Virus record (IMG/VR): IMGVR_UViG_2563366824_000008
Length of the DNA: 41,432 nucleotides
From: a virus
Taxonomy: Duplodnaviria > Heunggongvirae > Uroviricota > Caudoviricetes
Strand: one strand, 5' to 3'
Shown: in pieces, positions 1 to 41,432 of the stretch
How the letters are laid out: every line of letters begins with the position of its first letter
Numbering within the stretch: the stretch's first letter is position 1
Program-made: the position numbers and the translations under genes
Notes under the pieces: model-generated
What the model was told of the DNA's origin: nothing
Seen by the model: the letters and a program-made list of their open reading frames with translations, nothing else
The model's database searches: none

Positions 1-516
1 ATGAAATTTAAAAAATGTCTTCTGCCTGTGGCAATGTTAGCGTCATTCACTCTGGCAGGATGCCAGTCAAATGCTGATGATCATGCCGCCGATGTTTATC
101 AAACCGATCAACTGAATACCAAACAAGAAACTAAAACCGTTAATATTATTTCCATTCTTCCCGCAAAAGTTGCCGTAGACAACTCCCAAAATAAACGAAA
201 CGCACAAGCCTTCGGCGCGCTTATTGGTGCAGTCGCTGGCGGTGTTATTGGCCACAACGTCGGGTCTGGCAGCAATTCCGGAACGACGGCAGGTGCAGTT
301 GGCGGCGGAGCTGTTGGCGCGGCAGCGGGTTCTATGGTGAATGATAAAACCTTAGTGGAAGGTGTTTCTCTAACGTATAAGGAAGGCACCAAAGTGTATA
401 CCTCCACCCAGGTGGGTAAAGAGTGCCAGTTTACGACAGGTTTAGCCGTTGTTATTACCACGACGTATAACGAAACGCGTATTCAGCCAAATACCAAATG
501 TCCTGAAAAGAGCTAA
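1..516 (+). CDS. lipoprotein with glycine-zipper segment (probable chromosomal backbone gene)
   Basis: 171-aa ORF; N-terminal signal peptide with lipobox LAGC; Gly/Ala-rich stretch GAVAGGVIGH typical of glycine-zipper outer-membrane lipoproteins; lies left of the prophage junction. Confidence 0.6.
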   Translation: MKFKKCLLPVAMLASFTLAGCQSNADDHAADVYQTDQLNTKQETKTVNIISILPAKVAVDNSQNKRNAQAFGALIGAVAGGVIGHNVGSGSNSGTTAGAVGGGAVGAAAGSMVNDKTLVEGVSLTYKEGTKVYTSTQVGKECQFTTGLAVVITTTYNETRIQPNTKCPEKS

Positions 517-531
517 TGATCAGGAGGAGTC

Positions 532-1071
532 ATGAAGAAAGTTTTTCTTTGCGCCATCTTAGCCTCCTTAAGCTATCCGGCTATCGCCTCATCATTGCAG
601 GATCAACTCTCTGCTGTCGCAGAAGCGGAACAGCAAGGTAAAAATGAAGAGCAAAGGCAGCATGACGAATGGGTCGCGGAGCGCAACAGGGAAATCCAGC
701 AAGAGAAGCAACGTCGCGCAAACGCCCAGGCCGCCGCTAACAAAAGAGCGGCAACGGCAGCGGCAAATAAGAAAGCTCGTCAGGATAAACTGGACGCCGA
801 AGCCTCTGCGGACAAAAAACGCGATCAAAGTTATGAAGATGAGCTACGCAGCTTAGAGATTCAGAAACAAAAACTGGCGCTGGCGAAAGAAGAAGCCCGC
901 GTTAAGCGAGAAAACGAATTTATCGATCAGGAACTGAAGCACAAAGCTGCGCAAACCGATGTGGTGCAATCTGAAGCTGACGCAAACAGGAATATGACTG
1001 AGGGCGGTCGAGATCTGATGAAAAGCGTGGGCAAAGCAGAAGAGAACAAATCGGACAGCTGGTTTAACTAA
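532..1071 (+). CDS. secreted, highly charged coiled-coil protein of unknown function
   Basis: 179-aa ORF; RBS AGGAGG 7 nt upstream; signal-peptide-like N-terminus; Lys/Glu/Ala-rich low-complexity body. Confidence 0.5.
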   Translation: MKKVFLCAILASLSYPAIASSLQDQLSAVAEAEQQGKNEEQRQHDEWVAERNREIQQEKQRRANAQAAANKRAATAAANKKARQDKLDAEASADKKRDQSYEDELRSLEIQKQKLALAKEEARVKRENEFIDQELKHKAAQTDVVQSEADANRNMTEGGRDLMKSVGKAEENKSDSWFN

Positions 1072-1110
1072 GCGATGTCAGTAACTTCAAGCCTATGATT
1101 CGTGAGTATA

Positions 1111-1142
1111 AAAAACCCTCTGTAGTAACAGAGGGTTTTGTT
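1111..1142 (+). terminator. rho-independent terminator after the backbone operon
   Basis: CCCTCTG-tagtaa-CAGAGGG hairpin flanked by an A-run upstream and TTTTGTT downstream, directly after the 532..1071 stop. Confidence 0.6.
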
Positions 1143-1288
1143 CATTCATAGTGCAGGGTCAAATCATTCCCACTCAATTATTTACGGCAGCCATAACCAA
1201 TTGAGTGATAACATTTTTCCAAAACTTCATTTTTTTAGTACCGTTTTATATACCGTCACCGGAAATCAGTACCATGAAAAATGCCATG

Positions 1289-1771
1289 CTATCTTGTCAG
1301 GGTGTCATACTGTTTTTCGCAGACTCTTCCGGCTTCGGCTGCCTGGTCAGCATACTCTGCCAGTTGTCTGTTTCTCTCGAGAGATTTGCTGAGCACGTCG
1401 GCAAGCAAAACTCCGGTATCTGCGGCTGACGCCCCAGCGCCGACAATGGCGTTATACTGCCTGAGCTGCTCACGGATGGCAACGAGCTGTTGCTGCAACC
1501 TGCCAGCGCGAGCGGCAGCATCAAGAGCATCATTGCGCGCCTGGTCGATCCTCTGCTGCGCTTTGCGTTCATTGATCGCTTTCTCCTGTTCGTAGTGCTG
1601 ACGAACTATCTCATCTTCGGCTTTGCGCTCTTCCTTCGCCTGCGCATACCCGGCGTCGTACTGACGACTGCCGTGCACATTCCAGGCAACAACTCCTGAT
1701 GTGGCAAGAACAGCAAGCATCGCCACGATAAGCAACTGTTTCCAGTATGCTTTTACGAATGCCCAGATCAT
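1289..1771 (-). CDS. Rz-like i-spanin
   Basis: 160 aa; N-terminal transmembrane helix then charged coiled-coil; directly downstream of the endolysin; contains an embedded out-of-frame lipoprotein ORF. Confidence 0.6.
1297..1533 (-). CDS. Rz1-like o-spanin, embedded in Rz in another frame
   Basis: Frame-shifted ORF wholly inside Rz; internal Met followed by lipobox LALAGCS and a Pro/Ser-rich short body; start codon chosen by inference. Confidence 0.5.
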   Translation of the reverse strand: MMLLMLPLALAGCSNSSLPSVSSSGSITPLSALGRQPQIPEFCLPTCSANLSRETDNWQSMLTRQPKPEESAKNSMTP

Positions 1772-2397
1772 ACAGCCAGCACCTTACTGGCAATGATGTA
1801 TCGCGCGCGCCGGTCATCAATGCCGTTCCTGCCACCATTGATAATCAGAGTTACACGTGCAATATCGCCGGTATACTTCATGCAGCCTTTGCTGGAGAAG
1901 AACCAGGCCGCGCTACGAGCCGCGTATTCGTCCTGTGCCAGCAGTTCAGGATTCTCCAGCAGGTCAACTTTCAGACCGTTTCCGCAGTCACGATAGTTAT
2001 TCAAGCCGGTAATCTGGATAAGTCCGCGACCTCGGTAACTCCAGCCATCGCCAGGAGCATTGTTACCCATGCGTTTGCTGTACACCAGATTTGCGATCGC
2101 GCGCTGGCGCTCGAGTGGTAATGGCGGTTCACCAGCACGGCGACCCAGTGCATTAGCCTGTCCCTGAGTGAGACGCCCAGCCCGAACGAAGTTAGCCAGT
2201 CCGGTGACGCTGTAATTGAAATTCTCCTGCAACCTGGTGAAGCCTCCAGACTCATGCCCGACCTGAGCAATAAACATAGCCTGATCTTCTGGTTTGCTGA
2301 TACCAAACTCTCTCATCGCAGAAGTTATATGCGAGAACCAGCGTGCAGCCAGCGCCTCGCTGATACCAGCAGCTCGCTGGAATTGTTTAATCTCCAT
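1768..2397 (-). CDS. endolysin, glycoside hydrolase family 19 (chitinase-like lysozyme)
   Basis: 209 aa; motifs [12 protein letters not shown] and [11 protein letters not shown] match the GH19 phage endolysin signature as remembered; 4-nt overlap with Rz start. Confidence 0.8.
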
Positions 2398-2695
2398 GTT
2401 TAGACCTCGATACTTTGAAAATTTGAACGACGTTACCGCGCGTTTTAATAACCGCAGCTAGCATGACAGCGTTGATAATGACCTCAGATAAATCCACAGC
2501 CATTGGCGTGCGGAACCAGATTGCATAGGCAACACGAACCGGAATACTGGCCGCAGCAACAATCAGGAAATAAGCAAGCCACCCCCCCCATCTTCGATGT
2601 TGAGCTCCGTTACGCCGGAATGTGACAACGCGAATTGCTATGCCAGCACAAATAACTGCATTGGTGATAAGCAAAAAAAACTCATGCGTTACCAT
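2387..2695 (-). CDS. holin/antiholin-like membrane protein
   Basis: 102 aa with 2-3 predicted hydrophobic helices; directly upstream of the endolysin and overlapping it. Confidence 0.5.
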
Positions 2696-3098
2696 CGTCT
2701 TTTCTCCCCGGAATTAACTCGCGTGGATTATCAGAACGGTGGTAGAGCCAGATGCCAATTCGCACTGCGACAATTGCTGATACGAATGCGCCAGCAGAGA
2801 AAACAATACCTTTCTCAAAAGAGTCCTGCGTGATGGTAGGTATCAGGCTGGCTATGCCGATAAGAATTGATGCTGCTGGTTTGTAGAAAAGAAGTCCGCA
2901 GAGAAAGCTAAGCATCGACAAGAGCACGCGACGACGAATGTGATACTCTACCGCCGAGGTAACAAAAATTACCGCGCCAGCCAAAGCCCCCAAAGCAACC
3001 TCAGGAGGCACTCCTGCTATCACCGCCGCCAGAGAACTCATGCTAAGCCACTGATTTAAAGTTTCACTGGTTAGTTGAGCTGACATATTTTCCACCAT
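2682..3098 (-). CDS. holin-like membrane protein
   Basis: 138 aa with about four hydrophobic segments; first gene of the lysis cassette. Confidence 0.5.
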   Translation of the reverse strand: MVENMSAQLTSETLNQWLSMSSLAAVIAGVPPEVALGALAGAVIFVTSAVEYHIRRRVLLSMLSFLCGLLFYKPAASILIGIASLIPTITQDSFEKGIVFSAGAFVSAIVAVRIGIWLYHRSDNPRELIPGRKDDGNA

Positions 3099-3453
3099 TT
3101 ATATGCATAACGACCTCCTGAATAGTAAAGCATTATGCATAATAAACCATTTATGGTTTTTTGTTACCCCTACATTGTCATTTCTATATCTTTCACACCA
3201 GAAAAAGATCTCACTATCACGACTTGTTAAGCCTATTGCCATGCCAGAACATTTCAATCCACAGGCATTCTAACTGGATGTGTTCACTCGCAATAAATTA
3301 CTTACAACAGACTATCGAACAGTAAATAAATATTCATGCAAGAATGAGAAAAGCGCCTGCACAGGCATATCACAAATAACATTATTTTTTACTACATCAT
3401 AAAAAATCGCGTTGTAATTTTGTATGTATTTCGTTATTGGTAATTATTTTATA

Positions 3454-3494
3454 ATCCAATAAAACAGGGAGGATTACTAATAATCTCCTCCCTG
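3454..3494 (-). terminator. rho-independent terminator after the tailspike gene
   Basis: On the minus strand: CAGGGAGGA ... TCCTCCCTG stem followed by TTTTATTGG; 21 nt downstream of the tailspike stop. Confidence 0.5.
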
Positions 3495-3514
3495 CATCCA
3501 TATAATAAAATATA

Positions 3515-6415
3515 TTAATTAGTTATTTTTCCTTCCAATTCTTCAATCCTCTTTATAATATTTTTCTGACGTATACCTAATGCAGCAATCATTAGATACT
3601 GTAATTCATCATTTCTGAATGCATAGCGTTCTCCTGCTTCATGCGTAATAGTTATAGCCTCACGAACAAGGTTACCTTCATCATCATAAACAGCAGGATC
3701 TGTATCTGCATATGCATCCCATCTGTCATAGCAGATCGCTCCGTATTTAAATGGATCAAGTCCATTCTCTCTGAATATTTCCATTGCCCGTTGCACCGTA
3801 AGTCCGGCATGAAGTCTGGCATCAGCTCCCTTATTTTTTACACTATCAAGCCATTGATAAAAACCAATTTCATCAACAAGAGCTAACCCAACAGCCTGCT
3901 CTTTATCGGAAAGAGTTCTGACTTCCGTTTTCTCTGTTGCATCAGATGTATTTATAGTTGCAGTCCCTGCGTAGACCTGAGAAAAGCGGTTAACGGACCT
4001 TCCAAGTGATACCTGGTTATCAGTTGTTGGCCTTAATGTCGTCGTCGCCCATGTCGATGTAGTATCTTTAGTCGCAGAAAATACTGTTACATTCCCCTGC
4101 TTAAGTCTGACGACACCTCCATCTGTAGAGGCAAGTATCAACTCACCAGCCGCAGATGGACAATCAGCAGCATGGATATCAATATAAGCACCACCTGCAG
4201 TATTCCCATCTTTAGAACGGAACTGCATACCTCGAAAGTTTGAGTCGAATACTGCTTTCGTACTTACCCATGAATTATTGTCATGTCCGTAATCTGTATC
4301 AAACAGGTTAAGGTTATTTCCATAATTCAACTCGAGGGATTTGGTATACTCTCCAATGGCTTCGTCAAATATCGCAATAGTAAATGAACCGTGCTCACGG
4401 TTAAAGGCGATATCAGTTCCAGCATAATATTGATGCGCGGTTCCGGTATACGGATCGGATTCTGCGCCATGCACTGGATGGTTGCCAAGAATATCAGACA
4501 GGTTTGCTACTCCAAACAGATGCTTATTTCTGCGAGTATAATCGCCTGATTTATATGTTGCACCTGAATCCCATTCACCATTTGTCGCTGCAAGCGATGT
4601 TTTTAACCAATAAGACCTGTTTGTCGGAAGATTTCCCTTGTTATCACCAGTAACAGTACTTACCCAATTTTTGCCACGATGACTTACAACATCCCCTGCG
4701 CTTTTCCATACATCCATAGCACCACAGACAAGTTCATCACCTCTTATTGCCAGCCCTTCAGGCTCAAAGCTAACCGGAACTCCGATTTTAGAGTCAGAAC
4801 CATTTAACTGAGTCTCTGTATAAAGTGATGCGGCAAGTGATACAGGAAACGAACGTATTAGCGTACCACCCATATCATAAATCTGGACTGTCCTTACGCA
4901 TCTTGCAGGAACGCCACCCCAAATTGTGTAAATATATCTGCTATCTGATGTAATACCCTGAAGTGTTGCACCATACTGACCTTTACCACGAACAAGTGGA
5001 ACAGGACCATTAATCGGTCTAACTTTCATTGGGCTAGAAGAAGATTCCACTTCTTTGCGATCATATACATATAAAAATCGGCCAGTCCCAGTGTTTGATG
5101 TCGCAATTAATATGACATATCGCCCATCATTAGATACACAAATACTTGCCCGCTGCGCAAGGTTAATCAGATTATTATCACCAGGCTCACCAAATACTCG
5201 GTAATGAGTTATATCTTCAGCAGATGTTGATGCCCCTTTCCATTTTGTCTTTGAATACCCCTTCCCTCCTAGAGAGGAACCAGTCTCAGCAATTGTTGTT
5301 GTAAACAGATATAGTTCACCGTTCTCTATTGTGGCAGAAAGATCTGACCCGTGACCAAGAGGCAATGGCTCTGTAAATGTCACAACAGAAAGAGTTGAAC
5401 CATCGCTTGTATAGTGCCACTCACTGATCCTTGTGAGGGTGTCCGTTCCCCAGTTAGAACCTCCAACCTGTTGAGTGATAAAAACCTTCTCAATACCTTC
5501 ATGCCTTACACAAGCTATTCCCTGCAATGCGTTTTGTGCATTCGCATATATAGTTGGCGCATTGATATCATCACCAAAATTCAGGGTCGCAAGTTTTCTT
5601 TGTCCAATGGAGAAACTTTGCATCGGCGGATTAACGGAAATGCGAACACCATTACTGATTAGAACACCATCACCGGAGAAGCGTGAAATATCTATTTTCG
5701 ATGCATCAACTATATATTCCCCTGCAGGAACATGAACAATTTTAGAGTTTAACTGTGCATTTATAAAAGCATTTGTATCATCATTAATTAAGTCTGCTTT
5801 TGCCCCAAAATCCTTTACGCTATAAACGTCACGCATCTTATCCTGGAACGTTCGGTATACTGCTCCAGAACCATACTGAATAAACCATCCGAAACCACCG
5901 ACAACACCAGCAATTGCAGCATCCACATACTTACGCATTGAGCGATTATTTACAGCATCCTGCTCAAATGATGGATCTGCAAGGTTAGAAATTTTGTTTT
6001 GCTTTGCATCGTAATATTTTGCAAGCAAAGATGGTTTCATCAATGCACGTCTGAACCACCCAAAACATTGCTGGATCAGCATCGTCAGGTAGTCAAAGGC
6101 ATCTTCATGCACTTCGGGGAAAAATTTTCCCTGATTGCGAAGGTCTGTCTCCTGCACTACATCAAGCACACGATCTATCGTAATTCGCCATCCAGCAGCA
6201 AGCGGCGACGGAAGAACCACAGAACCGCCACTATAAGTGCCCGCCCCAGTTACCGTATAACCGGTATCCAGAACCAATTCTGTTACGTTCCCGTTCAGGT
6301 CAGACACCTGAACAACCAGGTCTGATTTTTTGAAAATACGGAAGGTATACGGAAACGATGTCGTAACGCCGTTACCGGTGTATTCGTTGTGGTCAACTTC
6401 GGTTGAGACCGTCAT
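3515..6415 (-). CDS. tailspike/tail fiber with beta-helix depolymerase-like body and C-terminal intramolecular chaperone domain
   Basis: 966 aa; N-terminal virion-attachment region; VKDFGAKADLINDDTNAF pectate-lyase-like beta-helix start; C-terminal segment (TLSDKEQAVGLALVDEIGFYQW...) resembles the self-cleaving S74 chaperone of tailspikes. Confidence 0.8.
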   Translation of the reverse strand: MTVSTEVDHNEYTGNGVTTSFPYTFRIFKKSDLVVQVSDLNGNVTELVLDTGYTVTGAGTYSGGSVVLPSPLAAGWRITIDRVLDVVQETDLRNQGKFFPEVHEDAFDYLTMLIQQCFGWFRRALMKPSLLAKYYDAKQNKISNLADPSFEQDAVNNRSMRKYVDAAIAGVVGGFGWFIQYGSGAVYRTFQDKMRDVYSVKDFGAKADLINDDTNAFINAQLNSKIVHVPAGEYIVDASKIDISRFSGDGVLISNGVRISVNPPMQSFSIGQRKLATLNFGDDINAPTIYANAQNALQGIACVRHEGIEKVFITQQVGGSNWGTDTLTRISEWHYTSDGSTLSVVTFTEPLPLGHGSDLSATIENGELYLFTTTIAETGSSLGGKGYSKTKWKGASTSAEDITHYRVFGEPGDNNLINLAQRASICVSNDGRYVILIATSNTGTGRFLYVYDRKEVESSSSPMKVRPINGPVPLVRGKGQYGATLQGITSDSRYIYTIWGGVPARCVRTVQIYDMGGTLIRSFPVSLAASLYTETQLNGSDSKIGVPVSFEPEGLAIRGDELVCGAMDVWKSAGDVVSHRGKNWVSTVTGDNKGNLPTNRSYWLKTSLAATNGEWDSGATYKSGDYTRRNKHLFGVANLSDILGNHPVHGAESDPYTGTAHQYYAGTDIAFNREHGSFTIAIFDEAIGEYTKSLELNYGNNLNLFDTDYGHDNNSWVSTKAVFDSNFRGMQFRSKDGNTAGGAYIDIHAADCPSAAGELILASTDGGVVRLKQGNVTVFSATKDTTSTWATTTLRPTTDNQVSLGRSVNRFSQVYAGTATINTSDATEKTEVRTLSDKEQAVGLALVDEIGFYQWLDSVKNKGADARLHAGLTVQRAMEIFRENGLDPFKYGAICYDRWDAYADTDPAVYDDEGNLVREAITITHEAGERYAFRNDELQYLMIAALGIRQKNIIKRIEELEGKITN

Positions 6416-6519
6416 GTTAAATCTCCAGATAGTCGCAGCACCCGTTGCGCCGCATATCTGGTTATTCTATTACCTGAAAAACCACATATGGATAGAAAGA
6501 CTGTGAATACGAATAGATA

Positions 6520-6534
6520 TTACCTTTCGGGTAA
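6520..6534. promoter_or_regulatory. candidate repressor operator TTACCTTTCGGGTAA
   Basis: Perfect copy of the recurrent TTACCT-N4-GGTAA inverted repeat, 77 nt upstream of the 6611 start. Confidence 0.5.
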
Positions 6535-6571
6535 TTTGCAAAACGTGCTGGATAGCAAACAAATTATTTGC

Positions 6572-6591
6572 TACTGTATAAATATACAGTT
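6572..6591. promoter_or_regulatory. LexA (SOS) box overlapping a -10-like element
   Basis: TACTGTATAAATATACAGTT matches the CTGT-N8-ACAG LexA consensus with an AT-rich spacer; overlaps TGTATAAAT; 20 nt upstream of the ATG at 6611. Confidence 0.7.
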
Positions 6592-6610
6592 ATTGCATGG
6601 AGAAGATAAG

Positions 6611-6868
6611 ATGCAGCAGTATCACTATCCACTGGAAGACGGATTTACCGAAAGGATTCACACGCCGGGAGGCGTCAGGTCACTGGTGGAGGGATCGCAT
6701 TTGATGAAATTACTCCGGGATCTCGATAAGGATGGATTTAATGTCGATGGCCCACTTGCCGAACTGACTGCACTGATTAACTACGTCACCAGCTCACAGA
6801 TGTCTATGCGGGATCTGCAAACACATCTCGACTATTGTGCCGAACAATTACGAAAACAAACCAGATAA
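6611..6868 (+). CDS. small antirepressor-like protein, paralogous to the C-terminal domain of the adjacent Ant
   Basis: Start taken at the internal ATG 6611 (RBS GGAGAAG) of ORF 6488..6868; 85-aa product aligns by eye with the last ~70 aa of the 7184..7879 protein (shared positions include LM-LL, DG, AELT, RD-QTH-Y). Confidence 0.6.
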   Translation: MQQYHYPLEDGFTERIHTPGGVRSLVEGSHLMKLLRDLDKDGFNVDGPLAELTALINYVTSSQMSMRDLQTHLDYCAEQLRKQTR

Positions 6869-6899
6869 GATTTGAAATTACCAAGAGGAGTGCTTATAT

Positions 6900-6914
6900 T
6901 TACCTTTGCGGTAA
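6900..6914. promoter_or_regulatory. candidate repressor operator TTACCTTTGCGGTAA inside a 12-bp inverted repeat
   Basis: Perfect motif copy lying in the loop between CAAGAGGAGTGC (6883..6894) and GCACTCCTCTTG (6924..6935). Confidence 0.45.
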
Positions 6915-7006
6915 ATTTACATCGCACTCCTCTTGTGCCATAGTAATCGGGCACTGGCAAAATCCAGTGCCGGGATTGGCGTCCCGGATTACTAAAAGGC
7001 GTATTC

Positions 7007-7026
7007 ACCGCGCAAGCGGTTTTTTT
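7007..7026 (+). terminator. rho-independent terminator (GNRA-loop hairpin plus T-run)
   Basis: ACCGC-GCAA-GCGGT followed by TTTTTT; about 140 nt after the 6611..6868 stop. Confidence 0.5.
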
Positions 7027-7183
7027 ATGCGTATAGCACGGCCACATTCGTATTATGGTGGGCTGTGTGGGGGCACCGAAAGGTGCGCCGGGTCCTTTTA
7101 GCCGGTTACGCCAACCCTGCACAGTTCACCACCAACCGATTGGCGTCGGTAGTGGTGATTAACCAGACTAAAAGGTAACCACT

Positions 7184-7879
7184 ATGACAGCTACAAAAAG
7201 CACGTCCATTTTTTCTTTCGAATCCCAAGCCGATATACGAGTAATCGTCATTAATGGTGAGCCATGGTTTATCGCTTCAGATGTTTGTCGGGCTATAGGC
7301 ATAGCAAATCATCGAGATGCTGTTAGAAAACTTGATGATGATGAGAAGGGCGTCGCTTCAACCGACACCCCTGGCGGTGAGCAAGAATCGATCATCATCT
7401 CCGAGTCAGGCCTCTACACACTGATCCTCCGCTGCCGCGACGCAGTGACACCAGGCACTATCCCCTACCGCTTTCGTAAATGGGTTACAGGTGAGGTTCT
7501 TCCTCAGATCCGCCGCACCGGAAGTTACATTAAAAACTCGCTCCCGCAGGAAGAACGCATAAAGATAGTTGCCGACCAGGTAGCCAACGCCACAGCATCA
7601 GCAGTGATGCAGGCAATGAAGATAGAGAACAAAACCTACAGTGCCCCACTGAAGCCCGGCTACCGCAGCCTGATTCACTCGCCGTCGGGTGTTCTCGGCC
7701 TGACGGAGAACTCACTGCTGATGAATCTGCTGAACCAGTTGCAGGACGACGGGCACGACGTATCGGGCGCGGCGGCGGAGCTGACCACCATGTTCTGCTA
7801 CATCGTCGGTGTGAGCAAATGCCTGCGTGATATCCAGACCCACGCGGAGTACATCAACGACAAAGCAGGGTTCTTCTGA
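7184..7879 (+). CDS. ant: antirepressor with BRO-N (KilA-N-like) N-terminal domain
   Basis: 231 aa; N-terminal region (VIVINGEPWFIASDVCRAIG...) matches the BRO-N/antirepressor signature as remembered; RBS AAAAGGTAA; C-terminal domain paralogous to the 6611 product. Confidence 0.75.
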   Translation: MTATKSTSIFSFESQADIRVIVINGEPWFIASDVCRAIGIANHRDAVRKLDDDEKGVASTDTPGGEQESIIISESGLYTLILRCRDAVTPGTIPYRFRKWVTGEVLPQIRRTGSYIKNSLPQEERIKIVADQVANATASAVMQAMKIENKTYSAPLKPGYRSLIHSPSGVLGLTENSLLMNLLNQLQDDGHDVSGAAAELTTMFCYIVGVSKCLRDIQTHAEYINDKAGFF

Positions 7880-7949
7880 CGGCGGCGGCACAGGGATGTG
7901 CCTTTAAATAATTCTGTACGATTGCAGACTGTGGGTGAATAGCGTACTA

Positions 7950-7964
7950 TTACCTCAAGGGTAA
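7950..7964. promoter_or_regulatory. candidate repressor operator TTACCTCAAGGGTAA
   Basis: Perfect motif copy 60 nt upstream of the 8025 start. Confidence 0.45.
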
Positions 7965-8024
7965 ACGGATTGGTTTCATTTTTATTAATCCGTGTAATGA
8001 ACTTATGAGATATGAGGTAATGTC

Positions 8025-8204
8025 ATGCGAAACGAAAAATTGCAGATGCGTAGAGCGCAAGCTGCCGCAAGACGTTCTTTCAATGGAAGCGTAGAGTACG
8101 TAAAAGTTACTATGACAAAAGATCACGCAAGTCGCGTATCCCGCGCTTTCTTTGATTCTCGTAACAATAAGGAAAATTATGAGTTCGTCTGCGTCGCAGA
8201 ATGA
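8025..8204 (+). CDS. small basic protein (candidate antitoxin), not in the ORF track
   Basis: 59-aa ORF translated by hand; RBS GAGGT 6 nt upstream of the ATG; overlaps the next gene by 26 nt in another frame. Confidence 0.4.
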   Translation: MRNEKLQMRRAQAAARRSFNGSVEYVKVTMTKDHASRVSRAFFDSRNNKENYEFVCVAE

Positions 8205-8724
8205 TAAAAATCAAATTGTCAGATATAAGGGTCGAGTATTGCATACGCAAAATTTCTCGGCCCTTTGTGCATCTGATCTTGAGCTGAAGAAAGTATCTGA
8301 TGCCTTTGCCCAGTATTGGAAAACGGGATACCATCCATCTCTTGGTAAAGATGCTGCATTTGCTCGTCCGACAGAAATGCTTAAACTAAATGTCAGGCAT
8401 ACTCATGTCGATAACCAAGACTATATTCCAGAAGATAGTGATAAAAAACACACTGGTAAAAAATCATCTTGGGATGCATGGAAAAATATAGCGTCTGTAC
8501 AAGTAAAATGCATACCAACAAGTGATTGCTTTTTAGTTTATTCGGTAAATCACAATCGTGATGCGCTGGTTATGTTTTTTGTTGACGCAGATGCTCACAA
8601 CATAACTGAGCAAGAAGAGTTTAAAGAGGAAGCAATCACTATCAGTTATCAATTCTTTGAGAAAACAAAAACAGAACCAATGCCTTTAGAAGAAGATCTT
8701 TTTTCTGATAAATGGAAGGAATAG
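8179..8724 (+). CDS. candidate toxin, possibly YafO-like
   Basis: Start taken at ATG 8179 (RBS AAGGAAAA) within ORF 8152..8724; 181 aa; segments DAF-QYWKTG..P.LGKDAAF, HTHVD and CFLVYS resemble my recollection of the YafO ribosome-dependent mRNA interferase family; not verified. Confidence 0.4.
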   Translation: MSSSASQNDKNQIVRYKGRVLHTQNFSALCASDLELKKVSDAFAQYWKTGYHPSLGKDAAFARPTEMLKLNVRHTHVDNQDYIPEDSDKKHTGKKSSWDAWKNIASVQVKCIPTSDCFLVYSVNHNRDALVMFFVDADAHNITEQEEFKEEAITISYQFFEKTKTEPMPLEEDLFSDKWKE

Positions 8725-8816
8725 CCCGCAGCGCAGGCTTTTTTGTGGACGAAACAAAAGTCAGTGCTACACTCATTGACGCCACATTGAGGTGGCTTAT
8801 AGATGGAAATTTCACA

Positions 8817-8978
8817 ATGAAAAAAGCATTTGCTGCACTGTTCGTTTTGTTGTCTCTGGTAGCTTCAACTCAGGCCTTTGCCGGTCGTTGTCAGCACGAC
8901 AGCGATACTGCTGCAGACGGCTCCCGCTGCGGTGGGCGTTCTGCGGATTCCCGCCCGGGCGGCGGTGGCATTCGTTAA
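8817..8978 (+). CDS. small secreted Cys/Gly-rich peptide
   Basis: Internal Met of ORF 8712..8978 begins a classic signal peptide MKKAFAALFVLLSLVASTQAFA; about 31-aa mature part; weak RBS. Confidence 0.4.
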   Translation: MKKAFAALFVLLSLVASTQAFAGRCQHDSDTAADGSRCGGRSADSRPGGGGIR

Positions 8979-8984
8979 AAAAAC

Positions 8985-9000
8985 AAGGCCGCGAAAGCGG
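8985..9000 (+). terminator. GNRA-loop hairpin ending the plus-strand insert
   Basis: GGCCGC-GAAA-GCGGCC perfect hairpin just after the 8978 stop; followed by the GTGACATGTCAC palindrome rather than a T-run. Confidence 0.35.
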
Positions 9001-9003
9001 CCT

Positions 9004-9015
9004 GTGACATGTCAC
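9004..9015. repeat. 12-bp perfect palindrome GTGACATGTCAC, copy 1 of 3
   Basis: Exact 12-mer also at 26499..26510 and 28764..28775; each copy sits just past the stop of a minus-strand gene. Confidence 0.8.
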
Positions 9016-9018
9016 GAC

Positions 9019-9432
9019 TTATAAAGATGACTGATATTTTACAACTCTGTTCATGGCATCTTTTTTCACCGAGCTGATATCAGTTCTTATTTTGGCTTCG
9101 TCATTACTGCTTATCATGCTATTAATTTTTTGCACTGACATGCCGTTTCTTTCAGCCATTGCACATACAGCAGCATCGTATGAAGAACTCGCTGCGATGG
9201 ATATCACCTTGTTACACTCAAACACAGCACCTTCAGCAATATCAGATGCCGATGAGGCTGGCTTGGTATAAGTCTTGACGTAGTGATCAATACAACTATC
9301 CTTCGCCGTCTTGGCAAGAGAAAAATCCATTTTAACTTTGTCGCAATATGCCTTATCAACACCGTCATAAACATCATAGGATGTCGAGCAAGCGGATATC
9401 AAAAATACCGATAACAGCAATAATTCCTTCAT
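9019..9432 (-). CDS. phage lipoprotein of unknown function
   Basis: 137 aa; signal peptide with lipobox LISACS; last gene of the virion operon before the plus-strand insert. Confidence 0.55.
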   Translation of the reverse strand: MKELLLLSVFLISACSTSYDVYDGVDKAYCDKVKMDFSLAKTAKDSCIDHYVKTYTKPASSASDIAEGAVFECNKVISIAASSSYDAAVCAMAERNGMSVQKINSMISSNDEAKIRTDISSVKKDAMNRVVKYQSSL

Positions 9433-9441
9433 TGTTGTTCC

Positions 9442-11916
9442 TTATTGCGGAGTGACATCCTGAGGTCGCCACCAGTATGTCTGGTTAAACTCTTTCTTTG
9501 AACGTTGCTCCATTTTACGCAAATAGCCTGGTGAAAAATACTCCTGCATCTGGTTAAAGATCATGTGATCGAGAGCCGCCTTCAAGTACCAGAGATTCGC
9601 ACCAGGCATCAAACCTTTCCCAAGCTTAACCAAATCACCACCAGTCTGCTCATTCTTCCCTTCCACAGCATTTAACGGTATGCCCTGAGCAATCTTCACT
9701 ACGTCATCAACCAGACCAGCTACCGGGCCAAGCATCGACGCTAGTGCGCCGCTCCCGTACCTGGTGTGGTCAGAGAAAAGAAAATCACCATACAACCCTG
9801 CCCCACCACCTTTTAAAAATGCATTTATCCAGAATTTAACCATGTTGTCACCGGTCATTTCTTTTGGATTTCTCCCATTAATAAGATCAGTAATCTGCAT
9901 GGAAAGAGCACCAAGCATGGTTGTGCTTGCTAAAAACGTTGCTATATATACCGCACGCCCACCAGCAGACGGCATCCCCATAGCTCTATGCCAGTGACGC
10001 ATAACTACCGAGATAGGGAACGATTTAAACAGGAAAACACTTCTCGTTAATTCACCTTTCCATGTTCCACGCTGAAGACCAGACCCTACGAACATCTGTT
10101 CACGTGCGCCCGGTGTAATAACAGCCATATCAACTTCTTCAGTTACGGCACCGAGCAGTTTACGCATTGCCTCAAATTTCACACGTTCAGGCTCACCAAG
10201 ATGTTTAACTGCTGAATCAGGGATACGCATAATGCTTTCCGGTGTCAGCATCGTATTATTACCGTTCCCCCAGTCCTCCTGTTGCGCCAGCTTCCATACG
10301 CTCCAGTCTTTGTCAGTAATCCCTTTGCTTTTCAGGATACGAAAATCAGAGTCATCGAGGCTACGAAGGTCTGGTGTCCGTGACACAACTTCTCCCAGGC
10401 TTCCCATCATGGTTACGCCATAAGCGCGCTTGTGAGCATCTGACCATGCTGTAAGCCCACTGGCACGCATTACCGCCGTTGCCGCCCAACGAGACACAGA
10501 CGGCCCCATATTATCCATCGCCCAGCGGTTAACGCTGCCAAGTAGAGATTCCATCGCCAGACCAGCGCGGCGCGCCCGCGCAAGCTCAGTACGGTTCGTT
10601 GGGTCCATAGCTTCAAGCTGGTTGCGGAATAACTGGTTCATTGGAAGGTTGGTAACCTTCGCAGACAGATATATGGTTCCAAGATCAGAGAACGATGACA
10701 GCAACGCGGATCCGAGCCTGCTGGCAACCAGCCAGTTTCTGATATTGTCAGACCAGCGCGCGATGTGAGGATTCGCAACAGGCTGTGTCTTTCCGGAAAT
10801 AAAGTTGTACAGGTTCTCTGTTTTGTTCGCCAGCCGCTCGACGCTACCGGTTTTACTCGGGTTAGCTGTTGCCGTTTCTGCCTTCACCTGATCAAGAAGG
10901 GAACGGAAAACATGATCGGGGTTTGGACCATATGTTTCCACCAGAGCAATATCTTTACTGATACCTTCCAGGTGACCAACCATGATTTCCCATAGAGAGC
11001 GATCACCATAAAGTTGCTGATATTGCAGATAGGAATCTGCATCTTTGAAATGTATCTGTCGTGATGCATTACCACGGTTAGCACGTGCGCCGGAAATTCG
11101 CATTCCGGTATCAGTAAGCTTATTCAGCCCACCAGTAGCGATCGTGTTATAAGCCTCTCCAAGAAATTCAGATAACTCGGCATCGTTCATCAGTTGTCCA
11201 TCGGCTCGGGTATAATATTTGCGATCCAGCTTACCTATAACATCGCTAACCCACTTATCCTTTGATACCGCCCCAACCTTTTCCATAGAATGATGTTGAG
11301 GGATCCCCCAGTTTTCGAGATAGCCAATGTCCCCACCAGCATCATTAAACCGGCGGCGCAGCAGCTCTGTAACTTCTCTCCACGCCTTAGCACCTTTTCT
11401 TGCTTTAGCATTGCCAGTATTTTGCCCCCGCATTTCATATACCAGGTCACGTACGCCCGCTTCATCTTCAAACAGACCAAAAAAGCGAGGATCAACTGCT
11501 TCGAATGCCTCCTGCAATTGACTCAATGCATAATCACGAGTGGCTTTTGTTCTGGACTCAACAGAGAGGAAATTCGATTTACCGTCTGCATTAAAAGCAA
11601 TAGTACGGTTAAGAGCGCCAAGTTTCCCATCAGCCCCTTGATAGCTATTGATAAATTTATCCAATCTCTGACGTGCGGCTATAGTGAGGGCCACACGACG
11701 TTTCTTTAATGCCGCTTCTCGCTGTAATTCTTCAGATGCCAATTGTGCTGCACGATATAGCCGCTCTGATTCGGAAAGTTGTCTCCACGACATCGGGTCA
11801 TCACGAGCAATGGAGCGCATATTTCGATAAATGCGGTCTTCAATGTTCTGTATTTCTCGCGCCGTTAACGTGCGCTGCGCCGCCTGCTGGACCGCTTGTA
11901 TACATTCCTGTCTCAT
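9442..11916 (-). CDS. large virion internal/ejection protein (T7 gp16-like position)
   Basis: 824 aa; tightly packed in the virion operon after two other large internal proteins; assigned by position and size only. Confidence 0.5.
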   Translation of the reverse strand: MRQECIQAVQQAAQRTLTAREIQNIEDRIYRNMRSIARDDPMSWRQLSESERLYRAAQLASEELQREAALKKRRVALTIAARQRLDKFINSYQGADGKLGALNRTIAFNADGKSNFLSVESRTKATRDYALSQLQEAFEAVDPRFFGLFEDEAGVRDLVYEMRGQNTGNAKARKGAKAWREVTELLRRRFNDAGGDIGYLENWGIPQHHSMEKVGAVSKDKWVSDVIGKLDRKYYTRADGQLMNDAELSEFLGEAYNTIATGGLNKLTDTGMRISGARANRGNASRQIHFKDADSYLQYQQLYGDRSLWEIMVGHLEGISKDIALVETYGPNPDHVFRSLLDQVKAETATANPSKTGSVERLANKTENLYNFISGKTQPVANPHIARWSDNIRNWLVASRLGSALLSSFSDLGTIYLSAKVTNLPMNQLFRNQLEAMDPTNRTELARARRAGLAMESLLGSVNRWAMDNMGPSVSRWAATAVMRASGLTAWSDAHKRAYGVTMMGSLGEVVSRTPDLRSLDDSDFRILKSKGITDKDWSVWKLAQQEDWGNGNNTMLTPESIMRIPDSAVKHLGEPERVKFEAMRKLLGAVTEEVDMAVITPGAREQMFVGSGLQRGTWKGELTRSVFLFKSFPISVVMRHWHRAMGMPSAGGRAVYIATFLASTTMLGALSMQITDLINGRNPKEMTGDNMVKFWINAFLKGGGAGLYGDFLFSDHTRYGSGALASMLGPVAGLVDDVVKIAQGIPLNAVEGKNEQTGGDLVKLGKGLMPGANLWYLKAALDHMIFNQMQEYFSPGYLRKMEQRSKKEFNQTYWWRPQDVTPQ

Positions 11917-11921
11917 TTAAT

Positions 11922-13724
11922 TTAACCTCTCAAGAAACACGCCACAGCGACATCAAACAGGCTTGAATCCTGTATTGCCTGCTCACTTTCCCTGTTCGCT
12001 TCATCCAGTACTTCACGCGCGCTGCGCGATTGTGGATTACCATCATCATCCAGCACGGTGATTATCATGTCAGGTGATTCAAGCAGCGAGTCTTCAGCTA
12101 TGCGCAGATCAATATCTCCCGCCTGATCCGCCATCATTTTTTGTTCTGCCTGTTGCAATATTTTATCAGGCTCAAAAGGAGCTACTTCGTCTGGCGTCCT
12201 GACCTCTGCTGTTTTATAGAATGAAACAGCCTGAGCATTAAGTTCACTTTCTGCCTGCTGTCTCCGAGCCAGTTCTGCTCGAGCTTCAAAAAACTGACCG
12301 CCAGGCTCGTGCGGTGCCAACGCGTTACGGGAAAATTCTAGGCGTTCTTGTGCCTGCCGGATTCGTTGATCAATATCGCGAAGTCTGGCCTGTTTATCTG
12401 ATCGAGCACGAGACAAAGCTTTACCGCTACCGGTTGGATCTTCTGCAAGAATTTGTGCACGCTGTTCAGTGAGATTTTCAATAATTCGTTGGCTATTAGC
12501 GATTTCAGACTGGTAAACCTGTCTATCTCCACGCGGCAAAAGCTGCGCGGCCTGTTCTTCAAGCAACCGATTTTCTATAGCGCGCGCCGTTACTCCATCA
12601 TCTACAGATGACAGAGCCTCATTAACTGCCTGAGACAGCAGACTCTTGCGCCCAGGAATTTCACTGAAAGATGCAGACTCAACAATGCTGGCAACGTCTA
12701 CAGGTCTCCCTTGGCTAACATCAGACATAGCTTTTCGCAGAGCCTGAATGTGAGAATTGCGCGAAAGCACGTTGATAGACACGCCTGGCGCAATATCAAT
12801 TTCAGCATGATGAGCGGCATTCGCCGCCAGTGCAGCATCGATATCAACTGGTGAAAAATTTGGTGCGTTTATAGACTCGCCGCGAGAGTTAATAAATCTG
12901 CCTACACCACCAAACGCCACCCCAAGAACAGCATCAATAGCAATTGCCTGTCGATCCAACACATCATACTGGTTAGCCATTTCGCTATAGCCACCATCAC
13001 GAAGCGTTTTTGCAGTAAGCCCACGCTGTGCCATACCAAACGCAATATTTGTACCTGCGGCATAGGCAATATCTGGCGTTGCACGTACTGCTGTTGCTGC
13101 GGCGCGTCGCACTGAACTCTCACCCGTCCGCGCAAGCTGAGCCGCCACACCTTCCGCCAGCGCACCACCAGCACGTAACCCGAGGCTCATAGGGATCAGT
13201 GTTCCGGCACCAGCAGTAATGCCCTGCACTAATCCCGCTTCCTGCGCCGTCCTGAAATCAACACCCTGTGCTGTCAGCCGTTCAAACTCAGAAAAACCCT
13301 GTAGCGAAGTTACCGCCGCTGCACCTCCGACAGGACCACCGAGCGTTGTACCGACAACAGCCTGCCCGCCCATATCGAACAACCCATAAAGAACCTGCCC
13401 GGCGGTTCCGGTTGTCGCGGCATCAGGCGTCAGCCGCTTAACCTGCTGCTCTGCTAGTTTTCTCTGCTCAGCAATGTATGAAACTGAAGTGTCATTGAGC
13501 GAGGTGTTTTCGTTAACAAACTGAGCAATCGGGGATACGATTTTATCCATCCCTGCCCATAGCAACTGATCTGGCTTTGCCACCAGTCCGGAGTACAAAC
13601 CAGACAATGCCGCTCCTACAGCATTGTCGAAAAAACCAACATCGCTGTTAAAGCCAGCTGGATTTGATGCTGCTTCGTCAAGCTGCTGATTCTGGTTTAC
13701 TGGATTAAGGCCAAAGTAACTCAT
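11922..13724 (-). CDS. virion internal/ejection protein, Gly/Ala-rich
   Basis: 600 aa; Gly/Ala-rich segments; 4-nt overlap with the upstream gene. Confidence 0.5.
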   Translation of the reverse strand: MSYFGLNPVNQNQQLDEAASNPAGFNSDVGFFDNAVGAALSGLYSGLVAKPDQLLWAGMDKIVSPIAQFVNENTSLNDTSVSYIAEQRKLAEQQVKRLTPDAATTGTAGQVLYGLFDMGGQAVVGTTLGGPVGGAAAVTSLQGFSEFERLTAQGVDFRTAQEAGLVQGITAGAGTLIPMSLGLRAGGALAEGVAAQLARTGESSVRRAAATAVRATPDIAYAAGTNIAFGMAQRGLTAKTLRDGGYSEMANQYDVLDRQAIAIDAVLGVAFGGVGRFINSRGESINAPNFSPVDIDAALAANAAHHAEIDIAPGVSINVLSRNSHIQALRKAMSDVSQGRPVDVASIVESASFSEIPGRKSLLSQAVNEALSSVDDGVTARAIENRLLEEQAAQLLPRGDRQVYQSEIANSQRIIENLTEQRAQILAEDPTGSGKALSRARSDKQARLRDIDQRIRQAQERLEFSRNALAPHEPGGQFFEARAELARRQQAESELNAQAVSFYKTAEVRTPDEVAPFEPDKILQQAEQKMMADQAGDIDLRIAEDSLLESPDMIITVLDDDGNPQSRSAREVLDEANRESEQAIQDSSLFDVAVACFLRG

Positions 13725-16234
13725 TGCGGAATATCTCCGGAGAATCTCTGACGCTTCTGTGTCAGATTAAGAACAACGGGAGAACCATCATCTTTCAGCA
13801 GATAACCAGTACCAAGTTTCACCAGGTACTGACTATCGCCGTAACTTTGCAAACCATACTGACCAGGCGGTGTTTTTATCCCGGAGCCGACAACTTGTTC
13901 ATTCCAAGCCTGATTAACCTGCTTATCGAATTGCTCTGCAGACATTCCCCACGGCAAAAGGACATTCCCCATTCCGTTATAGTCATGCACTCCACCTGTA
14001 GCTACGTTAACAGCCTGTTTCCAGACATCATTGTCAATTTCGCCTGATACCACGCCTTTTTTCGCCATCACACCAGCGTAATAATCCTTTGCGATCTCGT
14101 ATGCCATTGATGCCCCCTGAACGTCACCAGCAAATGCATCCTTCACCATGTCAGAAAACTCAAGGCGAAGATCAGCATCTTTAGGCATCGGAATACCTTT
14201 CGCATCATCAGTACCTTTACGAGCCGCCGCGCCAGCAAGAATTGTCTGCGCAGCGGTTTCAGGAGACACGGAAACATCCGGATTAAACCAGTTTTTTTCT
14301 GCCAAAATACCACCAGGCTTATCCATCAGTATCCCGGCAACGGCAGCAGATGGAGCGTTGGCACTGATCTGCTGTAGTGCTGACATATACACCTGCCCAC
14401 CACCAGTGCTCTGCCTGATGGTATCGAGATATGCTGCCTGTTGGGAAACTGGAGCATCACGAAAGAAAACACCGATCTGATTGGCCTCGTCTTTGGAAAA
14501 GAACGTCAGTGGAGTGCCATATGACTTAGCAAGGTCACTGACCTGAGCGGCACGCAAGGCAACGCTCTGTCCAAAGTTATCCTTATTGCTCATGTCGATA
14601 GGCTTTGCCTGTCCTGAGGCAAGAGAGAACTGCACAGGATCCGACTGCCGCTGCTTTATCACCTGATTTGCAGCCGAAACAACGTTGTCATAAAGAGCTG
14701 CGCGAGACGCATAACCCTCCCCTGTCTCACCAGTATCCGGGCGTAATTGCTCAACATATGCTGTAATGCTGCTTGTCGGCATGTTGCGGAAAGAGCCTAT
14801 ATACTGTCCGGCGATCTGCGTATTCTTAAAATCGGTATATCGCAGGTTTCCTTCTCTGACTCCATAAGCTGCAATAAAATCAGCCTCACCAGGTGGGTTA
14901 GGAAATTCAACGCCACGCATATACGCAGCCGTCGCATCGCGAACCTGGCTGTCAATCATCGTTTTATATTCAGCCTGCTGCTGCCGACGCAGTTGATCCG
15001 CCTGCCGCATAAAACTTGCCTGAGCCTCAGGAGATGCCGCATCGAATGCTGCATTACCGGTATAGCGTTTGGTGTTGGTTGGAATTGTTGATAAACCAAG
15101 TGCTGCACTGACACCAGCAGTTAACTGCTGATCACTGTATGGCTGGCTACCGTTCTCATGATGGATAATGGCTGCACAAAGCGCCTTCAGGGTATCAGGA
15201 TTAGATGCATCGAGAGGCTCATCAGCAGAAACGCCAAGTTGTTCGCACACTGCTTTGATATACGACATAGTGTCATTTTTATCAGCAGGCGGTGCCCAGC
15301 GATTAATTATCTCGCTGACGGTATCAATACCCTGCCTCTGATACGACATCAGGTTCCGCCCTAATGCACGAATCCCGTGTTCAGGTGTTTCGAATTTAGC
15401 AAATCGACCATCATCACCGGTCTGGCCTACCCACGGATTAGTTTTGCTGTATTCGAGATTTCCTGGGTTATTGTTGCGTATGCCACGGGCACGCTCGGAA
15501 GAGTCACTATCTGCTACAGCACGGCGAGCTCCAGCAGCAGTATCACTTAACTCGCCATTACTTTGGATGAATGCGGTCGCATTGTTTGCCGACCACTGGG
15601 ACAATGCAGCATCAGCAACCTTCTCTTTAAACTCGATTTTCTTGGCCTGGATTTGCTCGTTGCTCCAGCCATGTGCAACACCGTACTCCTCAATTTGCTG
15701 GAAAGTTTGCTTGTTAGCCAATACGTATGCGGCGTTGTCGCCATACAATGCTGCGGCATTTTTACCATTGTTCAGCAGTGTCGCCTGAAACTGGCCTTCT
15801 TCGTAGGCATTAATTTGCCCTATCTCGTGTCGCCCGGCCTGCGTAGTGAACTGAATGCGCTGCTGCTGCGCCTGCTGCATGAAAGCATTACGAGCCTGTT
15901 CATCCGGCAGCGACATAGCCAGTTGTTCGACCTGAGCATCAAACTGCTGCGTATACTCATGGCCTTTTCCAATAGCATTTTTCCCTTTCAGGTTAAGCAA
16001 TCCTGTTTCAGGATTATTCAGCAGATCGCTGCTTATCTGACTGAGGTTAAGAGATGCCTCCTGAGCCAGAGCGATATTGGCACGCTGTTTTGCCTGCCCC
16101 AAAACATCAATTGCCTTTGTCCCTGCCCGAACAAAAGCATCACCAATACCTTGCTGAGAAAACGTCTGCAAGCCTGCTGACTGAACTCCACGACTCTCAA
16201 CCTGACGTCCGGATACTGTTGGTACGACTGGCAT
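13721..16234 (-). CDS. large virion internal protein with a conserved RNNNPGN-containing domain
   Basis: Start set at the internal ATG with RBS GGAGG (ORF 13721..16309), abutting the stop of the upstream gene; 838 aa; function of the motif region not established. Confidence 0.5.
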   Translation of the reverse strand: MPVVPTVSGRQVESRGVQSAGLQTFSQQGIGDAFVRAGTKAIDVLGQAKQRANIALAQEASLNLSQISSDLLNNPETGLLNLKGKNAIGKGHEYTQQFDAQVEQLAMSLPDEQARNAFMQQAQQQRIQFTTQAGRHEIGQINAYEEGQFQATLLNNGKNAAALYGDNAAYVLANKQTFQQIEEYGVAHGWSNEQIQAKKIEFKEKVADAALSQWSANNATAFIQSNGELSDTAAGARRAVADSDSSERARGIRNNNPGNLEYSKTNPWVGQTGDDGRFAKFETPEHGIRALGRNLMSYQRQGIDTVSEIINRWAPPADKNDTMSYIKAVCEQLGVSADEPLDASNPDTLKALCAAIIHHENGSQPYSDQQLTAGVSAALGLSTIPTNTKRYTGNAAFDAASPEAQASFMRQADQLRRQQQAEYKTMIDSQVRDATAAYMRGVEFPNPPGEADFIAAYGVREGNLRYTDFKNTQIAGQYIGSFRNMPTSSITAYVEQLRPDTGETGEGYASRAALYDNVVSAANQVIKQRQSDPVQFSLASGQAKPIDMSNKDNFGQSVALRAAQVSDLAKSYGTPLTFFSKDEANQIGVFFRDAPVSQQAAYLDTIRQSTGGGQVYMSALQQISANAPSAAVAGILMDKPGGILAEKNWFNPDVSVSPETAAQTILAGAAARKGTDDAKGIPMPKDADLRLEFSDMVKDAFAGDVQGASMAYEIAKDYYAGVMAKKGVVSGEIDNDVWKQAVNVATGGVHDYNGMGNVLLPWGMSAEQFDKQVNQAWNEQVVGSGIKTPPGQYGLQSYGDSQYLVKLGTGYLLKDDGSPVVLNLTQKRQRFSGDIPQ

Positions 16235-16779
16235 TATAATCCTCCGGGTAATCTGGTTCCTGCTGCTGCCCCGATTGGCGCAGGAGTGCTTTGAGTAAAC
16301 GGACTCCACGTCCCACCAAACATCTGGTACGCACCGTATGCCTTCAGAGGCGCAGTGAGCAATGTTGTTGCTGCTCCCACATTCCCCTGTTTACGGGCTG
16401 AACTGGCTTCTGCTTTATAGTTGGCAGCCTGAACCTGATAACCGTAAGCCTCGCGTTGCGCGTTATTCACCGTCGTCAGCGAATCAAGAGCGCCAAACTG
16501 GGCAGTGTCGCCAAATATATCCAGCGCGTTACCTGTAGATAAATCAGCGCCGGTAGCCCCCATTGTCGCCGCCTGTGTACCAAGCCGCTGTCGGGTCTCT
16601 CTGCGTCGTTGCTCAGCTTCAGCGTTACCTCTGTTTATTGCATCATTTGCCTGAGCTGTGGCTATATCTGCGTTCGCTTCTGCAACCTTCGAGGCATACT
16701 TTCCCTGTTGGTACTGGGTGTATGCCTGAATGCCACTCATGGCGAGCATTGCGCCACCAGCAATAACCGGATCGCACAT
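16234..16779 (-). CDS. virion internal protein (gp14-like position)
   Basis: 181 aa, Ala/Gly/Gln-rich; assigned by position. Confidence 0.45.
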   Translation of the reverse strand: MCDPVIAGGAMLAMSGIQAYTQYQQGKYASKVAEANADIATAQANDAINRGNAEAEQRRRETRQRLGTQAATMGATGADLSTGNALDIFGDTAQFGALDSLTTVNNAQREAYGYQVQAANYKAEASSARKQGNVGAATTLLTAPLKAYGAYQMFGGTWSPFTQSTPAPIGAAAGTRLPGGL

Positions 16780-17243
16780 TATTTTCTCTCCATGTGAAAT
16801 CTGTGGAAATTAAGACCAAGAGCACCATAAGGCGCGGCTTCTTCAAGCCTGAATCCAAGCCAGTGCAGCCATGCTTTGGCAACATGGTTTCGCTCGTCGA
16901 CGTAGTTTTCCAGGCGCGGATAAACTGCCAGCATCTGCTGCAATACAGGGCGGCAGTGGCGCAGAAATGTCTTCTGATATTTTTCAATACGGCTGGTTCC
17001 TACCAGCCATGGCGTACCATTGCCACCGATCATTGACGCCGGAGATACACCAAACATGGTTACCAGTTCTCCGTTCGCGAACCCTGACCAGGCCATAGTC
17101 GCAGTGCGAAGACCAACGCGCAGCGCATCTTCGGTAGTCATCAGCGATACCGCATACAGTTCGTCAATATCAGCCTGACGAACATCCGGCAAAATCATCT
17201 GAAGATGCTCTTCGGTAGCGGGAATAATTTGAACATCGATCAT
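16779..17243 (-). CDS. virion protein (gp13-like position)
   Basis: 154 aa; 1-nt overlap with both neighbours. Confidence 0.45.
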   Translation of the reverse strand: MIDVQIIPATEEHLQMILPDVRQADIDELYAVSLMTTEDALRVGLRTATMAWSGFANGELVTMFGVSPASMIGGNGTPWLVGTSRIEKYQKTFLRHCRPVLQQMLAVYPRLENYVDERNHVAKAWLHWLGFRLEEAAPYGALGLNFHRFHMERK

Positions 17244-19714
17244 CAGAATCCCCCAACAGTAAGGCGAGGAATAACGGCAAGAACAGACAGCGGCAACGGG
17301 TCAAGCTGACGGATTTTTACACGCCCGTTTTTGCCCCAGTTACTGTCCAGTTTCACTTCTACTTTTCCGGTAGCATCATCAACAGGATCATCGTAGAACT
17401 CGAATTCACGCTGTGGATATTCGTACCATTTACCGCCGGGCGTAGTCGCCCAGATGCCGCGACTGGCATTCACAACCAGAGTAACGGACGGGATCACCTG
17501 TTTTTTGTCCAGCAGCGTTTCCTGTCCGTTAATGTTGATATCCAGTGTTTCGAATTCAGCAGTTATTGGCAGGCCGATGTGCACAACAGCCCCCGGTGAT
17601 TCCAGCGTGACGGCACCTCCGGAAACCACTTTTTGTGGTTCCACGTTCGCATCAGAGAGGATGTTTACGGTCTGGCCTTCAAGATGAGACAAGCCGCCAA
17701 ATGTCCGGCGCGCCATCTGCCAGTTCGTGGTGGCCACATTCCTGAGGGATGGCGGGACGTTCCTGTTAGCACGAACCACTACTGCGGTATTGCTGGTTAC
17801 AGAAATAATGTCGCAACGTAATTCTTTTGACACTTCATCGCCAGTATCAGGATCAGCTCCGGTATAAGGGAACTGTAGTTGCGCACCAACATCACTACTG
17901 GTGAAGTACGCACCACCAGAAACACTGATTGTATATTCCGCGTGGTAATCCCATTCACCAGAACCACCAGTGATGGTCATCGTTCTGTCAGACGTATTTC
18001 TTCCATCATAGCTAAGGCCAGAATCAACAAAGAAAGCATCTTCATCGCTGGTAAATAAACGGCTGGACAGTCTCTCGATGTATCTCACTGTTTGCCCGTT
18101 AACGGTTCTGTTAACGACGAAATACACCGCATCTTCATTGCCTTCGCTGATACTGCATGTGCTTTCATATTTTCCGGTACTGGATTGTGGTGCCCATGCA
18201 AAAACCTGCTGATCACGCAAATAGGTCATCACCAGTAATTTACCGTCATCACGAATGCAGAAGGCACTGGAGTAAGGGACAATCGAGAAGCACCAGTCAA
18301 CAATGCTGTGCTTCTGAAAAAGATGATTGGCAAGGATAGTAAGGTCGTTCCCCTGATAGCCGTCAACATCGAATGAATAGGCCAGATCACGGACAACACT
18401 GCCTTTCTCCTGGACGAACAGAGCAATATTCGCCACGGCAATTGGTGGGACGTTGCTTGAGCCATTTGATCCCTGAGAGCTGAATGCAAATGATGATGGG
18501 GTTAACACTTTGTTCTGGTCGCCGGTGATGACGTACTCACCTCCGGAAGTCAGCGCCACCAGCGAACCAACATCAATCAGGTGGCGGATCTCATTAACCT
18601 GACGCCCGGCATAGGTGTAGATAATTCTATCGTCATCCTGCGTAGGATTGCTTTTGCCAAAATCCTTATAATCCCCAGTACGGCTGGCCCAGATAGTCTG
18701 AGGGAACGCAGTCGATGCGGCGAAGTAAAGACGCTGTTGATAATAAACAACAGTGCCAGGATAACCATTAACACTGTTCCAGGCATATTTAGCCCATTTA
18801 TAGCTGGCATTATCCTCGCCAACGACCTGCGAAGGGATATAGGAAATCACCTCAGCAGTTGCAGTAGTGCCATTTACAGCAGTTATACGGGCAATGCCAA
18901 AACCACTGTGCAGATACTCCCACTCAATGCCAGTATCATCATCACCGGAGCCGCCCCAGCCATCCCATGATGTGCCTTCTGTATGCGAAGGGCGCAAAGT
19001 GCCTGTTTTGCCTGCTGTAACGGCGCGATAGTAGTTACTGTCTGCACGGCGAATATCGCCAATCGACGTACTCTTACTGGTTTCCCATACCGGTACTGAA
19101 TCCACTGCTGGCTGTTCCAGATAGAACAATTTGCCAACCTGCTCCGCGCCAAAAATAGAGGCGCTTGCCGTTAACGTAATTGTCCCGGTGCTGGCGCTGG
19201 CATAAACCGTCACTGACTCGTCAATATTGATATCTTCAAATGGCCCGTTCTTCGTTACCACATCAACCAGTTGCCAGTTGTCATGCGCATAGCGGCGCAA
19301 CTCTTTCGGCGGGTATGCCGGATGAACCAGCGTAAGCACGTCTGCGCTTTGCGTGAATTTAATTCTGAACAGATCGGCTTCAGTATATGGCGTGGCAATT
19401 TCATAAATAACATTGCTGCTGTTCAGCACCAACGCACCATCTTTGATAACGCGCATGTACTGGTGTCCGAACTCCAGAGCATAGGTCTGAACCGTCGAGA
19501 ACTGGAACGGGATCAGGCGGCATTTCCGATTTGGGTATTTGGCGGCACCAACAAAACGCGTACCAGGTCGATTCTCAACGCCGCCATACTGCCGCACGAT
19601 AAAGTTATCGCACTTGCGCAATGCCACCTGGTACTTCGCCATGTCGATACGACCATACAACGATGGTCCAATCTCACCACCGGCAAAGCTGGGCTGGATC
19701 CAACTGATAGCCAT
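17243..19714 (-). CDS. tail tubular protein B-like (nozzle)
   Basis: 823 aa; size and position after a ~200-aa protein match T7 gp12; N-terminus loosely resembles gp12 as remembered. Confidence 0.5.
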   Translation of the reverse strand: MAISWIQPSFAGGEIGPSLYGRIDMAKYQVALRKCDNFIVRQYGGVENRPGTRFVGAAKYPNRKCRLIPFQFSTVQTYALEFGHQYMRVIKDGALVLNSSNVIYEIATPYTEADLFRIKFTQSADVLTLVHPAYPPKELRRYAHDNWQLVDVVTKNGPFEDINIDESVTVYASASTGTITLTASASIFGAEQVGKLFYLEQPAVDSVPVWETSKSTSIGDIRRADSNYYRAVTAGKTGTLRPSHTEGTSWDGWGGSGDDDTGIEWEYLHSGFGIARITAVNGTTATAEVISYIPSQVVGEDNASYKWAKYAWNSVNGYPGTVVYYQQRLYFAASTAFPQTIWASRTGDYKDFGKSNPTQDDDRIIYTYAGRQVNEIRHLIDVGSLVALTSGGEYVITGDQNKVLTPSSFAFSSQGSNGSSNVPPIAVANIALFVQEKGSVVRDLAYSFDVDGYQGNDLTILANHLFQKHSIVDWCFSIVPYSSAFCIRDDGKLLVMTYLRDQQVFAWAPQSSTGKYESTCSISEGNEDAVYFVVNRTVNGQTVRYIERLSSRLFTSDEDAFFVDSGLSYDGRNTSDRTMTITGGSGEWDYHAEYTISVSGGAYFTSSDVGAQLQFPYTGADPDTGDEVSKELRCDIISVTSNTAVVVRANRNVPPSLRNVATTNWQMARRTFGGLSHLEGQTVNILSDANVEPQKVVSGGAVTLESPGAVVHIGLPITAEFETLDININGQETLLDKKQVIPSVTLVVNASRGIWATTPGGKWYEYPQREFEFYDDPVDDATGKVEVKLDSNWGKNGRVKIRQLDPLPLSVLAVIPRLTVGGF

Positions 19715-20322
19715 CAGGACAACCTCGCAATGGTAAACTCGTCAACCGGTGGCTGTGGTTCCTGTGATTCATTCTGGCTATGCGAGCCAGCACTAAGAAT
19801 CACGCGATTGTACATATTGAGGGCAAACGTACCGAGGTCTGCATTCCCAGTCAGCGCCATGTTAATAGCTGCCGCAAGACGCCAGGCCAACGCCTCCATA
19901 AAAATGGCATCAAACATGTTCACATCTGTAACGCGAGAGACATACTTGAGCCATGCCTGAGGCTGGTCTGTGTAGATCAACTTTCCTGTTCCGTTGGTGT
20001 CTGCACCAACTTCGTACTGAACGCGCATTGGTGCTGCTGGATTGCGTACACCAGGAAGCATAATTTCAGTAATGCGCAGACAATCGGACGGGTACTGGTA
20101 CGCATATTCCCAGTCAAGCGGTGGATTGCTCGTATCTGCAAGCGCCACGCGTTTGGTAGCAAAGTTCCAGTCAAAATCAGAAAGCACAGCATCACGGCAG
20201 GCCTCAAAGTGCAGCGAACATTCCCCCGCTTCCTTGTTGGCTTCCGTCAGGCTGTTAATGCTGCGGCTATTGCCAATATTGGACAGCGCACGATTACAGA
20301 TCTCTACTACAGAGGCCATCAC
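19714..20322 (-). CDS. tail tubular protein A-like (gatekeeper)
   Basis: 202 aa; position and size match T7 gp11. Confidence 0.45.
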   Translation of the reverse strand: MMASVVEICNRALSNIGNSRSINSLTEANKEAGECSLHFEACRDAVLSDFDWNFATKRVALADTSNPPLDWEYAYQYPSDCLRITEIMLPGVRNPAAPMRVQYEVGADTNGTGKLIYTDQPQAWLKYVSRVTDVNMFDAIFMEALAWRLAAAINMALTGNADLGTFALNMYNRVILSAGSHSQNESQEPQPPVDEFTIARLS

Positions 20323-20648
20323 TCACCTCCGTTACCGTACAGAGTTTCAGCCGCTGATTTTTCTACATCCCCGGAAACAGGAGCAATCGCCATATCAGTG
20401 ATCTGCAGATCGGCGCTGCGATTAACACCATCGTCAGTTTCTCTGGCAGACAGGCCTCGAATAACAGCCTTTGCAGTTATCATCACTTCTGTTCCGACGC
20501 CCTGAGGTTGCGCCTTCAGCTTATTCAATGTGTCGTTATTAAGAGTGATGCACAGCCCCCACGGGTATTCATCGCGAGTTCTGGTTTCTCCGCTCTCATC
20601 CTGGTAGCTGTCAGTGCCGGTTTTGAGGTTTACGAGTTCCATATACAC
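20319..20648 (-). CDS. virion-associated hypothetical protein
   Basis: 109 aa; 4-nt overlap with downstream gene. Confidence 0.4.
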   Translation of the reverse strand: MYMELVNLKTGTDSYQDESGETRTRDEYPWGLCITLNNDTLNKLKAQPQGVGTEVMITAKAVIRGLSARETDDGVNRSADLQITDMAIAPVSGDVEKSAAETLYGNGGE

Positions 20649-20692
20649 TCCTGCAATAAAGGGGCCGAAGCCCCTTGTCTGATTCGCGAGGC

Positions 20693-21037
20693 TTACACGC
20701 CCAGTTCTTTACGCTTATCTGCGATCTTCTCGCGGAGCGTTTCGGCTTTGGCGTTATGGCGTGGCTTCTCGTTAAAGAGCAATTCGTACTCTTCACGGAG
20801 CTTATCCAGTTCACCATCATCTGACACATCGTTGATGATTTTGGTGCTGGTTGCTGCCATAGACACCTTTCCTGCTACCTTTGCTTTTGCCTGTCTGGCT
20901 GCATCGTTAACAGGTTCCAGTGCGCTACCAGGCTCACCTTCGTATTCGATTTCTGCCCCCTCCGGCCACAGTGTGTTATGGATATGAGAGAGGCGCAGAA
21001 CGCGGTATCTTGGTTTCTCACCTGACATCGAAATCAC
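20693..21037 (-). CDS. virion-associated hypothetical protein
   Basis: 114 aa; charged C-terminal helix. Confidence 0.4.
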   Translation of the reverse strand: MISMSGEKPRYRVLRLSHIHNTLWPEGAEIEYEGEPGSALEPVNDAARQAKAKVAGKVSMAATSTKIINDVSDDGELDKLREEYELLFNEKPRHNAKAETLREKIADKRKELGV

Positions 21038-21038
21038 C

Positions 21039-21476
21039 TTAACCAGTTACTTTTGAGCGGATCGGGTACGGTGTATTGGCATCAACATCCAGACTGATAC
21101 CCGCAGTGAATTTGCCGGCCGTTAGTGGGCCAGTTGCGACGGAGTAGTTAACACGCAGATATCGCTGAACACCGGCAGGCACCTTTGCAGAAACAACTCG
21201 TTTACCTGCTGTCAGGGTAGCCTTTGCCAGTGCGCCACTATCATAAATAGTGGACCATGAGCTGTTATTCTCACTCGTCTGCAACTGGATGTTTACAGTT
21301 GCCTCACCACTTGCCGTGGCGGCTTCGTTAACCAGCGCCCAAAACTCAAGCGGGTAACCCACGCCGATATCGCGACGATTTCCATCAATTGGACCTAGAT
21401 CGATTACGTCAGTAGAAGCCGCGGTATCAGTTACCGCCTGTGCTTCGGAGAACATCAACAGTTTGTCGGTGATCAT
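21039..21476 (-). CDS. putative capsid decoration or accessory protein
   Basis: 145 aa; immediately downstream of the major capsid gene; Thr/Ala/Gly-rich. Confidence 0.4.
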   Translation of the reverse strand: MITDKLLMFSEAQAVTDTAASTDVIDLGPIDGNRRDIGVGYPLEFWALVNEAATASGEATVNIQLQTSENNSSWSTIYDSGALAKATLTAGKRVVSAKVPAGVQRYLRVNYSVATGPLTAGKFTAGISLDVDANTPYPIRSKVTG

Positions 21477-21527
21477 CTTCTTTCTCCATTAGTGGGCCTG
21501 TTACGACCCACAGGTTAATAACAGGCG

Positions 21528-22520
21528 TTACACCACGCGGGCTTCTGTTTCCAGAAGCGCATCAGTTTCACGGATTGGTACACCACGGAATGAAGTCCAC
21601 CACTCGCCTTCTGTCTCTTTTACGCTGATCGCCAGAGATGTTTTCTCCAGAGATTGCAGATCAAGAGCCTGGCCTACAGTGCGGTTCATGTAGAACACCG
21701 GGCGACCCATTCCACGGTTTGGAATGCGATGCAGTGCTTTAACCATCAACTTCGCAATATTTGCGGCAGAGGAAGGTTCTGAAAGATTGCTGACATCGAT
21801 GTTTGCAATGCGAACAACATAACGCCAGTCACGCAGAGCAAGTCCGTTGTCCCATTTGTAATGGGTGCGATAGCCTTCGTACTTGCCGCCATTAGCATCT
21901 TCCAGTGTCACCTGGCCTTTATCTTCCATCTGGATGCCAGCCTTCTGCCCTTTCGGGAAGATGCCATGCACGGTGTTTTCGCCCCACACCACTAACCAGA
22001 TTGAGGTGTTATCTGTACCCGTGCCACCAGCATCAATGATGTTCTGAGCATTACCCGCAGACAGGCTGGAATAGCGGGAGGACAGTCCCATAAACTGCTG
22101 AGGGTTAACGCTGGAATCACCATAAAACAGCGTCTGCGCCATCTGCTGATTCATCGCTTCAATAAATGCGCGGTCTTCAGACAGGCGGAATTCAGCGGTA
22201 TTGCCGTTCAGATTAGCCAGTGACTTATCGACTTCAGCATAGGTTTCCAGCATGCCAACGGAATCGGTTACCTGCACTGTGGTTGATTTGCTTGGCTGTA
22301 CGCCATAGTTCAGCAAACGCCAGGTAGCTGAAGGTAAACCAGAACGAATGGTGGTTCGGTGTCCGGTAGGAAGGTTCCCTTCGACAAAAGGCATATCCTG
22401 AAGGATCGGGTTAGTTTGACCGAGAAGCTCGATAATCTTATCGACTTTCCCGTTTGGATCGACGCGCTTACCCCAGTCAGCCAGCGTTAGCGCAGTTAAG
22501 CCTTTAACAGCCATTGTCAT
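21528..22520 (-). CDS. major capsid protein
   Basis: 330 aa; follows the scaffold gene; size and composition typical of HK97-fold capsid proteins of T7-like podoviruses. Confidence 0.7.
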   Translation of the reverse strand: MTMAVKGLTALTLADWGKRVDPNGKVDKIIELLGQTNPILQDMPFVEGNLPTGHRTTIRSGLPSATWRLLNYGVQPSKSTTVQVTDSVGMLETYAEVDKSLANLNGNTAEFRLSEDRAFIEAMNQQMAQTLFYGDSSVNPQQFMGLSSRYSSLSAGNAQNIIDAGGTGTDNTSIWLVVWGENTVHGIFPKGQKAGIQMEDKGQVTLEDANGGKYEGYRTHYKWDNGLALRDWRYVVRIANIDVSNLSEPSSAANIAKLMVKALHRIPNRGMGRPVFYMNRTVGQALDLQSLEKTSLAISVKETEGEWWTSFRGVPIRETDALLETEARVV

Positions 22521-22528
22521 TTCCTCTC

Positions 22529-23230
22529 TTATTTGCCATAGAGCACTTCGGCCGCACTACGCTGGCCTTCATTACCACCGGTGACCATGCCATCTTCAGA
22601 CATCGCCTTTCCGATTTTCACGAACGTTTTGACCAGATCAGGGTGATTACCCAGCCCGGTGGTGTTCAGATATTCTTTGAGTTCAGGTGTCCCGAACTGG
22701 TCAAGCGCACGCTGTGCGGCGCTAAGGTTAGAAATCAACTTGTCGCCACCGATTTCTTTGTCAGCTTTTACATCCGCAGCCCACTGCTCGGTTGTTTTCT
22801 GCCAGGCTTCTGCCTGGCGCTGCTGAACACCTGCCAGAATCTTCGGATAAGCATCAACCAGCTTTTGCGCTTGCTCGTTGGTCAGGTTAAGTTCTCGCGC
22901 CACCGGCTCGAATTCCTTCAACGCTTCTGTATCCAGCTCTACGCCTTCGGCAGCCTGAAACTCGTACTTCTCAGGCGCACCCTCTGGTTTATCGCCGTCC
23001 TTTTTTTCATCCTGCTTATCGTTTTCAGGCTTTTTGTCATCAGCAGGTTTATCGCCATCAGCAACAGGTTGTGGCTTATCACCTTCCTGTTGTGATGGAT
23101 CACCAACTGGAGCAGGGTTATCACCTGCAGGCGCTGACGGTTCTGACGCAGCCGGAGCTGCTCCACCATCGACTGGTTGCTCATTGCAAAGACGGCGATA
23201 CAGCAAACGCTCAAATAAATTCATGATCAC
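22529..23230 (-). CDS. scaffolding protein
   Basis: 233 aa; acidic, Pro/Asp/Lys-rich low-complexity N-terminal half and helical C-terminus; lies between portal and capsid. Confidence 0.55.
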   Translation of the reverse strand: MIMNLFERLLYRRLCNEQPVDGGAAPAASEPSAPAGDNPAPVGDPSQQEGDKPQPVADGDKPADDKKPENDKQDEKKDGDKPEGAPEKYEFQAAEGVELDTEALKEFEPVARELNLTNEQAQKLVDAYPKILAGVQQRQAEAWQKTTEQWAADVKADKEIGGDKLISNLSAAQRALDQFGTPELKEYLNTTGLGNHPDLVKTFVKIGKAMSEDGMVTGGNEGQRSAAEVLYGK

Positions 23231-23523
23231 TCCTGTTCACTGGCCTCTTTGGCCATCTTCAAATACTGTTCAGGGCAATGCGCCATAACGCGCTGAAACA
23301 GTTCCAGCGCCAGATTGCGTTGCCCCTCATTAAATGCCATTGCCATAGCGTCCATCGGTGAGATAGCGGAAAACACACGGCCTTTCTCCAGCACCGACCA
23401 GACAACGCGACGCCCCTGTTTACTGCTCATGACAAAGCGAATGTCATCAATTTCACGCTGCGCCATGTCACGTTGCTTACGGGCGTTTTCTTCTTTCAGT
23501 TGATCGTCTTCGTAATCTGTCAT
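23227..23523 (-). CDS. hypothetical head-module protein
   Basis: 98 aa; 4-nt overlaps with portal and scaffold genes. Confidence 0.4.
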   Translation of the reverse strand: MTDYEDDQLKEENARKQRDMAQREIDDIRFVMSSKQGRRVVWSVLEKGRVFSAISPMDAMAMAFNEGQRNLALELFQRVMAHCPEQYLKMAKEASEQE

Positions 23524-25199
23524 TGTGATTGCCCACCCTGACCACTAACTGCATTCGCCATAGCTGACAAAACACTCGGATCAGAAGTTTTAGCTTCGCT
23601 TAGCGTTTTGGCACCCTGTGCCGCCGCCATCCCCATCGCCATCATTTGTTGCTGCTGTTGCTGCTGTGCCCGTTGCTGGCGAGCCTGCTCAACCTGTTCC
23701 TGCGGAACAATGACGGTTGGAGACACTCCGGACATATCAGCGAATGCATCGATCGCCTGATCAACGTTGAGTTTGTCGAGAGCTTCTGGTTTCGCTTGCG
23801 CAAGTTGACCAATGAAGTTAACCGTGGACGCCAGACTGGACAGGCCGATAGACTTCTGCGCCTGAGCCATGACGGAAATGTATTCGACCTTCAGGGGCAT
23901 ACCTTCCATCACGTCTGGCGGTGGCGGCAGCATGTTTTTACGCACCATCATCGAGAAAGAGCGATCAATGAGAGGATTAAGACATTCGTCGTTCAGGCGC
24001 TCCAGAACCGGCCCCAACATCAGAAGTTTTTCTTCTTTCATTTCGATCACCGCTTCCACAGGCATCGAGCGGGTATTGATGTTCTGCAACATCATGAACA
24101 GATCGACAAAGTAGGCGCTGTTAATGATTTGACGAGTGTCCTGAATGTCTGCCACCAAATCTGCTGTACTGGGGTTAACCAGATAAGCAGGCCTGAAACC
24201 ATCCTGACCAGTAATCTGATCGATATACGTGATGTCGCCAGGAAGAAGGGAGGCACGCTGATTCTTGAGGGAAGTCGGAGCAACCATCGGCGGATTGGTG
24301 GCTTTATCAATCAACTGCGACTTGCGCTTCTGGAGAAGCTGCAATGCCTTAACAGGTCCAAGCGCCAGCATACCAGGGCATGATGATCCATAAACATCTT
24401 CGCCATTAACTTCCCAGCGCGGAGCCATAATTGGAAACTCATCGAATCCGGACTCACGCAACAACTTGTCGTTATCGCCACCAACCTCGTAATAAACCGA
24501 TTTGAATGGCTTGTTCTTGCTATCCAGCTTCGATGTATCGCGGTCAATGTTCGGGTAAACCGAATGCATCACTTCAATCCACTTCTCGTAGGTGCCGCTT
24601 TCCCACATGCTTTTTACGGATTCGCTGACGTTATTTAGCCCGAACTCCTGAACAAGCTGACGAACAGTCATAGAGAACTTGCGAAAACAGGTGTCCACAC
24701 TGCCACGAGGTGAGTTAGCCAGGTAGTAACTGCCTATCGGGAATGGCATTGTGCGAATGATGTCCTCATCATCCTCCAGCACTGCCATTGCACCAGTGCT
24801 ATATGTGCCTAGGCTTCCGTATAACTGCGGCAGTGACTGATAGAGATTCGACTTATTGAACATATCGTTCATGCGGTTCTGCACCGCCTCAAGCCACAAC
24901 TTAACAGGGCCATAATCCATCATTTCAGGATCTGGCGTAGCCAGGCGAAACCACGGACGCGCGGGGCTTGTGATGCCTGACATCATGCCGCTGGCGAGAG
25001 TGCGCGCCGCCATAGTCCCGGTCGAATCAATAATGCGTGTATTGCGTCGATCGTTACGGTTGACCTCAGAAGTCAGAAAGCGGGAACCACGCGGGTTGAT
25101 GTAATCACTCAACTCGCGCCAGTGCGGCTCGAACGACTGACGCTCGCTTTCAAGTTGTGCGAACTGTTTGTTCAATCGCTCTTTAGTTGTTTCCGCCAT
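23520..25199 (-). CDS. portal (head-to-tail connector) protein, T7 gp8-like
   Basis: 559 aa; C-terminal Gln/Ala/Met-rich tail; follows the large terminase across the tRNA insert. Confidence 0.7.
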   Translation of the reverse strand: MAETTKERLNKQFAQLESERQSFEPHWRELSDYINPRGSRFLTSEVNRNDRRNTRIIDSTGTMAARTLASGMMSGITSPARPWFRLATPDPEMMDYGPVKLWLEAVQNRMNDMFNKSNLYQSLPQLYGSLGTYSTGAMAVLEDDEDIIRTMPFPIGSYYLANSPRGSVDTCFRKFSMTVRQLVQEFGLNNVSESVKSMWESGTYEKWIEVMHSVYPNIDRDTSKLDSKNKPFKSVYYEVGGDNDKLLRESGFDEFPIMAPRWEVNGEDVYGSSCPGMLALGPVKALQLLQKRKSQLIDKATNPPMVAPTSLKNQRASLLPGDITYIDQITGQDGFRPAYLVNPSTADLVADIQDTRQIINSAYFVDLFMMLQNINTRSMPVEAVIEMKEEKLLMLGPVLERLNDECLNPLIDRSFSMMVRKNMLPPPPDVMEGMPLKVEYISVMAQAQKSIGLSSLASTVNFIGQLAQAKPEALDKLNVDQAIDAFADMSGVSPTVIVPQEQVEQARQQRAQQQQQQQMMAMGMAAAQGAKTLSEAKTSDPSVLSAMANAVSGQGGQSQ

Positions 25200-25213
25200 T
25201 TCAATGACTCCGG

Positions 25214-25420
25214 TTACTGACCAAGCAGCGTTTTACCGCTGGTATTAGCGGTTGATGTGTCGCCCTGAGAACCGGTAAGCAGCGTAGAACTACGACCAGC
25301 AGCAGCGCGACGGCGACGTGTTTCTTCGTCGCGGGCATCAACAACGGCGGCATCCTGCTCCTGTGGTGCTGCCTGAACTTCTGGTGTTGCAGGCACTGAT
25401 GGTGAGCTACCCATGCACAT
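25214..25420 (-). CDS. small hypothetical protein upstream of portal
   Basis: 68 aa, Ala/Arg-rich; weak RBS; could be spurious. Confidence 0.3.
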   Translation of the reverse strand: MCMGSSPSVPATPEVQAAPQEQDAAVVDARDEETRRRRAAAGRSSTLLTGSQGDTSTANTSGKTLLGQ

Positions 25421-25510
25421 ATCAATGACTCCGTACGCAATTAAATTATTACCAATTTAACCACATATGATTTATTTATCGTAGAAGGTTGACATTTGAC
25501 GCGTGAATTA

Positions 25511-25525
25511 TTACCTTTCAGGTAA
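25511..25525. promoter_or_regulatory. candidate repressor operator TTACCTTTCAGGTAA with adjacent TTGACA
   Basis: Perfect motif copy; TTGACA at 25489..25494 immediately upstream; 320 nt before the tRNA. Confidence 0.45.
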
Positions 25526-25847
25526 CTAAAGAGCTCATTCCGGCTACTAACCTGACTGGCTTGTCGTTAAATTGAACAGGTAGAGTGAGATTTTATTTTG
25601 AGCAGTACGGCGTATGGCACATGCGCCGATAGCGGTCTGGATACGTTTAAGGGGCACCCTCCCTTGCTCGGGCAAACGAACCAGGTAGCCGGAATGTGCA
25701 AGTCGAGCGGTTTTATTCCGCGCACGGGGATTCACCATCCCGGCGATTCGGTGTGACGCCTCGGAAGAGACGAGGGTACAACGATGAGAGCATTTATGGA
25801 GCCGCGACAAAGTGTGGCGCCTTAACAGGCTAAGTGCTCTCAGCGTT

Positions 25848-25924
25848 GTGGCATTAGCTCAGTTGGACAGAGCAACCGCCTTCTAAGCGGTTGGTCGCAG
25901 GTTCGAATCCTGCATGCCACGCCA
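25848..25924 (+). tRNA. tRNA-Arg, anticodon UCU (argU-like)
   Basis: 77-nt cloverleaf folded by hand: acceptor GTGGCAT/ATGCCAC, D arm GCTC/GAGC, anticodon stem ACCGC/GCGGT with loop CTTCTAA, T arm GCAGG-TTCGAAT-CCTGC, discriminator G, encoded CCA. Confidence 0.9.
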
Positions 25925-25967
25925 GAATCACGCCTAAGGACCGTGATACCAGAAGTTCCAGGTGCTT

Positions 25968-26010
25968 GGCGGTGATGGTTTCCCTTGAAGGACTATCACC
26001 GCCCTTTTTA
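25968..26010 (+). terminator. rho-independent terminator after the tRNA
   Basis: GGCGGTGAT ... ATCACCGCC 9-bp stem followed by CTTTTTA. Confidence 0.5.
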
Positions 26011-26122
26011 CAGCAGGACGCCATTGCGATGACTTCATGCTGTAAACCCGTACAGCCACGGAAGGCATAACTCATTGCTTCCAGTTCGCCCGGTTCGCCG
26101 GGCATTTTTTTAAGGTGAGATT

Positions 26123-26494
26123 ATGAACGACCAGCAAATCGAAAAAGAAATCGTTGAGAAAGGCAAAACGGCACCGCGCGTTACGCCAGACCATATCGAA
26201 GGCATTATTGCTCAGGAGGCATATTTCACAGCAGAAGATGGTGCCTTTGGCAAAGCCATAAAAGCGAAACATACTGGCGGAGAGGTAAACTACCAGCCGC
26301 ACGAATCACTTTCTCTGCTGACGTTCTGCGTCCTGGTGCTGCGCAACGGCTTCACCGTCACCGGAGAGAGCGCCTGTGCAAGCCAGGAAAACTTTGATGC
26401 AGAAATTGGTCGGAAGATTGCCCGGCAGAATGCTGTAAACAAAATCTGGATGCTCGAAGGTTACTTGCTGAAGCAGAAGCTAAGCGAGCAATAA
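26123..26494 (+). CDS. hypothetical phage protein (possibly Gp49-like)
   Basis: 123 aa; RBS AAGGTGAG; on the opposite strand to flanking terL and portal; family assignment from memory only. Confidence 0.6.
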   Translation: MNDQQIEKEIVEKGKTAPRVTPDHIEGIIAQEAYFTAEDGAFGKAIKAKHTGGEVNYQPHESLSLLTFCVLVLRNGFTVTGESACASQENFDAEIGRKIARQNAVNKIWMLEGYLLKQKLSEQ

Positions 26495-26498
26495 CACC

Positions 26499-26510
26499 GT
26501 GACATGTCAC
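26499..26510. repeat. 12-bp perfect palindrome GTGACATGTCAC, copy 2 of 3
   Basis: Exact repeat; 5 nt after the 26494 stop and about 75 nt after the terL stop. Confidence 0.8.
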
Positions 26511-26512
26511 AA

Positions 26513-26540
26513 ACAGCCAGCCGATGAGCTGGCTTTGTTT
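26513..26540 (+). terminator. rho-independent terminator of the tRNA insert
   Basis: AGCCAGC-cgatga-GCTGGCT followed by TTGTTTT. Confidence 0.55.
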
Positions 26541-26584
26541 TATCCTCATCAGAGGATATCAACGACATTATCCCCACCAGCGGA

Positions 26585-28060
26585 TTAAGCATATGGATCG
26601 TAATCTGTGATGGCCTTGCCTTGCTGGTTCTGCTGCCCGGGAATTCGCAGACGCTTCGACACAGGGAACGCAAACGTCAGCAGTAGCGCATCGCCTTTAC
26701 CAGGAGAACGCCCAAGCCGCTCCTTGATATCTTCCTTCGGTTCGATAACGATTTTACCGTCCACTCGAACTTTGTACTCTGCCGCAGACAGGTCGTCCGC
26801 TGTTTCCTGGTCATCCAGCATGCCGCCCAGCCTCAGCCATGTCTTACATGAGTTGAACATCTCCCCACGCTTGTTAAGCATCTGCGGGTCAGTGGACGCA
26901 CCGCCGAACGGAACAAGTTGCCATGTACGTCCCCAGCCATCACCGATTGACTTCAAACCGGTTCCGTAACCGAAGTCGATGAACACCGCGTCAGCCTGAT
27001 ACTGGTCTTCAAAGTCAGCGATACGCTTCGCCATAATCAGATCGTCGGTTGTCTTGTTGCCAGTCCATAGCACCTTACTGTGCAGCCCCTGCCGCAGGTA
27101 TATCGCCGCGTCATCAACGCCTGAATATGCCGGGTCAACACCGATTATCACCGGAGCATGCGCCACCTGCGCAGCGGTTACCACCCGTTTCATTGCCTCA
27201 TCAGTAAGACCGGTAGGGATAAACTGCAATTCAGATGCATCAGGGAATATGCCGCGCACACGGATTTTAACGAAGTCGCTGTCTTCCCCGTAGTCATCAA
27301 CCCATTTCTGCAACTGCTGTTTGTTAGTGCCTTCCACCGTCCGGCTGTCAATCTGCGCAGTTTTCCAGCGGTGTTTATATTTGCGGAAACATTCACGGAA
27401 TCGCCCGGTATTACGCGTCGGGTTTCCGAACGCCACCCAGATAATCTCAGTGTCTTCGTCCGTTAGCGCACCTTCGGCAACTTCCCACACCAGATCCGCA
27501 ATATTCGACGCTTCATCGAATACCACGATGATGCGTTTGCGCTCGTTGTGTAGTCCGGCGAATGCCTCAGTGTTGTGCTCAGACCAGGGGATTGCGTCAG
27601 CTCGCCACCGCTTGTCGTGTCCAGGGTCATTGCTGTACATCGCGGTAGCTGTACAGGTAAACCAGTCTTTCGTGATAGCAAGGTTTGACCACTTGATAAT
27701 TTCCGGCCAGGTCTTCGTTCGTAGCTGGTTGTCGGTGTTGGCGGTCACCACGACCTTACAATCCTCGCAAGTGGACATGCCCCAGTTGATCAGCATTGAG
27801 ATGAATGCGGATTTACCAATACCGTGACCCGAAGCACGTGCCAGCATAAGCGGCTGATAGCGCGTCTCTGGATTCTGCAGGTGATCACGTATCTCTCGGA
27901 ACGCATCGGCCTGCCACTGACGTGGACCGGTGGCATGTGCCAGTTCAGTACCCTCTTCCCCCCACGGGAACGCATAGAGGGCATAGCCAAGCGGATCGTG
28001 AGTGAACCCTGCAATATCCTCGATCAACTGCTCTTCAGGAGATAACGCTGTATCTGTCAC
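26585..28060 (-). CDS. terL: terminase large subunit
   Basis: 491 aa; Walker A-like GHGIGKS; acidic ATPase motif VVFDEA; C-terminal nuclease-like region; 4-nt overlap with terS. Confidence 0.85.
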   Translation of the reverse strand: MTDTALSPEEQLIEDIAGFTHDPLGYALYAFPWGEEGTELAHATGPRQWQADAFREIRDHLQNPETRYQPLMLARASGHGIGKSAFISMLINWGMSTCEDCKVVVTANTDNQLRTKTWPEIIKWSNLAITKDWFTCTATAMYSNDPGHDKRWRADAIPWSEHNTEAFAGLHNERKRIIVVFDEASNIADLVWEVAEGALTDEDTEIIWVAFGNPTRNTGRFRECFRKYKHRWKTAQIDSRTVEGTNKQQLQKWVDDYGEDSDFVKIRVRGIFPDASELQFIPTGLTDEAMKRVVTAAQVAHAPVIIGVDPAYSGVDDAAIYLRQGLHSKVLWTGNKTTDDLIMAKRIADFEDQYQADAVFIDFGYGTGLKSIGDGWGRTWQLVPFGGASTDPQMLNKRGEMFNSCKTWLRLGGMLDDQETADDLSAAEYKVRVDGKIVIEPKEDIKERLGRSPGKGDALLLTFAFPVSKRLRIPGQQNQQGKAITDYDPYA

Positions 28061-28653
28061 TGATTACCATCCTGACGTTCTTTGAGTCGCTTCCTGGCTG
28101 CTGCTATGCGATCAGCAATTGTCACATTCACATTAACATCCAGACGTTCTTTGAACGCGTTGACATCAACATGCTTACCAATCAGTTCTAGGTTCTTCAC
28201 CTTGTCAGGCCATTTAATTTTTTTGAGGATTGTCTCTATCGAATCCTCGTTCATGTTCATGATGGTCGATGACAGATCAAAGCCACTAAGCGTAGTGCGC
28301 CAGATTTTCGGCCACTCACGGATTGGTTTAAGGCTCCCATCGTCGTTGAGGATATCGATCACGTCCATCTGGTCGATCTCCACCAGGCGCATGAGAACGT
28401 AATCAGCACTGACGCGCATTCGTTTGTTGCGCTCCTCCATCAACTCGGCAATCCGTTTTTGAATGCGTTCATCGCGCATCATGACACTGGCTTTAACTGC
28501 CGCTGTATTTGGGGAAAATCCTGCGTTAATCGCTGCCTGAGTCTGGTTTTCAGGCGTTTTGATGTATGACTGGCAATAAGCCTCCTGCATTGCTGTTAGT
28601 GGCTTAAATTGCGTTGATTTGCGTTTATAGGTTTTAGGTTCAGCAGGCATCAT
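28057..28653 (-). CDS. terS: terminase small subunit
   Basis: Start set at internal ATG-ATG with GGTGG RBS (ORF 28057..28731); DNA-binding N-terminal region; directly upstream of terL. Confidence 0.65.
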   Translation of the reverse strand: MMPAEPKTYKRKSTQFKPLTAMQEAYCQSYIKTPENQTQAAINAGFSPNTAAVKASVMMRDERIQKRIAELMEERNKRMRVSADYVLMRLVEIDQMDVIDILNDDGSLKPIREWPKIWRTTLSGFDLSSTIMNMNEDSIETILKKIKWPDKVKNLELIGKHVDVNAFKERLDVNVNVTIADRIAAARKRLKERQDGNQ

Positions 28654-28763
28654 AACCACCGTGGTAATAGTTACCGTTGTGGTAATAGTACCATGCAAAA
28701 TAAAGCCGCCATAGTTGGCGGCAGTATTCAAAACCCATCAAATTCATCATGCATAATCTACTC

Positions 28764-28775
28764 GTGACATGTCAC
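28764..28775. repeat. 12-bp perfect palindrome GTGACATGTCAC, copy 3 of 3
   Basis: Exact repeat overlapping the stop of the 28772..29113 gene, about 30 nt upstream of the terS ORF. Confidence 0.8.
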
Positions 28776-29113
28776 ACTATTAATTTCGTTTCATGCCAGC
28801 CTTTAGTCACCCAGCATTGCGAGTCACCATTACACGGGCATGAATTTACAGGAACTCTCTCGCCGCACTTACCGCAACGTTTTCTGCTGATCGATTTTAT
28901 ACGCCAGTGCACGCGTGCATCATCCTGGCGGATCAGTAACGCTATATACTCACCAAATTCGTAAGGCGCACGCCCGGGGCGACGCGTGGCACAGTTACGC
29001 TCCAGCATTTCAATTTCCTGAGCATCAAGCACAATCTCCAGCTTACGCACACCAGATGCAGCTTGTCTGGCTCTCTGAGCGGCTTTGCGCTCTGCTGCTG
29101 ATTTAGCCATCAA
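28772..29113 (-). CDS. zinc-ribbon protein, candidate late-gene regulator
   Basis: 113 aa; C-terminal CGKCG...SCPCNGDSQC cysteine cluster; last early gene before terS. Confidence 0.45.
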   Translation of the reverse strand: MMAKSAAERKAAQRARQAASGVRKLEIVLDAQEIEMLERNCATRRPGRAPYEFGEYIALLIRQDDARVHWRIKSISRKRCGKCGERVPVNSCPCNGDSQCWVTKGWHETKLIV

Positions 29114-29145
29114 TATTTACCTTTATCGCGAACACCTTTACCGGT

Positions 29146-29388
29146 TTATCTCCTTTGCATGGCACGTAATTTTTTCAGATGGTTCTCCTGCTCTGTTTCA
29201 GCCAGGATCTGGTGATATTCTCTGTGATCAATGTGTTCGAATAAATTATTGAATTTTCGGATGCACACTCTTCCAGGATAGCCATCCATCCTCTTGAAGA
29301 ACACTGAGTGATCAGTACTACGAATGATTTTTACTGGATAGCCAGCGCTATCGGTGTATATCTGACCACGTTGAATCAGAGAGAACAT
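29146..29388 (-). CDS. hypothetical early protein
   Basis: 80-aa ORF in the early-left operon. Confidence 0.45.
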   Translation of the reverse strand: MFSLIQRGQIYTDSAGYPVKIIRSTDHSVFFKRMDGYPGRVCIRKFNNLFEHIDHREYHQILAETEQENHLKKLRAMQRR

Positions 29389-29454
29389 TCGTTTATCCCC
29401 AGATAAAAATATAGCAATACCAATTACATAAAATACTTCAGGCCAAGCATCATT

Positions 29455-30114
29455 TCACCCCTGCGGCGGTTCTGGTAGAGGCATCCAGTGGGTTACCTCT
29501 TTGAGATACAGGTCTTCGCCATCACCGTCATCCCAAGTGGGATTGCCATCATTAAACCAGTCGCCATATACGCCGACCTGAGTGTTGGGGATGTTTGGTG
29601 GGTAGTTGTTTTTAAAGTCAGCTGCTAACACATAGCATTGTCGCTCTCCCATTTCTGGCATTCGCTCACTACAGCTTATCCAACCATCCGGAGTTACCGG
29701 ATAGTTTCCGGGTTCTTTAATGTGCAAGCGAGGCTCACCATCTTTTGGCTCAGGCCACTGGCGCTCCATGTTGATCTTCAATTTATCTTCCATAGCAGCG
29801 GTAATTTCAGCATCGCTGATGCCAGCACGGCGCTGTGCATCCCACAACAGAAACTGCATATCAGCCCACTCGCTAAGATCGTCTGGTTCGGCTGCGGCTT
29901 CCAGTGCCTCTTTTGAGAGATGTTTCAGCGGACCAATGGGGCCAACGCAGCCAAATGTGGAGTCAGACCATTTGGCATGCTCGTGGCGAATCTGTTCGCG
30001 TTCCAGTGATGCCAGTGCAATTCGTGCCAGTTCCATTTGTTCGCCACGAGTAAGTCCGTTATCAAGCGGATTTTTAATGAATAATTTGATACGTTCTTTG
30101 GTTATAGCGCTCAT
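29455..30114 (-). CDS. hypothetical early protein with Trp/Asp-rich C-terminal domain
   Basis: 219 aa; C-terminal region resembles a phage domain of unknown function (DUF551-like, from memory). Confidence 0.45.
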   Translation of the reverse strand: MSAITKERIKLFIKNPLDNGLTRGEQMELARIALASLEREQIRHEHAKWSDSTFGCVGPIGPLKHLSKEALEAAAEPDDLSEWADMQFLLWDAQRRAGISDAEITAAMEDKLKINMERQWPEPKDGEPRLHIKEPGNYPVTPDGWISCSERMPEMGERQCYVLAADFKNNYPPNIPNTQVGVYGDWFNDGNPTWDDGDGEDLYLKEVTHWMPLPEPPQG

Positions 30115-30115
30115 A

Positions 30116-30813
30116 TCACTCTCCTTTGATGCGAATGCCAGCGGCGCGGATTGCAGCGATGACCTCAGAAACTTTGTATGCCATTACCGTTTGGTAATCC
30201 TCGTGAAAATCTGTTCGATGAAGCATGCTGCTACGTTCTGGGAGCGATATTTCCCGTGCTTCCAGTTCTGCTATGCGCTTCTCTGCGGATTCCAGCGCCG
30301 CAACCAATTCGTCTACAGTTCCGGCAGCTTGCAGTGCGTAATCGGTAATAGCCATCTCATGATCAATTTCAGTACCGTTCTCATTCGTTGAGGTGATAGC
30401 AAAATAATCAGAGTCGATTTCGTTATCAGCTAAGTGGCGTAGCGTATCGGCAACAAGCCGGCCGTTTTCGATTAGCAGCTTCCCAACCGTAAGAGCAATT
30501 TCCTCGTTCTCCTGGTCGCGGGATTTGATGTACTGCTGGTTTCTTTCCCGTTCATCCAGAAGCGCCAGCACAGTAGCCGGATTGGCTGCGGCGATGAATT
30601 CAGCATTGGCCTGCTGTTCCATTTGGAAATCTTCATCGAAACCGCTTTCAGGATGCGCTCCTTCAATTCTGCAAATGGGAATATATCCAGCAACTTCACG
30701 ATGAATTAGCGCATCATCACCATCAAATCGGCTCTCTCCATATTCGAGCGACCACTCACCACACGTTGCTTTCTCTGCCTTTTCACGCAATGCCTGATAG
30801 TCAATCTTGTTCA
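30116..30813 (-). CDS. hypothetical early protein, coiled-coil
   Basis: Start set at GTG with GGGAGA RBS, just past the upstream stop (ORF 30116..30895). Confidence 0.45.
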
Positions 30814-31103
30814 CTGGTTGTCTCCCTTGCAGGGCTTTCGAATGTATCAAACTCAAACAACTTAACCACGTCATCAAACAGGACATAATCGCCATCAGGA
30901 TCTTCAGTCATGTCAGCGCCACAATCCTGACCGAACGAGTCACAACCATCCATATCAAGCTCGTATCGCTTCAGGTTTGCGATATTTGATAAATTCAGCG
31001 CCAGTACAGCCAGGTCATAAACCTCTTCGGCAGTGACATCGCTGTTCAGTCCCATTTCATGGCGATATATGATTTTTTCTACTCGTTGTTTTGTGATTGT
31101 CAT
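30801..31103 (-). CDS. small acidic hypothetical protein
   Basis: 100 aa; strongly acidic C-terminal half; ATGA overlap with the upstream gene. Confidence 0.45.
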   Translation of the reverse strand: MTITKQRVEKIIYRHEMGLNSDVTAEEVYDLAVLALNLSNIANLKRYELDMDGCDSFGQDCGADMTEDPDGDYVLFDDVVKLFEFDTFESPARETTSEQD

Positions 31104-31573
31104 TTTTGCTCGCCTCCCTGTTCTTCCAGAAAAATACGCATAGCCTCAAGCATCTCTTCGGTGTCATACGGTGACAACTTGTCACGCAGGATGTGTTCAA
31201 TGCTGTTAATGAACTTGCGGATTGCTTTGCGTTCAATTTCAGCCAGGAAAGCATCAGTGGCTGGAATGGGCTTTTGTGGTGATATAGCAATGCGAATTGT
31301 CTCAATGTCTGGATCTGTTTCCGCTGCTGGCACCTTGATATAACCCATCTGCACCCCATTCATGATGAACCTGCGACGGTCATCACATATCGCCTTTAGC
31401 CCCGCATTCTCAGCCGCCAGAGCATTAGCACGCACCAGTTGCACTTCCAGTTGCGTTGCCAAATCGCTGATCAGCTTTGCCACACTGCGCATATCAACGG
31501 CACCACATTCTGCTTTCAGTTCCGAAGCCATCTCATGCCCGGCGGCAACTAACCCTTTGATATTACTTTCCAT
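31100..31573 (-). CDS. hypothetical early protein
   Basis: 157-aa ORF; 4-nt overlap with the downstream gene. Confidence 0.45.
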   Translation of the reverse strand: MESNIKGLVAAGHEMASELKAECGAVDMRSVAKLISDLATQLEVQLVRANALAAENAGLKAICDDRRRFIMNGVQMGYIKVPAAETDPDIETIRIAISPQKPIPATDAFLAEIERKAIRKFINSIEHILRDKLSPYDTEEMLEAMRIFLEEQGGEQK

Positions 31574-31634
31574 CTTTACCCTCGCTTATCCACATAACTT
31601 ATTGATTACATTGATAACTAAAAAGATCGTCGAT

Positions 31635-31982
31635 TCAGAACTCTTCGATGTTCCAGCCGCCACCTGCTTTCTTTGGTTTAACCGTTACCCCGATGATTCG
31701 GAACGGATACTGATCTGCGGCTACTTTGGTTTTCACCCTGGCGTCGTCGGTCCAGAATCCCCCTTTCACTTCGTGCAGTTCCATCTCTCCGGTGGCGAGC
31801 ATCACAGCGAAATCGGGCGTATAGAACGTGTTGTCAGCTAACCGCAGCTTGATACCCTCGAATCGATACCAGGCGATTTCCCCTGCACGTTTACGCTGCT
31901 CAAGGTGCTGGCAATACGCAGATTCTGTTTTGTTCATCTGGCCTGTTTTGAGTCGACCAAGAGCCTGTATCTGTTTTCTCAT
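31635..31982 (-). CDS. phage protein of unknown function, possibly nuclease-like
   Basis: 115 aa; segment FYTPDFAV...ELHEVKGG suggests a PD-(D/E)XK-like fold (DUF1064-like, from memory); operator overlaps its RBS. Confidence 0.45.
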   Translation of the reverse strand: MRKQIQALGRLKTGQMNKTESAYCQHLEQRKRAGEIAWYRFEGIKLRLADNTFYTPDFAVMLATGEMELHEVKGGFWTDDARVKTKVAADQYPFRIIGVTVKPKKAGGGWNIEEF

Positions 31983-31985
31983 GAT

Positions 31986-32062
31986 TTACCTCTAAGGTAA
32001 TTAAAAACCACATAAGACACGAAATCAATAGAGTTTAGAATATTTTGTTACCTTATAGGTAA
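31986..32062. promoter_or_regulatory. two candidate repressor operators between P-like and downstream genes
   Basis: TTACCTCTAAGGTAA (31986..32000) and TTACCTTATAGGTAA (32048..32062). Confidence 0.5.
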
Positions 32063-32099
32063 TTGTTGAGGCGTAAAAAAATGCGCTATCGCGCTGGTA

Positions 32100-32900
32100 T
32101 TACTTGATAAATCCTGCCGCCTTTCCCCGCCTGTATTCCTCCATCAGCCACTGCGCCGGTGTTATTCCCCCGAGGGTGGCGGCGTTAGGCATGCACCCGA
32201 AACTTCGCCCTGGTGGATGGTAAACGTCTCTCCCTGTGTCCGGAGGTGTACTCATGGGCTCTGGCTTTGCCTGTATGCTGATCACCGGATCGGGTATCTG
32301 CTGTCCGGAAGCCACCTTTTTCGCCCAATCATCGAGCAACCTGCGCGCGTGTTTCTCAACCTCAATCTCGCTAAGCTGGCGCTGATACATTGCACGGCGG
32401 GTATCACATACGACCCAGTACATAACCGGATGCCGCCACGGGAATCTTTCGGGACCACCAGGATATAAACTTTTTTCCTTGCTGTACCGGTGAAACTCCG
32501 CCATCACATCGTCAATGGTGACGCCAAGAACCATCTTGCTGTCTTTGCACCACTTGATGAATTGCCCTGGCGACGGCCAGAACGGAGATTCACTGGCGCG
32601 GGCGTGGCGCATACCAGCAGAAACCTGTTCACGGGTTCGGATCCCCCCTTCGGCAAACGCAGCAATCCACTGCTGTTTTGCAGCGACTTCCTGCTCTGGC
32701 GTCTTCAGGTTGGTTACCACTGCCGCCGGAAACAGTTGTTTCAGCTGTTTGAAAAGGGCATCAACAAGCCTCTCTGCTGACATGTTCACCACATTGTCAT
32801 TGTTGACGTACTGATGCTCATAACCTGACATGCGAGAAAGGGCTTCTCCGTCACGGTTTTGTATCGCGGTAAAAACGTTGTTCACAAGAAATCCTCCCAT
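32100..32900 (-). CDS. replication protein P-like (DnaB helicase loader)
   Basis: 266 aa; segment QQWIAAFAEGGIRTREQVSAGMRHAR...PFWPSPGQFIKWC aligns with lambda P as I recall it. Confidence 0.7.
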   Translation of the reverse strand: MGGFLVNNVFTAIQNRDGEALSRMSGYEHQYVNNDNVVNMSAERLVDALFKQLKQLFPAAVVTNLKTPEQEVAAKQQWIAAFAEGGIRTREQVSAGMRHARASESPFWPSPGQFIKWCKDSKMVLGVTIDDVMAEFHRYSKEKSLYPGGPERFPWRHPVMYWVVCDTRRAMYQRQLSEIEVEKHARRLLDDWAKKVASGQQIPDPVISIQAKPEPMSTPPDTGRDVYHPPGRSFGCMPNAATLGGITPAQWLMEEYRRGKAAGFIK

Positions 32901-33697
32901 GCTTCAGGGCTGTTCCAGTGCGGAACGTTGTTATCAGGTAATGTTGATTGCTTCTGTCTGCTAATCTGCAGCCGCCTTGCCAGCTTCTGCTCCCACTGTG
33001 CCTGATGGTATGCCTTACCCTCAGCCATCCAGTAAATTCTGAACTCTGCAAGTTCCTGTGCTGTTGGCAGACTGTCCAGGTAGATCCCCTGCAATGAGCT
33101 TTTCCGAAGAAAGTCATCTGATGGCTGCCATTGTTCATGCATGACAAATTTGCCTAATTGCCCTGGCCCACCAGGAGGAACAAAGTTATTCATCACGGCG
33201 TTGTTTGCGCCGGGGTCATGAGGCACAGAACCTCGGGTTTTTGTCCTGCTCTCCCTCTCTTGGTTAAATGACTGGTTATATGACTGGTTCTGGATCCCGT
33301 TTTTGGGATCATTCAACATCCCGTTTTTGGGATCATTCAACATCCCGTTTTTGGGTATATTCCCGTTTTCGGGAACATTACCGTTTTCGGGTTCATTGCT
33401 CCCTTTCCGGTTGCCTTTAATGTTCCCGTTTTTGGTTATATTAAGAGAGAAAACCCGCACTCTTTTCGTCGCTCCCTTTCTCTCTCCGGTATCTGAAATA
33501 AGCCCCATTTTCATGAGCGATATAAGTCCGGCCTGCACGGTTTTTTTATTCAGGCAAGTGTCTTTAACGAGGCGTTCTATGCTGGGGTAGCAGAGGTTAT
33601 ATTCATCGGCTCTGTCAGCCATCGAGAGCAGTATGAGCTTTAATGATGAGCTACCTGGATCTGTCTCCCAGGCCCAATCTGTTGCATGTCTGCTCAT
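32882..33697 (-). CDS. replication initiator O-like protein with in-gene origin iterons
   Basis: 271 aa; N-terminal winged-helix-like domain; central repetitive linker (PKNGMLND x2 and related) encoded by DNA direct repeats; C-terminal domain upstream of the P-like gene. Confidence 0.65.
   Translation of the reverse strand: MSRHATDWAWETDPGSSSLKLILLSMADRADEYNLCYPSIERLVKDTCLNKKTVQAGLISLMKMGLISDTGERKGATKRVRVFSLNITKNGNIKGNRKGSNEPENGNVPENGNIPKNGMLNDPKNGMLNDPKNGIQNQSYNQSFNQERESRTKTRGSVPHDPGANNAVMNNFVPPGGPGQLGKFVMHEQWQPSDDFLRKSSLQGIYLDSLPTAQELAEFRIYWMAEGKAYHQAQWEQKLARRLQISRQKQSTLPDNNVPHWNSPEAWEDFL
33294..33445. repeat. iteron array (candidate origin of replication)
   Basis: Two perfect 24-bp units ATCCCGTTTTTGGGATCATTCAAC (33294..33317, 33318..33341) followed by 3-4 degenerate CCCGTTTT(T/C)GGG-containing units. 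Confidence 0.6.
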
Positions 33698-33712
33698 GAT
33701 TAATCTCCGCTA

Positions 33713-33949
33713 TCAGCTTGAATGTTGTGGGGAGGAATTAATCATGATCTGCTTAATCTCTGCCCTGATACGACGGTTTGATTCCATGGTGCACTCAACA
33801 CAGTGTCCGTTGTAAACCCAGCGTTCACTGTCATGTCCGTGCTTACATGGTTTTCCGGTGTAGTAGCGTTTAAGTCCGCGCTTTGCGGCATCAATACGTG
33901 TAATGATTTCCATGGTAAGCCCTGTTATTAGTATTGGGATTACGGTCAT
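33713..33949 (-). CDS. small zinc-ribbon protein
   Basis: ORF 33713..34003 trimmed to an internal Met because the annotated start overlaps an operator-like site; CKHGH...CVEC cysteine/histidine cluster; exact start uncertain. Confidence 0.4.
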   Translation of the reverse strand: MTVIPILITGLTMEIITRIDAAKRGLKRYYTGKPCKHGHDSERWVYNGHCVECTMESNRRIRAEIKQIMINSSPQHSS

Positions 33950-34014
33950 TTTGTGCTGACACAAAAAAAAGATCAACCACATTTGGTTTTTTATTACCCT
34001 CAAGGTGCGAATAG

Positions 34015-34042
34015 ATATGAAAAGACCGCCGGATGGCGGTCT
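34015..34042 (-). terminator. weak rho-independent terminator after the cro-like gene
   Basis: Minus strand: AGACCGCC-atcc-GGCGGTCT then TTTTC. Confidence 0.4.
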
Positions 34043-34063
34043 ACAGAGGGTTGTGGCTGGATA

Positions 34064-34294
34064 TCATGAGTAGAAGAAGTATGCCAGTTCTGCTTTTGAG
34101 CGCAGCCATTGTCTTGATTTACAGGCTTTAAAAAGCCCATTCATCAATACCTTACCTGGCATTTTGCGCTTACCTGTTAAGTGAGTCTGGATATAGTGAC
34201 TCGTCGTTCCGGCTTCCTGTGCGAAGGCTTCACGCTCATCCGGAGTAAGTGCAAGCCAGTGCTTTTTGAAATCGAAATGTCCGTTATCGCTCAT
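34064..34294 (-). CDS. Cro/cII-like helix-turn-helix regulator
   Basis: 76 aa; HTH-like segment QEAGTTSHYIQTHLTGKR; first gene of the leftward early operon, divergent from the repressor. Confidence 0.55.
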   Translation of the reverse strand: MSDNGHFDFKKHWLALTPDEREAFAQEAGTTSHYIQTHLTGKRKMPGKVLMNGLFKACKSRQWLRSKAELAYFFYS

Positions 34295-34330
34295 AGCTAT
34301 TGCCTGATATTTATTTCAGATAATAAATAT

Positions 34331-34393
34331 TCACCTATAAGGTAACAAAAATCAAGAATAGTTACCCATGAGGTGCATTTACCTGTTGGGTAA
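34331..34393. promoter_or_regulatory. immunity-region operator cluster (three sites) with divergent promoters
   Basis: TCACCTATAAGGTAA (34331..34345), TTACCCATGAGGTGC (34362..34376), TTACCTGTTGGGTAA (34379..34393) in the 154-bp gap between divergent regulator genes. Confidence 0.6.
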
Positions 34394-34448
34394 TATTGCT
34401 TTAAATTGAATCATCTTCTGATTCAGATATGAGGCGATTTTCCAGAAA

Positions 34449-35033
34449 ATGAAAAGTATCCAGGACGTCCGCAGGCAAAATCTCAACGACTTGATCGACC
34501 GTGAATTCAATGGTGTTCAGACGCGGATGGCAGAAAAACTTGGAACTCAGGCAAATCTGGTAAACCGCTGGGCTCTTGGCAAGAAGGTTATCGGCGACCA
34601 GGTTGCGCGAAAAATTGAAGCTGCCGCCAATAAACCCCGTAACTGGCTTGATATCGATCGCTCGCTTTCTCAGGAAGGTTTTCAGCCTGTCGGCCCAAGC
34701 GACATTGGTCAGCTGGCGGCTCACAACCTGGAACGCTGGATGAGCGAAAGCCGCGACCTTTCAACACAGGGAAAACTTCACCGCGCATCCGGCGTCGCCC
34801 AGGTGACAATCAGCCGCCTGTTAAACAATGAGGTCAGCGTTTCCATTTCCACCCTGGAGAATGTTGCATCCGCATTCGGGCGTCACGGCTATGAATTACT
34901 GATTCACCCGCACGACCCTGCGACTATCAACTATGACCGCTCGCGCTACGCATTGTTACCCGAAACAGAGAAGGCAAAGATCGAAAGTTACATTGAATTT
35001 GTCATCAGCCAGAACGAAAAAAACAAACAATAA
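34449..35033 (+). CDS. prophage repressor candidate with two HTH domains and no autocleavage domain
   Basis: 194 aa; two XRE-like HTH segments (QTRMAEKLGTQANLVNRW and HRASGVAQVTISRLLNN); no LexA-like Ala-Gly / Ser-Lys cleavage module seen; followed by its own terminator. Confidence 0.6.
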   Translation: MKSIQDVRRQNLNDLIDREFNGVQTRMAEKLGTQANLVNRWALGKKVIGDQVARKIEAAANKPRNWLDIDRSLSQEGFQPVGPSDIGQLAAHNLERWMSESRDLSTQGKLHRASGVAQVTISRLLNNEVSVSISTLENVASAFGRHGYELLIHPHDPATINYDRSRYALLPETEKAKIESYIEFVISQNEKNKQ

Positions 35034-35053
35034 AATCATATTTTTCAGTAAGT

Positions 35054-35078
35054 AAGCCGCCTCATGGCGGCTTTTTTA
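35054..35078 (+). terminator. rho-independent terminator after the repressor gene
   Basis: AAGCCGCC-tcat-GGCGGCTT followed by TTTTATT. Confidence 0.65.
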
Positions 35079-35090
35079 TTGCCAGCAAGA

Positions 35091-35167
35091 TTACCTTATG
35101 GGTAATTTTTTTAACTCATATCTATTGACATCAAACCAGATACGCATAATCATTACCTCAACGGTAA
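35091..35167 (+). promoter_or_regulatory. rightward early promoter flanked by two operators (oL/pL analogue)
   Basis: TTACCTTATGGGTAA (35091..35105), TTGACA (35125..35130), CATAAT (35145..35150), TTACCTCAACGGTAA (35153..35167). Confidence 0.55.
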
Positions 35168-35186
35168 CAGACCGAGGTAACAAATT

Positions 35187-35339
35187 ATGCAGTGGAAAAT
35201 CATCAACGGTTGGTACTGCGTTACTGCATGCGGATTCATGAGCTGGAAGTTCCGCACCTTACAGGAAGGCATTAAGTGGGCTTTCGTCAGCAAAGAAGCT
35301 CGCGATGTGGCCAACGATAACGAGATATGGGAGGGCTGA
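35187..35339 (+). CDS. small hypothetical protein, not in the ORF track
   Basis: 50-aa ORF translated by hand; RBS GAGGT 7 nt upstream; first gene after the rightward promoter. Confidence 0.4.
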   Translation: MQWKIINGWYCVTACGFMSWKFRTLQEGIKWAFVSKEARDVANDNEIWEG

Positions 35340-35341
35340 TA

Positions 35342-35641
35342 ATGAACGTTAATCAGCAGAAAAATCTTCAAAAAATCATGCTGGCATTCGACAAGGACTA
35401 CCGCCTGTCAGAACAGATATATGACCGACAAGTTGAACTGATTGAGAGCATCCGACTTCATCAACTGTCCTCAACTTTCGACGTTGTAACAGGCAAAGGC
35501 GTTCGCCAGGAAGTACTGGAGGCTGCTAAAGACAGCCCTGAGTTCGAAGAACTGATGGATGCCTATCGGCGAGAGGCAATGGCAATTATCGCCCGCTGGG
35601 ATCTGGCGGATCAGCTTGATGGACAGAGGGACGCGGCATGA
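35342..35641 (+). CDS. hypothetical early protein
   Basis: Start set at ATG 35342 with RBS GGGAGGG (ORF 35327..35641); 99 aa. Confidence 0.5.
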   Translation: MNVNQQKNLQKIMLAFDKDYRLSEQIYDRQVELIESIRLHQLSSTFDVVTGKGVRQEVLEAAKDSPEFEELMDAYRREAMAIIARWDLADQLDGQRDAA

Positions 35642-35844
35642 AACCAACACTCCTCTCATTGCTGCGAGGTGGAAAACACAGCATCAGAGATATGGCAAAG
35701 ATTCTTGGTATCTCAAGATCGAAGGTTTCTTGGTTCATCGCTGAGCTTGAACGTCGCAAATGGGTAGAGGTAACCAGGAGCGCAATATATTTCCACGATG
35801 GAACCCGTTCCAACAAGCAGAACGAATACAAGGTTAAGTTATGA
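35638..35844 (+). CDS. small winged-helix DNA-binding protein
   Basis: 68 aa; HTH-like segment IRDMAKILGISRSKVSWFIAELE; ATGA overlap with the upstream gene. Confidence 0.5.
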   Translation: MKPTLLSLLRGGKHSIRDMAKILGISRSKVSWFIAELERRKWVEVTRSAIYFHDGTRSNKQNEYKVKL

Positions 35845-36662
35845 ATACTGGCATCTATTTCGACATCAGCAATGAGGACTACCACGCCGGTGACGGCGTG
35901 AGTAAGTCGCAACTGGACATGGTTGCCAAGAATCCGGCGCTTCTTAAATGGGTTCAGGCAGCACCAGAAGACGAAGAGAAAAAGTCTGCACTAGATATGG
36001 GAACTGCATTGCACTGTCTGCTTCTGGAACCTGGAGAATTCGACAAACGCTTCATTGTTTCACCAAAGTTCGATCGTCGGACGAAACAAGGTAAAGCTGA
36101 CGAAGAAGCATTTCTTCGTGATGTAGCGGATATGGGGATTGCGGTACTTGATGCCGAGCAGTGGCGGAAACTGGAGCTGATGCGTGATAGCGCAATGGCT
36201 CACCCGGCGGCACGCTGGATGCTGGAAGCACCTGGTTACTGCGAAGCATCAATGTACTGGAACGATGAAGAGACTGGTGAGTTGTGCCGCATTCGTCCAG
36301 ACAAATGGCTGAACGAGCACAACGTGATCGTCGACGTGAAAAAGGTTGCAGATATGGACCGTTTTGCACGCCACATCGAGGAATTCCGCTACCACGTGCA
36401 GGACGCAATGTACCGCGAAGGCGCAATGAAGGTTACTGGTCAGCCGCATGGTTTTTTCTTTCTTGCCGTGAGCGAAAGCATTGATTGTGGTCGGTATCCG
36501 GTACGCGTGTTCGAGCTGGATGCGCCGGATGTCGATGCCGGGCACGCTCTGTTCCGCCGGGATCTGAATACCTATCACGAATGCCGCATCAACGATGAGT
36601 GGGGCGGAGTGGAAATTATTAAACGCCCTGACTGGGCACGTAAACAGGATATGTACGTATGA
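35841..36662 (+). CDS. recombination exonuclease, PD-(D/E)XK-type
   Basis: 273 aa; D..(D/E)xK-like motif around VIVDVKK; immediately upstream of and coupled to the annealing-protein gene. Confidence 0.55.
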   Translation: MNTGIYFDISNEDYHAGDGVSKSQLDMVAKNPALLKWVQAAPEDEEKKSALDMGTALHCLLLEPGEFDKRFIVSPKFDRRTKQGKADEEAFLRDVADMGIAVLDAEQWRKLELMRDSAMAHPAARWMLEAPGYCEASMYWNDEETGELCRIRPDKWLNEHNVIVDVKKVADMDRFARHIEEFRYHVQDAMYREGAMKVTGQPHGFFFLAVSESIDCGRYPVRVFELDAPDVDAGHALFRRDLNTYHECRINDEWGGVEIIKRPDWARKQDMYV

Positions 36663-37540
36663 GCAATGATATCGCAATCACATCACAACCAGGCGCAACT
36701 GTAGGTACTGCTGCGGCAATCTTCAGCCCGGAGGGCATGAATCAACTGGTGCGTTTCGCGGAGTTGATGTCACAAAGCAAAGCGACTGTACCGAAACATC
36801 TTGAAGGCAAACCTGCCGATTGTCTGGCGGTGACCATGCAGGCGGCACAGTGGGGAATGAATCCTTTCGCCGTGGCGCAGAAAACGCATGTGGTAAACGG
36901 AACGTTAGGCTACGAAGCACAGTTGGTAAACGCGGTCGTATCCTCTTCCAGCCTGCTAGCGACACGCCTGAATTATCGCTGGAGCGGTGACTGGTCGAAT
37001 GTTAACGGCAAAACAGATAAATCACCGAATCTGACGGTAACTGTGTCAGCAGTTCTTAAAGGAGAAGCAGAACCCCGTGAGCTTACCATCAGTATGGCGC
37101 AAGCCGGAGTGCGTAACTCTCCATTGTGGGAACAGGATCCGCGCCAGCAACTTGCCTATCTTTGCACGAAACGATGGGCTCGCTTGCACGCTCCTGATGT
37201 ACTTCTCGGTGTTTACACCCCTGACGAATTACAGGAAACGGCACCGCGCGTTGAGCGAGACATTACTCCGCAAACGACCACTGCTGCGGGAATGAACAGT
37301 CTGATCAACGCTAAACAAGTGAAAAAGCCTGATGAGCAAACGCGTAAAGCGGATAGCCGTGATCCAGAAGAAATGCTAATGGCCTTTACCAGCGCAGCGA
37401 TGAATTACAGCACTGTCTCCGAACTGGATAAAGCTTACAAATACATTGCACAAAAACTTTCAGATGATGACGAACTGCTCGCAAAAGCCACCGACGTTTA
37501 CAGCGTTCGTCGGGAAGAATTAAACGAAACATCTATGTAA
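36659..37540 (+). CDS. single-strand annealing protein, lambda Bet (Red-beta)-like
   Basis: 293 aa; ERDITP and SPLWEQDPRQQLAYLCTKRWARL segments resemble Bet as I recall it; paired with the exonuclease. Confidence 0.6.
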   Translation: MSNDIAITSQPGATVGTAAAIFSPEGMNQLVRFAELMSQSKATVPKHLEGKPADCLAVTMQAAQWGMNPFAVAQKTHVVNGTLGYEAQLVNAVVSSSSLLATRLNYRWSGDWSNVNGKTDKSPNLTVTVSAVLKGEAEPRELTISMAQAGVRNSPLWEQDPRQQLAYLCTKRWARLHAPDVLLGVYTPDELQETAPRVERDITPQTTTAAGMNSLINAKQVKKPDEQTRKADSRDPEEMLMAFTSAAMNYSTVSELDKAYKYIAQKLSDDDELLAKATDVYSVRREELNETSM

Positions 37541-37589
37541 CCACCACCGCGGCGCCACGCGCGCCGCACTGCAACCAAGAGAGGTATTT

Positions 37590-37838
37590 ATGAAAGGTGC
37601 ATTAGGTAAGAAGGAACTCCTGGCGGTGGTGCCACTGTCATGGAGCACTATCGACCGCATGGAGCGCGCAGGGGAATTTCCTAAACGCTGGTATATCACT
37701 GACAAACGCTGCGCATGGAACCGTGATGAAGTTGAGCGTTGGCTTGATGAACGTCAGGCAGCAAGCCCGGCAGAGTTCCAGGGTAAAAAGCCTCCTGTTC
37801 AGCAACGTGTATATCGTCCTGTGAGCAACGCTGCATGA
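37590..37838 (+). CDS. AlpA-family regulator / excisionase-like protein
   Basis: 82 aa; LLAVVPLSWSTIDRMERAGEFPKRWYI matches the AlpA/Vis-type HTH signature as remembered. Confidence 0.55.
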   Translation: MKGALGKKELLAVVPLSWSTIDRMERAGEFPKRWYITDKRCAWNRDEVERWLDERQAASPAEFQGKKPPVQQRVYRPVSNAA

Positions 37839-37947
37839 GTGTGCTGCTAAGGCACTGGAGCAAATGGTCAGGATGGTACTTATTCCTGGCCTCTGTTTCA
37901 GCATGGCTTTATCTGCTGGCATTAATTTTCAGAGAGGGTTGGATTAA

Positions 37948-38247
37948 GTGAGAAAGTTAAGCCGACTTGAAAAATATCACATGAATAAGGTTTCAATGCG
38001 CAGTCCGTCAAAGATTGTCGCCGTTACTCCTGCGGCGATAGAGATCGAAAAACGCGCGATTGAAAGAGAGAAAAAAGGGCAGTTCCGCATTGCCGCTCAC
38101 CTTTGGCTTCAGTGTATGGATGTTGCTTCTGGTGATGTTGAACGTGCAAGGATCGCGGTTCGCAGGGACCAATGTATCACAAAAGGTAACGGCCTTCGCC
38201 GTGGCGACTATAGCGGCATAGGATGTTGCGGGGTGGTTTATGAATAA
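37948..38247 (+). CDS. small regulator-like protein, possibly PerC family
   Basis: 99 aa (GTG start); segment KKGQFRIAAHLWLQCM loosely resembles PerC-type activators; overlaps the next gene (ATGAATAA). Confidence 0.35.
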   Translation: MRKLSRLEKYHMNKVSMRSPSKIVAVTPAAIEIEKRAIEREKKGQFRIAAHLWLQCMDVASGDVERARIAVRRDQCITKGNGLRRGDYSGIGCCGVVYE

Positions 38248-39343
38248 ACAAAACAATAATATAAAAGGTAATATCATGAGCAAGGTAGGCGATTATTTCT
38301 TTGAATTTCCCGCATCACGAGGAACGCAGGGAAGCACTGTAATACTTATGATGACAGTACCAGCAAGAGCACTATCGAGAGTATTGGCAACCGACAATAC
38401 GGGAAGTACCCTTGAACGTTCTCAACGTGAAATTAATCCAACCAGGGTAAAAAAGTTTTATCAATATTTAGTCAACGCTTACGAGAAAAAGGAACCATTT
38501 ATTGTTCCACCATTGGTCGGAAATTGTAACTCAGAAATAGAGTTCCATGAGATTGGAAATACTAATGTCGGTTTAGTTAGATTTCCTATGGATGCAGAAA
38601 TAAAATTATTCGATGGACAGCATCGTGCTGCAGGATTAGCTGAGTTCTGCCGTAATTATGGTGAAACAATTATGATTCCTCTTATGCTTACGCATAACCT
38701 TCCTTTGAAGGCGCGTCAGCAGTTCTTTTCTGACATTAATAATAATGTTTCAAAACCATCTGCAGCAATTAATATGGCGTATGACGGACGAAACGATGTT
38801 GCCCAAGAAATGGTGTCTTTCCTGTCGCAACATGACACTTTTGCAGAAGTCACTGACTTCGAGCACAACGTTGTTCCGTCAAAGTCAAACATGTGGGTGA
38901 GTTTCAAAGCATTAAGTGATTCAACATCAAAATTTTGTATTCATAATGGAAAAAAACTAGAAATTGGTAACATCGAGTCAGTATGGGAATCATGGTTATG
39001 TCTTACACAACTAGAAGCAATTCGCCATGGTACAAAGCAATCAGAATACAAAAGAGAATATATCCAGTTTCATGCAGTGATGATTAACGCTTTTGGTTAT
39101 GCTGTTCAGCAAATGATGGTTAATCACTCAATAAAAGAAATAATTTCAATGATTGAAACATTATGTGCAAACACTGACTTCGCAGAAAGAGAGAATTTTT
39201 TCCTAATGGATAATTGGGTTGGGATCTGCACGAAAGCAAGCCAGGAAAAACTATCAGTTATTGCTAATGTAGCAGCACAGAAAGCGGCAGCAAACAGGCT
39301 GATACAAGCCTTTACCAAAGGAAGTCTGGGAGCAGAACAATGA
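38240..39343 (+). CDS. DGQHR-domain protein (DndB-like, ParB/sulfiredoxin fold)
   Basis: 367 aa, DndB-like length; signature FDGQHR present (KLFDGQHRAAGL); translationally coupled to the downstream methyltransferase (ATGA overlap). Confidence 0.6.
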   Translation: MNKQNNNIKGNIMSKVGDYFFEFPASRGTQGSTVILMMTVPARALSRVLATDNTGSTLERSQREINPTRVKKFYQYLVNAYEKKEPFIVPPLVGNCNSEIEFHEIGNTNVGLVRFPMDAEIKLFDGQHRAAGLAEFCRNYGETIMIPLMLTHNLPLKARQQFFSDINNNVSKPSAAINMAYDGRNDVAQEMVSFLSQHDTFAEVTDFEHNVVPSKSNMWVSFKALSDSTSKFCIHNGKKLEIGNIESVWESWLCLTQLEAIRHGTKQSEYKREYIQFHAVMINAFGYAVQQMMVNHSIKEIISMIETLCANTDFAERENFFLMDNWVGICTKASQEKLSVIANVAAQKAAANRLIQAFTKGSLGAEQ

Positions 39344-39987
39344 AAAAATACACGCTAATCTATGCAGATCCACCCTGGGTATACCGGGACAAAGCCGCAG
39401 ATGGTAATCGCGGCGCTGGTTTTAAATATCCAGTTATGAGTGTGCTGGATATCTGCCGCCTTCCTGTGTGGGATTTGGCCGATGAAAACTGTCTGTTGGC
39501 CATGTGGTGGGTGCCAACACAACCACTCGAAGCACTAAAAGTTGTTGAAGCCTGGGGATTCCGTCTGATGACCATGAAGGGCTTCACGTGGATAAAATGT
39601 GGTAGTCGACAACCAGATAAACTGGTTATGGGTATGGGACACATGACTCGCGCCAATAGTGAAGATTGCCTGTTTGCGGTAAAGGGAAAACTACCTCCGC
39701 GCATTAATGTAGGTATCGTTCAGTCATTTACCGCACCGCGGCTTGAGCACTCAAGAAAACCAGATGTCGTTCGTGAAAAACTTGTGCAATTGTTAGGCGA
39801 TGTTTCTCGCATTGAACTGTTCGCCCGCCAGTCGTCTCATGGCTTCGATGTTTGGGGTAATCAGTGCGAAGACCCGGCAGTACAACTACACCCTGGATAC
39901 GCGTTGGATATCGGCGGATTAACAAATGCATTCAGCAATGCTCCGCTGTCACCAACAGACAACCAGGGGCGGGAGCGTGCTGCATGA
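39340..39987 (+). CDS. MT-A70-family N6-adenine DNA methyltransferase
   Basis: 215 aa; catalytic motif DPPW (IYADPPW) near the N-terminus; size typical of phage MT-A70 enzymes. Confidence 0.7.
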   Translation: MKKYTLIYADPPWVYRDKAADGNRGAGFKYPVMSVLDICRLPVWDLADENCLLAMWWVPTQPLEALKVVEAWGFRLMTMKGFTWIKCGSRQPDKLVMGMGHMTRANSEDCLFAVKGKLPPRINVGIVQSFTAPRLEHSRKPDVVREKLVQLLGDVSRIELFARQSSHGFDVWGNQCEDPAVQLHPGYALDIGGLTNAFSNAPLSPTDNQGRERAA

Positions 39988-40178
39988 ACAGGGCATCACC
40001 AGCAGATTTAAGGAAATGCCTTGAAACTGCAAACATGCTTGCACACAGCGGGATCAGGTTTGTTCCAATTCCCGCTGTCACTGATGCTGAATTTGCAACA
40101 CTGTCAGCAATATTCGCAGATAAAATTGAATCACTGGCAGCAGAAGCCGAGATGGAAGAAAATCAGCAGAATAATTAA
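39984..40178 (+). CDS. small hypothetical protein coupled to the methyltransferase
   Basis: Internal ATG of ORF 39864..40178 overlapping the methyltransferase stop (ATGA); 64 aa; acidic C-terminus; ends 3 nt before the integrase stop. Confidence 0.4.
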   Translation: MNRASPADLRKCLETANMLAHSGIRFVPIPAVTDAEFATLSAIFADKIESLAAEAEMEENQQNN

Positions 40179-40181
40179 ACG

Positions 40182-41432
40182 TTATTCCCCCGCCATCCAC
40201 TTCTCAAACTTCGACGGGGAGAACGGAATCAGATCCGTATGCTCCCCGTTAATCCAGGAATCAATCATATCGGCCCACTGCTGCAACATGTAGGCGCGCT
40301 GTCTGGCGTATTCCGCTTTGTTATATACGGCGCGCACACCTTTCTGCTCATGTGCCAGAGCCTTTTCAATCCAGTCTGAAGGATAACCAGCCTCATGCAA
40401 CAACGTACTGGCTGTACGGCGCATATCGTGTACGGTGAAGCCCTGAATATGCTCACTATCTTCATTTATTATTTTCACCGTTCTGTCGATCAGAGAGTTC
40501 AGCGCGGCATTAGATAATGGCTTCCGGAAATTGTAACGACCAGGAACCAGATATTCACTTCCACCAGCGCACATCTGCAACCCGACCAATATATCCTGAG
40601 CCTGTTTAGGCAGGTAAATAACGTGCGCCCGGCTTCCCTTCATGCGGTCTGAAGGAATTGTCCATGTCCATTTTTTAAAATCTATTTCATCCCACGTTGC
40701 GTTGGTGAATTCGCCTTTACGAACCATAGTGATAAGCACCAGCTTTAAAGCCATTTTCATAGTGCCCATAGCACCAATGACATCCAGCGCGCGGAAGAAC
40801 AGGCCAATTTCTTCTGGTGTCAGTGTTCGCTCTCTTGGTTTAAATATGGCGATAGACGAAGGTTTAATGTCAGCCGCAGGATTAAACAAACCATGACCAC
40901 GGTCATTGGCGTGACGGTATACGCTGCTGATGATCTCCCTTGCCTGTACTGCTGTTGCCCGACCACCGCGTTCGACAATCCGGTCACACAAATCACGAAC
41001 CATCGATGTGGTAATTTCAGTCATCATTTTGTTGCCAAGAACTGGAAGTATGTCACGGTCGATCACCGCCTGCTTCATTGCGCGGGTACTGTCAGCCAGG
41101 ATGACGTGTTTCATATAACTGTCGGTATGTACCGTAAACGTCTCGGCACCACGAATCTTTTTGATACCGTCACGTTTAGCCGCAGCCGGTGACTGGCCTG
41201 CTTTAAGCAGCTTCTTTGCAGCAATCAGTTCTTCTCTCGCTTCTGCCAGGCTGATACCGTCACGCCCATACTGCCCGATTACCAGTGTTTCGCGGCGACC
41301 GTTGATACGGTAGTCATAGCGAAACGAGACCGTGCCTGACGTAAGCACAGCTACATACAGCCCGTCACGATCGGAGACCTTGTACAGTTTGTCCTGCGGC
41401 TTGAGGTTTTTTAATTTTGTATCGGTAAGCAC
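40182..41432 (-). CDS. int: tyrosine integrase, P4-type; N-terminus truncated by window edge
   Basis: 416 aa visible; reading frame still open at position 41432; N-terminal LTDTKLKNLKP...FRYDYRINGRR arm-binding signature; C-terminal HDMRRT and RAVYNKAEY catalytic motifs. Confidence 0.9.
   Translation of the reverse strand: MLTDTKLKNLKPQDKLYKVSDRDGLYVAVLTSGTVSFRYDYRINGRRETLVIGQYGRDGISLAEAREELIAAKKLLKAGQSPAAAKRDGIKKIRGAETFTVHTDSYMKHVILADSTRAMKQAVIDRDILPVLGNKMMTEITTSMVRDLCDRIVERGGRATAVQAREIISSVYRHANDRGHGLFNPAADIKPSSIAIFKPRERTLTPEEIGLFFRALDVIGAMGTMKMALKLVLITMVRKGEFTNATWDEIDFKKWTWTIPSDRMKGSRAHVIYLPKQAQDILVGLQMCAGGSEYLVPGRYNFRKPLSNAALNSLIDRTVKIINEDSEHIQGFTVHDMRRTASTLLHEAGYPSDWIEKALAHEQKGVRAVYNKAEYARQRAYMLQQWADMIDSWINGEHTDLIPFSPSKFEKWMAGE

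Follow-up and report, generated by a model that had tools for sequence, protein, structure and literature searches.

A palindrome on the stop codon of PHROG 536 genes is the predicted DNA site of a widespread temperate-phage protein family and may mark operon boundaries

Several described systems invite comparison with a small zinc protein encoded at the border between the early and late genes of a temperate phage. P2 Ogr, P4 Delta and 186 B (PF04606) are small zinc-binding proteins of temperate phages, with cysteines spaced CxxC-x22-CxxxxC, that bind a dyad ~55 bp upstream of each late promoter and act on the alpha subunit of RNA polymerase to switch on late transcription. Lambda Q and its counterparts Q21 and Q82 (qut, pR', tR') are encoded by the last early gene and have a DNA site just 3′ of their own gene, at a late promoter with a promoter-proximal pause and followed by a terminator; they render polymerase resistant to terminators, and Q-lambda contains a zinc finger. 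Occupation of O3, at the 3′ end of lacI, by LacI gives rise to tmRNA-tagged LacI, and CodY, CcpA and PurR are further roadblock repressors, which form a barrier to elongating polymerase. The ribbon-helix-helix (RHH) proteins are mostly repressors and, as dimers, place a two-stranded sheet in the major groove of a symmetric DNA site. TraR and DksA have a C4 zinc finger (CxxC-x17-CxxC), bind the secondary channel of RNA polymerase and need an N-terminal DxxDxA motif for function (PMC9239242). In Gram-positive phages the gene for a late activator of the RinA, LtrC or ArpU kind immediately precedes terS, where early and late genes meet, and these proteins bind a promoter in front of terS (PMC3152322).

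The stretch of DNA analysed here (the window, 41,432 nt) is a prophage of the epsilon15/phiV10 type (Uetakevirus). The zinc-ribbon-like open reading frame that the first-pass annotation had placed at 28772-29113 is real, lies on the minus strand and comprises 113 aa when counted from a TTG. Because all 720 homologues (90%-identity clusters) start with MAKS and are ~112 aa long, the true start is the ATG at 29110, and the gene (28772..29110, minus strand) encodes 112 aa. It is the final gene of the early-right operon, directly ahead of terS; in our reading it has no promoter of its own. The protein is the homologue of phiV10 p55, epsilon15 gp49 and N15 gp46 and matched phrog_536 over its full length (E 2.4e-54; residues 1-111 against profile positions 2-114 of 115), a profile also matched by 55 of 55 diverse relatives. 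Members occur in Uetakeviruses, N15-type phage-plasmids and P2-like, lambdoid, Vibrio and Aeromonas phages. PHROG 536 is a widespread, uncharacterised temperate-phage family, and a literature search, exclusive of the epsilon15 genome paper (PMC2698709), returned no paper on the palindrome sequences or on the function of the family.

The family keeps a basic N-terminal helix, an RHH-like unit and a Cys4 zinc knuckle, and the window protein has all of the family motifs (ERKxxQRxR at the N terminus, PY...EYIxxLI, and C-x2-C-G-x2-LP...C...GD-x2-C-W). Its cysteines, in the 112-aa numbering, read C79-x2-C82-x8-C91-x-C93-x5-C99. In the alignment of 55 members, which reaches down to ~27% identity, C79 and C82 are invariant, C99, P87 and G95 are at least 90% conserved, and a cysteine at the 91/93 position is the third one that recurs in the rows displayed; the consensus spacing is CxxC-x7-10-C-x5-8-C. 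R8 and R13, both carried by the basic helix, and E54 are conserved as well. The C-terminal cysteine cluster had been put forward as a zinc-binding module, and the conservation of these cysteines through the family backs the predicted zinc knuckle beyond a mere pattern. An AF2 model built on the 55-sequence alignment (pLDDT 91.9) places helices at residues 5-19, 30-42, 52-74 and 100-108, with an extended segment (20-29) ahead of helices 30-42 and 52-74; it replaced an unusable model (pLDDT 55.6) from a shallow alignment of 30 sequences at 75% identity or more.

This predicted strand-helix-helix after a basic N-terminal arm is reminiscent of the RHH repressors (P22 Arc, Mnt, CopG, MetJ, omega, ParG, RepB-RCR_reg), which likewise occur in phages or plasmids and recognise short, symmetric DNA, as predicted for PHROG 536. 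In contrast to them, PHROG 536 adds the Cys4 zinc knuckle and a long second helix, and its predicted sites lie at the 3′ ends of transcription units and not at promoters. Searches of Pfam, in which the family has no entry, of NCBIfam and of PDB sequences with the protein gave nothing significant, and Foldseek found no significant fold match in the PDB or BFVD, where the sole strong match was a 46-aa fragment of the PHROG 536 family itself. Weak matches were obtained to the RHH-type Pfam families RHH_5 (0.013), RepB-RCR_reg (0.028) and RHH_1 (0.071), each with one or two members of the family, to YbfE (0.054), and by Foldseek to 5ytp (probability 0.8) and 3no7 (E 8); hhalign against CopG gave 3.8% only, though the expected strand and helix A were aligned. 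Several independent weak matches thus hint at an RHH fold, membership being statistically unproven.

The C-terminal half was also compared with TraR, lambda Orf73 and DksA. Residues 6-65 of TraR align with a segment made up of a helix and the motif C-x2-C-G-x2-[IL]-P...G...C, and Y50 and E54 match Y9 and E13 of TraR on conserved positions. The family profile gave weak matches to TraR (E 0.071) and YbiI (0.09) among PDB sequences, and the hhalign probability was 45% with a single TraR sequence and 67.8% (E 4.9e-5) with an alignment of TraR; no match to PF01258 was found at E<=0.1 among the 55 relatives, and Foldseek did not recover TraR. The DxxDxA motif is absent from the whole PHROG 536 consensus, the TraR-aligned region reading RRPGRAPYE, and the cysteine spacing differs (CxxC-x8-10-C-x5-7-C, with no second CxxC). 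Membership of the TraR family was rejected on these two grounds, despite the 68% hhalign probability; PHROG 536 proteins also have an extra N-terminal half predicted to bind DNA. TraR homologues as such are common in phage early regions.

The key clue proved to be a palindrome on the gene's own stop codon. The overlap noted in the first-pass annotation is exact: the TGA (28772-28774) lies inside the left half-site of GTGACATGTCAC (28764-28775), which with its Y/R flanks forms a 14-bp site (site a, 28763..28776) of the consensus Y-GTGAC-NN-GTCAC-R. Among 27 prophage loci gathered with a 10-sequence family sub-alignment, 22 have the palindrome at most 13 nt from the stop codon: GTGACNNGTCAC starts 1 nt before the TGA in 15 of them, so that the TGA falls in the half-site, and at +5 to +13 nt in 7 more, against a chance expectation of ~4e-5 per locus (40-nt window). 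The same arrangement of gene, stop codon and site occurs in epsilon15, phiV10 (with one mismatch), BUCT554, N15, KpLi5, a Yersinia P2-like phage, Pantoea AH07 and Chlobot, and the tie between gene and site holds in phage types as unrelated as podoviruses, siphoviruses, myoviruses and phage-plasmids. The half-sites are invariant, the central dinucleotide varies, the symmetry reaches the flanking Y/R, and stem covariation is absent. Invariant symmetric half-sites without covariation fit duplex DNA read by a dimer and not an RNA hairpin, a reading that was rejected also for its 2-nt loop. The palindrome was likewise rejected as the -35 element of a conserved promoter, a -10-like element being suitably spaced only in some relatives; the weak promoter-like GTGACA-18-CATGAT that overlaps site a is not conserved in most of them. 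Judged from these sequence patterns, the 14-bp palindrome is probably the DNA site of the PHROG 536 protein, and we infer that this protein is the factor that binds it.

Three exact copies are present in the window (9004, 26499 and 28764), where dinucleotide shuffles predict 0.04 occurrences of GTGACNNGTCAC and 0 of 100 shuffles reached three. All are intergenic, site a overlapping the stop codon only. Copy b (26499..26510) lies between a moron gene (26123..26494, plus strand) and the end of terL (26585, minus strand), 4 nt from the hairpin of the moron (Phage_gp49_66) terminator (26515..26543, plus strand; AGCCAGCcgatgaGCTGGCT then TTGTTTTAT). The T-tract of this hairpin serves the plus strand only; on the late (minus) strand it is followed by GTTT and then the palindrome. 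Its position and the 4-nt spacing are kept in phiV10, epsilon15, BUCT554 and 6 prophage loci of several genera; a seventh locus, L029 (Samsonia), has site b in a different arrangement. Copy c (9004..9015), 3 nt past the stop of a lipoprotein-like gene (9019..9432, minus strand), lies at a convergent junction with plus-strand morons. It abuts the terminator that ends the portal-to-internal-virion-protein operon (8976..9003, minus strand; AGGCCGCtttcGCGGCCT then TGTTTTTTT), which has no T-tract for the converging plus strand, and equivalents exist in phiV10 (19493), epsilon15 (19517, overlapping the gp18 TGA) and BUCT554. In Uetakeviruses the two extra copies thus stand at conserved positions 0-4 nt from rho-independent terminators, always on the side of the hairpin that lacks a T-tract, where transcription units converge.

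The three terminator-like hairpins listed in the first-pass annotation were all found, after the cro-like gene (34042..34023), after the P-like gene (near 32094-32075; GCGCgataGCGC then T7) and after the tailspike (3494-3454; CAGGGAGGA...TCCTCCCTG then TTTTATT). A further rho-independent terminator, which it did not mention, ends the early-right operon at 28695..28722 (minus strand; GCCGCCaactatGGCGGC, stem 28722..28705, then TTTATTTT). It lies 41 nt downstream of the home palindrome, between the PHROG 536 gene and terS, and is conserved in epsilon15 and in prophages L017, L018 and L022. A larger RNA fold over this intergenic region had a z of -3.0, and the spacer differs in epsilon15. terS itself (Terminase_2; 28057..28650, minus strand; PF03592, E 1.4e-29) probably starts at the ATG at 28650; a 224-aa frame from the TTG at 28731 would cross the terminator hairpin, and the annotated gene measures 594 nt in TL-2011b and 597 nt in epsilon15. 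A candidate terS promoter read from the sequence (28653..28693, minus strand) has the extended -10 TGgTACTAT at 28693..28685 and is overlapped by two CI-type operator-like dyads, TTACC-N5-GGTAA, which an operator scan located at 28685-28671 and 28667-28653; the epsilon15 equivalent, TGtTACTAT, adjoins an annotated repressor site at 12..27. terS appears to own an extended -10 promoter that CI-type operators overlap. CI-type operators are also found upstream of the portal, tailspike and lysis operons, where the palindrome is absent.

The setting of gene and site varies among phages. The gene comes right after replication gene A in P2-like phages, and in P2-like prophages the unit of gene, site and terminator faces the convergent portal and terminase genes. 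Lambdoid prophages L019, L020, L023 and L026 have gene, site and terminator ahead of ninB, and in L019 also ahead of Q. N15 and KpLi5 have three sites each, identical 12-mers whose central TG is specific to the lineage; one site stands between the end of the repA operon and the antirepressor operon and another inside repA, and a site of N15 is centred ~65 bp upstream of the likely promoter of the antirepressor operon. In Vibrio K303, of the ParA-bearing phage-plasmid type, the order is gene, site, ~240 nt, terminator and holin, and sites stand just before terS and the lysis genes. Sites inside operons, 10-19 nt upstream of start codons, were seen in N15, Chlobot and Vibrio K303, and several home sites run directly into the ribosome-binding site of the next gene with no terminator. 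The palindromes coincide with junctions between conserved and variable DNA, and no conserved partner gene was found downstream. A true plasmid context (relaxosome or partition) was rejected, the matches being mostly ~50-55 kb Klebsiella and E. coli records that resemble N15-like phage-plasmids.

A site on the stop codon and beside terminators makes the protein look like an operon-boundary regulator and not like a late activator of the Ogr/Delta type. The reading that we favour, tentatively and over an antiterminator, is a dimer that acts as roadblock and insulator at operon boundaries and regulates its own gene from the 3′ end. The protein, as a symmetric dimer, would bind the 14-bp YGTGAC-N2-GTCACR, a symmetry compatible with an RHH dimer; the N-terminal basic helix and the RHH-like unit would read the DNA, the Cys4 knuckle would be a second module that possibly contacts polymerase, and the bound dimer would be a barrier to elongating RNA polymerase. 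At the home site, polymerase would be stalled before the stop codon is transcribed, leaving a truncated, stop-less mRNA and hence a gene-specific negative feedback, which would suit a gene that has no promoter of its own; the same barrier would limit how far early-operon transcription runs on towards terS. Bound at b and c, the dimer would supply the missing direction of terminators with a one-sided T-tract and so insulate the converging late and moron units from each other. It is speculative in which direction the effect goes and by which route feedback would run. LacI-O3 offers a possible analogy, with an operator that adjoins or overlaps the 3′ end of the regulator's own gene and allows feedback without a private promoter; in contrast, the fold is unrelated, and here the half-site contains the stop codon, different phage lineages keep the arrangement, and intrinsic terminators are coupled to it.

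We count the 0-4 nt spacing between site and hairpin at b and c, kept across genera, in favour of the barrier, and likewise the P2-like prophages, in which read-through into the convergent portal and terminase genes would serve no purpose, the site between the repA and antirepressor operons of N15 and KpLi5, and the sites upstream of start codons inside operons. Several points run counter to it. A barrier just upstream of an already strong terminator (a and c, sense direction) looks redundant, and since a polymerase stalled at the barrier halts ~10-15 nt earlier, the hairpin cannot aid termination in the reverse direction. The conserved spacing is not obviously explained by a roadblock, repression of late genes by a protein of the lytic early operon would be counter-intuitive at the terS and lysis sites of Vibrio K303, and a possible TraR-like zinc module would be superfluous in a passive barrier.

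A site-loaded antiterminator of an unrelated family, working by the logic of Q or N, is rather unlikely but has the best case among the alternatives. Polymerase would take up the dimer at the palindrome and read through the adjacent terminator, so that accumulating protein would extend early transcription into terS-terL and carry the structural transcript beyond terminator c, in the direction of the tailspike and lysis genes. Strong terminators that are conditional would give both site and terminator a purpose. The succession of gene, site and terminator recurs in Uetakeviruses and lambdoid prophages, with a site of N15 also upstream of a terminator; the gene is the last early one before the late genes, as Q is, and the order in Vibrio K303 resembles that of lambda Q, pR', tR' and S. 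The weak TraR likeness of the C-terminal half (PDB profile E 0.07; hhalign 68%) would be a hint of polymerase contact, and the promoter-like element over site a could be counted on the same side. However, the site is a perfect palindrome, unlike that of lambda Q, no promoter or sigma-dependent pause element is conserved beside it, and further sites stand at convergent junctions and inside genes. At site b the order of site and terminator fits the moron strand only, where read-through would run antisense into terL; the P2-like home-site terminator faces convergent late genes, so that read-through would be harmful, and the home sites that lead straight into a ribosome-binding site have no terminator to be overcome. 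terS, moreover, has its own candidate promoter with operators. The claim that the region encodes neither N nor Q held among the ten early-region ORFs scanned (PHROGs, E<=1e-5). Q families of Pfam and PHROG did not match the protein, nor did those of Pfam match the 55 relatives, whereas the positive control, a Q-like ORF in L019, was recovered at 3.9e-63; N15, KpLi5 and L019 carry a PHROG 536 member together with Q.

Somewhat less probable again is a new kind of transcription factor, tethered to DNA, distantly derived from TraR and in contact with RNA polymerase. The symmetric site by the terminators would hand it over to elongating polymerase, and the choice between termination and read-through would be made separately at each site. 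Gene, site and terminator would then form a portable "conditional operon boundary" cassette exchanged across morphotypes.

A role outside transcription, in replication control, partition or genome organisation, packaging, or recombination at module boundaries, is improbable. RHH proteins include centromere-binding and replication-control members, and one relative is annotated as RepB-like; the conserved site inside repA of N15 and KpLi5, the gene's place after replication gene A in P2-like phages, the sites at junctions of conserved and variable DNA and the ParA-bearing type of Vibrio K303 could be read in the same sense. In contrast, no partner ATPase, nuclease or recombinase is conserved beside the gene, integrated Uetakevirus prophages need no partition, three sites over ~20 kb are unlike pac or cos, and the tight coupling to terminators indicates transcription.

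The first-pass annotation had proposed the protein as a late-gene regulator of the Ogr/Delta kind. A conserved zinc protein does lie at the early/late boundary and a regulatory role there is plausible, but the comparison with Ogr/Delta found no support, and a zinc-finger activator that binds upstream of late promoters and recruits RNA polymerase to the terS and holin operons is, if anything, a shade more improbable than a role outside transcription. PF04606 matched neither the protein (E<=1) nor the 55 relatives (E<=0.1), with Yersinia phage gp54 as positive control (E 3.9e-21), and the cysteine spacing is different. The gene for a small zinc-binding protein just upstream of terS would suit such an activator, as would the position of the Gram-positive RinA-family late activators (PMC3152322); homology to RinA, LtrC or ArpU was not detected, and those proteins bind a promoter, whereas the PHROG 536 site is followed by a terminator. 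Site a is upstream of the candidate terS start, its centre by our estimate ~90 bp away in the window and ~70 bp away in epsilon15, distances workable for class I activators, and the N15 site ~65 bp from the antirepressor promoter is comparable. However, a terminator hairpin separates site a from the terS promoter, no suitably spaced promoter accompanies site b or c on either strand, and the palindromes stand at the 3′ ends of units beside terminators, with CI-type operators taking their place upstream of the portal, tailspike and lysis operons. An activator for terS is not obviously needed, since terS seems to be served by an extended -10 promoter of its own. In a P2-like Yersinia phage a PHROG 536 member occurs together with a true Ogr_Delta protein (E 3.9e-21), and this co-existence, like that with Q, indicates that PHROG 536 is not a simple substitute for the late regulators.

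That the palindrome is bound by a different factor, of host or phage origin, for instance as part of the terminators, and that the gene association is mere hitch-hiking, is very improbable: by eye the half-site recalls both half of a CRP site (TGTGA) and a -35 element (TGACA), but CRP/FNR sites are spaced TGA-N6-TCA and this one TGA-N4-TCA, the tie between gene and site holds in lineages with otherwise unrelated neighbourhoods, and N15 and KpLi5 each keep three identical 12-mers with their own central TG.

If the favoured reading is true, a widespread, little-known phage family would gain both a function and a defined DNA target, and there would be an explanation for the conserved trio of terminator-adjoining palindromes in genomes of the epsilon15/phiV10 type, phages that serve for the detection and typing of O157. 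A single purified protein of 112 aa and an oligonucleotide of 14 bp (candidate site DNA TGTGACATGTCACG) would suffice to test the binding prediction directly. An operator within the regulator's own stop codon would be an unusual design, as would a protein site standing in for the T-tract that a one-directional terminator lacks; both may be useful as compact, portable transcriptional insulators or switches.

Megablast matched the region to phiV10, TL-2011b, the O157 typing phages 9 and 10 and related phages, and its gene order agreed with the annotated phiV10 and epsilon15 genomes, which together indicate that the window is a Uetakevirus (epsilon15/phiV10-type) prophage. Early-right and late genes lie on the minus strand. 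The order runs from the repressor through the cro-like gene, the O-like and P-like replication genes, the nin-like genes and the gene under study to terS and terL; a moron island, the genes from portal to internal virion proteins, another moron island, the tailspike and the lysis genes come after these. As the first-pass annotation had stated, no N or Q homologue was found among the ten early-region ORFs, in which PHROG scans revealed replication, recombination, repressor and PerC-like families; the terminators it named along the leftward unit were all present. The PerC-family 'transcriptional activator' (PF06069, phrog_868; 37948-38247, +) of the leftward early operon is another candidate regulator, and this family is usually linked to control of host virulence genes. 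Within the O-like replication initiator gene (32882..33697, -), two tandem TGGGATCATTCAACATCCCGTTTTTGGG copies at 33304-33347 (+ strand coordinates) are probably origin iterons.

The target ORF was present at 28772..29113 (-), but the 113-aa start first proposed for it was not retained: since every homologue begins with MAKS and is ~112 aa long, ATG 29110 is the predicted start. Along its full length the protein matched PHROG 536 (E 2.4e-54), a family that carries the label 'transcriptional regulator', for which we found no experimental backing, and it had no Pfam or NCBIfam family. Homologues formed 720 clusters at 90% identity, each named 'hypothetical', and only 179 at 50% identity when 1.84 billion representatives were searched exhaustively with a profile. 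The cysteines are arranged as C79-x2-C82-x8-C91-x-C93-x5-C99. In a 55-sequence alignment reaching down to ~27% identity, R8, R13, E54, L59, P87 and G95 were kept, as were C79, C82 and C99 of the C-terminal cluster already noticed in the first pass, and a third cysteine at position 91/93 recurred among the displayed rows; the Cys4 site is thus a family-wide feature. The suggested likeness to Ogr/Delta late activators did not hold, as there was no PF04606 match, the cysteine pattern differed, and a true Ogr_Delta protein co-occurs with the family in a P2-like Yersinia phage. Because Q likewise co-occurs with it in N15, KpLi5 and the lambdoid prophage L019, the family does not serve as a general replacement for classical late regulators.

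A confident AlphaFold model (pLDDT 91.9) required the 55-sequence alignment, a shallower one being inadequate, and showed helices at 5-19, 30-42, 52-74 and 100-108 with an extended segment at 20-29. Foldseek searches of PDB and BFVD gave no significant match. Several weak signals point to residues ~20-62 as a possible ribbon-helix-helix (RHH) unit: a YbfE match (0.054), RHH_5, RepB-RCR_reg and RHH_1 matches in a few family members, fold matches to 5ytp and 3no7 (an RHH ParB), and a CopG alignment covering the strand and helix A. In its C-terminal half (a helix followed by C-x2-C-G-x2-[IL]-P...G...C) the protein resembled TraR and YbiI, with the family profile scoring E 0.07-0.09 against PDB; hhalign with TraR gave 45% when a single sequence was the target and 68% (E 5e-5) when a TraR alignment was. 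TraR function is defined by a DxxDxA motif and CxxC-17-CxxC spacing (PMC9239242), and because the target protein has neither, we kept TraR as a lead and did not assign family membership.

As the first pass had observed, a 12-bp palindrome lies over the stop codon: GTGACATGTCAC spans 28764-28775 with the TGA inside it. Three exact copies occur in the 41 kb, at 28764, 26499 and 9004 (sites a, b and c); shuffles predicted 0.04 copies of GTGACNNGTCAC, and three were reached in 0/100 of them. Epsilon15 carries the identical 12-mer over the gp49 stop, and phiV10 and BUCT554 have versions with one mismatch. The association extended to very distant relatives (30-45% identity) from unrelated phages: GTGACTGGTCAC lies on the TGA of N15 gp46 and of its counterpart in Klebsiella KpLi5, GTGACGCGTCAC on that of the P2-like Yersinia myovirus, with a second half-copy 21 nt further on, and GTGACCTGTCAC on that of Pantoea AH07. 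Chlobot has the palindrome 6 nt past a TAA, and Vibrio K303 has one site ~230 nt downstream of the gene, another 19 nt ahead of the terS ATG and a third elsewhere. Among 27 prophage loci from Citrobacter, Klebsiella, Pantoea, Xenorhabdus, Serratia, Yersinia and other genera, the site began 1 base ahead of the TGA in 15 and at +5 to +13 nt in a further 7, and two more had a one-mismatch copy there. Downstream genes varied by lineage and none was conserved, so the palindrome is the gene's sole conserved partner. Our main result is that, judged from sequence, the palindrome is the constant companion of this protein family. Plasmid matches were mostly ~50-55 kb records resembling N15-like phage-plasmids. 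Our literature search found no paper mentioning the palindrome sequences in a phage context, and no account of PHROG 536 function or of the palindrome.

Combined into a logo, 28 distinct home sites give Y-GTGAC-(A>N)(T>N)-GTCAC-R, with invariant half-sites and symmetric flanks, a pattern that fits a dimer of two-fold symmetry reading duplex DNA. It does not fit an RNA hairpin, whose loop would span two bases and in which covariation would be expected. From linkage and symmetry, we consider it very probable that the target protein is a DNA-binding dimer with the palindrome as its site; that another factor binds a palindrome merely hitch-hiking with the gene is highly improbable.

The three sites occupied the same positions in every Uetakevirus examined. 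Site a, on the target gene's stop, is followed after 23-42 nt by the early-operon terminator, a clean hairpin (28722..28705, then TTTATTTT) missing from the first-pass list. Next come two CI-type operator dyads (TTACC-N5-GGTAA) over a candidate extended -10 promoter, TGgTACTAT (TGtTACTAT in epsilon15), and then terS. The RNA fold of 28680-28780 (-) pairs the pre-terminator sequence with the terS -10 region (-30.5 kcal/mol, z = -3.0); the epsilon15 spacer differs. Read from TTG 28731, as in the phiV10 p01 annotation, terS (224 aa) crosses the terminator hairpin and operators (28651-28731, -); the more probable start is ATG 28650, which yields the 197 aa seen in TL-2011b and epsilon15. In three related prophages, of Citrobacter, Pseudocitrobacter and Erwinia (L015 10349-10420, L016 10349-10420, L021 10553-10620), the home palindrome and terS are separated by a strong sigma-70 promoter that carries a LexA box; in L016 a UmuD-like gene follows it. 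The palindrome remains with the upstream gene despite this insertion.

Site b is flanked by terL and a converging Phage_gp49_66-family moron (N4 gp49 / Sf6 gene 66; 26123-26494, +); this moron and a tRNA-Arg(TCT) (25848-25924, +) occupy the strand opposite to the late genes in the interval from terL to the portal operon. Read along the moron strand, the stop comes first, then the palindrome and, 4 nt further on, the hairpin and T-tract; the late strand reads the same hairpin, then (G/A)(G/A/T)TT and the palindrome, with the T-tract absent. The 4-nt spacing was the same in the window, epsilon15 and 6/7 further genomes examined. Site c lies 0-3 nt past the last structural-operon gene and 0-2 nt ahead of a strong terminator, on the side lacking a T-tract, with converging morons opposite. 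At this terminator a small ORF (8712-8978, +), whose product has a signal-peptide-like stretch, converges with a 137-aa lipoprotein-like ORF (9019-9432, -). PhiV10, epsilon15 and the window each carry a different gene at this position, suggesting that it is a variable slot for morons. The unit of gene, site and terminator recurs upstream of ninB in four lambdoid prophages (L019, L020, L023 and L026), the first of which has a Q-like gene farther downstream, and opposes convergent portal and terminase genes in the P2-like prophages L035 and L037. N15 and KpLi5 each have three identical copies of GTGACTGGTCAC, the site specific to their lineage, two of them besides the home site (28550 and 33237; 10831 and 15814, respectively): one ~620 nt inside repA, the other separating the end of the repA operon from the icd/antirepressor (anti-immunity) operon promoter. 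The surrounding DNA has diverged between these two phages and the 12-mer is unchanged.

CI-type dyads (35091/35153, 34331/34379, 31986/32048, 30183, 28653/28671, 25511, 6520, 6900 and 7950) extend beyond the immunity region, fronting the left-early, right-early, nin, terS, portal and tailspike operons and, in epsilon15, the lysis operon; the epsilon15 GenBank record labels equivalent dyads as repressor sites. The dyad at 30183 lies inside an early ORF and those at 6900 and 7950 in the moron island separating the structural operon from the tailspike. This island also holds a P1 immI-like module (6951-7879, +) of isrK (6951-7026), C4 antisense RNA (7051-7136) and a Bro-N/ANT-type antirepressor ORF (7184..7879). 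The element cATATGTGGTT, also contained in phiV10 and epsilon15, follows the operators in minus-strand copies at 33982, 32013, 25466 and 6487, ahead of four late-strand operons; it lay ~40 nt downstream of the first operator in 3/3 inspected cases (nin, portal, tailspike) and could be a promoter or leader element. Operators ahead of individual operons suggest a design in which each operon would have its own repressible promoter, leaving a late activator unneeded, and the layout suggests similarity to the dispersed-operator regulon of phage P1.

We tentatively favour a barrier or insulator role for the bound protein, because it fits all contexts seen and the usual behaviour of RHH proteins. These contexts include convergent junctions, in-operon sites just ahead of ribosome-binding sites, the site inside repA, and the P2-like phages, in which reading through would do harm. 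Placed on the stop codon, a barrier would feed back on the target gene, which has no promoter of its own; LacI at O3 is a reported precedent for feedback from a gene end. This role nevertheless looks redundant beside a strong terminator, the position at which polymerase would stall leaves the conserved 0-4 nt spacing unexplained, and repression of the Vibrio K303 terS and lysis genes by a lytic early gene would be counter-intuitive. The main rival, a site-loaded antiterminator, is a rather unlikely reading that would give purpose to site and terminator alike and a use to a polymerase-contacting zinc module; it matches the Q-like gene position and the K303 order of gene, site, terminator and holin, but is a poor match to site b and to the P2-like contexts. 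A non-transcriptional role is improbable. The late-gene activator first proposed is slightly more so, as the palindromes lie at transcription-unit ends and not upstream of late promoters.

Small DNA-binding regulators of phages are an already-known kind. What is unusual and testable here is that phages of different morphotypes conserve an operator inside the stop codon, and that this site is closely paired with one-directional terminators. A DNA-tethered, TraR-derived factor choosing between termination and read-through at defined sites is a doubtful proposition, and would be of high interest if true.

Follow-up and report, generated by a model that had tools for sequence, protein, structure and literature searches.

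Within the replication initiator gene of a phiV10-like phage lies a dense array of short direct repeats, and this locus raises the question of whether the repeats act as DNA, forming part of the phage replication origin, or serve only to encode a repetitive stretch of protein. The window, as we call the whole 41,432-bp stretch of DNA analyzed here, belongs to a temperate phiV10/epsilon15-like phage (Uetakevirus) of E. coli. Its initiator gene (32882 to 33697, minus strand; 816 nt, 271 amino acids) is 96.6 to 98.5% identical to the genes of phiV10, phiv142-3, EC.W1-9, and PAS61 and is present in 424 of 5,426 complete E. coli genomes. The phiV10 record annotates terminators here and calls the gene a "putative primosomal protein"; it annotates no origin at the initiator locus.

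The array consists of six iteron copies, two perfect and four degenerate, between positions 33295 and 33437 on the minus strand. Read in the sense of the gene, the iteron core is TCCCAAAAACGGGA, a dyad-symmetric sequence with the pattern TCCC-N6-GGGA, and in the perfect copies the symmetry extends to a 16-bp dyad, ATCCC-AAAAAC-GGGAT. A repeat search found six copies of ATCCCGTTTTTGGGATCATTCAAC in register, starting at 33294, 33318, 33342, 33360, 33378, and 33423 and thus spaced by 24, 24, 18, 18, and 45 bp. Tandem Repeats Finder reported a period-24 repeat at 33294 to 33355 (2.6 copies, 100% matches, score 124) and a period-18 repeat at 33343 to 33397 (3.1 copies, 83% matches), confirming the two perfect 24-bp repeats, at 33294 to 33341, and the accompanying degenerate copies that a preliminary description of the locus had noted. 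In the direction of transcription, the array begins with a distal degenerate iteron (AACCAAAAACGGGA, 33424 to 33437), 45 bp from the next copy, and continues through a degenerate iteron and one more iteron in 18-bp units (ACCCGAAAACGGTA, 33379 to 33392; TCCCGAAAACGGGA, 33361 to 33374) and a further copy, ACCCAAAAACGGGA (33343 to 33356), to the two perfect iterons in 24-bp units (33319 to 33332 and 33295 to 33308), the last of which is nearest to a second class of repeats, the 12-mers described below. A possible relic of a seventh iteron at about 33402 to 33415 (AACCGGAAAGGGAG) carries too many mismatches to be counted. When the whole window was searched with TCCCAAAAACGGGA at up to 2 mismatches, all five matches fell within 33295 to 33437 on the minus strand; the chance expectation is 0.30 matches, and none of 100 shuffled sequences reached five.

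Translation of the array gives ...NVPENGNIPKNGMLNDPKNGMLNDPKNGIQNQSYNQSFNQ... within the initiator (in a longer excerpt, ...EPENGNVPENGNIPKNGMLNDPKNGMLNDPKNGIQNQSYNQSFNQ...), in agreement with the PKNGMLND peptide repeat reported earlier. Every iteron in the window is read in a single frame, as P-K/E-N-G, and the window alone therefore cannot separate selection on the DNA from selection on the peptide.

Several other features overlap the array. The 42 bp from 33293 to 33334 contain three GATC (Dam) sites, at 33293, 33307, and 33331. One marks the boundary with the 12-mers, and the others fall in spacer DNA of the perfect 24-bp units; arrays in other genera do not conserve them. In E. coli, the origin could come under methylation or SeqA control through these sites. 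An antisense ORF of 95 amino acids (33303 to 33590, plus strand; MGSFNIPFLGSFNIPFLG...) arises from the repeats; gene callers can pick it up, but the ORF is almost certainly spurious. The plus strand also shows terminator-like hits at 33304 to 33347; these are an artifact of pairing between neighboring iteron half-sites, the total number of such hits being not above chance, and an Rfam search of 31000 to 35500 returned no match.

The domain structure of the initiator places the array precisely. Pfam identifies an HTH_36 domain at amino acids 18 to 67 (1.8e-10) and a DnaT DNA-binding domain at amino acids 184 to 252 (1.1e-15; coding sequence 32942 to 33148, minus strand), and the iterons encode approximately amino acids 88 to 135 between them, so that the array does occupy the linker-coding part of the gene, as first described. 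The N-terminal domain (amino acids 1 to 87; 33437 to 33697, minus strand) is the presumed iteron-binding module, and the DnaT-like domain is presumed to recruit a P-DnaB complex and/or to bind single-stranded DNA (ssDNA). The iteron-coded segment coincides with the gap-rich, length-variable portion of the family alignment, and we propose that the PKNG/PENG peptide is a tolerated interdomain linker. A single-sequence AlphaFold2 model of the initiator, with a mean pLDDT of 38, was unusable for claims about the domains or the linker.

Profile searches assign the protein to replication initiation. It matches phrog_1032, "replication initiation protein," from end to end (4e-108), and its N-terminal half also matches several "replication initiation O-like" PHROGs. 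The structure of the DnaT C-terminal domain (PDB 4OU6) matches amino acids 181 to 254 at 4e-20, with 6AEP and 9ZBT also at about 1e-20; the similarity to DnaT is limited to initiator amino acids 180 to 265 and DnaT residues of about 85 to 170. No full-length similarity to DnaT was found, and the DnaT N-terminal domain was unmatched. Pfam showed no Rep_3-type domain in the initiator at an E value of ≤0.01, and a PDB sequence search with the N-domain family or lambda O found no solved structure, winged-helix matches being weak (E > 0.07). Because the N-terminal half consists of HTH_36 and a repeat linker, and because the gene belongs to a phage replication module that includes a P loader, the protein is, judged by its sequence, an origin-binding initiator and not a restart primosome protein.

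The loader gene (32100 to 32900, minus strand) lies immediately downstream and overlaps the initiator stop codon. Its product is of the lambda P type (Pfam Phage_lambda_P [PF06992], 1.5e-56) and matches phrog_109, "P-like helicase loader," at 5e-92. The start could be an ATG at 32900, with a 19-nt overlap, or a GTG at 32885, in a GTGA overlap with the stop; the latter, as annotated in phiV10, is probably the true start, and either suggests translational coupling of initiator and loader. Upstream of the initiator lie a small conserved ORF, a terminator-like hairpin (34042 to 34023), a cro-like gene, and a divergent repressor with two HTH motifs. A consensus scan found a promoter-like site (34320 to 34348, minus strand; 9 of 12 matches, in a scan whose number of hits was not above chance) upstream of the cro-like gene, a weak candidate for an early promoter whose transcripts cross the origin. 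The small ORF (33713 to 34003, minus strand; 96 amino acids) matches phrog_1081 only over amino acids 31 to 96, and phiV10 has a 201-bp gene at this position; the true start is therefore probably an internal ATG near 33913. Its product carries a Cys/His-rich motif (CKHGH...CVEC) and has a weak match to an endonuclease VII PHROG.

If the repeats are functional, they should be found in relatives, as the preliminary description had recommended checking; they are conserved, and their copy number varies. Alleles in E. coli genomes and phages measure 792, 810, 816, 828, 834, 840, 852, and 864 nt, and close-relative gene lengths overall range from 792 to 888 nt. The differences correspond to one to four copies of the 24-bp unit plus extra 18-bp units, and the frame is kept in all ten intact E. 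coli and phage alleles. For copy-number statistics, we used 78 complete ORFs from a scan of viral contigs, which come from near-identical phages only. These contain 5 to 9 recognizable iterons, and all 76 apparently full-length alleles among them are in frame; the architecture of the window (spacings of 45, 18, 18, 24, and 24 in transcriptional order) is the commonest, in 54 of the 78.

Substitutions are distributed unevenly along the gene. Among 42 distinct close alleles of 816 nt, a set that leaves out one divergent allele of the same length, none of the 48 sites in the two perfect 24-mers is variable. Variable third codon positions number 0 of 28 in the 24-mers and 12-mers together and make up 21% of those in the flanking N-domain coding sequence and 15% in that of the C-domain. 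The invariance of the perfect repeats fits a constraint on the DNA itself, to judge from these alleles, and homogenization between copies could contribute.

Three records containing the gene should be noted. In Escherichia phage YDC107_2 (CP025713; locus L004, 2501 to 3316), the initiator reads out of frame; the expected frame contains 19 stops, and A6 replaces A5 in several iterons. The record splits the gene into small coding sequences and marks a "putative membrane protein" antisense to the array. The loss of frame probably reflects a homopolymer sequencing error or a decayed prophage. Escherichia phage BP9 (PP488543; locus L002), a 138-kb record classed as Vequintavirus, contains at its right end (132437 to 138228 of the record) a temperate early region like that of phiV10, with a repressor, a recE-like gene, the initiator, P, and ea22, and is possibly an assembly chimera with a prophage. 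An unannotated 115-kb record, PH444, also has the initiator gene.

Distant relatives link the array to one part of the protein. A tblastn search against phages returned some proteins that share only the N-terminal half of the initiator and others that share only the C-terminal half. All of those sharing the N-domain have CCCAAAAnnGGG-type arrays, which begin about 260 to 330 nt into the gene. They include the initiators of GF-2 (52% identity), Vibrio phage Her (45%), Acinetobacter phage AP22 (41%), and PPompW and Stx2a phages (36%) (full length); across amino acids 1 to 87, those of GF-2, Her, AP22, and PPompW are 46 to 57% identical. Their C-terminal parts differ: that of GF-2 aligns with lambda O, and a P gene comes next; Her has yet another C terminus, and the AP22 initiator gene is followed by a DnaB-like helicase. 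In SPN1S, Tyrion, and TL-2011b, which combine the DnaT-like C-domain with another N terminus, there was no motif copy at ≤3 mismatches and no repeat above background. In this sample the array travels with the N-domain through domain swaps, which fits binding by the N-domain.

Two of these phages deserve separate mention. The initiator of Edwardsiella phage GF-2 (NC_026611; locus L006, 2501 to 3343) is a natural chimera, with the N-domain, iterons, and 12/13-mers of the HTH_36 initiator family and a C-terminal half that aligns with lambda O. The DNA past its 12/13-mers (TCCGAGAATTCTGACGAATCCTCAGAC) nearly matches lambda to the right of the AT-rich tract, and the junction of the chimera lies just past the origin. 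Salmonella phage SPN1S (NC_016761; locus L016, 1030 to 2310), also a Uetakevirus, has the same DnaT-like C-domain with a different N terminus; its initiator gene lacks iterons, and DUF1064 rather than a P-like gene follows directly downstream. SPN1S must have an origin and a helicase-loading route other than those used by the phiV10-type phages in the same genus.

An alignment scan with the N-domain, taking one genome per species, yielded 80 loci from Enterobacterales, Vibrio, Pseudoalteromonas, Marinomonas, Acinetobacter, Wohlfahrtiimonas, Desulfovibrionaceae, Burkholderiaceae, Sphingomonadales, and other hosts. At 71 of them, we counted copies of the best 11-mer at ≤1 mismatch in the 400 nt past the N-domain. 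At least three copies were present at 60 of the 71 loci (median, 4); in three control regions from the same loci the median was 2, and at least three copies occurred at only 1 or 2 of the 71. The ORFs run through the array in all but a few cases. Spacings of 17, 22, 23, and 25 are found alongside 18 and 24, and as a result the copies within one ORF occupy two or three reading frames at 23 of 30 loci. Because mixed spacings place the repeat in several reading frames, selection acts on the DNA and not on the peptide. One DNA motif accordingly encodes different peptides: TQKRD/PKIG in GF-2, TQKRE/PKNG in PPompW, and DPKTE/PENG in Her. The family consensus of the iteron proximal to the 12-mers is (G/A)TCCC-AAAAA(C/T)-GGGA(C/T). 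Among 30 distinct sites, 28 keep the CC and GG unchanged and 22 have complementary outer pairs, A..T and G..C switching together. Such a palindromic site fits a dimeric winged-helix reader.

Past the last iteron lies a second repeat class, AACCAGTCATAT AACCAGTCATTT AACCAAG in gene sense (33259 to 33289, minus strand), which Tandem Repeats Finder reports as a period-12 repeat of 2.4 copies at 33261 to 33289. The preliminary description had placed the iteron array at 33260 to 33445; that interval does hold the iterons, and its leftmost part (33259 to 33293) consists of these 12-mers and not of degenerate iterons. The 12-mers, recognized here as a separate element conserved across the family just past the last iteron, fall in a local minimum of duplex stability (33252 to 33293). 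With 63% AT, this minimum is only moderate (93rd percentile of the window); the least stable DNA of the replication module is elsewhere, at about 34305 in the immunity intergenic region. Two or three tandem GAAYC-N6-9 units follow the last iteron at 61 of 74 family loci, compared with 1 of 74 in the control. They begin 2 to 3 nt past that iteron (a typical case is CAGAATCTATCAAAGAATCTACCAATAGAATCTAAAAATAAAAAA), are spaced mostly 12 + 13 or 13 + 12, so that they are read in different frames, and usually lead into an A-rich tract. These GAAYCnnnCA.. 12/13-mers occur past the final iteron of initiator genes in prophages of gamma-, beta-, alpha-, and deltaproteobacteria. In the window, a purine-rich tract on the sense strand (GAGAGGGAGAGCAGGACAAAAACC; 33235 to 33258, minus strand; purine fraction, 0.73 to 0.77) occupies the place of the relatives' A-rich tract and of the A-rich region of lambda, and may be part of the opening element.

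Because their position and order match those of the lambda AT-rich tract and of the 13-mers in the DNA unwinding elements (DUEs) of iteron plasmids, the 12-mers at 33259 to 33289 are candidates for an unwinding or single-strand-binding element, a reading to which we give slightly less than an even chance; a second protein-binding site is the alternative candidate. A broader suggestion, that the 12/13-mers are a sequence-specific ssDNA recognition element of a widespread and undescribed class of phage origins, comparable to DnaA-trios or to the Rep-bound 13-mers of plasmid DUEs, is more speculative, and we hold it to be rather doubtful at present.

Together, these results make it likely that phiV10/epsilon15-like phages replicate from an origin inside the initiator gene and that the array is where the initiator binds it; comparison with relatives and with known systems thus supports the earlier proposal of a probable phage origin. 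The anatomy of the locus, its conservation at the DNA level, the coinheritance with the N-domain, and the adjacent P loader come directly from sequence and comparison; the mechanism that we infer adds analogy to that anatomy. Initiator dimers would use their N-terminal HTH_36 domain to bind the six dyads (ATCCC-AAAAAC-GGGAT), whose A-tract centers would help to wrap the DNA into a complex resembling an O-some. The resulting stress would open the adjoining two and a half 12-mers (AACCAGTCAT..) and the purine-rich tract, downstream along transcription. The DnaT-like C-domain would then hold ssDNA and/or recruit the lambda P-like loader complexed with host DnaB. Early rightward-type transcription would cross the site and may activate the origin, as in lambda. 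Tolerance of the linker would let the copy number drift while the frame is kept.

One competing explanation is that the repeats are a low-complexity, slippage-prone PKNG linker with no function as DNA. All copies in the window do share a frame and read P-K/E-N-G, and copy number changes freely among close relatives, as slippage predicts. The frame sharing breaks down in the wider family, however, where most of the homologous loci compared (23 of 30) read the repeat in two or three frames and where the peptides of GF-2, PPompW, and Her differ while the DNA motif stays. Nor would any peptide requirement explain a palindromic unit, or the loss of the repeats whenever the N-domain is replaced though a linker remains. 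We therefore regard a purely peptide-level role for the repeats as very improbable.

Two further alternatives grant the repeats a function as DNA. The initiator might bind them for control (autoregulation, titration, handcuffing, or a transcription roadblock), with initiation elsewhere, for example, in the very AT-rich immunity intergenic DNA at about 34305. Iterons act in the copy-number control of plasmids, which counts in favor of this possibility, as does the location of the module's stability minimum at about 34305 and not beside the array. An origin elsewhere would nevertheless have no binding site, as there is no other copy of the motif in the 41 kb; the family-wide order of iterons, 12/13-mers, and A-rich tract is a complete origin layout; and the equivalent array in lambda is the origin (PMC7466680). 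On balance a role confined to control is unlikely. Less likely still, indeed the most remote of the explanations considered, is recognition of the repeats by another protein, in packaging, in partition, or as a host factor such as SeqA/Dam at the GATC sites. Three such sites within 42 bp would suit the last of these, yet GATC is not conserved in the arrays of other genera (e.g., GTCCCAACGTTGGGAC in Acinetobacter), the array strictly cosegregates with the DNA-binding domain encoded by the same gene, and it is embedded in the replication module rather than the packaging module.

This reading places the origin of phiV10-like prophages in the initiator gene found in the 424 E. coli genomes counted above, with similar arrays in relatives across many genera, and provides a defined fragment for phagemid or reporter-phage engineering. 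The array also accounts for differences in gene length that preserve the frame. The database names for this gene, "primosomal protein I" and "DnaT-like," are misleading: the likeness to E. coli DnaT (primosomal protein I) is found only in the C-terminal 70 to 85 residues of the window protein, in the ssDNA-binding domain. GF-2, Her, and AP22 form a natural domain-swap series in which origin recognition is coupled to different helicase-loading routes.

Among described systems, HTH_36 proteins are encoded in replication modules named "Eru" in non-lambdoid Stx phages, adjoining the immunity region (PMC8951638), and share their Pfam N-terminal motif and genomic place with the window initiator; the Eru paper describes neither iterons nor an origin (PMC8951638). 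In the literature searched, largely outside subscription journals, neither the window iteron nor an origin of phiV10 or epsilon15 is described, HTH_36 initiators are not reported to carry iterons, and no experiment on origin activity or binding was found for any member of the family. Iteron plasmids such as RK2, F, and R6K share with the window family the order of iterons, tandem 12/13-mers, and A-rich tract. Plasmid Rep is reported to bind the DUE 13-mers as ssDNA (PMC4081077), and by analogy the window initiator may retain a single strand once the element has opened. The two systems differ in that the plasmid origin lies outside the rep gene, whereas the window array lies inside the initiator gene, and the window 12/13-mer (GAAYCnnnCA..) is unrelated in sequence to the plasmid DUE 13-mers.

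The closest parallel is lambda, whose origin in the middle of O combines iterons with an AT-rich tract, with four iterons in lambda and six in Stx phages (PMC7466680). The comparison made in the preliminary description, that lambda carries its iterons inside O in the same way, stands: the lambda record has four at nt 349 to 433 of the 900-nt O gene, followed by P, and the window iterons lie at a comparable relative position, nt 261 to 403 of the 816-nt initiator gene. Both arrays consist of direct repeats with dyad symmetry and an A-tract center (lambda, TCCCTCAAAACGAGGGA; window, TCCCAAAAACGGGA) and are located between the coding sequences of a DNA-binding N-domain and a C-domain; in both, a purine- or A-rich stretch of lower stability, only moderately so in the window, lies past the array along transcription, and a gene for a P-family loader comes next. 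Lambda iterons share TCCC...AAAAC...GGGA with those of the window (PMC7466680) and are about 4 bp longer, lambda having four iterons of 18 to 19 bp and the window six sites of 14 to 16 bp. Lambda O is reported to contact the outer G residues, with bending at the center, and to bind AT-rich ssDNA (PMC7466680). As in the arrays of the distant relatives, the lambda iterons are read in different frames. The Stx phages 933W and P27 have six iterons, their number differs among related phages, and the extra distal iterons are bound more weakly (PMC7466680); the 5 to 9 copies among the window relatives, with degenerate distal ones, parallel this, although 933W and P27 are true lambda O/P homologues with lambda-type iterons and the window represents a different initiator family.

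Phage_rep_O (PF04492) matches lambda O at 5.7e-36 and was unmatched by the window protein and four relatives, which match HTH_36 only; the term "O-like" in the preliminary description thus suits the architecture and the PHROG name and does not extend to the Pfam family. An hhalign comparison of the N-domain with lambda O gave a probability of 8%, the aligned stretch being the topologically equivalent helix-wing just before the iteron-coded part, and by this measure the two are not detectably related at the sequence level. The window C-domain is DnaT-like and not lambda O-like, and the position of the lambda AT-rich tract is held in the window family by the conserved tandem 12/13-mer. The concept itself is unchanged, the principle of an origin within the initiator gene having been known from lambda for decades; if our reading of the 12/13-mers is true, the HTH_36 family would be a second, lambda-independent lineage of that arrangement.

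Follow-up and report, generated by a model that had tools for sequence, protein, structure and literature searches.

A probable Rep-Ant type immunity switch and its operator motif in a phiV10-like prophage of Escherichia coli

Which type of lysogeny switch is encoded where two regulator genes diverge from a short gap with repeated palindromes, and how far does the motif found there reach over the phage genome? We addressed this question in a stretch of 41,432 nt (hereafter the window) from a virus of the Caudoviricetes (IMGVR_UViG_2563366824_000008). At this locus the window and phiV10 share about 98% identity, and the region is carried by 561 of 5426 complete E. coli genomes. The locus is very probably the lysogeny-control region (an immC-type switch) of a phiV10/epsilon15-like (Uetakevirus) E. 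coli prophage (Table 1). With equally high confidence, and by analogy, we assign its mode of action to the Rep-Ant type characterised in Salmonella phage SPC32H, which works with a non-cleavable repressor. The SPC32H lytic switch is said to have been described by Kim and Ryu in J Virol in 2013 and by Kim et al. in PNAS in 2016 (PDB 5D50, 5D4Z). The interpretation as an immunity region is supported, and the Rep-Ant immunity switch is already known and not new. The region is ordinary, since the same system has been structurally solved in this sister phage.

Table 1. Positions of genes, RNAs, terminators, putative promoters and candidate operators in the window
Feature	Position	Strand	Description
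Exact operator	6520..6534		Tailspike/ant divergent region; conserved in SPC32H
LexA box	6572..6591	+	TACTGTATAAATATACAGTT; only one in window
ant	6611..6868	+	85-aa antirepressor; PDB 5D50_E, E=1.4e-46; PHROG_450
Second antirepressor module	6900..7879	+	Operator, putative promoter, isrK, C4, Bro-N antirepressor
Exact operator of this module	6900-6914
Putative promoter of this module	6916-6944		TTTACA-17-CATAGT
isrK RNA	6951-7026		Rfam 77.4 bits, gathering score 50
C4 antisense RNA	7051-7136		Rfam 77.7 bits, gathering score 45
Bro-N antirepressor	7184-7879
Exact operator	7950..7964		Upstream of 59-aa ORF 8025-8204 and YafO-like ORF 8152-8724
Exact operator	25511..25525		Upstream of portal/head operon (minus strand)
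Two adjacent operators	28653..28685		28653 (1 mismatch), 28671 (exact)
Second paired-operator module	31986..32062	-	Exact sites 31986 and 32048, 62 bp apart
Variant operator	33994-34008		TTACCCTCAAGGTGC; GGTGC variant; upstream of 66-aa ORF 33713-33913
Terminator after cro-like gene	34042-34023	-
cro-like gene	34064..34294	-	76-aa HTH regulator (phiV10 p41); first gene of leftward replication operon
Divergent gap	34295-34448		154 bp between ORF 34064-34294 (-) and ORF 34449-35033 (+)
O-left	34331..34345		TCACCTATAAGGTAA; 1 mismatch; within spacer/-10 of leftward (cro-like) candidate promoter
O-mid	34362..34376		TTACCCATGAGGTGC; 2 mismatches; GGTGC variant half-site
O-right	34379..34393		TTACCTGTTGGGTAA; exact; overlaps invariant TAATAT (34391-34396)
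rep	34449..35033	+	194-aa repressor; homologue of SPC32H Rep
Intrinsic terminator of rep	35054..35079	+	Stem 35054-35073 and T-run
Early-left promoter module	35091..35167	+	Putative sigma-70-like promoter bracketed by two exact operators
Parts of this module			Distal operator 35091-35105; -35 TTGACA 35125-35130; -10 AATCAT 35148-35153; proximal operator 35153-35167
Recombination operon	35187..37540	+	Small ORFs, 68-aa winged-HTH protein, exonuclease, RecT
PD-(D/E)XK exonuclease	35841-36662	+
RecT	36659-37540	+

The rep product is 99.5% identical to phiV10 p40 and a full-length homologue of SPC32H Rep (PDB 5D50_A, E=4.1e-42, aa 1-190, phmmer against PDB). A Foldseek search with its model likewise gave 5D50 and 5D4Z as best matches. 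In the AF2 model two separate helical HTH-type domains are found at aa 4-59 and 83-151. The N-terminal one is modelled as a 4-helix HTH. Within it, aa 21-61 show a Cro-like HTH match to YdaS_toxin (21 bits, below the cut-off of 30), and the domain matches residues 2-74 of the 5D50 Rep chain (E=2e-18), the part described as DNA-binding domain (PMC9986798). The second domain is recognised by Pfam HTH_3 at aa 106-147 (E=1.2e-9, 38.5 bits against a cut-off of 23). SPC32H Rep has been divided into an N-terminal HTH DNA-binding domain, a middle dimerisation domain of HTH fold (MDD) and a C-terminal TetDloop/CAD part for tetramerisation and Ant binding. Two XRE-type HTH domains had been proposed in the initial annotation; two HTH-fold domains are indeed present, but by homology the second is a dimerisation domain and not a DNA reader (PMC9986798 for both).

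Conservation differs between these domains. In four aligned Reps of 42-78% identity the N-terminal recognition helix N36-L-V-N-R-W41 is invariant, as are F184 and further C-terminal residues, and in a family alignment of 31 sequences N36, R40 and W41 are invariant and L37 is nearly so. Helix 3 of the middle domain is only 23-62% identical among the aligned Reps. Since the recognition helix shows no variation, its link to the operator motif is one of co-conservation and not of covariation. A model in which one monomer reads both half-sites with its two HTHs was rejected: the recognition helices differ (NLVNRW and VTISRLL) and only the first is conserved.

Lambda CI and LexA-like repressors have a Ser-Lys dyad in a C-terminal S24 domain and are cleaved at an Ala-Gly site. 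Rep had been predicted to be without such a cleavage module, and this was confirmed: Pfam and the PDB fold matches gave no S24 peptidase, and neither an Ala-Gly nor a Cys-Gly dipeptide occurs in the Rep sequence. From rep through the terminator, the early-left promoter and the divergent cro-like gene to the O/P-like replication genes, the order is that of a lambdoid phage and would suit a lambda-type switch whose repressor is inactivated by RecA-stimulated autocleavage. However, beside the missing domain and dipeptides, Rep is homologous over its full length to a repressor known as uncleaved, and a LexA-controlled Ant is present. Autocleavage is therefore extremely improbable and effectively already refuted. 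Where the secondary literature touches on SPC32H Rep, it reports that Rep binds palindromic sites as a tetramer, that Ant disassembles this tetramer and that Rep is not cleaved.

On the other side of the gap, the 76-aa Cro-like protein matches PHROG_35 'transcriptional repressor' (E=8.7e-13), in agreement with the earlier reading of an immunity region with divergent regulators. It is 59-86% identical across four lineages, with AGTTSHYIQ.HLT invariant. Its single-sequence AF2 model is a five-helix bundle (pLDDT 82), for which the nearest folds are DNA-binding domains of the Cro/YdaS/434 type (YdaS-N, 434 repressor; TM about 0.6) with non-significant E-values. The family profile found one marginal match among PDB sequences (E=0.42). 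With these profile and fold matches marginal or non-significant, the Cro-like assignment rests on PHROG_35 and the gene position.

The gap between both genes had been said to hold three copies of one motif. All three were recovered as copies of TTACC-N5-GGTAA, one exact, one with a single and one with two mismatches. A shuffle control gave 10.7 matches with up to two mismatches per 41.4 kb, i.e. about 0.04 expected in 154 bp, so that three copies are far beyond chance. The three operators keep their positions in four other lineages; their centre-to-centre spacing is 31 and 17 bp, and this layout (30/31 and 17 bp) is kept in the relatives. One half-site of O-left is imperfect in every lineage compared. 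Beside it, AAAAATCAA is invariant, and its reverse complement TTGATT is a -35 candidate (34350-34355); a promoter scan proposed TTGTTA-17-TATTAT (34348-34320) as an alternative leftward promoter. For rep, we infer that the TAATAT at O-right is the best candidate for a -10, and a consensus search of the gap returned no rep promoter with a consensus or acceptable -35.

Operators of the lambda OR type are evenly spaced (about 23-24 bp) and occupied by dimers with pairwise cooperativity. An arrangement like oR1-3 had been suggested for the gap, and both systems have three operators in the space that separates the divergent repressor and cro genes. The likeness is topological only, as the spacings are 31 and 17 bp here against 24 and 23 bp in lambda and the homologue of Rep binds as a tetramer.

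The GGTGC half-site of O-mid is shared by Tyrion and a Serratia prophage, and an exact GGTAA stands in its place in SPC32H and BUCT711. This variant is found at 33994 as well as at the O-mid of three lineages; together with the bona fide HTH_3 match of the middle domain, this could mean that both HTHs of Rep read DNA and that the middle domain recognises a second half-site type, e.g. GGTGC, with dual specificity as the result. We give this little credence: GGTGC is replaced in two lineages, helix 3 is poorly conserved although the motif is invariant, and the middle domain is described as a dimerisation domain in the SPC32H homologue (PMC9986798).

Outside the gap, the motif marks the majority of the phage's transcription units. 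Ten exact copies were found in the window, all of them intergenic, against 0.12 expected from the half-site frequencies (Poisson P=1.4e-16). No other spacer length from 0 to 11 between the half-sites was enriched. In SPC32H the same motif is the top palindrome; Tyrion, BUCT711 and a Serratia prophage show an enrichment of it at sites in synteny. Across four related lineages, with Reps of only 42-78% identity, the operators occupy syntenic positions. Among the late genes, the operator at 25511 has syntenic counterparts in SPC32H (3175), Tyrion (3969) and BUCT711 (34570), and the pair 28653/28671, flanked by a terminator (28722-28705, minus strand) on one side and the start of the small terminase gene on the other, in SPC32H (12) and Tyrion (67, 85). 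No convincing sigma-70 promoter was found at these late-gene operators (25511 and 28653/28671). The region upstream of the lysis genes (3099-3514) contains no good operator; SPC32H and Tyrion each have a site with one mismatch there. A full-text literature search for the half-site strings in the context of phage repressors gave nothing relevant.

Two units show a common geometry. Behind rep, a strong terminator and then a second operator-promoter unit for the recombination operon had been expected. The terminator folds with -21.1 kcal/mol (z=-5.25) and is also annotated as a terminator in phiV10, and the putative exonuclease/RecT promoter is indeed accompanied by two operators, 62 bp apart from centre to centre. 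Both operators and CTATTGAC are conserved in Tyrion, BUCT711 and SPC32H with a spacing of 62-63 bp. Pfam matches within the recombination operon are DUF3799, RecT and MarR_2/HTH_24. The pair 31986/32048 lies between a lambda-P-like replication gene and a DUF1064 gene, and its 62-bp arrangement occurs in SPC32H, Tyrion and BUCT711 as well. The promoter assignments are putative, and looping or bridging between paired sites may occur.

Judging from sequence comparison, Rep and probably also the Cro-like protein would bind exactly TTACC-N5-GGTAA. In the lineages sharing the motif, conservation is higher for the Cro-like protein (59-86%) than for Rep (42-78%), and the HTH of the Cro-like protein is invariant, as might be expected if the motif were the site of this protein, or of another phage regulator, only and Rep recognised another sequence. 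But the sites are those that a prophage repressor, and not a lytic-phase Cro, has to occupy, namely at the ant promoter, the two early promoters and late genes. In addition, there is no second enriched palindrome in the window or in SPC32H, the recognition helix of the Rep N-terminal domain is invariant, and the secondary literature places Rep on palindromic sites. We thus consider binding by the Cro-like protein alone quite unlikely and retain Rep as reader of the motif; on the same sequence grounds some of the sites could be read mainly by the better conserved Cro-like protein.

The release from repression had been ascribed to an antirepressor, and this is supported by the first of two modules and by work on phage ZX5. 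Ant is 87% identical to SPC32H Ant, and its gene stands behind a LexA box, 28 kb from rep; no such box is expected by chance, and it is aligned and conserved with that of SPC32H. Any plausible ant -35 would be found about 45 bp downstream of the operator at 6520, which could therefore act on the divergent tailspike gene instead. In the second module, the C-terminal 74 aa of the Bro-N antirepressor are 43% identical to Ant, and the isrK/C4/Bro-N arrangement is conserved in Tyrion. An 11-bp inverted repeat on either side of the operator at 6900 was rejected as a structured element; Tyrion does not share it, and it is therefore probably incidental. In phage ZX5, whose repressor is reported to be identical to that of phiV10, overexpression of a Bro-N antirepressor promoted the lytic cycle, and overexpression of the repressor cut the lysis-gene transcripts by >99.9% (PMC9782041).

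From these elements a mechanism can be proposed. The N-terminal HTH of Rep would read the 15-17-bp palindrome (A)TTACC-N5-GGTAA(T). With the middle domain dimerising and the C-terminal domain tetramerising, one Rep tetramer would present two DNA-reading pairs. O-left would cover the core of the leftward cro-like/replication promoter, and O-mid and O-right would overlap the stretch that must contain the rep promoter, so that occupancy of the gap would repress lytic transcription and autoregulate rep. The rep transcript would end at its own terminator, and the recombination and post-replication operons would each have a promoter between operators 62 bp apart. Single or double operators are further assigned to the ant promoter, the isrK/C4/Bro-N promoter, a moron, the portal operon and the terminase gene; as operators sit at these units, Rep would directly silence nearly every transcription unit. 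During the SOS response, LexA cleavage would free the LexA box over the ant promoter, the repressor itself staying uncleaved. Ant would then bind the C-terminal part of Rep, break the tetramer and take Rep off the DNA. With about 14 conserved operators at most units and two promoters caged by 62-bp pairs, Rep could tentatively be seen as a genome-wide silencer instead of a two-locus repressor, a view we hold as possible but doubtful.

The system can be compared with several known ones. SPC32H belongs to the same genus. Besides a Rep homologous over its full length and a closely similar Ant, it has a LexA box in front of ant, the same motif, three sites in the divergent region and paired modules of 62 bp. 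However, its Rep is only 42% identical (N-terminal domain 53%, middle 32%, C-terminal 43%), O-mid is a GGTGC variant here, and SPC32H is without the second, RNA-controlled Bro-N antirepressor and its operator, both of which this phage has. With lambda it has in common a terminator behind the repressor gene, a separately repressed early-left recombination operon and replication genes to the right. Unlike lambda, it has no S24 autocleavage domain and would be induced by an antirepressor, Rep would by analogy form a tetramer with trans-paired DNA-binding domains, and operators are also placed at late and accessory genes. Multiple repressor sites over the whole genome are known from the 'stoperators' of mycobacteriophages L5/L1, and the scattering of a single motif is common to both. 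The sites described here are palindromes at or near promoters and without exception intergenic, whereas those of L5/L1 are asymmetric and inside transcription units; multiple asymmetric operators of the L5/L1 repressor are described in PMC1934351.

LexA-controlled antirepressors are found in coliphage 186 (Tum), Gifsy-1/3 and Fels-2 (Lemire et al. 2011, PMC3121763; reviewed in PMC7380047). The proposed order of SOS, LexA cleavage, antirepressor and non-covalent inactivation of a non-cleavable repressor is the same, but the proteins are probably of other families, Ant being assigned here to PHROG_450 and matching 5D50_E. As in the P1/P7 immI region (c4 antisense RNA-ant) and the Gifsy-1 IsrK locus, isrK and C4 genes lie directly upstream of an antirepressor gene; in contrast to them, the module predicted here is under a putative Rep operator and accompanied by a small LexA-controlled Ant. 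The pLS20 Rco and p53-type TetDloop tetramers likewise combine an N-terminal DNA-binding domain with a C-terminal tetramerisation domain and can thereby bridge two distant sites (PMC9986798), but Rep has an extra middle dimerisation domain and its looping is putative.

For annotation, phiV10-type prophages (about 10% of complete E. coli genomes) can be placed in the SPC32H Rep-Ant class, i.e. as probably SOS-inducible yet non-cleavable. Operator and recognition helix are invariant among Reps down to 42% identity, and Ant stays 87% identical. If Rep is a genome-wide silencer, immunity would not be differentiated at the level of DNA recognition in these prophages, and Ant could induce them across lineages. 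From the operator map, cross-immunity and cross-induction between Uetakevirus prophages are conceivable. Since phiV10 and SPC32H serve as reporter phages, their control sites are of some practical value. The useful extra of the present analysis is the operator map, which provides a list of sites and leads to the prediction that late and accessory genes are repressed directly. Its spacings of 17, 31 and 62 bp hint at geometric rules, which can be compared with the known tetramer structure. As a side observation, the 31 bp between O-left and O-mid (about 105 Å) match the roughly 100 Å between the domain pairs in the Rep tetramer.

The region under study, which comprises the gap between the two divergent ORFs, the 194-aa ORF and 150 bp beyond it, shares ~98% identity with Escherichia phage phiV10 and related phages, epsilon15-like podoviruses of the genus Uetakevirus; of 5426 complete E. 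coli genomes, 561 carry it. In the phiV10 record, terminators are marked and the repressor carries the label 'putative transcriptional repressor; two helix-turn-helix motifs'. Comparison with the PDB revealed a full-length match to Rep of Salmonella phage SPC32H (5D50_A, E=4.1e-42; 5D4Z comprises Rep 92-198). In the AF2 model of the repressor (pLDDT 78), a four-helix HTH (aa 4-59), a disordered linker, a five-helix HTH (aa 83-151) and a C-terminal helix are seen, and 5D50 and 5D4Z were the best structural matches, followed by XRE-family HTH proteins. Pfam assigns the middle domain to HTH_3 (E=1.2e-9); for the N-terminal domain there is only a sub-threshold Cro-like match. The two HTH domains and the lack of a cleavage module described in the initial annotation are thereby recovered, and the S24 peptidase fold, named there beforehand as contrary evidence, is absent from the structural matches. 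RecA-mediated autocleavage of Rep is effectively excluded, S24 being found neither by Pfam nor by fold search.

According to secondary literature, including PMC9986798, DNA binding in SPC32H Rep resides in the N-terminal domain and dimerisation in the middle one, and the C-terminal domain ('CAD' or TetDloop) serves tetramerisation and binds Ant; on palindromic sites Rep is a tetramer, with N-terminal domains of different dimers making each DNA-reading pair, and it is inactivated when the tetrameric antirepressor Ant binds and breaks it. The phage ZX5 repressor was reported to be identical to that of phiV10; its overexpression left no free phage and lowered lysis-gene transcripts by >99.9%, and the lytic cycle of ZX5 is promoted by a Bro-N antirepressor (PMC9782041). 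At sequence level, the region belongs to the SPC32H Rep-Ant class, every tested defining feature being present. The initial reading is sound, though the system is already known: it is annotated in phiV10, its function has been tested in ZX5 with an identical repressor, and its structure is available from a sister phage. What may be absent from the accessible literature is the syntenic map of operators across the genome with its fixed 17/31/62-bp geometry, together with the operator invariance across diverged Reps.

Matches to the operator motif TTACC-N5-GGTAA with up to two mismatches occur 10.7 times per whole window in shuffled sequence, corresponding to ~0.04 in the 154-bp gap, where three were observed (O-left, O-mid and O-right, see table). 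These copies, the strong terminator after the repressor gene and the second operator-promoter unit ahead of the recombination operon lie as initially annotated. The suggested likeness to lambda oR1-3 holds for gene order and for three operators between divergent promoters; unlike lambda, this switch has no S24 domain and no evenly spaced, dimer-bound operators. For the exact palindrome ~0.12 copies were expected in the window and ten were found (P=1.4e-16), and all other spacer lengths from 0 to 11 gave one match in total. After discounting two spurious ORFs of the automatic map, all ten are intergenic; the two-mismatch matches lie mostly inside genes and look like background.

Operators and associated features in the window
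Feature	Position	Strand	Remarks
Tailspike gene	3515-6415	-	
Exact operator	6520		tailspike/ant divergent region
LexA-box-like TACTGTATAAATATACAGTT	6572-6591		ahead of ant
ant, 85 aa	6611-6868		5D50_E match, E=1.4e-46
Exact operator	6900		upstream of isrK
Promoter TTTACA-17-CATAGT	6916-6944		upstream of isrK
isrK sRNA	6951-7026		above Rfam gathering score
C4 antisense RNA	7051-7136		above Rfam gathering score
Bro-N protein	7184-7879		
Exact operator	7950		upstream of moron
59-aa ORF	8025-8204		PHROG_6685; overlaps 190-aa ORF (to 8724)
Exact operator	25511-25525		directly upstream of portal operon
tRNA-Arg (TCT)	25848-25924	+	
Operator pair	28653-28685		28671 exact, neighbour 1 mismatch; directly upstream of small-terminase start codon, just past terminator 28722-28705
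Exact operators	31986, 32048		flank promoter between lambda-P-like replication gene and DUF1064 gene
66-aa ORF	33713-33913		PHROG_1081, phiV10 p42; after cro terminator
Site with GGTGC half-site	33994-34008		after cro terminator
Cro-like ORF, 76 aa	34064-34294	-	left border of gap
O-left TCACCTATAAGGTAA	34331		1 mismatch
O-mid TTACCCATGAGGTGC	34362		2 mismatches
O-right TTACCTGTTGGGTAA	34379		exact
Repressor gene, 194 aa	34449-35033	+	
Terminator	35054-35079		GC-rich 8-bp hairpin + T-run; -21.1 kcal/mol, z=-5.25
Exact operator	35091		
TTGACA (consensus -35)	35125		-10 ending 35153
Exact operator	35153		then small ORFs, PD-(D/E)XK exonuclease, RecT
Winged-HTH protein, 68 aa	35638-35844		MarR/HTH_24-like; directly before exonuclease gene

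In SPC32H, no palindrome is more over-represented than that of the operator, and it shows strong enrichment in phage Tyrion, Klebsiella phage BUCT711 and, around rep, a Serratia prophage. In ascending order, the Reps of these four lineages share 42% (SPC32H), 45%, ~53% and 78% identity with that of the window. Operator positions are syntenic, with three sites in every divergent gap, 30/31 and 17 bp apart; at the early-left and post-replication promoters, two operators spaced by 62-63 bp always enclose an invariant CTATTGAC. The symmetrised consensus of 25 exact sites from three genomes reads (A)TTACC-nnWnn-GGTAA(T). At O-mid, a GGTGC half-site replaces GGTAA in the window (34362-34376), Tyrion and the Serratia prophage; O-mid has a perfect GGTAA in SPC32H and BUCT711. 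The variant, which recurs after the cro terminator and is listed alongside L005 2922-2936, may be a deliberately weakened site. That the motif serves the Cro-like protein only is unlikely, because of the site locations and the lack of a second enriched palindrome. Judged from its sequence, this protein (59-86% identity across lineages, above that of Rep, with an invariant HTH) probably uses the same operators as Rep.

The N-terminal recognition helix of Rep, N36-L-V-N-R-W41, is invariant in the aligned Reps of the four lineages, and an alignment of 31 family members keeps N36, R40 and W41 without exception and L37 almost always. This supports a reading of TTACC by the N-terminal domain and fits the published roles of the domains; since all helices found were non-variant, the link is one of co-conservation and not of covariation. 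Recognition of DNA by the middle HTH domain is disfavoured, this domain being poorly conserved (just 23-62% identity in helix 3) and its role being given as dimerisation in PMC9986798.

O-left fills the spacer and -10 of the leftward promoter (candidate -35 TTGATT, its complement AAAAATCAA being invariant; the scan itself called TTGTTA-17-TATTAT), and Rep bound there would block transcription of the cro-like and replication genes. O-mid and O-right overlap TAATAT, the sole conserved -10-like hexamer upstream of rep and a candidate placement of its promoter, which suggests autoregulation. In the paired modules the proximal operator overlaps the predicted -10 and transcription start, with its distal partner ~62 bp upstream, and the promoter could be caged by one tetramer or by two interacting tetramers. 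The 31 bp between O-left and O-mid correspond to ~105 Å, near the ~100 Å given in PMC9986798 as the distance separating the two pairs of middle domains in a Rep tetramer, and we infer a geometric link.

Antirepressor-driven induction, as initially proposed, is supported because the window holds a concrete ant gene, 28 kb from the immunity region and 87% identical to SPC32H Ant, behind an SOS box, the sole LexA-box-like sequence in the window, where none is expected by chance. The ant control region including operator 6520 aligns throughout with its SPC32H counterpart. In SPC32H, LexA reportedly represses ant and Rep stays uncleaved, as Kim and Ryu are said to have found in 2013. Counted upstream from the inferred start site of ant, the operator is ~62 bp away, an offset shared with the distal operators of the paired modules, and where these have a proximal operator there is the LexA box; by its position, the operator may just as well act on the divergent tailspike gene. 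DNA damage would lead to LexA cleavage and Ant synthesis, and Ant, acting on the C-terminal region of Rep, would disassemble the tetramer and release it from all operators. Ant is 87% identical to its SPC32H homologue, yet its target Rep only 42% (C-terminal domain 43%), which suggests that Ant touches few invariant Rep residues. From these sequences, heterologous Uetakevirus prophages could be targets of Ant in trans.

A second antirepressor module (6900-7879) has isrK, C4 RNA and a Bro-N protein in a layout like that of P1 immI or the Gifsy-1 IsrK-antirepressor locus, and the C-terminal 74 aa of the Bro-N protein are 43% identical to the small Ant. The module is kept in Tyrion and missing from SPC32H. 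An 11-bp inverted repeat (AAGAGGAGTGC / GCACTCCTCTT) around operator 6900 (6884-6935) is probably incidental, since it is not conserved in Tyrion.

The ORFs downstream of operator 7950, of which the 190-aa ORF gave a marginal YafO-toxin Pfam match (26.1 bits, cut-off 25), may be a toxin-like moron controlled by Rep. No sigma-70 promoter is recognisable at the portal and small-terminase operators, and a roadblock or an activator-dependent promoter are possibilities for Rep there. The tRNA-Arg near the head-gene operator is syntenic with the annotated tRNA-Arg of SPC32H. In the recombination operon, the winged-HTH protein may be an extra regulator or an excisionase-like factor. The 66-aa ORF, with a Cys/His pattern C-x2-H...C-x2-C, occupies the place corresponding to cII in lambda.

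Follow-up and report, generated by a model that had tools for sequence, protein, structure and literature searches.

Orphan methyltransferases are a main route by which phages and conjugative plasmids get past restriction, and genes of unknown function in leading regions and early operons have become a hunting ground for anti-defence activities. In a 41,432-nt stretch of Caudoviricetes DNA (IMG/VR record IMGVR_UViG_2563366824_000008; the whole stretch is hereafter called the window), a gene for a protein with the DGQHR motif of the DndB family lies directly upstream of a methyltransferase gene of this kind, close to the integrase gene. The locus raises the question of whether the DGQHR protein acts together with the methyltransferase, or whether it is an independent gene sharing a place with it. 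The original prediction, made from the sequence of the window alone, saw in the two genes an obligate two-component DNA modification module, with a PerC-like gene and a 64-aa protein as possible extra components.

The four open reading frames between positions 37,948 and 40,178 were verified in the ORF list of the window, and the observation behind the prediction is real. A PerC-family gene (37948..38247, + strand; Pfam PerC PF06069, E=6e-07, 30.1 bits against a cut-off of 22.6; PHROG 868, 1.6e-61) is followed on the same strand by the DGQHR gene (38276..39343, 355 aa), the methyltransferase gene (39340..39987, 215 aa) and a gene for the 64-aa DUF1382 protein (39984..40178; Pfam PF07131, E=1.3e-30). 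Upstream of perC lies an AlpA/excisionase-like HTH gene of the phage backbone (37590..37838, + strand; Pfam Phage_AlpA, 3.1e-05; PHROG 66), which has a counterpart in phiV10, while downstream a P4-type tyrosine integrase gene (40182..41432, − strand; Pfam Arm-DNA-bind_3, Phage_int_M and Phage_integrase) converges with the operon. The + strand genes form the distal part of the early (recombination/excision) operon in a phiV10/epsilon15-like prophage, whose integrase end adjoins guaA in the annotated copy in E. coli EC21. The candidate start of the operon is a sigma70-like consensus match at 35125..35153, the sole upstream promoter match on the + strand. It is preceded by a terminator-like hairpin (35054-35073) that comes after an HTH repressor-like gene (34449-35033), and a terminator is annotated at the equivalent place in phiV10. 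From this putative promoter the operon would run to 40178, and a scan of the window from 35153 to 40400 gave no further promoter-like or terminator-like site on the + strand.

True ATGA overlaps join the DGQHR gene to the methyltransferase gene (39340/39343) and the latter to the DUF1382 gene (39984/39987), as had been described. The first of the three junctions proved to be different, since perC and the 367-aa frame share an 8-nt overlap (ATGAATAA), and the ATG that opens this frame at 38240 is the ancestral methyltransferase start codon of phiV10. The start conserved in the family is the ATG at 38276, which leaves a 28-nt gap after perC: the PHROG 7901 alignment begins at residue 13, PGAP annotates 355 aa, and homologues begin MSKVGDYFF. 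The alternative in-frame start at 38240 would add 12 residues. Because the DGQHR and methyltransferase genes meet in an ATGA junction, and no internal promoter-like or terminator-like site separates them, their sequence predicts that they are co-transcribed and translationally coupled; on this point the original prediction is supported.

Profile searches placed both proteins far above the cut-offs of the families proposed for them. For the DGQHR protein, Pfam DndB (PF14072) gives E=1.5e-46 and 159.5 bits (cut-off 29.1) over 312 of 338 profile positions, and the NCBIfam DGQHR model TIGR03187 gives 192.4 bits (cut-off 58.85). The motif itself (FDGQHR) and a ParB/sulfiredoxin-like N-terminal fold are both found in the 355/367-aa protein. 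The DndB equivalog model TIGR03233 reaches 111.6 bits, which is below its threshold of 328, and neither the ORFs listed for the window nor the annotated EC21 prophage copy include a dndC, dndD, dndE, IscS/DndA or PAPS reductase gene. Because it falls short of the equivalog cut-off and has no dnd genes beside it, the protein is best classed as a member of the DGQHR/DndB family, but as no true DndB orthologue. It is most likely NTP- and DNA-binding.

The methyltransferase matches PF05063 with E=1.2e-21 (77.9 bits against 23.9) over profile positions 1-172 of 172 and PADLOC MTase_II with 9.7e-76, carries the catalytic motif IV, DPPW, of a beta-class enzyme at residues 10-13 of 215, and has MT-A70 and METTL3 chains as its PDB relatives, which confirms its assignment to the MT-A70-family N6-adenine DNA methyltransferases. 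Its neighbours are the DGQHR, DUF1382 and int genes, in which no nuclease domain was found; with no cognate restriction endonuclease gene adjacent, it is an orphan. In being small, int-proximal and without a restriction partner, it resembles phiV10 p33 (98% identity), HK639_35 (44% identity), Serratia phage BZS1 p32 and M.EfaBMDam of Tn1549. BZS1 p32, to which HK639_35 shows 75% identity, has been shown experimentally to methylate GATC (PMC7556043). GATC is the target of the small bacterial and phage members characterised so far, but at 44% identity to HK639_35 it can be offered only as a guess for the window enzyme; its observed/expected ratio in the window is 0.73, and the tetranucleotide pattern does not single it out, so that avoidance gives no hint of specificity. 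A grouping with the non-specific adenine methyltransferases M.EcoGII and Hia5 was rejected, both being DPPY enzymes from other families (PMC5778455, PMC3299994).

Only the DGQHR gene is special to this locus; a phiV10-type early operon ordinarily ends in the other three. The backbone perC-methyltransferase-DUF1382-int is conserved: 539 of 5426 complete E. coli genomes have it, as does phiV10, and just 21 of these 539 genomes have the DGQHR gene, which is absent from the other 518 (96%). All 17 closest-relative phage records have the methyltransferase without it, as have nearly all of the 512 phage records with an MT-A70 homologue, and phiV10 and HK639, unlike the window, have no DGQHR gene upstream of the methyltransferase. 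Among the IMG/VR loci of methyltransferase relatives (n=80) the junction has only two states, being empty in 72 and holding a 1096-bp insert in seven. In a blastn comparison with phiV10, homology stops at window position 38247 and restarts at 39343, so delimiting an inserted cassette of about 1.1 kb (38248..39342) that comprises the DGQHR gene and a 28-nt leader belonging to it and sits exactly between the perC stop and the methyltransferase start. With a GC content of 38.7%, the gene (38276-39343) lies below the 48.5% of the window overall, and we regard the cassette as foreign, low-GC DNA acquired horizontally.

Since the methyltransferase is mostly found without the DGQHR gene, it does not require the DGQHR protein. 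No fixed residue difference between the methyltransferases of DGQHR-positive and DGQHR-negative prophages, bar the junction codon, indicates co-adaptation. In phiV10 and relatives without the cassette, perC abuts or overlaps the methyltransferase start directly, and DUF1382 adjoins the methyltransferase there as well; the PerC-like and 64-aa proteins, which had been suggested as additional components, are encoded by backbone genes that are present with or without the DGQHR gene. The near-isogenic phiV10-like prophages with and without the 1.1-kb cassette constitute a ready-made natural experiment.

When viewed from the DGQHR gene, an association with methyltransferases remains. A methyltransferase gene lies directly downstream, or at most three genes downstream, in 26 of 48 non-redundant DGQHR clusters (98% identity), and 44 of 80 IMG/VR DGQHR loci have one downstream. 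These partners belong to five unrelated families, namely MT-A70, phage Dam (PF05869), N6_N4 (PF01555), D12 (PF02086) and C5 (PF00145). Upstream flanks totalling 363 kb contain no methyltransferase ORF, and 266 kb of downstream flanks contain 50, all co-directional; in every IMG/VR case the DGQHR gene is upstream of the methyltransferase gene on the same strand. ATGA or GTGA overlaps occur in 12 of 13 DGQHR-methyltransferase junctions compared, which represent 11 distinct loci (L003 and L019 duplicate L021 and L091) and span three methyltransferase families; the overlapping junctions include those of distant Rheinheimera homologues with 35-42% identity. Two DGQHR alleles differing in GC content (39% and 51%) and with 75% amino-acid identity both stand directly upstream of epsilon15-type MT-A70 genes, and in a Vibrio phage the DGQHR gene is followed by a C5 methyltransferase gene and then int. 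DGQHR proteins at least 98% identical are found upstream of three different methyltransferase families. The ASCH-like protein encoded upstream of a Rahnella DGQHR gene obtained no Pfam confirmation.

The link between the DGQHR clade and orphan methyltransferases of many families is accordingly partial, and weaker than had been proposed, but real and non-random. The obligate module does not stand, given the 518 of 539 E. coli genomes with the methyltransferase alone and the 22 of 48 DGQHR clusters with no adjacent methyltransferase. The original prediction had itself named a lack of conserved pairing as evidence against it, and in this the neighbourhood census partly went against it, the pairing not being conserved in both directions. 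The same census gave fixed order, coupling and an enrichment of adjacency, with a methyltransferase next to 54% of DGQHR clusters (26/48) compared with 12% (8/67) of the lambda hot-spot loci that have no DGQHR gene.

What remains of the pairing could also be explained by position. It is quite possible, and of the alternatives to a functional link the one we take most seriously, that the DGQHR gene is an independent early or establishment gene (an anti-defence factor, a HerB/YfjB-like DNA clamp that reprograms the host, or a regulator) that shares an accessory slot with methyltransferases, their adjacency reflecting the mosaic architecture of phages and plasmids, in which early-entry accessory genes cluster. 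In the lambda hot spot, DUF1317 and the TraR-type zinc-finger gene bound a slot that is empty in 59 loci, holds Dam only in eight and DGQHR only in five; as either gene can be there alone, co-location could merely reflect a shared slot. The numerically largest DGQHR clusters (867, 586, 585 and 269 member sequences) have no adjacent methyltransferase, and neither have the DGQHR genes of 83-kb Vibrio phages and of some of the five plasmid contexts examined. Other neighbours recur too, namely an orphan ParB-HTH protein and, in some plasmid and phage homologues, a DndC-like PAPS reductase. The finding of proteins at least 98% identical beside three methyltransferase families fits this explanation as well.

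Plasmids point in the same direction. DGQHR matches occur in 1068 plasmid records, of which 883 are conjugative, as well as in many enterobacterial prophages. In the leading region of the IncL/M plasmid pTMTA63632, the DGQHR gene is followed, with other genes between, by DUF4942, an anti-restriction gene, ssb and mobC/mobA/traI. One plasmid feature speaks for the association with methyltransferases: in the IncL/M-type arrangement one small gene separates DGQHR from DUF4942/YdiA, a putative methyltransferase, and the DGQHR-DUF4942 block is present in two further plasmids. Placement between oriT and establishment genes, in one orientation with ssb and anti-restriction genes, is seen for the plasmid homologues only. 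Plasmid leading regions are anti-defence islands with many orphan methyltransferases (PMC11541004), and one ParB-like protein from such a region, HerB, reprograms the transcription of its host (PMC13370423). The DGQHR protein has its fold in common with HerB/YfjB of the F plasmid and Osa of pSa, non-canonical ParB-like proteins encoded in leading or fertility-inhibition regions, which mobile elements express upon entry and which act on DNA (PMC13370423). Beyond the fold there is no sequence relationship, and HerB differs in its canonical CTP pocket, its HTH and its large dimerisation domain. Against a purely positional explanation stand the strict order on one strand with empty upstream flanks, the ATGA coupling to several methyltransferase families repeated in unrelated lineages, the two distinct alleles at the same position before MT-A70, and the difference in adjacency between DGQHR clusters and slots without DGQHR. 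Even if the link were positional only, it would define a recombination hot spot, and would show DndB-family proteins living outside dnd clusters.

An improbable alternative is that the DGQHR protein cuts or nicks DNA, as a ParB/Srx-fold enzyme comparable to Osa or to the DUF262 domains of SspE, DndI and GmrSD. It would attack the DNA of competitors or of the host, serving exclusion or defence, and would form, with a self-marking methyltransferase, a minimal restriction-modification-like pair. The ParB-like superfamily does include nucleases and modification-sensing NTPase-nickases (PMC11662687, PMC3632139), the structural neighbours of the protein in BFVD include HNH-bearing and GmrSD-N-domain proteins, and the gene has been kept in a decayed cryptic E. 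coli prophage. In the DFEHN motif D194 and E196 are invariant in the alignment, but homologues have R or K in place of H197, and Pfam, PADLOC and NCBIfam recognise no nuclease domain in the protein, giving DndB/DGQHR models only. A reading of its C-terminal domain as HEPN (Makarova 2013) was rejected, as the R-x5-H stretch (REYIQFH) varies among homologues. The gene lacks its own promoter and belongs to an operon for which repression is expected in the lysogen, and about half of its homologues have no methyltransferase partner, an arrangement in which a restriction-like enzyme would be toxic to its carrier; moreover, partner methyltransferases vary in specificity, and even in target base, beside DGQHR proteins at least 98% identical.

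That the protein is a bona fide DndB repressor tuning host or phage phosphorothioation, or a phage decoy against host Dnd, Ssp or Dpd, is very improbable: DndB is its best HMM family, DndB is a dnd-promoter binder that keeps the phosphorothioate frequency in check (PMC4507180), and PAPS reductases adjoin some homologues, but the equivalog score and the lack of dnd genes argue against it, and DndB of dndBCDE clusters, with which it shares PF14072 and the DGQHR motif, heads its own operon amid dnd genes, whereas the window gene lies inside a phage early operon, far from any promoter and ill-suited to an autoregulator.

The explanation we tentatively favour, with confidence somewhat short of even, is that the DGQHR protein, expressed early and binding DNA in an NTP-dependent way, acts at the level of DNA as an accessory alongside orphan methylation. 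It takes as its starting point what is observed: which genes these are, that one of them was inserted, that it is coupled to its neighbour, and that methyltransferases of many families adjoin such genes non-randomly, though not always. The DGQHR gene, spliced in before the methyltransferase gene, would be translated in coupling with it only when the early operon fires, upon infection or induction. Its product would load onto DNA in an NTP-dependent manner and there modulate methylation, whether by helping, targeting or limiting it, or else complement it, and no specific contact between the two proteins would be needed. The outcome would be self-protection of incoming or replicating mobile DNA by the orphan methyltransferase, to which the accessory would be optional, the enzyme working without it in most relatives.

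A more general form of this proposal, which is possible though rather doubtful, is that the whole clade serves phages and conjugative plasmids, including IncL/M-type leading regions, as a helper indifferent to methyltransferase family, a ParB-fold clamp or remodeller driven by NTP that acts on the DNA and not on the enzyme. By analogy with DpdB and DpdA, such a helper might increase orphan methylation, or direct it, on DNA that is entering the cell or replicating; alternatively, it might protect freshly methylated DNA against modification-dependent restriction (Type IV, DUF262/GmrSD-like). Were either role true, these proteins would be a new and widespread class of anti-restriction accessory, and their recurrence before coupled methyltransferases of five families makes them a concrete candidate, testable at little cost, for an accessory used generally in methylation-based self-protection.

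Known systems offer partial parallels to the favoured accessory role. A DndB-like protein binds ATP and GTP (PMC12704722), and DpdB is a DNA-stimulated ATPase needed by its partner enzyme (PMC10164549). The DGQHR protein might stand to the methyltransferase as DpdB does to DpdA. The partner of DpdB in the Dpd 7-deazaguanine system of S. Montevideo is a TGT-like transglycosylase, here it is a methyltransferase, and no TGT-like (DpdA) gene is annotated in the EC21 prophage copy. DpdB is required for modification, whereas the methyltransferase here usually has no DGQHR gene, and DpdB has the motif DGQQR in place of DGQHR. PADLOC gives DndB and Type II methyltransferase models only, with no described defence system matched, and those papers in the literature searched that mention DGQHR describe no phage DGQHR-methyltransferase pair, which agrees with the original statement that the pair fits no described system.

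The accessory may also be regarded as the split-gene counterpart of the ParB-methyltransferase fusions of phages and prophages, in which a ParB-CTPase fold is joined to an N6_N4, Methyltransf_23 or MT-A70 methyltransferase (PMC12704722, PMC4738411). With these fusions, and with the methyltransferases of ParB-terminase loci, the pair in the window shares the combination of a ParB-fold module with an orphan methyltransferase and a suspected role in anti-defence or DNA marking. The fusions are single polypeptides, in contrast to the two coupled reading frames of the window, where the ParB-fold module is PF14072 and not PF02195. A Rosetta-stone comparison gave no DGQHR-methyltransferase fusion among the 120 closest homologues listed or the 10 long representatives scanned. 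PF14072 is the only domain in all 120 of the closest homologues listed, and one of the long DGQHR representatives has MutS domain I.

The window, a prophage contig from IMG/VR, is of the phiV10/epsilon15-like Uetakevirus type, and in E. coli EC21 the prophage lies between guaA and yfgI; a tRNA-Arg gene (anticodon TCT, 25848-25924), annotated likewise in the EC21 copy, sits between the terminase and portal regions. Four plus-strand genes converge on a P4-type integrase gene (40182-41432, minus strand): a PerC-like gene (37948-38247; Pfam PerC, E=6e-07), an ORF of 367 aa containing FDGQHR (38240-39343; Pfam DndB PF14072, E=1.5e-46), an ORF of 215 aa with DPPW at residues 10-13 (39340-39987; Pfam MT-A70 PF05063, E=1.2e-21), and a 64-aa DUF1382 ORF (39984-40178; Pfam, E=1.3e-30). 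Profile searches upheld the original prediction that the second gene encodes a DGQHR/DndB-family protein, which also exceeds the cut-off of TIGR03187 (NCBIfam DGQHR; 192 bits vs 58.9) and matches PHROG 7901, of unknown function, at 2.5e-226. The third is likewise confirmed as an MT-A70 methyltransferase, and it is an orphan because no nuclease gene accompanies it. This enzyme shares 98% identity with phiV10 p33 and 44% with HK639_35; the latter in turn has 75% identity to p32 of Serratia phage BZS1, an MT-A70 enzyme with demonstrated GATC methylation (PMC7556043). That the enzyme of the window also has GATC specificity would be no more than a guess. Kinship to the non-specific M.EcoGII and Hia5 was rejected, as these are unrelated enzymes.

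The ATGA overlaps proposed to link all four genes are present at the DGQHR/methyltransferase and methyltransferase/DUF1382 junctions, but not at the first, where ATG 38240 lies within an 8-nt overlap with the end of perC and was originally the start codon of the methyltransferase. The DGQHR start conserved in the family is ATG 38276, which gives a protein of 355 aa. The ancestral start, with a Shine-Dalgarno-like GGGGTGG, reads in frame and stop-free into the DGQHR gene (38240-38275), and judging from the reading frame a form 12 residues longer could exist beside the 355-aa form. The sole promoter-like site ahead of the plus-strand block lies at 35125-35153, and no terminator-like sites were found inside the block, which runs from small ORFs through YqaJ exonuclease, RecT, AlpA, PerC, DGQHR and the methyltransferase to DUF1382; its genes are therefore the tail of an early recombination/excision operon.

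In this operon, a ParB-fold DGQHR gene that is translationally coupled to the orphan MT-A70 gene is nevertheless optional: it is a foreign cassette of 1.1 kb, inserted precisely where perC stops and the methyltransferase gene starts, as is evident from the breakpoints, the base composition and two censuses. In phiV10, TL-2011b and 15 further phage records, the DGQHR gene is missing and perC, the MT-A70 gene, DUF1382 and int form an unbroken row; blastn homology to phiV10 stops at 38247 and resumes at 39343. The DGQHR gene has a GC content of 38.7%, compared with 48.5% across the window and 49.7% in the methyltransferase gene. The module occurs in 539 of 5426 complete E. coli genomes, only 21 of which hold it at full length with DGQHR, while the others give a two-piece match with 52% or 43% coverage. 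In 72 of the 80 IMG/VR loci that encode the closest methyltransferases, perC abuts the methyltransferase; in seven, a 1096-bp insert separates the two, no other insert size being found. The obligate two-component module first proposed is not supported, and PerC and the 64-aa DUF1382 protein, suggested as additional components, are backbone genes present without DGQHR. No fixed substitution was found between the methyltransferases of DGQHR-positive and DGQHR-negative prophages.

Across the family, the association with orphan methyltransferases is partial and ordered, regardless of methyltransferase family. Neighbours were called by naive ORF finding with seed-based phmmer and a restricted set of Pfam scans, so that some methyltransferase families may be missed; since the IMG/VR and control loci are phylogenetically redundant, counts are given and no P values. 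A methyltransferase lies downstream of the DGQHR gene in 44/80 IMG/VR loci (DGQHR proteins 68-100% identical), and the partners belong to five Pfam families (MT-A70, phage Dam PF05869, N6_N4 PF01555, D12 PF02086 and C5 PF00145); DGQHR proteins that share at least 98% identity have partners from three different methyltransferase families. An ATGA or GTGA overlap is present in 12 of the 13 printed junctions (11 distinct loci, two being duplicate copies), spanning MT-A70 (two subtypes), PF05869 and D12. Two alleles with 75% amino-acid identity occupy the same spot before epsilon15-type MT-A70 genes, that of the window at 39% GC and the Salmonella SPN1S-type at 51% GC; HK639-like phages repeat the pattern, with DGQHR and a small HTH gene inserted before a pre-existing MT-A70 gene, and a Vibrio prophage-like phage shows the order DGQHR, C5 methyltransferase, int. 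Adjacency is tight in 8/24 GTDB species-representative loci. In this set, Rheinheimera and Arsukibacterium homologues (28-42% identity) adjoin Dam, D12 or C5 enzymes, in one locus with the methyltransferase upstream, and in Rheinheimera pacifica (L110, 1692-6326) two tandem DGQHR paralogues stand behind an NPPF-type SAM methyltransferase (PF05175) and a C5 methyltransferase. The expected conservation of the pairing was thus seen partly on the DGQHR side, where 26 of 48 informative clusters pooled at 98% identity have a methyltransferase directly or at most three genes downstream, but not on the methyltransferase side, as 512 phage records encode an MT-A70 homologue and only 44 any DGQHR homologue.

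In many lambdoid prophages (L023-L047; L026 6065-6529; L074 6046-6585), an HTH protein of 154-179 aa is encoded between DGQHR and a methyltransferase slot of variable content. One cluster of these proteins gives weak Sigma70_r4_2 matches and a sub-threshold GcrA match, and a second has no Pfam match and a Cys-rich C-terminus; the protein was found in none of 67 control loci without DGQHR.

It is quite possible, if somewhat short of probable, that the DGQHR protein would bind NTP and DNA and work at the level of the DNA in parallel with methylation, whether it helps, targets, limits or complements that process. The analogy is with DpdB, a ParB-fold DGQQR ATPase whose hydrolysis is needed for DpdA base exchange in DNA, and which does not form a complex with DpdA (PMC10164549). 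Such a DNA-level partnership would explain how one DGQHR protein tolerates any methyltransferase family, and the known prophage-enriched ParB-methyltransferase fusions (PMC12704722; PMC4738411) are the gene-fusion counterpart of the split pair. Residues invariant in homologues down to 29% identity are RSQR (48-51), DGQHR (113-117) and D194/E196, together with R147, Q148, F151 and D153-I154-N155 of the RQQFFSDIN stretch; from their positions, we infer that they match the region of the ParB-CTPase fold in which Boxes I-III form the nucleotide pocket. The best-conserved family stretch (DINNNVSKP...Y, loop 153-172) is the least confident part of the AlphaFold2 model, where residues 41-48 and 153-172 have pLDDT <50, and would be compatible with a segment ordered by ligand or DNA.

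A more doubtful, though serious, alternative is an independent early or establishment factor, such as an anti-defence protein or a HerB-like DNA clamp (PMC13370423), that merely shares an accessory-gene slot with methyltransferases. Consistent with it, the most populous DGQHR clusters (867, 586, 585 and 269 member sequences) lack an adjacent methyltransferase and often neighbour an orphan ParB-HTH protein, and no methyltransferase was found near DGQHR in the 83-kb Vibrio phages. In 72 control lambda-exo loci, the slot between DUF1317 and the TraR zinc-finger gene stands empty 59 times, contains only Dam eight times and only DGQHR five times. Set against mere slot-sharing, the position of the methyltransferases relative to the DGQHR gene is not random: none of their ORFs was found in 363 kb upstream versus 50 in 266 kb downstream, all co-directional. 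That the protein is a ParB-fold nuclease, with the methyltransferase as self-marker, is improbable. A true DndB-type regulator or decoy, suggested by the Pfam match, is very improbable, the protein scoring 111.6 bits against the DndB equivalog cut-off of 328 and no dnd or dpd genes being annotated in the EC21 copy.

The DUF1317-TraR/DksA-type zinc-finger slot downstream of lambda exo (L115-L194) behaves as an accessory-gene hot spot with alternative occupancy. The orphan ParB-HTH protein (PF17762) is a second recurrent partner of the DGQHR family, encoded just upstream of DGQHR, in many cases with an overlap, in Klebsiella, Phytobacter and metagenome-derived prophages (L004 2588-3373; L200 5216-6004; L204 4088-4873; L093 3941-4834); in Citrobacter L206, a weaker match lies ~0.8 kb upstream. 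In cluster P0020 (585 member sequences; L201-L203, E. coli chromosomes), DGQHR is kept in a decayed cryptic lambdoid prophage of many E. coli, with the order RexA/B, KilR, Gam, DUF1317, DGQHR, TraR, DUF4222; bet and exo are lost, the integrase is absent and a fimbrial operon adjoins.

On plasmids, tblastn also detected homologues (1068 records, of which 883 are conjugative). In the IncL/M plasmid pTMTA63632, DGQHR belongs to the leading region and has the same orientation as ssb and an anti-restriction gene, ~8 kb from mobC/mobA/traI. A conserved block of DUF3085, JAB/RadC-like, HTH, DGQHR (427 aa), a 60-aa gene and DUF4942 (YdiA-type putative methyltransferase) occupies an IncL/M-type leading region (L007, 3989-6992) and recurs in two further plasmids (L210, L211), with ssb, an anti-restriction gene and the mob genes near oriT a few kb away; DUF4942 (YdiA) is a leading-region-enriched "Methyltransferase" family (Samuel and Burstein 2024, supplement). 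Another plasmid has an N6 methylase 3 kb from DGQHR. Expression of phage early operons, like that of plasmid leading regions, is transient and accompanies the element's entry or awakening in a cell. Together with the lack of a promoter or terminator belonging to the window gene itself, this speaks against a defence moron expressed in the lysogen and favours a function during establishment or lytic development.

In the Salmonella plasmid p40-95A (L009, 5105-6982), DGQHR adjoins a DndC-like PAPS reductase (626 aa; TIGR03183 124 bits, below the 290 cut-off), and Pseudoalteromonas phage KB12-38 (L006, 435-1433 and 4583-5053) has such a neighbour as well, with a C5 methyltransferase too; dndD and dndE are absent from both. 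This pairing may represent a minimal, or else a different, module that modifies DNA with sulfur or in some other way.

Both window genes are already publicly annotated ("DGQHR domain-containing protein", "MT-A70 family methyltransferase"), and the sequences are therefore not new; the methyltransferase is an ordinary orphan MT-A70 of phiV10 type. The DGQHR protein lies within the DGQHR/DndB Pfam family, yet is neither DndB nor DpdB nor a ParB-methyltransferase fusion, and in the papers found to mention DGQHR we saw no description of the clade as an optional cassette repeatedly placed before orphan methyltransferases in phages and the examined plasmid leading regions. The residual association and the natural with/without-cassette polymorphism offer cheap, informative experimental material. 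The family is modest in size (547 clusters at E <=1e-3 among 1.84 billion 50%-identity representatives). About 20 representatives have an unannotated N-terminal extension of ~150-170 aa, and another, P0229 (591 aa, representative library), is a DndB-family protein fused at its C-terminus to mismatch-binding MutS domain I (PF01624, 1.6e-20).
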